From the IMG/VR virus record IMGVR_UViG_2693429536_000010: a stretch of 7,893 bases of DNA, one strand, 5' to 3'. Positions 1 to 7,893 of the stretch are shown here, piece after piece. Each line of letters opens with the position of its first letter. Positions within the stretch are counted from its first letter, which is position 1. Below the pieces are notes generated by a model that saw only the letters and a list, made by a program, of their open reading frames with translations, had not been told where the DNA came from and ran no database searches. The position numbers and the translations under genes were made by a program. Source of the DNA: a virus. Its lineage: Duplodnaviria > Heunggongvirae > Uroviricota > Caudoviricetes.

Positions 1-223
1 CACACTTCCAGCTTTCTGCATCCAGCCAGCGACCATGCCATTCAACCTGACGAGAGACGTCACCTAAGCAGGCCCATAGCTTCCTGTTTTGGTCTAAGCT
101 GCGGTTGCGTTCCTGAATGGTTACTACGATTGGTTTGGTTGGGTCTGGAAGGATTTGCTGTACTGCGTGAATAGCGTTTTGCTGATGTGCTGGAGATCGA
201 ATTTCAAAGGTTAGTTTTTTCAT
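1..223 (-). CDS. ninB: NinB recombination protein, partial (start codon at 221-223, runs off the window edge)
   Basis: Minus-strand translation from 223 reads MKKLTFEIRSPAHQQNAIHAVQQILPDPTKPIVVTIQERNRSLDQNRKLWACLGDVSRQVEWHGRWLDAESWKC, which I recognise as the lambda NinB N-terminus. Not in the ORF track because no stop codon lies in the window. Confidence 0.85.
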   Translation of the reverse strand, partial: MKKLTFEIRSPAHQQNAIHAVQQILPDPTKPIVVTIQERNRSLDQNRKLWACLGDVSRQVEWHGRWLDAESWKC

Positions 224-240
224 GACTTCCCTCTCCCCCA

Positions 241-271
241 AATAAAAAGGCCTGCGATTACCAGCAGGCCT
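241..271 (-). terminator. Rho-independent terminator between ren and ninB (lambda tR2 position)
   Basis: Perfect 8-bp inverted repeat AGGCCTGC (248-255) / GCAGGCCT (264-271) with an 8-nt loop, followed on the minus-strand transcript by UUUUUAUU (241-247). Lies just downstream of the ren stop. Confidence 0.7.
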
Positions 272-296
272 GTTATTAGCTCAGTGATGTAGATGG

Positions 297-587
297 TCAT
301 CTTTTAACTCCATATACCGCCAATACCCGTTTCATCGCGGCACTCTGGCGACACTCCTTAAAAATCAGGTTCGTGCTCATCTTTCCTTCCCGTTCTTCCC
401 TAGTAGCGAACCGGTAATACACCGTTCGCCAGACCTTACCTTCGATAACCAGAAGACCTGCCCGTGCCATTTTAGCCGCGGCCTGATTTATGCTGGTTAC
501 TGTTGCGCCTGTTAACGCGGCAACGTCCGGCGCACAGAAGCTATTATGCGTCCCCAGGTAATGAATAATTGCCTCTTTGCCCGTCAT
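297..587 (-). CDS. ren: Ren protein (96 aa)
   Basis: 96-aa ORF in the lambda position after P; start overlaps the P stop (ATGA-type overlap at 584-587). Sequence MTGKEAIIHYLGTHNSFCAPDVAALTG... recognised as lambda Ren. Confidence 0.9.
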   Translation of the reverse strand: MTGKEAIIHYLGTHNSFCAPDVAALTGATVTSINQAAAKMARAGLLVIEGKVWRTVYYRFATREEREGKMSTNLIFKECRQSAAMKRVLAVYGVKR

Positions 588-1285
588 ACACTTGCTCCTT
601 TCAGCCCAAACTTAGCTTTGATTTCTGCGATCTTCGCCAGAGCCTGTGCACGATTTAGAGGTCTACCGCCCATGACAGGAAGTTGTTTTACTGGTTCAGG
701 TATAGCCTCACCACGGTTAATTCGTGCGGTCATACAGGACAGTTCATCGGCAGCCTTGCGCCGTAATTCCGCATCAGTAAGCGCATTGGCCCGCATGTTC
801 TGATACAGGTTGGTAACCAGCCAGTAGTGCGCGTTTGATTTCCACGGATAAGACTCCGCATCCGGATACAGGCCTCGCTTCCGGCAATACTCGTAAACCA
901 TATCAACCAGCTCGCTGACGTTTGGCAGTCCGGCGATAACGGATGCTTCTTCCCGGCACCATGCAACAAACTGCCCGGGTGATGGCAGAAATGGTCGATT
1001 CTGCCGACGGGCTACGCGCATTCCTGCGTTAACCTGTTCCATTGTGGTGATCCCGTTTTCCCGGAAAGCCAGAACCCACTGGCGGCGGATTTCGTTCAGT
1101 TCGTTCTGGTCACGGTTAGCCAGGCTCGCCGGGAAAGTTGCCAGTAACTGGCTGAACACACCGTTGATGATCTGCGCTACCTGCTGTACCTGAGGCTTTT
1201 CGTCGTACTGTTCCGGCATGTTGTTGGCGATCCGACGCATCTGCTCACGGTCAAAGTTAACCATCTGTGCGGCGATGTTTTTCAT
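584..1285 (-). CDS. P: Replication protein P (DnaB helicase loader), 233 aa
   Basis: 233-aa ORF MKNIAAQMVNFDREQMRRIANNMPEQYDEKPQ... recognised as lambda P; overlaps the O stop by 4 nt as in lambda. Confidence 0.95.
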   Translation of the reverse strand: MKNIAAQMVNFDREQMRRIANNMPEQYDEKPQVQQVAQIINGVFSQLLATFPASLANRDQNELNEIRRQWVLAFRENGITTMEQVNAGMRVARRQNRPFLPSPGQFVAWCREEASVIAGLPNVSELVDMVYEYCRKRGLYPDAESYPWKSNAHYWLVTNLYQNMRANALTDAELRRKAADELSCMTARINRGEAIPEPVKQLPVMGGRPLNRAQALAKIAEIKAKFGLKGASV

Positions 1286-2181
1286 AAATCCACCCCGTAA
1301 ATCCAGTCTGTGTTTGTCAGGTCGAGTTTTGGTTTGCTGGCTGTCACGACTGCCTGTTGCTTGTTACGGTTGATTTCGAGCTGGGTCCACTTGTCGCGGA
1401 GTTTGGCCGGGCTCAGCACATTACCGGACCAGAAGTTGTCCTGGCAGGCCCAGCGGAACAGCACACACATATCGCGGTGGTTACGTCCGTCACGTTCACG
1501 CATCAGGCGGATATCGTTAGCCCACCCTGCAAAATTCGGTTTTCTGGCTGATGGCGCGATAGTCTTCACCATGTCAAACATCCACTCTGCGGCGGTCAGG
1601 TCTTCTGCTGTCCCCCATTTGCTGCCGCTCTGAATTGCAGCATCAGGTTTCACCACAGAAAGGTCGTTTTCTGGCTGGTCAGAGGATTCGCCAGAATTCT
1701 CTGACGAATAATCTTTTCTATTTTCTTTTGTATTAGTGTCTTTTGTGTTCCCCTGTTTTGAGGGATAGCAATCCCCCAATTTGAGGGATGTTTTATCCCT
1801 CGTTTTAGGGGATTTTCCCTCGTTTTGAGGGATACACCATTCTGAGATGTTTTTATTTGGTCCAAACATGCCGCCTTGCTGCTTGATAATATTCATTCTG
1901 ACGAGTTCTAACTTGGCTTCATTGCACCGTTTGACAGGTAACTTTGTAATCTCGCTAAGTTGAGAATCGGTGATTCTGTCCATTGGTTTATTCCACCCAT
2001 AGGTTTTACGCAGAATGGCAAGCAGCACTTTAAACTGTCGCTTGGTCAGATCTGCGCCTGAATAAGCCTCAAGCAGCATATTTGATAGTCTGGCGTAACC
2101 ATCATCGAGATCTGCCACATTACGCTCCTGTCCGGCAAAGTTACCTCTGCCGAAGTTGAGTATTTTTGCTGTATTTGTCAT
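1282..2181 (-). CDS. O: Replication initiator protein O, 299 aa
   Basis: 299-aa ORF MTNTAKILNFGRGNFAGQERNVADLDDGYARLSNMLLEAYSGADLTKRQFKVLLAILRKTYGWNKPMDRITDSQLSEITKLPVKRCNEAKLELV... recognised as lambda O; contains the ori iterons internally. Confidence 0.95.
   Translation of the reverse strand: MTNTAKILNFGRGNFAGQERNVADLDDGYARLSNMLLEAYSGADLTKRQFKVLLAILRKTYGWNKPMDRITDSQLSEITKLPVKRCNEAKLELVRMNIIKQQGGMFGPNKNISEWCIPQNEGKSPKTRDKTSLKLGDCYPSKQGNTKDTNTKENRKDYSSENSGESSDQPENDLSVVKPDAAIQSGSKWGTAEDLTAAEWMFDMVKTIAPSARKPNFAGWANDIRLMRERDGRNHRDMCVLFRWACQDNFWSGNVLSPAKLRDKWTQLEINRNKQQAVVTASKPKLDLTNTDWIYGVDL
1700..1748. other. AT-rich DNA-unwinding region of ori-lambda, adjacent to the iterons
   Basis: Sequence ctgacgaataatcttttctattttcttttgtattagtgtcttttgtgttc is strongly AT-rich and lies immediately next to the iterons on the side expected for O-strand orientation. 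Confidence 0.7.
1749..1833. repeat. ori-lambda iterons: four tandem ~17-bp O-binding repeats, each an internal palindrome
   Basis: Plus strand shows TCCCCTGTTTTGAGGGA (1749-1765), ATCCCCCAATTTGAGGGA (1771-1788), TCCCTCGTTTTAGGGGA (1796-1812) and TCCCTCGTTTTGAGGGA (1817-1833), spaced about 22-23 bp apart inside the O coding region. Confidence 0.9.
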
Positions 2182-2184
2182 AAT
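2156..2184 (+). promoter_or_regulatory. pO promoter for oop RNA
   Basis: TTGAGT (2156-2161), 17-bp spacer, CATAAT (2179-2184), placed 7 nt upstream of the oop 5' end at 2192. Overlaps the O start codon on the opposite strand. Confidence 0.6.
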
Positions 2185-2191
2185 GACTCCT

Positions 2192-2268
2192 GTTGATAGT
2201 TCCAGTAATAACCTCAGAATTCCATCTGGATTTGTTCAGAACGCTCGGTTGCCGCCGGGCGTTTTTTA
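2192..2268 (+). ncRNA. oop: oop antisense RNA (~77 nt), overlapping the cII 3' end
   Basis: GTTGATAGTTCCAGTAATAACCTCAGAATTCCATCTGGATTTGTTCAGAACGCTCGGTTGCCGCCGGGCGTTTTTTATT matches the lambda oop RNA as I recall it; ends in a GC-rich hairpin plus T6 tract (2262-2267). Confidence 0.8.
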
Positions 2269-2507
2269 TTGGTGAGAATCGAAGCAACTTGTCGTGCCAA
2301 TCGAGCCATGTCGTCGTCGACGACACCCCATTCAAGAACAGCAAGCAGCATTGAGAACTTTGGAATCCAATCCCTCTTCCACCTGCTGATCTGCGACTTA
2401 TCAACTCCCACAGCTTCCGCTGTCTTCTCAGTTCCAAGCATTGCGATTTTGTTAAGCAACGCACTCTCGATTCGTAGAGCCTCGTTGCGTTTGTTTGCAC
2501 GAACCAT
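2214..2507 (-). CDS. cII: Transcriptional activator CII (97 aa)
   Basis: MVRANKRNEALRIESALLNKIAMLGTEKTAEAVGVDKSQISRWKRDWIPKFSMLLAVLEWGVVDDDMARLARQVASILTNKKRPAATERSEQIQMEF recognised as lambda CII. Start chosen at the internal Met (CAT at 2505-2507); the ORF-track 5' extension to 2567 runs across pRE and has no support. Confidence 0.95.
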   Translation of the reverse strand: MVRANKRNEALRIESALLNKIAMLGTEKTAEAVGVDKSQISRWKRDWIPKFSMLLAVLEWGVVDDDMARLARQVASILTNKKRPAATERSEQIQMEF

Positions 2508-2520
2508 ATGTAAGTATTTC
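2485..2520 (+). promoter_or_regulatory. pRE promoter with CII-binding direct repeat TTGC-N6-TTGC
   Basis: TTGC (2485-2488) GTTTGT TTGC (2495-2498) flanks the -35 position; candidate -10 around TAAGTAT (2511-2517). Oriented toward cI, overlapping the cII start on the other strand, as in lambda. Confidence 0.8.
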
Positions 2521-2586
2521 CTTAGATAACAATTGATTGAATGTATGCAAATAAATGCATACACCATAGGTGTGGTTTATTTTGAT

Positions 2587-2618
2587 GCCCTTTTTCAGGG
2601 CTGGGATGTGTAAGAGCG
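2587..2618 (-). promoter_or_regulatory. nutR N-utilisation site (boxA + boxB)
   Basis: On the minus-strand transcript: boxA CGCTCTTA (revcomp of 2611-2618), then boxB hairpin GCCCTGAAAAAGGGC (revcomp of 2587-2601), located between cro and cII. The rho-dependent tR1 is expected just downstream (about 2510-2586) but cannot be defined from sequence. Confidence 0.85.
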
Positions 2619-2626
2619 GGAATGTC

Positions 2627-3967
<1,341 letters not shown>

Positions 3968-4017
3968 TCCCCACCTCAATCTCGATAACAAAAAAACAAA
4001 CTATTTTCCGTTTAAAA

Positions 4018-4085
4018 ACAATGGAGTTTGTTTTTCACGCCCCTTTTTACAATATTTCTTGTTTACAACATACAATCTTCCTTGT
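4018..4085. promoter_or_regulatory. Left operator OL3-OL2-OL1, 434 type
   Basis: Three 14-bp ACAA-N6-TTGT sites: ACAATGGAGTTTGT (4018-4031), ACAATATTTCTTGT (4049-4062), ACAATCTTCCTTGT (4072-4085). Confidence 0.8.
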
Positions 4086-4090
4086 AATTT
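4062..4090 (+). promoter_or_regulatory. pL promoter
   Basis: -35 TTTACA (4062-4067), 17-bp spacer, -10 TAATTT (4085-4090), overlapping OL1/OL2. The predicted start near 4097 gives a leader of about 222 nt to N, the same as I recall for lambda. Confidence 0.6.
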
Positions 4091-4130
4091 TAAGCCATCA
4101 GCAGGACGCACTGACCACCATTGAAGGTGA

Positions 4131-4161
4131 GGCTCTTAAAAATTAAGCCCTGAAGAAGGGC
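4131..4161 (+). promoter_or_regulatory. nutL N-utilisation site (boxA + boxB)
   Basis: boxA-like GGCTCTTAA (4131-4139; first base G where lambda has C, from memory) followed by boxB hairpin GCCCTGAAGAAGGGC (4147-4161). Confidence 0.85.
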
Positions 4162-4318
4162 AGCATTCAAAGCAGAAGGCTTTGGTGTGTGTGATACGAA
4201 ACGAAGCATTGGCCGGAAGTGCGAATCCGGATTAGCTGCCAATGTGCCATTGCGGGGTGTTTTCGTTCAGGACTACGACTCCCACACACAACCAAAGCTA
4301 ACTGACAGGAGAATCCAG

Positions 4319-4642
4319 ATGGATGCACAAACACGCCGCCGCGAACGTCGCGCAGAGAAACAGGCTCAATGGAAAGCAGCAAATCCCCTGTTGGTTGGGG
4401 TAAGCGCTAAACCAGTTAACCGCCCTATTCTCTCGCTGAATCGCAAACCGAAATCACGAGTAGAAAGCGCACTGAATCCGATAGACCTTACGGTGCTGGC
4501 TGAATACCACGAACAGATTGAAAGCAACCTGCAACGTATTGAGCGCAAGAATCATCGAGTTTGGTATAGCAAGCCAGGTGAGTTCGGTATAACTTGTCAA
4601 GGAAGACAAAAGGTTAAAGGGGAATCCATTCCATTGGCATGA
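4319..4642 (+). CDS. N: Antitermination protein N (107 aa), lambda type
   Basis: MDAQTRRRERRAEKQAQWKAANPLLVGVSAKPVNRPILSLNRKPKSRVESALNPIDLTVLAEYHEQIESNLQRIERKNHRVWYSKPGEFGITCQGRQKVKGESIPLA recognised as lambda N with an Arg-rich N-terminal motif. Start at the internal Met; the ORF-track extension to 4187 would cross nutL. Confidence 0.95.
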   Translation: MDAQTRRRERRAEKQAQWKAANPLLVGVSAKPVNRPILSLNRKPKSRVESALNPIDLTVLAEYHEQIESNLQRIERKNHRVWYSKPGEFGITCQGRQKVKGESIPLA

Positions 4643-4650
4643 GGTACGTA

Positions 4651-5520
4651 ATGAAGAAGATTGATTACAAGTCCATACCAAAACCAATAGACTCAGCATC
4701 AGAGCGAAAAAAACACAAAAAAGAGGCTGAAAAATTAGCAAATTATATCAGTTTTATTAGAAACAATGCTCACGGCGATGGCGACAAGAAGTTGCTTTCA
4801 GATGCTCGGACCCAAGCGTTCGGTATACTTCGTAAGCAGATGCAATATCGTCTTCATCCTGGCTACATAATTGAAATTCGCCCTACTGAAAGACAATTGT
4901 TCTTATTAAACTCTGTCTTTGACTTTGTAAACGTAGTTGGAGATCTTATCGACAGGTCTGTAGATAAGGATCCTGATACAAATAGTTTTCTTCTAACAAA
5001 TAAAGAATACTTATATGGTAAATTCGGTATAAACGGATGGCAAAAATATGTACGCTTCTTACGTGCATTCGTTGATGCGTATAAAAATTCCGACATGATT
5101 TATACATATTTGCCTGGTGGTGATAATTGTACGCTTTCGGCAGACAATAGAATATTCATACCTGTACTTGGTCTTGGGCTGATTAATGCAGTAAATGAAA
5201 AAGATGTTATAATTGTTAAGCAGTGGCGAAAATATGAGGGATATAGATATCTGCCATGCTTTGATATATTAAAAATACAGAATAAATTCTATGTAAAAAT
5301 TAAATATAAAGAAGATATTTTCTTCCTCAGAAAAAACAAAGATCTTTTACAAGAACTTTCTGGTACAATAGATGTCATCTTAGGTTCTAGGTTTATAAAA
5401 GAACTGAAAGAAAGCAGGTCTTTCTCTCGTGTAGAGATAAGCGAGTCAGAGTTATGGGGTATATCAAATAATCCTGTAAACCACGCTCACCAACGAAACC
5501 CAAACAAAAAGTGGTCATAA
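4651..5520 (+). CDS. Hypothetical protein (289 aa), AT-rich accessory gene in the lambda sieB-ral position
   Basis: Long ORF MKKIDYKSIPKPIDSASERKKHKKEAEKLANYISF... with a GAGG Shine-Dalgarno (4641-4644) 6 nt before the ATG at 4651. An alternative ATG at 4639 overlaps the N stop. Very Lys/Asn/Ile/Tyr-rich; spot counts of 60-bp lines give roughly 17-40% GC against about 50% in flanking phage genes. No known family recognised. Confidence 0.7.
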   Translation: MKKIDYKSIPKPIDSASERKKHKKEAEKLANYISFIRNNAHGDGDKKLLSDARTQAFGILRKQMQYRLHPGYIIEIRPTERQLFLLNSVFDFVNVVGDLIDRSVDKDPDTNSFLLTNKEYLYGKFGINGWQKYVRFLRAFVDAYKNSDMIYTYLPGGDNCTLSADNRIFIPVLGLGLINAVNEKDVIIVKQWRKYEGYRYLPCFDILKIQNKFYVKIKYKEDIFFLRKNKDLLQELSGTIDVILGSRFIKELKESRSFSRVEISESELWGISNNPVNHAHQRNPNKKWS

Positions 5521-5662
5521 CCCGCTCAGGCGGATTTCATTTTCACGCAAACAACAGAATAAACACAGCGCTGTGTATTCATTCCAACGAGTGAATACAC
5601 GGAGCAATGTCGCTCGTAACTAAACAGGAGCCGACTTGTTCTGATTATTGGAAATCTTCTTT

Positions 5663-5690
5663 GCCCTCCAAGATGAGGGCGATTTTTTAT
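5663..5690 (+). terminator. Rho-independent terminator downstream of the AT-rich gene, upstream of ea10
   Basis: GCCCTC (5663-5668), loop caagat, GAGGGC (5675-5680), followed by GATTTTTTAT (5681-5690). Confidence 0.65.
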
Positions 5691-5708
5691 CTGTGAGGAT
5701 ATGAACAG

Positions 5709-6077
5709 ATGTCAAACATCAAAAAATACATCATTGATTACGACTGGAAAGCATCAATAGAAATTGAAATCGACCATGACGTAATGACAGAGGAAAAACT
5801 TCACCAGATTAATAATTTCTGGTCAGACTCTGAATACCGACTCAATAAACACGGCTCTGTATTAAATGCTGTATTAATCATGCTGGCGCAACATGCTCTG
5901 CTTATAGCAATTTCAAGCGACTTAAATGCATATGGTGTTGTGTGTGAGTTCGACTGGAATGATGGAAATGGTCAGGAAGGATGGCCTCCAATGGATGGTA
6001 GTGAAGGAATAAGAATTACCGATATCGATACATCAGAAATATTTGATTCAGATGATATGACTATCAAGGCCGCCTGA
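5709..6077 (+). CDS. ea10: Ea10 protein (122 aa)
   Basis: 122-aa acidic ORF MSNIKKYIIDYDWKASIEIEIDHDVMTEEKLHQINNFWSDSEYRLNKHGS... in the lambda ea10 position; GAGGAT Shine-Dalgarno 8 nt upstream. The 72-bp gap to cIII matches the lambda spacing as I recall it. Confidence 0.8.
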   Translation: MSNIKKYIIDYDWKASIEIEIDHDVMTEEKLHQINNFWSDSEYRLNKHGSVLNAVLIMLAQHALLIAISSDLNAYGVVCEFDWNDGNGQEGWPPMDGSEGIRITDIDTSEIFDSDDMTIKAA

Positions 6078-6149
6078 GCGCGGCGTTACCGCATACCAAT
6101 TACGCTTCACTCGAGGCGTTTTTCGTTATGTATAAATAAGGAGCACACC

Positions 6150-6293
6150 ATGCAATATGCCATTGCAGGGTGGCCTGTTGCTGGCTGCCCTTCCGAATCT
6201 TTACTTGAACGAATCACCCGTAAATTACGTGACGGATGGAAACGCCTTATCGACATACTTAATCAGCCAGGAGTCCCAAAAAATGGATATTAA
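6150..6293 (+). CDS. cIII: CIII (FtsH inhibitor), 47-aa variant with altered, shortened C-terminus
   Basis: AAGGAG Shine-Dalgarno (6138-6143). [47 protein letters not shown] matches lambda CIII through ...PKNG, then ends 7 residues short of the 54-aa lambda protein. Below the ORF-track length cut-off. Confidence 0.8.
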
Positions 6294-6403
6294 TACTGAA
6301 ACTGAGATCAAGCAAAAGCATTCACTAACCCCCTTTCCTGTTTTCCTAATCAGCCCGGCATTTCGCGGGCGATATTTTCACAGCCATTTTCAGGAGTTCG
6401 GCC
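6283..6403 (+). pseudogene. gam: N-terminal extension of the long Gam form (GamL), out of frame with the gam body
   Basis: ATG at 6283 encodes [34 protein letters not shown], recognised as the GamL N-terminus, in frame 1. The rest of Gam (from 6404) is in frame 2. This segment is 121 nt where lambda has 120, consistent with +1 nt in the T4 run at 6387-6390. Confidence 0.6.
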
Positions 6404-6700
6404 ATGAACGCTTATTACATTCAGGATCGTCTTGAGGCTCAGAGCTGGGCGCGTCACTACCAGCAGATAGCCCGTGAAGAGAAAGAGGCAGAACTGGCAG
6501 ACGACATGGAAAAAGGCCTGCCCCAGCACCTGTTTGAATCGCTATGCATCGGTCATTTGCAACGCCACGGGGCCAGCAAAAAAGCCATTACCCGTGCGTT
6601 TGATGACGATGTTGAGTTTCAGGAGCGCATGGCAGAACACATCCGGTACATGGTTGAAACCATTGCTCACCATCAGGTTGATATTGATTCAGAGGTATAA
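6404..6700 (+). CDS. gam: Gam, RecBCD inhibitor, short form GamS (98 aa), intact
   Basis: [98 protein letters not shown] is near-identical to lambda Gam from its internal Met; GGAG upstream. Confidence 0.9.
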
Positions 6701-6705
6701 AACGG

Positions 6706-7491
6706 ATGAGTACAGCACTCGCAACGCTGGCAGGGAAGCTGGCTGAACGTGTCGGCATGGATTCTGTCGACCCACAGGAACTGATCACCACTCTTCGCCA
6801 GACGGCATTTAAAGGCGATGCCAGCGATGCGCAGTTCATCGCATTGTTGATCGTCGCCAACCAGTACGGCCTTAATCCGTGGACGAAAGAAATTTACGCC
6901 TTCCCTGATAAGCAGAACGGCATCGTTCCGGTGGTGGGCGTTGATGGCTGGTCCCGCATCATCAATGAAAACCAGCAGTTTGATGGCATGGACTTTGAGC
7001 AGGACAATGAATCCTGTACATGCCGGATTTACCGCAAGGACCGTAATCATCCGATCTGCGTTACCGAATGGATGGATGAATGCCGCCGCGAACCATTCAA
7101 AACCCGCGAAGGCAGAGAAATCACGGGGCCGTGGCAGTCGCATCCTAAACGGATGTTACGGCATAAAGCTATGATTCAGTGTGCCCGTCTGGCCTTCGGA
7201 TTTGCTGGTATCTATGACAAGGATGAAGCCGAGCGCATTGTCGAAAATACTGCATACACTGCAGAACGTCAGCCGGAACGCGACATCACTCCGGTTAACG
7301 ATGAAACCATGCAGGAGATTAACACTCTGCTGATCGCCCTGGATAAAACATGGGATGACGACTTATTGCCGCTCTGTTCCCAGATATTTCGCCGCGACAT
7401 TCGCGCATCGTCAGAACTGACACAGGCAGAAGCAATGAAAGCTCTTGGATTCCTGAAACAGAAAGCCTCTGAACAGAAGGTGGCTGTATGA
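6706..7491 (+). CDS. bet: Bet (Red-beta) single-strand annealing recombinase, 261 aa
   Basis: [100 protein letters not shown]... recognised as lambda Bet; starts 5 nt after the gam stop as in lambda. Confidence 0.95.
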
Positions 7492-7795
7492 CACCGGACA
7501 TTATCCTGCAGCGTACCGGAATCGACGTGAGAGCTGTCGAACAGGGGGATGATGCGTGGCACAAATTACGGCTCGGCGTCATCACCGCTTCAGAAGTTCA
7601 CAATGTGATAGCAAAACCCCGCTCCGGAAAGAAATGGCCTGACATGAAAATGTCCTACTTCCACACCCTGCTTGCCGAGGTTTGCACCGGTGTGGCTCCG
7701 GAAGTTAACGCTAAGGCGCTGGCCTGGGGAATACAGTACGAGAACGACGCCAGAGCCCTCTTTGAGTTCACTTCCGGCGTGAATGTTACTGAATC
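7488..7795 (+). pseudogene. exo: exo (lambda exonuclease / Red-alpha), truncated; only the N-terminal ~103 codons are lambda-like
   Basis: Start overlaps the bet stop (ATGA). Translation matches lambda Exo through ...[12 protein letters not shown] (codon 103), then diverges at nt 7796 into 23 unrelated codons ending at the stop at 7866-7868. Lambda Exo is about 226 aa. Confidence 0.8.

Positions 7796-7893
<98 letters not shown>

Follow-up and report, generated by a model that had tools for sequence, protein, structure and literature searches.

A long gene directly behind N in phage 434

The window analysed here, a stretch of 7,893 nucleotides, represents phage 434 (100% identity to OL657226.1) and is oriented so that the leftward pL operon reads on the plus strand. 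P, O, cII and cro follow one another on the minus strand. The plus strand carries, in this order, cI(434), hex, oL/pL, nutL, N, a long gene whose product ends in the tail of the HK022 Nun protein (below, the long gene and the long protein), ea10, cIII, kil, gam, bet and exo. The following features surround the long gene:

4147-4161, plus strand: nutL boxB GCCCTGAAGAAGGGC, lambda type; exact match to the lambda nutL boxB, with a nutL annotation in OL657226.
4319-4642, plus strand: N antiterminator gene, 107 aa, lambda-type Arg-rich motif (Pfam N36, E 1.8e-26; GenBank CDS).
4576-5548, unstranded: non-lambda block in the place of sieB, orf28, ral and the 3' end of N (in a blastn comparison of the two phages, only 4101-4575 and 5549-5900 align).
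4641-4645, plus strand: ribosome-binding site TGAGGTACGTAATG, overlapping the N stop codon (GAGG at 4641-4644; annotated RBS).
4651-5520, plus strand: coding sequence of the long protein, 289 aa plus stop (GenBank CDS; PHROG 12139, E 1.5e-205; dN/dS 0.23 against a 98%-identical allele).
5522-5533, plus strand: weak hairpin right behind the stop codon, -6.9 kcal/mol; homologues have a canonical terminator here.
5661-5690, plus strand: intrinsic terminator, -12.9 kcal/mol with U6 (terminator scan and fold; annotated terminator), in DNA common to lambda.

The long gene begins 8 nt behind the N stop codon (TGA, 4640-4642), which its GAGG overlaps, just as a first-pass annotation of this DNA had described for a 289-aa open reading frame. 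The frame is listed as 4639-5520 (293 aa), and the GenBank coding sequence begins at the ATG at 4651 (289 aa). We favour the start at 4651 because in L005, whose protein is 68% identical, the ATG equivalent to 4639 runs at once into an in-frame TAA. The same tight junction with N recurs in L005, L014 and L015. No terminator was predicted between N and the long gene, which agrees with the earlier view that it forms part of the early pL/N transcript. A scan for sigma-70-like promoters found none upstream of the long gene, and fewer sites than in shuffled controls.

Homology to lambda stops at 4575 and returns at 5549, so the intervening block replaces the lambda N 3' end together with sieB, orf28 and ral, a replacement that had also been proposed earlier. 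Like sieB and ral, the long gene is an accessory, non-essential gene between N and ea10, a place associated with exclusion and restriction alleviation; it is unrelated to them in sequence and fold, and lambda sieB lies on the opposite strand. The breakpoint between lambda and 434 falls inside N (4575-4642), so that the last ~22 codons of 434 N, which we take to encode its RNAP-binding end, share the non-lambda block with the long gene. In L005, too, a long gene goes together with this N C-terminus.

At 34.6% GC the long gene lies below the window as a whole (46.2%) and below N (48.9%) and bet (51.8%; N, gam and bet range from 49 to 52%), and its 200-nt minimum of 26% lies at 5201-5400. The composition is thus far from uniform and fits the suggested origin from a foreign, low-GC source. 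The sharp contrast claimed for both neighbours holds for N and fails for ea10, which has a GC content of only 38% and not about 50%. As had been noted, the protein (pI 9.5) is rich in Lys, Asn, Ile and Tyr, which make up 32% of its residues versus 18% in Bet, and it has no hydrophobic or membrane-like stretch.

Behind the stop codon, L003, L005 and L014 carry canonical terminators, with G+C-rich stems of 7-8 bp followed by a U-run and abutting the stop codon; in both 434 and HK022 the hairpin at this place is degenerate. From 5549 on, the 434 spacer is ordinary lambda DNA. It contains the canonical intrinsic terminator that had been predicted downstream, 140 nt past the gene, which we believe to be lambda tL2a. 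Between the long gene and ea10 the lambda-shared DNA also encodes a very stable RNA hairpin without a U-run (5568-5605, -21.4 kcal/mol, z = -7).

The long protein ends in the arrest peptide of HK022 Nun

Two features at the C-terminus of the long protein stand out in alignments:

5410-5448, plus strand: pre-tail motif ESRSFSRVEISES, aa 254-266, common to remote relatives (S.SY.RVDF).
5476-5517, plus strand: Nun arrest tail VNHAHQRNPNKKWS, aa 276-289, identical to HK022 Nun residues 96-109 (phmmer against PDB 6ALG chain N; PHROG 5632).

The GenBank product name, "Nun C-terminal peptide-containing protein", flags this peptide; the first-pass annotation, which left the affinity of the protein unknown, had missed it. 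The match to PHROG 5632 covers the last 20 residues only, and PHROG 12139 is matched by the protein end to end.

In the cryo-EM structure of Nun on RNA polymerase, residues 87-109 alone are ordered, and they hold every known arrest determinant (PMC5386594). N97, H98, H100, R102, K106, K107 and W108 each contact RNAP, RNA or DNA, or impair Nun when substituted; R102 pairs with the C-terminal carboxylate, and K106, K107 and W108 lie between the hybrid and the downstream duplex (PMC5386594). The equivalents of these residues are invariant in every long homologue. The tail positions that do vary are, in Nun numbering, 101, 103, 104 and 105, and N103 had served as a non-contacting control in the structural work (PMC5386594). 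Conservation does not extend to the upstream-DNA contacts H93 and R94 (NN in 434); this counts against a Nun-type reading.

Mean identity to the homologues, which are 36-68% identical overall, is 78% in the tail, 53% in the linker helix, 46% in the core and 34% in the N-terminal hairpin. The tail codons of the homologues show free synonymous turnover and their synonymous sites are saturated (pS 0.81-0.86 and pN 0.19-0.45 in distant pairs). This conservation is not an artefact of the search, because L003, L005, L014 and L016 were retrieved by whole-protein similarity. At the level of sequence comparison, these data show purifying selection on the tail across a small family of ~290-aa proteins. 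The DNA of 434 and HK022 is ~95% identical from codon 276 to ~85 nt beyond the stop codon, so the tail junction has also been a site of recent exchange. In HK022 (L002, 7540-7730), an IS903 is inserted ~85 nt downstream of nun, where the homology between 434 and lambda carries on, and the HK022 RefSeq record leaves nun without annotation.

Compared as whole proteins, HK022 Nun (P18683) and the long protein share the C-terminal 14 residues, including those implicated in arrest, and a faint likeness ahead of the tail (F.R..E.I.E). Their genes share a place in the pL operon next to or instead of N, a terminator after the stop codon and the homologous DNA that follows it. In contrast, Nun has 109 aa and the 434 protein 289, its boxB-binding motif and central region being replaced by a folded module of ~260 aa, and phage 434 itself has a lambda-type N and nut. 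We found no Nun-type boxB-binding Arg-rich motif in the N-terminus of the long protein (2 Arg and 9 Lys in the first 45 residues). A basic helix is present there, which is hypervariable and has no homology to the Arg-rich motifs of Nun or N. By eye, ERKKHKKEAEKLANY near the N-terminus resembles the lambda-N-like motif RRRERRAEKQAQW; we rejected it as an Arg-rich motif since it is Lys-rich, unconserved in homologues and predicted to pack in a helical hairpin.

The body of the long protein has a predicted TnpB-like fold

Searching 1.8 billion representatives with a profile retrieved 24 proteins. AF2 with a 23-sequence alignment gave a model with pLDDT 82 and pTM 0.72 (residues 10-225 above 88), which superseded one made from 4 sequences (pLDDT 42). 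The model delimits three features ahead of the tail:

4696-4845, plus strand: N-terminal basic helical hairpin, aa 16-65 (AF2 helices 16-38 and 43-65, pLDDT 87-96).
4858-5325, plus strand: core domain, aa ~70-225, with a predicted TnpB/Cas12-like WED-REC fold without RuvC.
5344-5427, plus strand: long connecting helix, aa 232-259 (AF2 secondary structure, lower confidence).

The hairpin is the least conserved region and is Lys/Arg-rich in all homologues. A strand (71-77), helices (80-145) and a beta-rich unit with one helix (152-219) follow it, and then the connecting helix (232-259). Residues 260-289 are disordered in the model, as expected for a peptide that binds in extended form. The order and lengths of these elements fit the path from WED strand 1 through REC into the WED barrel of TnpB. 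The predicted model contains both the WED, an OB-like barrel split by REC, and a helical REC. Foldseek searches against the PDB and against viral models returned the same TnpB/Cas12-type families at lower scores.

RuvC (D-E-D) and the TNB/zinc-finger insertion are absent from the long protein, in which one helix and the tail follow the WED-like barrel, and Pfam OrfB_IS605, OrfB_Zn_ribbon and HTH_OrfB matched 0 of the 23 members. When the family was aligned with an ISDra2-like N-terminal profile by hhalign, 28 columns matched in the correct register (residues 71-98 to TnpB 6-33; E 0.0037, probability 9%), and a search of PDB sequences with the family alignment gave nothing relevant. With so marginal an alignment we make no claim of sequence homology to TnpB, and the fold assignment draws on one AF2 model from 23 sequences. 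We therefore claim, from the model, that the body has a TnpB-like WED-REC fold, and not that the protein is a member of the TnpB family.

Relative to TnpB and the type V Cas12 proteins (ISDra2 TnpB, 8H1J; RdCas12n, 9UDI), the 434 protein also has a shorter REC part, ~66 aa versus ~107 aa. An unsystematic look at the flanks revealed no transposon ends, and an Rfam scan for a guide-RNA-like element gave no match. Nuclease-dead TnpB-like proteins known as TldR act as RNA-guided repressors; they still have a guide RNA and a RuvC scaffold, though an inactivated one, and prevent initiation through DNA binding. The likeness would be that both derive from TnpB and, on mobile elements or prophages, came to control transcription. 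The difference is that the 434 protein lacks the entire RuvC region and its presumed effector is an RNAP-invading peptide.

The long gene is an allele of the nun locus beside N

Among 5,426 complete E. coli genomes, 83 carry the long gene at full length (identity at least 97.7%), and a database cluster identical to its product has 1,042 members. These counts, the PHROG family and the GenBank name overturn its earlier description as an orphan. The suggested searches of defence models and Pfam gave nothing: Pfam, NCBIfam and PADLOC scans with the long protein and 23 family members found no match, and PADLOC-DB 2.0 had 0 families at E<=1 for the long protein, which therefore stands outside every catalogued defence family. 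In the literature we did not find a description of it, and the 434 genome announcement is silent on the gene. Both lambda and the lambda imm434 hybrid OM418626 are without it. If classical work used hybrids of this kind, as we assume, its absence there would explain the neglect of the gene. In P0008, a database protein of 96 aa, the 23 N-terminal residues of Bet are followed by the 73 C-terminal residues of a 434-type protein; it is presumably a deletion derivative in some prophage. The record MW057783.1 ('Campylobacter phage CJLB-4', 48.4 kb) matches the N-ea10 region with the same coverage as lambda does (93.6% identity) and annotates sieB, N, ral and ea10; a lambda contaminant may have entered the deposited sequence.

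Searching IMG/VR with the Nun tail as a pattern retrieved 109 genes, whose products show just two architectures: a short one of 79-117 aa, and the ~290-aa long form (~25 of the 109). The short proteins have at least 8 different Arg-rich N-termini, including the HK022 type and a lambda-N-like type, MDAQARRREKRKEKQEEWK. Nearly all the Nun-tail genes lie 1-5 nt behind, or overlap, an N-type gene with an Arg-rich motif unlike the one in the Nun; short Nuns 1-5 nt behind such an N occur among L018-L125 (for example L038, L027, L037, L058, L096 and L099). From these sequences the N-Nun pair looks like a widespread two-gene cassette, of which we found no description in the literature. In L087 (3257-3591, minus strand), two Nun-tail genes of 88 and 79 aa stand in tandem, the second without an obvious Arg-rich motif.

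The long form shares this arrangement. It starts 1-22 nt after N in L005, L014, L015, L106 and L032, and a lambda-type N precedes it in 434, L005, L014/L015 and L106; the lambda boxB itself is found in 434, L005 and L014. In L051 and L032 it lies behind other N types, in L016 behind a remnant of the N C-terminus, and in L003, a phage without N, directly after an HK022-like cI and putL, which is the position of nun in HK022. Because it shares the slot with short nun, the long gene is best regarded as a nun allele, presumably expressed jointly with N as the first unit behind the pL promoter; in 434, too, it occupies the promoter-proximal position beside N.

The pairing also bears on the target. 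The HK022-type Nun, which is specific for lambda boxB, was seen only beside 21-type or other non-lambda N genes, or in HK022-like phages without N. Lambda-type N, on the other hand, comes with the long form or, in L096, with a short Nun of a different Arg-rich motif. We infer that the target of the long form is probably something other than a lambda-type nut.

A candidate Nun-type arrest factor with a new targeting module

To our knowledge, Nun has been treated for 35 years as a one-off HK022 protein that excludes lambda. We propose, with moderate confidence and on the strength of sequence comparison and a structural model, that the product of the long gene is an immediate-early transcription-arrest factor of the Nun type with a new targeting module. 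Nun in excess arrests any elongation complex, and its Arg-rich motif and nut serve only to tether it (PMC4124055). The point at which the Nun chain emerges from the polymerase is close to the beta' zipper, the RNA exit and the upstream duplex (PMC5386594). A nucleic-acid-binding module at that point could hold nascent RNA or upstream DNA, and the most economical reading would make residues 1-260 an alternative tether for a tail that acts as in Nun. The protein would be made together with N as an immediate-early pL product. The WED-REC module, possibly with the variable basic N-terminal helix, would then tether it to certain elongation complexes by way of their nucleic acids, for example through a structure in the nascent RNA or a site in the DNA of a competing phage, and the outcome would be exclusion of the rival and not of 434 itself. 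The tail census, in which the Nun tail is combined with many tethers, supports such modularity.

An exclusion role is plausible and, among the readings we considered, the best supported by the genes and their arrangement. The earlier suggestion of a phage defence or exclusion effector is to that extent upheld by the accessory-gene slot; the mechanism indicated is Nun-type arrest of RNA polymerase and not a generic defence effector, and nothing points to the anti-restriction function that had also been suggested. Two points speak against this reading. HK022 Nun acts from the prophage, and the long gene, having no recognisable promoter of its own, may lack the lysogen expression that classical exclusion needs. 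In addition, 434 itself uses lambda-type nut sites, so that a leaky tail would be harmful to its own phage.

The protein could instead be a regulator of 434, a delayed brake or timer that acts on the phage's own N-modified or unmodified pL/pR complexes and is no anti-phage weapon. We consider this unlikely, even though the gene is always translationally coupled to N, is expressed only when pL fires and was co-inherited with the C-terminal codons of N in 434 and L005; moreover, HK022 Nun mutants have no lytic or lysogenic defect, so that the biology of the class is incompletely known (PMC4124055). The Arg-rich motifs of the short Nuns in the same slot differ from those of the neighbouring N proteins, which fits non-self targeting, and the gene is dispensable insofar as lambda and lambda imm434 do without it. 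A general shut-off of the host, in which the tail, produced abundantly from pL, indiscriminately arrests the polymerase of the host and N-modified phage complexes are spared, strikes us as quite improbable: untargeted arrest would not need a conserved, well-folded domain of ~260 aa, and the L003 phage has no N to shield its own complexes. In its favour, Nun in excess arrests complexes without nut and is toxic when overexpressed (PMC4124055; PMC5386594).

Little probability also attaches, in our estimate, to the tail being a passenger that was acquired by recombination at the 3' end of nun, with the real activity residing in the WED-REC part (for example nucleic-acid binding in anti-defence or gene regulation) and independent of RNAP arrest. 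The near-identity to HK022 DNA from codon 276 onwards does indicate recent exchange, and the remote relatives described below combine the same core with a different tail. However, the Nun tail is the best-kept segment among homologues that are saturated with changes at the DNA level, and the long-form homologues with a C-terminus all have it (25 IMG/VR genes and 6 database clusters). The WED-REC fold, which is the guide- and target-binding half of TnpB/Cas12, raises the further idea of a guide RNA, bound by the module, that would bring the tail to transcripts or DNA complementary to it. We regard this as very unlikely, since RuvC, which provides much of the omega-RNA-binding surface of TnpB, is missing; in L003, L005 and L014 the terminator abuts the stop codon and leaves no room for a downstream guide; in 434 only the weak hairpin and then the 140-nt spacer follow; Rfam finds nothing; and the remote relative P0026 travels as a one-gene integron cassette of ~870 bp.

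With a tethered, Nun-type arrest factor as the preferred reading, the locus points to the arrest peptide of Nun as a portable effector, carried on interchangeable targeting modules and routinely paired with N across lambdoid prophages. One of these modules is predicted to fold like the half of TnpB/Cas12 that binds guide and target. Should the 434 protein indeed arrest transcription, it would represent a second, structurally distinct way to aim the same polymerase block, offer a handle on the immediate-early conflict of competing prophages and provide a natural case of a TnpB-type domain reused without its nuclease.

Remote relatives share the core and carry a different tail

The core is also found in a remote group of proteins of 210-330 aa that are 17-26% identical to the long protein and share residues ~73-230 and the pre-tail motif S.SY.RVDF. 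Their C-terminus is a different conserved basic tail, GGLPSLGK(R/K)R. PHROG 12139 matched 14 of 17 remote members (best E 2e-13). Tail variants of the form GG(L/A)(P/I).(L/.)GK(R/K)R occur in P0010-P0027 and in L126 (1399-2269), L127 and L128. The long protein and these relatives, including the integron-cassette proteins with GGLPSLGK(R/K)R, might form an unrecognised class in which a RuvC-less, TnpB-derived recognition module delivers a polymerase-invading C-terminal peptide, and might serve as sequence-programmable, possibly RNA-guided arrest factors in conflicts between mobile elements. We put this forward as speculation and think it improbable.

The P0026 cassette is of the integron type: an identical unit is found in three contexts with its edges at G|TTAG core sites, and an attC-like site lies at L126 2213-2268. 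Remote relatives are often neighbours of toxin-antitoxin genes (L012, L013 and L126). In L012, a Dechloromonas contig, a 48-nt direct repeat (5712-5759 and 7555-7602, 88% identical) stands upstream of both a remote relative and a gene for a ClpX-like ATPase, and may be attC-related or a shared control region.

Follow-up and report, generated by a model that had tools for sequence, protein, structure and literature searches.

The best-described relative of the locus considered here is the gam gene of phage lambda (UniProt P03702; PF06064; PDB 2UUZ and 5MBV). It lies upstream of bet and exo and encodes a 98-aa form, GamS, which has its own Shine-Dalgarno sequence, within an annotated form of 138 aa, GamL. 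'Presumably', each form is produced from a start site of its own (PMC11610958). When expressed from a pBAD plasmid, GamL and GamS both show activity (PMC5218532), and this fits an N-terminal extension that is neither needed nor harmful. Reviews still list both as isoforms and do not state which of the two matters. In lambda Gam, the Pfam model (98 positions) covers residues 41-138 only, and all solved PDB chains (2UUZ, 2UV1, 5MBV) are of the 98- or 99-aa form. A full-text literature search found no statement on a frameshift allele of gam and, with several primary papers outside its reach, none on which gam start lambda uses in vivo.

The window, which is the whole 7,893-nt stretch of DNA analysed here, contains a gam locus of this type. 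Like lambda, it has a 98-aa GamS with its own Shine-Dalgarno sequence, upstream of bet and exo. Unlike in lambda, the upstream ATG of the annotated 138-aa form is out of frame with GamS, and three substitutions separate the two GamS proteins. The Stx phages 933W, Min27, VT1-Sakai and Stx2 phage 86 have the same CCATTTT allele and the same 121-nt spacing as the window. They keep kil (annotated as a longer 89-aa ORF), of which the window lacks 98 bp, and they carry an A where the window has G6401 together with a few other leader substitutions. The gam-bet-exo region of the prophage in Escherichia coli 19KM2326N (NZ_CP151038.1) is three substitutions away from that of the window, but this prophage has an intact kil, a 54-aa cIII and an intact exo. 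More distant prophages of Citrobacter, Klebsiella, Raoultella and Pseudescherichia encode a Gam of 98 aa with the same start position as in the window and 69-75% protein identity; their upstream genes are unrelated, and they have neither kil nor the upstream ORF that begins with MDIN. Taken together, the window very probably carries the common T4 allele of lambda-type gam, whose sole product would be the 98-residue GamS, and the GamL stretch would not be a conserved coding region.

Arrangement of the gam locus

The + strand of the window corresponds to the direction of lambda pL transcription. The features of the locus and its surroundings are the following.

5709-6077, +, ea10-like gene (ORF list)
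6150-6293, +, cIII', 47 aa with an altered C-terminus, ending in …PKNGY and a stop where the 54-aa form ends in …PKNGSN.YGYPD and a stop (ORF list, alignment)
6269-6273, +, AGGAG that is the Shine-Dalgarno sequence of kil in relatives, 9 nt upstream of the MDIN ATG in the window
6278-6288, +, sole remaining copy of AAAAAATGGAT, the deletion junction (alignment)
6283-6435, +, 50-aa frame-broken 'GamL N-terminal' ORF in frame 1, ATG at 6283 and stop at 6433-6435 (direct reading, ORF list)
6329-6403, +, kil-gam leader, 75 nt (74 nt in lambda), part of the gam module
6385-6390, +, allele site with C6385 (T in lambda) and a T4 run at 6387-6390 (T3 in lambda), linked and giving a +1 shift
6392-6396, +, Shine-Dalgarno sequence AGGAG of gamS, with a 7-nt spacer to the ATG at 6404 (direct reading)
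6404-6700, +, gamS, intact, 98 aa, in frame 2 (ORF list, PF06064, PDB matches)
6706-7491, +, bet, 261 aa, intact, downstream partner in the Red operon (PF03837 RecT)
7488-7795, +, 5' part of exo, interrupted after 7795 (ORF list, comparison)
7796-7893, +, end of an IS21-like, IS100-family element (matches regions annotated 'IS21-like element IS100 family transposase')

The ATG at 6283 lies 121 nt before the GamS ATG, whereas this distance is 120 nt in lambda. The upstream frame therefore closes at 6435, out of frame with gamS and 32 nt inside it. By alignment, a single open frame of 138 codons with the 120-nt spacing is found in lambda (NC_001416), phage 434 and the E. coli UTAK-6 prophage. 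The window reads AGCCATTTTCAGG where these three read AGCTA-TTTCAGG, a T>C change at 6385 plus one extra T at 6387-6390. Both sit just 5' of the gamS Shine-Dalgarno sequence, and the spacing from that sequence to the ATG is unchanged. Read backwards from 6404, the GamS frame reaches a stop 19 codons off with no ATG before that stop; no ATG is thus found 40 codons upstream in frame with the GamS methionine. The frame offset is deterministic, and chance plays no part in it.

The first-pass annotation of this DNA had described the locus as a frameshifted long form with only GamS intact. Its coordinates, frames and N-terminal peptide are all confirmed by direct reading and the ORF list. Its count of 121 against 120 nt, with one extra T at 6387-6390, is borne out by the alignment to lambda, 434 and UTAK-6, and lambda indeed has a different frame arrangement. 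Its statements that no continuous 138-aa frame exists in the window and that the 98-aa ORF is kept with its own Shine-Dalgarno sequence also hold. The T>C change at 6385 beside the extra T, and the 98-bp deletion in kil that abuts the GamL ATG, were absent from it.

The GamS protein of the window matches PF06064 over positions 1-98 of 98 (E 2e-64, 214 bits against a cut-off of 25) and aligns over residues 1-98 with PDB chains 5MBV_A and 2UUZ_A (E 1.7e-60). It is about 97% identical to lambda GamS (differences L22I, D50G, S61A) and identical to the annotated protein of UTAK-6 and 19KM2326N. No NCBIfam model matched Gam, CIII' or the 50-aa ORF. gamS is under strong purifying selection; 21 of the 24 variable columns in its 297 nt are at codon position 3. 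With its own ribosome-binding site directly upstream of bet and exo in the pL operon, GamS would be translated from its own AGGAG and ATG on the pL transcript. The ~97% identity suggests that a GamS dimer would act as in lambda, where it is a DNA-end mimic that blocks the channel in which RecBCD binds DNA. Such a block would protect linear phage DNA and the substrates of Red recombination.

Several RNA features surround the gamS start. The kil-gam leader contains a terminator-like hairpin at 6353-6370, GCCCGG(CATTTCG)CGGGC, followed by GATATTTTCA up to 6380 (found by consensus scan only), and this hairpin is also recognisable in the Citrobacter and Pseudescherichia homologues. It may be one of the lambda tL2 sites. 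The lambda GenBank records annotate no terminator features in the kil-gam leader, and an Rfam scan of 5600-7000 returned nothing in the leader and only the cIII thermoregulator (RF01804, 88.5 bits), which is intact at 6137-6195, from upstream of the cIII start to across it. An effect of the allele on accessibility of the ribosome-binding site was considered and is unsupported: the T3 and T4 leaders are predicted to fold identically around this site, in structure as in energy, with no gain in stability over shuffled sequence for either (z ~ -0.4). A separate small hairpin at 6394-6411 (GUUCG / UGAAC, loop GCCA) encloses the U and G of the GamS AUG. Its two sides, in the spacer and in codon 2, covary in the 69-75% homologues (GUUC/GAAC vs GCC./GGC.). 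There, 83% of cells are paired vs 26-42% in slid controls and three pairs show double changes, from few independent events.

Frequency of the frame-broken allele

The T4 allele was traced with an allele-specific 50-mer (window 6363-6412), on which the lambda-type allele gives no 28-nt megablast seed. Full-length, ungapped matches were found at 2492 places in 2357 of 5426 complete E. coli genomes, whereas the reciprocal 49-mer of the lambda-type allele was found at 960 places in 889. The frame-broken allele thus makes up about 72% of lambda-type gam copies in finished E. coli genomes (2492 vs 960), a figure that counts copies, not independent events, in E. coli-centred collections with many related Stx prophages. 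The single 100% match to the 50-mer among complete E. coli genomes is 19KM2326N. All others have one mismatch, which is G/A at 6401 in the four carriers that were aligned. Among phages, 87 records contain the 50-mer, those of 933W, VT1-Sakai, Min27, BP-4795 and Stx2 phage 86 among them. The 933W record gives gam as 98 aa, and that of Stx2 phage 86 has two 'gam' CDSs, into which the depositors split the long form. The extra T is always linked to T>C (C at -18): both are present in 31 of 31 T4 haplotypes, and the other 16 of the 47 leader haplotypes lack both. An exact-protein look-up places the window as contig CYEP01000052.1 of NCBI assembly GCA_001284645.2, and the whole locus is base-identical in at least seven other assemblies or read sets.

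These counts bear on the two explanations between which the first-pass annotation had left the choice. The first was a sequencing or assembly error in a homopolymer, with a true T3 run and a continuous 138-codon gam. In its favour, the extra base does fall within a T run, and the window is a short contig (7893 bp) from a draft assembly and terminates in an IS. However, the haplotype consists of two changes, of which T>C is outside any homopolymer, and the same haplotype was obtained by many laboratories and platforms in the 2357 finished E. coli genomes and the 87 phage genomes. The base-for-base identity of the locus in at least seven further assemblies or read sets also speaks against an artefact, which would be expected in a single assembly and within the homopolymer alone. 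We give this explanation practically no probability. The second was a natural variant showing that GamL is dispensable in this lineage. The natural variant and the dispensability are supported by its wide recurrence in other lambdoid prophages, where the annotation had proposed to look for it. The restriction to one lineage was too narrow. The frame-broken state is the majority among lambda-type gam genes, and the in-frame arrangement of lambda is the minority allele. The T4 allele is common and natural, and it is already known, since long-standing public records carry it and annotate it correctly.

Many Gam matches of 97% identity in non-enteric genomes were left out as lambda contamination. 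Lambda sequence is present in assemblies of Shewanella, Pseudomonas, Neobacillus, Oceanobacillus, Kitasatospora and others (contigs L009-L022, L025-L026 and L034-L039). Several of these contigs have low coverage and a length of 48.4-48.5 kb, and the GamS that they encode is, like that of lambda, 97% identical to that of the window. They are almost certainly laboratory lambda DNA.

The kil deletion and the state of the prophage

Alignment with 434, UTAK-6 and 19KM2326N shows that 98 bp lying between two 11-bp direct repeats are missing from the window. Both repeat copies are present in 434 and UTAK-6, 98 bp apart; in one of them lies the kil ATG, and in the other that of GamL. For comparison with the junction at 6278-6288, the corresponding coordinates are 434-531 in contig L001 and 7795-7892 in contig L003. 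The loss, which would be a slippage-type event between the repeats, removes kil codons 1-33 (the kil ATG up to the GamL ATG) and shortens CIII from 54 to 47 aa. The Pfam model Lambda_CIII matches a product identical to the CIII' of the window in other contigs. Because the deletion abuts the GamL ATG, the MDIN ATG at 6283 is physically the kil start codon and stands behind the Shine-Dalgarno sequence of kil. In phages with an intact kil, the MDIN ATG has no Shine-Dalgarno sequence (…CTTATAAAAAATGG). The 50-codon out-of-frame ORF behind the kil Shine-Dalgarno sequence may be translated in the window as a junk peptide across the gamS start.

The junction was not found by exact-pattern scans of IMG/VR or the JGI metagenomes, and none of the best-matching complete E. 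coli genomes listed has it. An exact-protein look-up of the 47-aa CIII' found it in at least 24 contigs of other assemblies, several of them with full-length exo and int. The deletion occurs on both T4 and T3 gam alleles. In contigs L123 (4134-4550) and L129 (809-1225) it lies on the 120-nt allele, which places the Shine-Dalgarno sequence and ATG of kil in frame with the 138-codon GamL. This fusion is a natural construct that should express long Gam efficiently. The distribution points to a natural kil-less variant that is recurrent or recombining.

Further along the Red operon, exo is interrupted by an IS insertion that follows codon ~103 and within which the contig ends. Contig L126 of another assembly breaks off about 3 bp before the IS insertion point (at ~7792 of the window) and may carry the same insertion. 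Positions 1-6288 of the window differ from the UTAK-6 prophage by two substitutions and a 12-bp indel. Positions 6278-7795 differ from 19KM2326N by three substitutions, whereas gam-bet-exo differs from that of UTAK-6 by about 20. The left part is UTAK-6-like and the right part 19KM2326N-like, and the window is therefore a mosaic. A 12-bp in-frame (4-codon) deletion, ATCAGTTTATGA, is found at 3748 relative to both UTAK-6 and 19KM2326N. The product of the ORF at ~3575-3967, downstream of the cI-like repressor, has 130 aa in the window and 134 aa in other contigs. Two further contigs, L023 and L024 (E. coli ECMA0423 and Shigella flexneri SFBU1023), have at ~2850-3000 a gam of 82% identity without a start codon. 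The sequence directly upstream of it is unrelated, and we take it to resemble an IS end.

Loss of kil through the 98-bp deletion and the IS100-family element that cuts exo could suggest a defective prophage in decay, with the frameshift as a step by which gam turns into a pseudogene. Against this stands the finding that the allele predates these lesions and is independent of them: it accompanies an intact kil and exo in 19KM2326N and is present in phage genomes such as 933W. In contigs L121, L122 and L124 it occurs together with the same deletion but with full-length exo and int. The GamS ORF itself is intact, encodes the same protein as in UTAK-6 and 19KM2326N, and belongs to a gene under strong purifying selection. 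We consider decay very improbable as the origin of the frameshift.

Coding status of the GamL segment

Across relatives, the segment between the GamL and GamS starts is highly variable. The in-frame 40-aa extension is found in only 22 of the 79 IMG/VR loci that have enough upstream sequence. Another 18 of the 79 have the +1 allele with the MDIN start (121 nt), and 25 have the +1 allele with no MDIN start, their homology beginning just past the kil stop after a different upstream sequence. The upstream sequence is unrelated in 7 loci, a -1 allele (119 nt, ending in …TPFLFS and a stop) is present in 5, and the remaining 2 have both indels plus an internal stop. In the window, 46 nt (6283-6328) once formed the 3' end of kil and are read here in a different frame, with the kil stop TAA at 6326-6328. 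The leader that follows retains its homology in 47 of 50 haplotypes, including those with a different gene upstream, and is recognisable in divergent homologues. Over its 74 nt, it has 25 variable columns, four times the density of gamS, and these are distributed 5/9/11 over the GamL codon positions, a test on 25 sites only.

Seven divergent homologues at 69-75% identity each have a length of exactly 98 aa and start at the GamS methionine; two are from Citrobacter and one each from Klebsiella grimontii, Raoultella, Pseudescherichia, Escherichia sp. ESNIH1 and the Enterobacteriaceae bacterium isolate G50. In all seven, the frame upstream of this methionine runs back to a stop 2-39 codons away without meeting an ATG. 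The ribosome-binding motif of gamS, ..TTTCAGGAG, is kept or similar in these homologues: five of the seven have ..TT(C/T)AGGA(G/A), and those of Escherichia sp. ESNIH1 and Raoultella have merely GGAG or GAGG. Neither the 79 loci, nor the seven homologues, nor the codon positions show conservation of the GamL N-terminal extension. Varied indels, frequent upstream replacement and the lack of third-position bias indicate that the GamL-only segment behaves across relatives as non-coding DNA. On the alignments, the 'GamL' N-terminus of lambda is the last 46 nt of kil in the other frame plus a 74-75-nt leader that is apparently untranslated.

Could the 50-codon MDIN ORF nevertheless have a function, either as a small gene in its own right or as an upstream ORF that controls gamS translation, boosted in the window by the kil Shine-Dalgarno sequence? 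After the deletion an AGGAG stands 9 nt before it, it spans the ribosome-binding site and start of gamS, and gene callers give a 50-aa gene in several contigs. Its substitutions are, however, mostly non-synonymous and its indels frequent, it is missing from many IMG/VR loci, it has no Pfam or NCBIfam match, and its ATG is without a Shine-Dalgarno sequence in phages with an intact kil. Any effect in the window would be a by-product of the deletion and not a selected function. A role for the MDIN ORF is very unlikely.

A programmed +1 ribosomal frameshift at CAU UUU C (6384-6391) would restore a GamL-like protein from the T4 allele. After a +1 slip, the P-site UUU could pair anew as UUC, and the resulting peptide would resemble that of lambda GamL at this point, so UUU_C is a possible slippery site. 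It has no well-placed stimulator, though: the AGGAG lies downstream of the site, and the A site holds neither a rare nor a stop codon. The MDIN start is missing from 25 of 45 T4 loci in IMG/VR, other loci break the frame elsewhere (the 119-nt allele, internal stops), the upstream segment has no coding-type conservation, and the divergent homologues have no upstream ORF. A frameshift signal that depends on two conserved ORFs and a placed stimulator is exceedingly improbable here.

The polarity of the two alleles can be judged from four outgroup leaders (two Citrobacter, K. grimontii and isolate G50), which read CACAACCAAATTTCAGGA(G/A) or, in isolate G50, the one-base variant CGCATTCAAATTTCAGGAG. 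The outgroups share CCA with the T4 allele (CACAGCCATTTTCAGGAG), vs CTA in lambda. On this short alignment the in-frame T3 arrangement of lambda is therefore probably derived. A C>T change and a 1-nt deletion in the leader would join gamS to its 5' UTR and to the end of kil read in an alternative frame. The 138-aa GamL could then be a young overprinted extension, and T3/T4 a presence/absence polymorphism of a second, selected Gam isoform, but we regard this as unlikely.

The comparisons indicate that GamS is the conserved gam product and that the lambda allele provides the long form by accident. Where the T3 allele is present, in lambda and certain relatives, the GamL stretch would simply happen to form an open frame continuous with gamS; most relatives lack this arrangement, with no expected harm to gam function. 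Native gamma protein was reportedly found by Karu and colleagues in 1975 to have subunits of ~16.5 kDa, the size of GamL. GamL may for this reason be genuinely made in lambda itself, which is compatible with its being dispensable. The known mode of Gam action is unchanged by the comparative data. For annotation, the long form is missing from about three quarters of natural copies, and gam should therefore be called as a gene of 98 aa. At loci such as the one in the window, it should not be annotated as a frameshifted pseudogene, nor should the 50-aa upstream ORF be annotated as a gene.

Follow-up and report, generated by a model that had tools for sequence, protein, structure and literature searches.

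The kil gene of a 434-type lambdoid prophage in Escherichia coli has been abolished by the loss of exactly 98 bp between cIII and gam, relative to phage 434 and lambda. The best explanation, which we hold with high confidence, is a single direct-repeat deletion (hereafter Δ98) that produced a kil-null allele, trimmed only the end of CIII, spared GamS, and has been tolerated. The window analyzed here (7,893 nt) is the entire draft contig CYEP01000052.1 of E. coli assembly GCA_001284645.2, and its ORF map and database matches identify it as early-region DNA from a lambdoid prophage, in the orientation opposite to that of the lambda map (Table 1). Both cI and cro are genes of phage 434 (imm434), and the best match overall is phage 434 itself (OL657226), which is 99.5% identical across positions 1-7795. 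The ORFs of GamS, Bet, N, cI, cro, cII, O, P, and ren are all full length. The 289-aa ORF stands in place of the ral and sieB region of lambda; it is named "Nun C-terminal peptide-containing protein" in the phage 434 record and has no recorded Pfam match.

Table 1. Features of the prophage early region and of the deletion, with positions in the window
Feature	Position	Strand	Basis
ren, P, O, cII, cro		-	ORF map
cI, phage 434 type	2946-3578		ORF map
hex	3575-3967		ORF map
N	4319-4642		ORF map
nun-like ORF (289 aa), directly after N	4651-5520		ORF map
ea10	5709-6077		ORF map
cIII, shortened to 47 aa	6150-6293	+	ORF map; Pfam PF02061 (Lambda_CIII)
Former kil start: Shine-Dalgarno AGGAG (6269-6273), ATG (6283-6285)	6269-6285	+	Phage 434 annotation
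Deletion junction, sole retained copy of AAAAAATGGAT	6278-6288	+	Alignment; pairwise differences; repeat search in phage 434
kil remnant, codons K32-H47 plus stop, startless	6278-6328	+	434 kil translation against the window; alignment
50-aa ORF, N-terminal frame of GamL, out of frame with GamS	6283-6435	+	ORF map; gene called
T-to-C (6385) and run of four T (6387-6390; three T in 434 and lambda), GamL frame broken	6385-6390	+	Alignment
gam, GamS form (98 aa), intact; own Shine-Dalgarno AGGAG (6392-6396)	6404-6700	+	ORF map; Pfam PF06064 (Gam)
bet	6706-7491		ORF map
exo, first 103 codons	3' of bet, to ~7795		ORF map

A full pairwise comparison of positions 1-7268 with phage 434 revealed six differences in all, namely two SNPs, a 12-bp indel, the 98-bp gap, and one SNP together with a 1-bp insertion. 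Since the background is almost identical to phage 434, the gap represents a discrete local event, as the initial annotation had proposed when it read a deletion of roughly 100 bp from spacing, and not general divergence. When the window was aligned together with phage 434 and lambda, the interval from cIII to the GamL ATG contained one 98-bp gap, with nothing else altered. The lambda distance behind that proposal, 231 bp from the cIII start to the GamL start, agrees with the coordinates in NC_001416 (cIII, 33299-33463; kil, 33187-33330; gam, 32816-33232), versus 133 bp here (6150 to 6283). The spacers quoted in its support, 72 nt between ea10 and cIII and 5 nt between gam and bet, were also recovered on the ORF map.

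Alignment placed an exact 11-bp direct repeat at both endpoints of the deletion. The sequence AAAAAATGGAT occurs twice in phage 434, with the two copies starting exactly 98 bp apart, and a repeat search ranked it as the longest among the exact direct repeats of the cIII-gam region of that phage. The left copy holds the kil ATG and lies inside cIII codons 44-47, and the right copy lies inside kil codons 32-35 and holds the GamL ATG. One 11-bp copy and the 87 bp between the copies have been lost, which corresponds to positions 30913-31010 of the 434 record if the left copy is counted as the lost one. In lambda, the left copy reads AAAGAATGGAT, so that exact homology there extends to only 7 bp. 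As 434 has both copies and the window has lost one of them along with the spacer, the event is, judged from its sequence, a deletion between short direct repeats. Slipped mispairing in replication is the usual cause of such deletions. Replication slippage or another short-homology, RecA-independent event probably generated Δ98; replication slippage, single-strand annealing, and a Red-mediated process are all compatible with the sequence.

The Kil protein of phage 434 has 47 aa according to its translation, and codons 1-31 are deleted here. What is left is a 51-nt piece identical to the 3' part of 434 kil, and no 47-codon ORF that has a start codon and encodes the predicted helix-turn-helix core of Kil is present in the window. 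The initial annotation, which had described kil as removed, was right that the gene is abolished, but a startless remnant of 16 codons and the stop codon has survived. It has been reported that Kil tolerates removal of 5 residues from its N-terminus or of 11 from its C-terminus, while loss of both ends nearly abolishes activity and the helix-turn-helix core is essential (PMC11762379). Because the core is essential and only K32-H47 are left, the allele is regarded as Kil null.

The deletion also rewrites the end of cIII. The product here ends in ...QPGVPKNGY, compared with the 54-aa CIII of phage 434, which ends in ...KNGSNNYGYPD; residues 1-46 are identical, residue 47 is changed from S to Y, and the stop codon that follows removes SNNYGYPD. 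Translation against phage 434 thus bears out the altered tail (PKNGY followed by a stop) that had been read from the sequence, as well as the position of the stop codon (6291-6293), 8 nt past the ATG at 6283. The 47-aa product still matches PF02061 and shares a 90% cluster with the 54-aa CIII; its NCBI name is "protease FtsH-inhibitory lysogeny factor CIII". The amphipathic region of CIII, residues 14-37, has been described as essential and sufficient (PMC1838920), and comparison with 434 shows this region to be intact in the 47-aa form. Given that residues 1-46 are unchanged and residues 14-37 suffice, the shortened CIII is expected to work and probably still inhibits FtsH.

On the other side of the junction, GamS is an intact 98-aa ORF with its own ribosome-binding site, and the phage 434 annotation likewise calls the 98-aa form of Gam. 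The kil Shine-Dalgarno sequence and ATG now head the GamL reading frame; in the phage 434 annotation, the kil ribosome-binding site is at positions 570-574 and the ATG at position 584 of locus L001. The ATG at 6283 had been taken as the GamL start, which is correct for its position, but it is the former start codon of kil, preceded by the ribosome-binding site of that gene, and it opens a frameshifted ORF of 50 aa. A 138-aa GamL in frame with GamS is not encoded, as the extra T ends the frame at 6435. The 50-aa ORF overlaps the GamS start by 32 nt, and the same protein is present on 17 contigs. The extra T is not tied to Δ98: the kil+ strain 19KM2326N (L016) matches this region of the window at 100%, and two other Δ98 loci (L005 and L014) are without the extra T and have an open GamL frame. 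The occurrence of the same 6385-6390 variant in the kil+ strain also indicates a lack of GamL conservation in this lineage. Plasmid-expressed Gam is active in either isoform (PMC5218532). We speculate that translation of the 50-aa ORF across the GamS start could alter Gam levels.

To search for the allele, a 43-nt junction query was designed such that no megablast match could be seeded by kil+ DNA. Megablast did not find the junction among 5,426 complete genomes of E. coli and 50,697 phage records, where the only two matches were 28-nt partial ones in kil+ genomes. It was also absent from the complete E. coli genomes in a search with word size 11 (E ≤ 1e-7), and exact-pattern scans found no occurrence of it in GTDB representative genomes, IMG/VR, or JGI metagenomes. 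The region 6130-6430 itself was matched in 3,390 of the 5,426 complete E. coli genomes, and all 40 of 40 examined among the matches listed keep the extra 98 bp, with kil annotated. These negative scans first suggested a unique event, an idea that was dropped when an exact-protein look-up found carriers among draft assemblies. The exact 47-aa CIII occurs in 26 blocks of a large assembly collection, from which 24 contigs were inspected, and is encoded on about 20 draft or metagenome contigs (20 in the cluster table), compared with at least 1000 contigs each for the wild-type 54-aa CIII and the 434 Kil. The junction is identical in 10 of 10 retrieved loci, which come from different submitters, projects, and assemblers (NCBI draft genomes, the Logan assembly of SRR1184224, and an ENA metagenome). 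The products of Δ98 are already present in NCBI nr under routine names, and no description of the natural allele was found in the literature searched. Δ98 is a rare natural variant of a well-known locus with three well-known proteins, and it belongs to a familiar class of mutation.

The backgrounds of the carriers raise the question of whether the allele arose once. It is possible, though we regard it as doubtful, that the 11-bp repeat is a recurrent hotspot that yields Δ98 independently in different lambdoid phages. The identical junction is indeed found on differing backgrounds (L005, L006, L007, L013, and L014), in carriers integrated beside ybhC as well as beside icd. L005 shows four mismatches to phage 434 over 7 kb of flanks; L007 and L013 show seven mismatches in 8 kb and three mismatches in 3.5 kb, respectively, to the prophage of the kil+ strain 19KM2326N, and downstream of the junction the window, too, is of the 19KM2326N type. 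L006 shows yet another downstream mosaic and adjoins icd, and L005 and L007 adjoin ybhC, the lambda attachment region. However, L005-L013 share the same upstream 4 kb (the imm434 region), and one crossover downstream of the junction per lineage would explain them, so these loci could descend from a single origin via one downstream crossover. L014 (positions 252-819 of an ENA metagenome contig) has ral directly upstream of cIII, without ea10, and lambda-like SNPs in large number from +130. It may represent another lambdoid mosaic, but as a metagenome contig it could also be chimeric, which counts against it as evidence of recurrence; if genuine, it calls for either an independent event or the exchange of a patch of about 300 bp. 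As the nearest informative markers lie about 170 bp upstream and 115-130 bp downstream, patch recombination is compatible with these data as well.

Other differences from phage 434 were observed outside the cIII-gam region. At position 3747, in hex, 12 bp (ATCAGTTTATGA) are absent in frame; this deletion is flanked by two copies of the 8-bp direct repeat ATCAGTTT and is the second small direct-repeat deletion in the same contig as Δ98. It is present in L006, L008, L010, and L011 and absent from L005, L007, and L012. The 434 oL2 operator (position 4058) reads ACAATATTTCTTGT in the window, whereas the laboratory phage 434 that was sequenced has ACAATATTTATTGT; wild prophages, including that of the kil+ strain 19KM2326N, share the C variant, and it may be the laboratory phage that is exceptional. 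SNPs relative to phage 434 are nearly absent before position 7269 and reach a density of about 4% after it (7269-7795, the end of bet and the start of exo), where the window and the 19KM2326N prophage share 99.8% identity. The shift resembles a boundary of mosaic recombination inside bet near 7269.

The window ends in a second lesion. After about codon 103, exo is cut by the left end of the IS21-family element IS100 (TGTCACGAACGGTGCAATAG...) from approximately position 7796; positions 7796-7893 are IS100 sequence, and the contig ends inside the element. The exo::IS100 junction had no match in GTDB representatives or JGI metagenomes. H108 (strain HCP5S3_I4) was considered as a relative in this respect and rejected, as it carries a different prophage with intact kil and with IS100 downstream of a complete exo. 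In the other carriers L005, L006, L007, L013, and L014, exo is full length (226 aa), and the first three also keep xis, int, and the host att junction. Therefore, the deletion predates, or is independent of, the IS100 lesion.

Whether kil loss was advantageous is a separate matter. The initial annotation regarded it as a plausible step in prophage domestication, noting that Kil is toxic on derepression. The toxicity is well documented, because kil+ defective lysogens filament and die when derepressed, and kil- phage gives normal yields with slightly earlier lysis, so that kil is dispensable for lytic growth (PMC3961180). It follows from the two observations that the loss is tolerated by the phage and may help the lysogen. 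The adaptive version of this idea holds that the prophage was already defective or trapped and that kil loss was selected because it removed the main lysis-independent killing on derepression. The effect of Kil on hosts of a derepressed defective prophage (PMC3961180) and the interruption of exo by IS100 at 7796 in this strain are in line with it, but the deletion is also present in prophages with full-length exo (and, in L005-L007, with xis, int, and the host junction), the remaining early region of the window is intact, and kil is dispensable for lytic growth in any case (PMC3961180). In addition, about 20 Δ98 contigs stand against at least 1000 wild-type ones, and kil is kept in thousands of prophages. 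We thus consider adaptive domestication unlikely: it is a conceivable reading of the deletion that falls short of a demonstration. The rarity of the allele suggests no strong or general selection for kil loss and, if anything, suggests that kil is normally maintained by selection; the reason for its maintenance is still unexplained in the literature (PMC3961180). Evasion of an FtsZ-sensing defence system was also considered as a reason for the loss and discarded, since lambda Kil is reported not to activate CapRel-Ebc (PMC13423816).

A bolder proposal, which appears quite improbable to us, is that the repeat acts as a built-in, recurrent, and irreversible off switch for kil, kept because lysogens escape Kil on transient derepression, with altered Gam isoforms as a consequence. 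If it were true, placing the strong kil ribosome-binding site before the GamL frame would change the output of Gam isoforms, giving full GamL in 434- or lambda-type backgrounds and the 50-aa peptide overlapping the GamS start here.

It is very unlikely that the junction is an artefact, either a collapse during sequencing or assembly or a deletion made in the laboratory. The window is a short draft contig, and the junction is missing from the complete genomes, phage records, GTDB representatives, IMG/VR, and JGI metagenomes, as such an artefact might predict. However, about 20 NCBI, ENA, and Logan contigs from different projects carry this junction together with the 47-aa CIII, the 11-bp repeat is shorter than assembler k-mers, and the junction contains neither a scar nor foreign sequence. 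The identity of the junction across projects and assemblers excludes an assembly artefact. An ancestral arrangement without kil, to which kil was added later in lambda and 434, has nothing in its favour beyond the bare lack of kil and was rejected as having a negligible probability, as it is contradicted by the 51-nt kil remnant identical to 434 kil, by flanks almost identical to those of kil+ phages, and by breakpoints that coincide with a direct repeat of the kil+ sequence.

The preferred reading is thus a single direct-repeat deletion. A 434-type lambdoid prophage with the cIII-kil-gam order would have undergone one spontaneous deletion across the copies of AAAAAATGGAT, resulting in a kil-null allele from which the predicted helix-turn-helix core of Kil is gone. 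CIII would have lost its last eight, non-essential residues and probably kept FtsH inhibition, and GamS, Bet, and everything upstream in the pL operon would be unaffected. The kil ribosome-binding site would now drive the GamL frame, with the 50-aa peptide arising here via the separate +1 T. With kil dispensable for phage growth and harmful to the derepressed lysogen, the allele would be tolerated, perhaps mildly favoured in lysogens, and would persist at low frequency among E. coli prophages. Its value lies in being a precisely mapped natural kil-null allele of a textbook locus, which offers a natural test case for whether the CIII tail past residue 46 matters and whether kil loss helps lysogens. 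Otherwise, it is a routine small deletion.

Compared with phage 434 (OL657226), the order N, nun-like ORF, ea10, cIII, gam, bet, and exo is identical in the window. The window differs in being without the 98 bp and without kil, in having a CIII of 47 aa and an extra T in the GamL leader, and also in its 12-bp in-frame hex deletion, its denser SNPs from position 7269, and exo::IS100. With regard to mechanism, deletions between short direct repeats have been described for lacI and plasmid substrates. In those slipped-mispairing deletions, the parent has two exact copies and the product keeps one, and Δ98 is alike in both respects. The closest functional counterparts are the laboratory kil-null alleles of lambda, a start-codon mutant (CC4512) and cI857 kilΔ7, which lacks codons 20-26 (PMC3961180). 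Like Δ98, they are loss-of-function mutations in the 47-codon kil gene; they show no filamentation or killing on pL derepression, with normal phage yield (PMC3961180). By design, these laboratory alleles are non-polar and leave cIII and gam intact, whereas the natural Δ98 trims CIII and sets the kil ribosome-binding site before the GamL frame.
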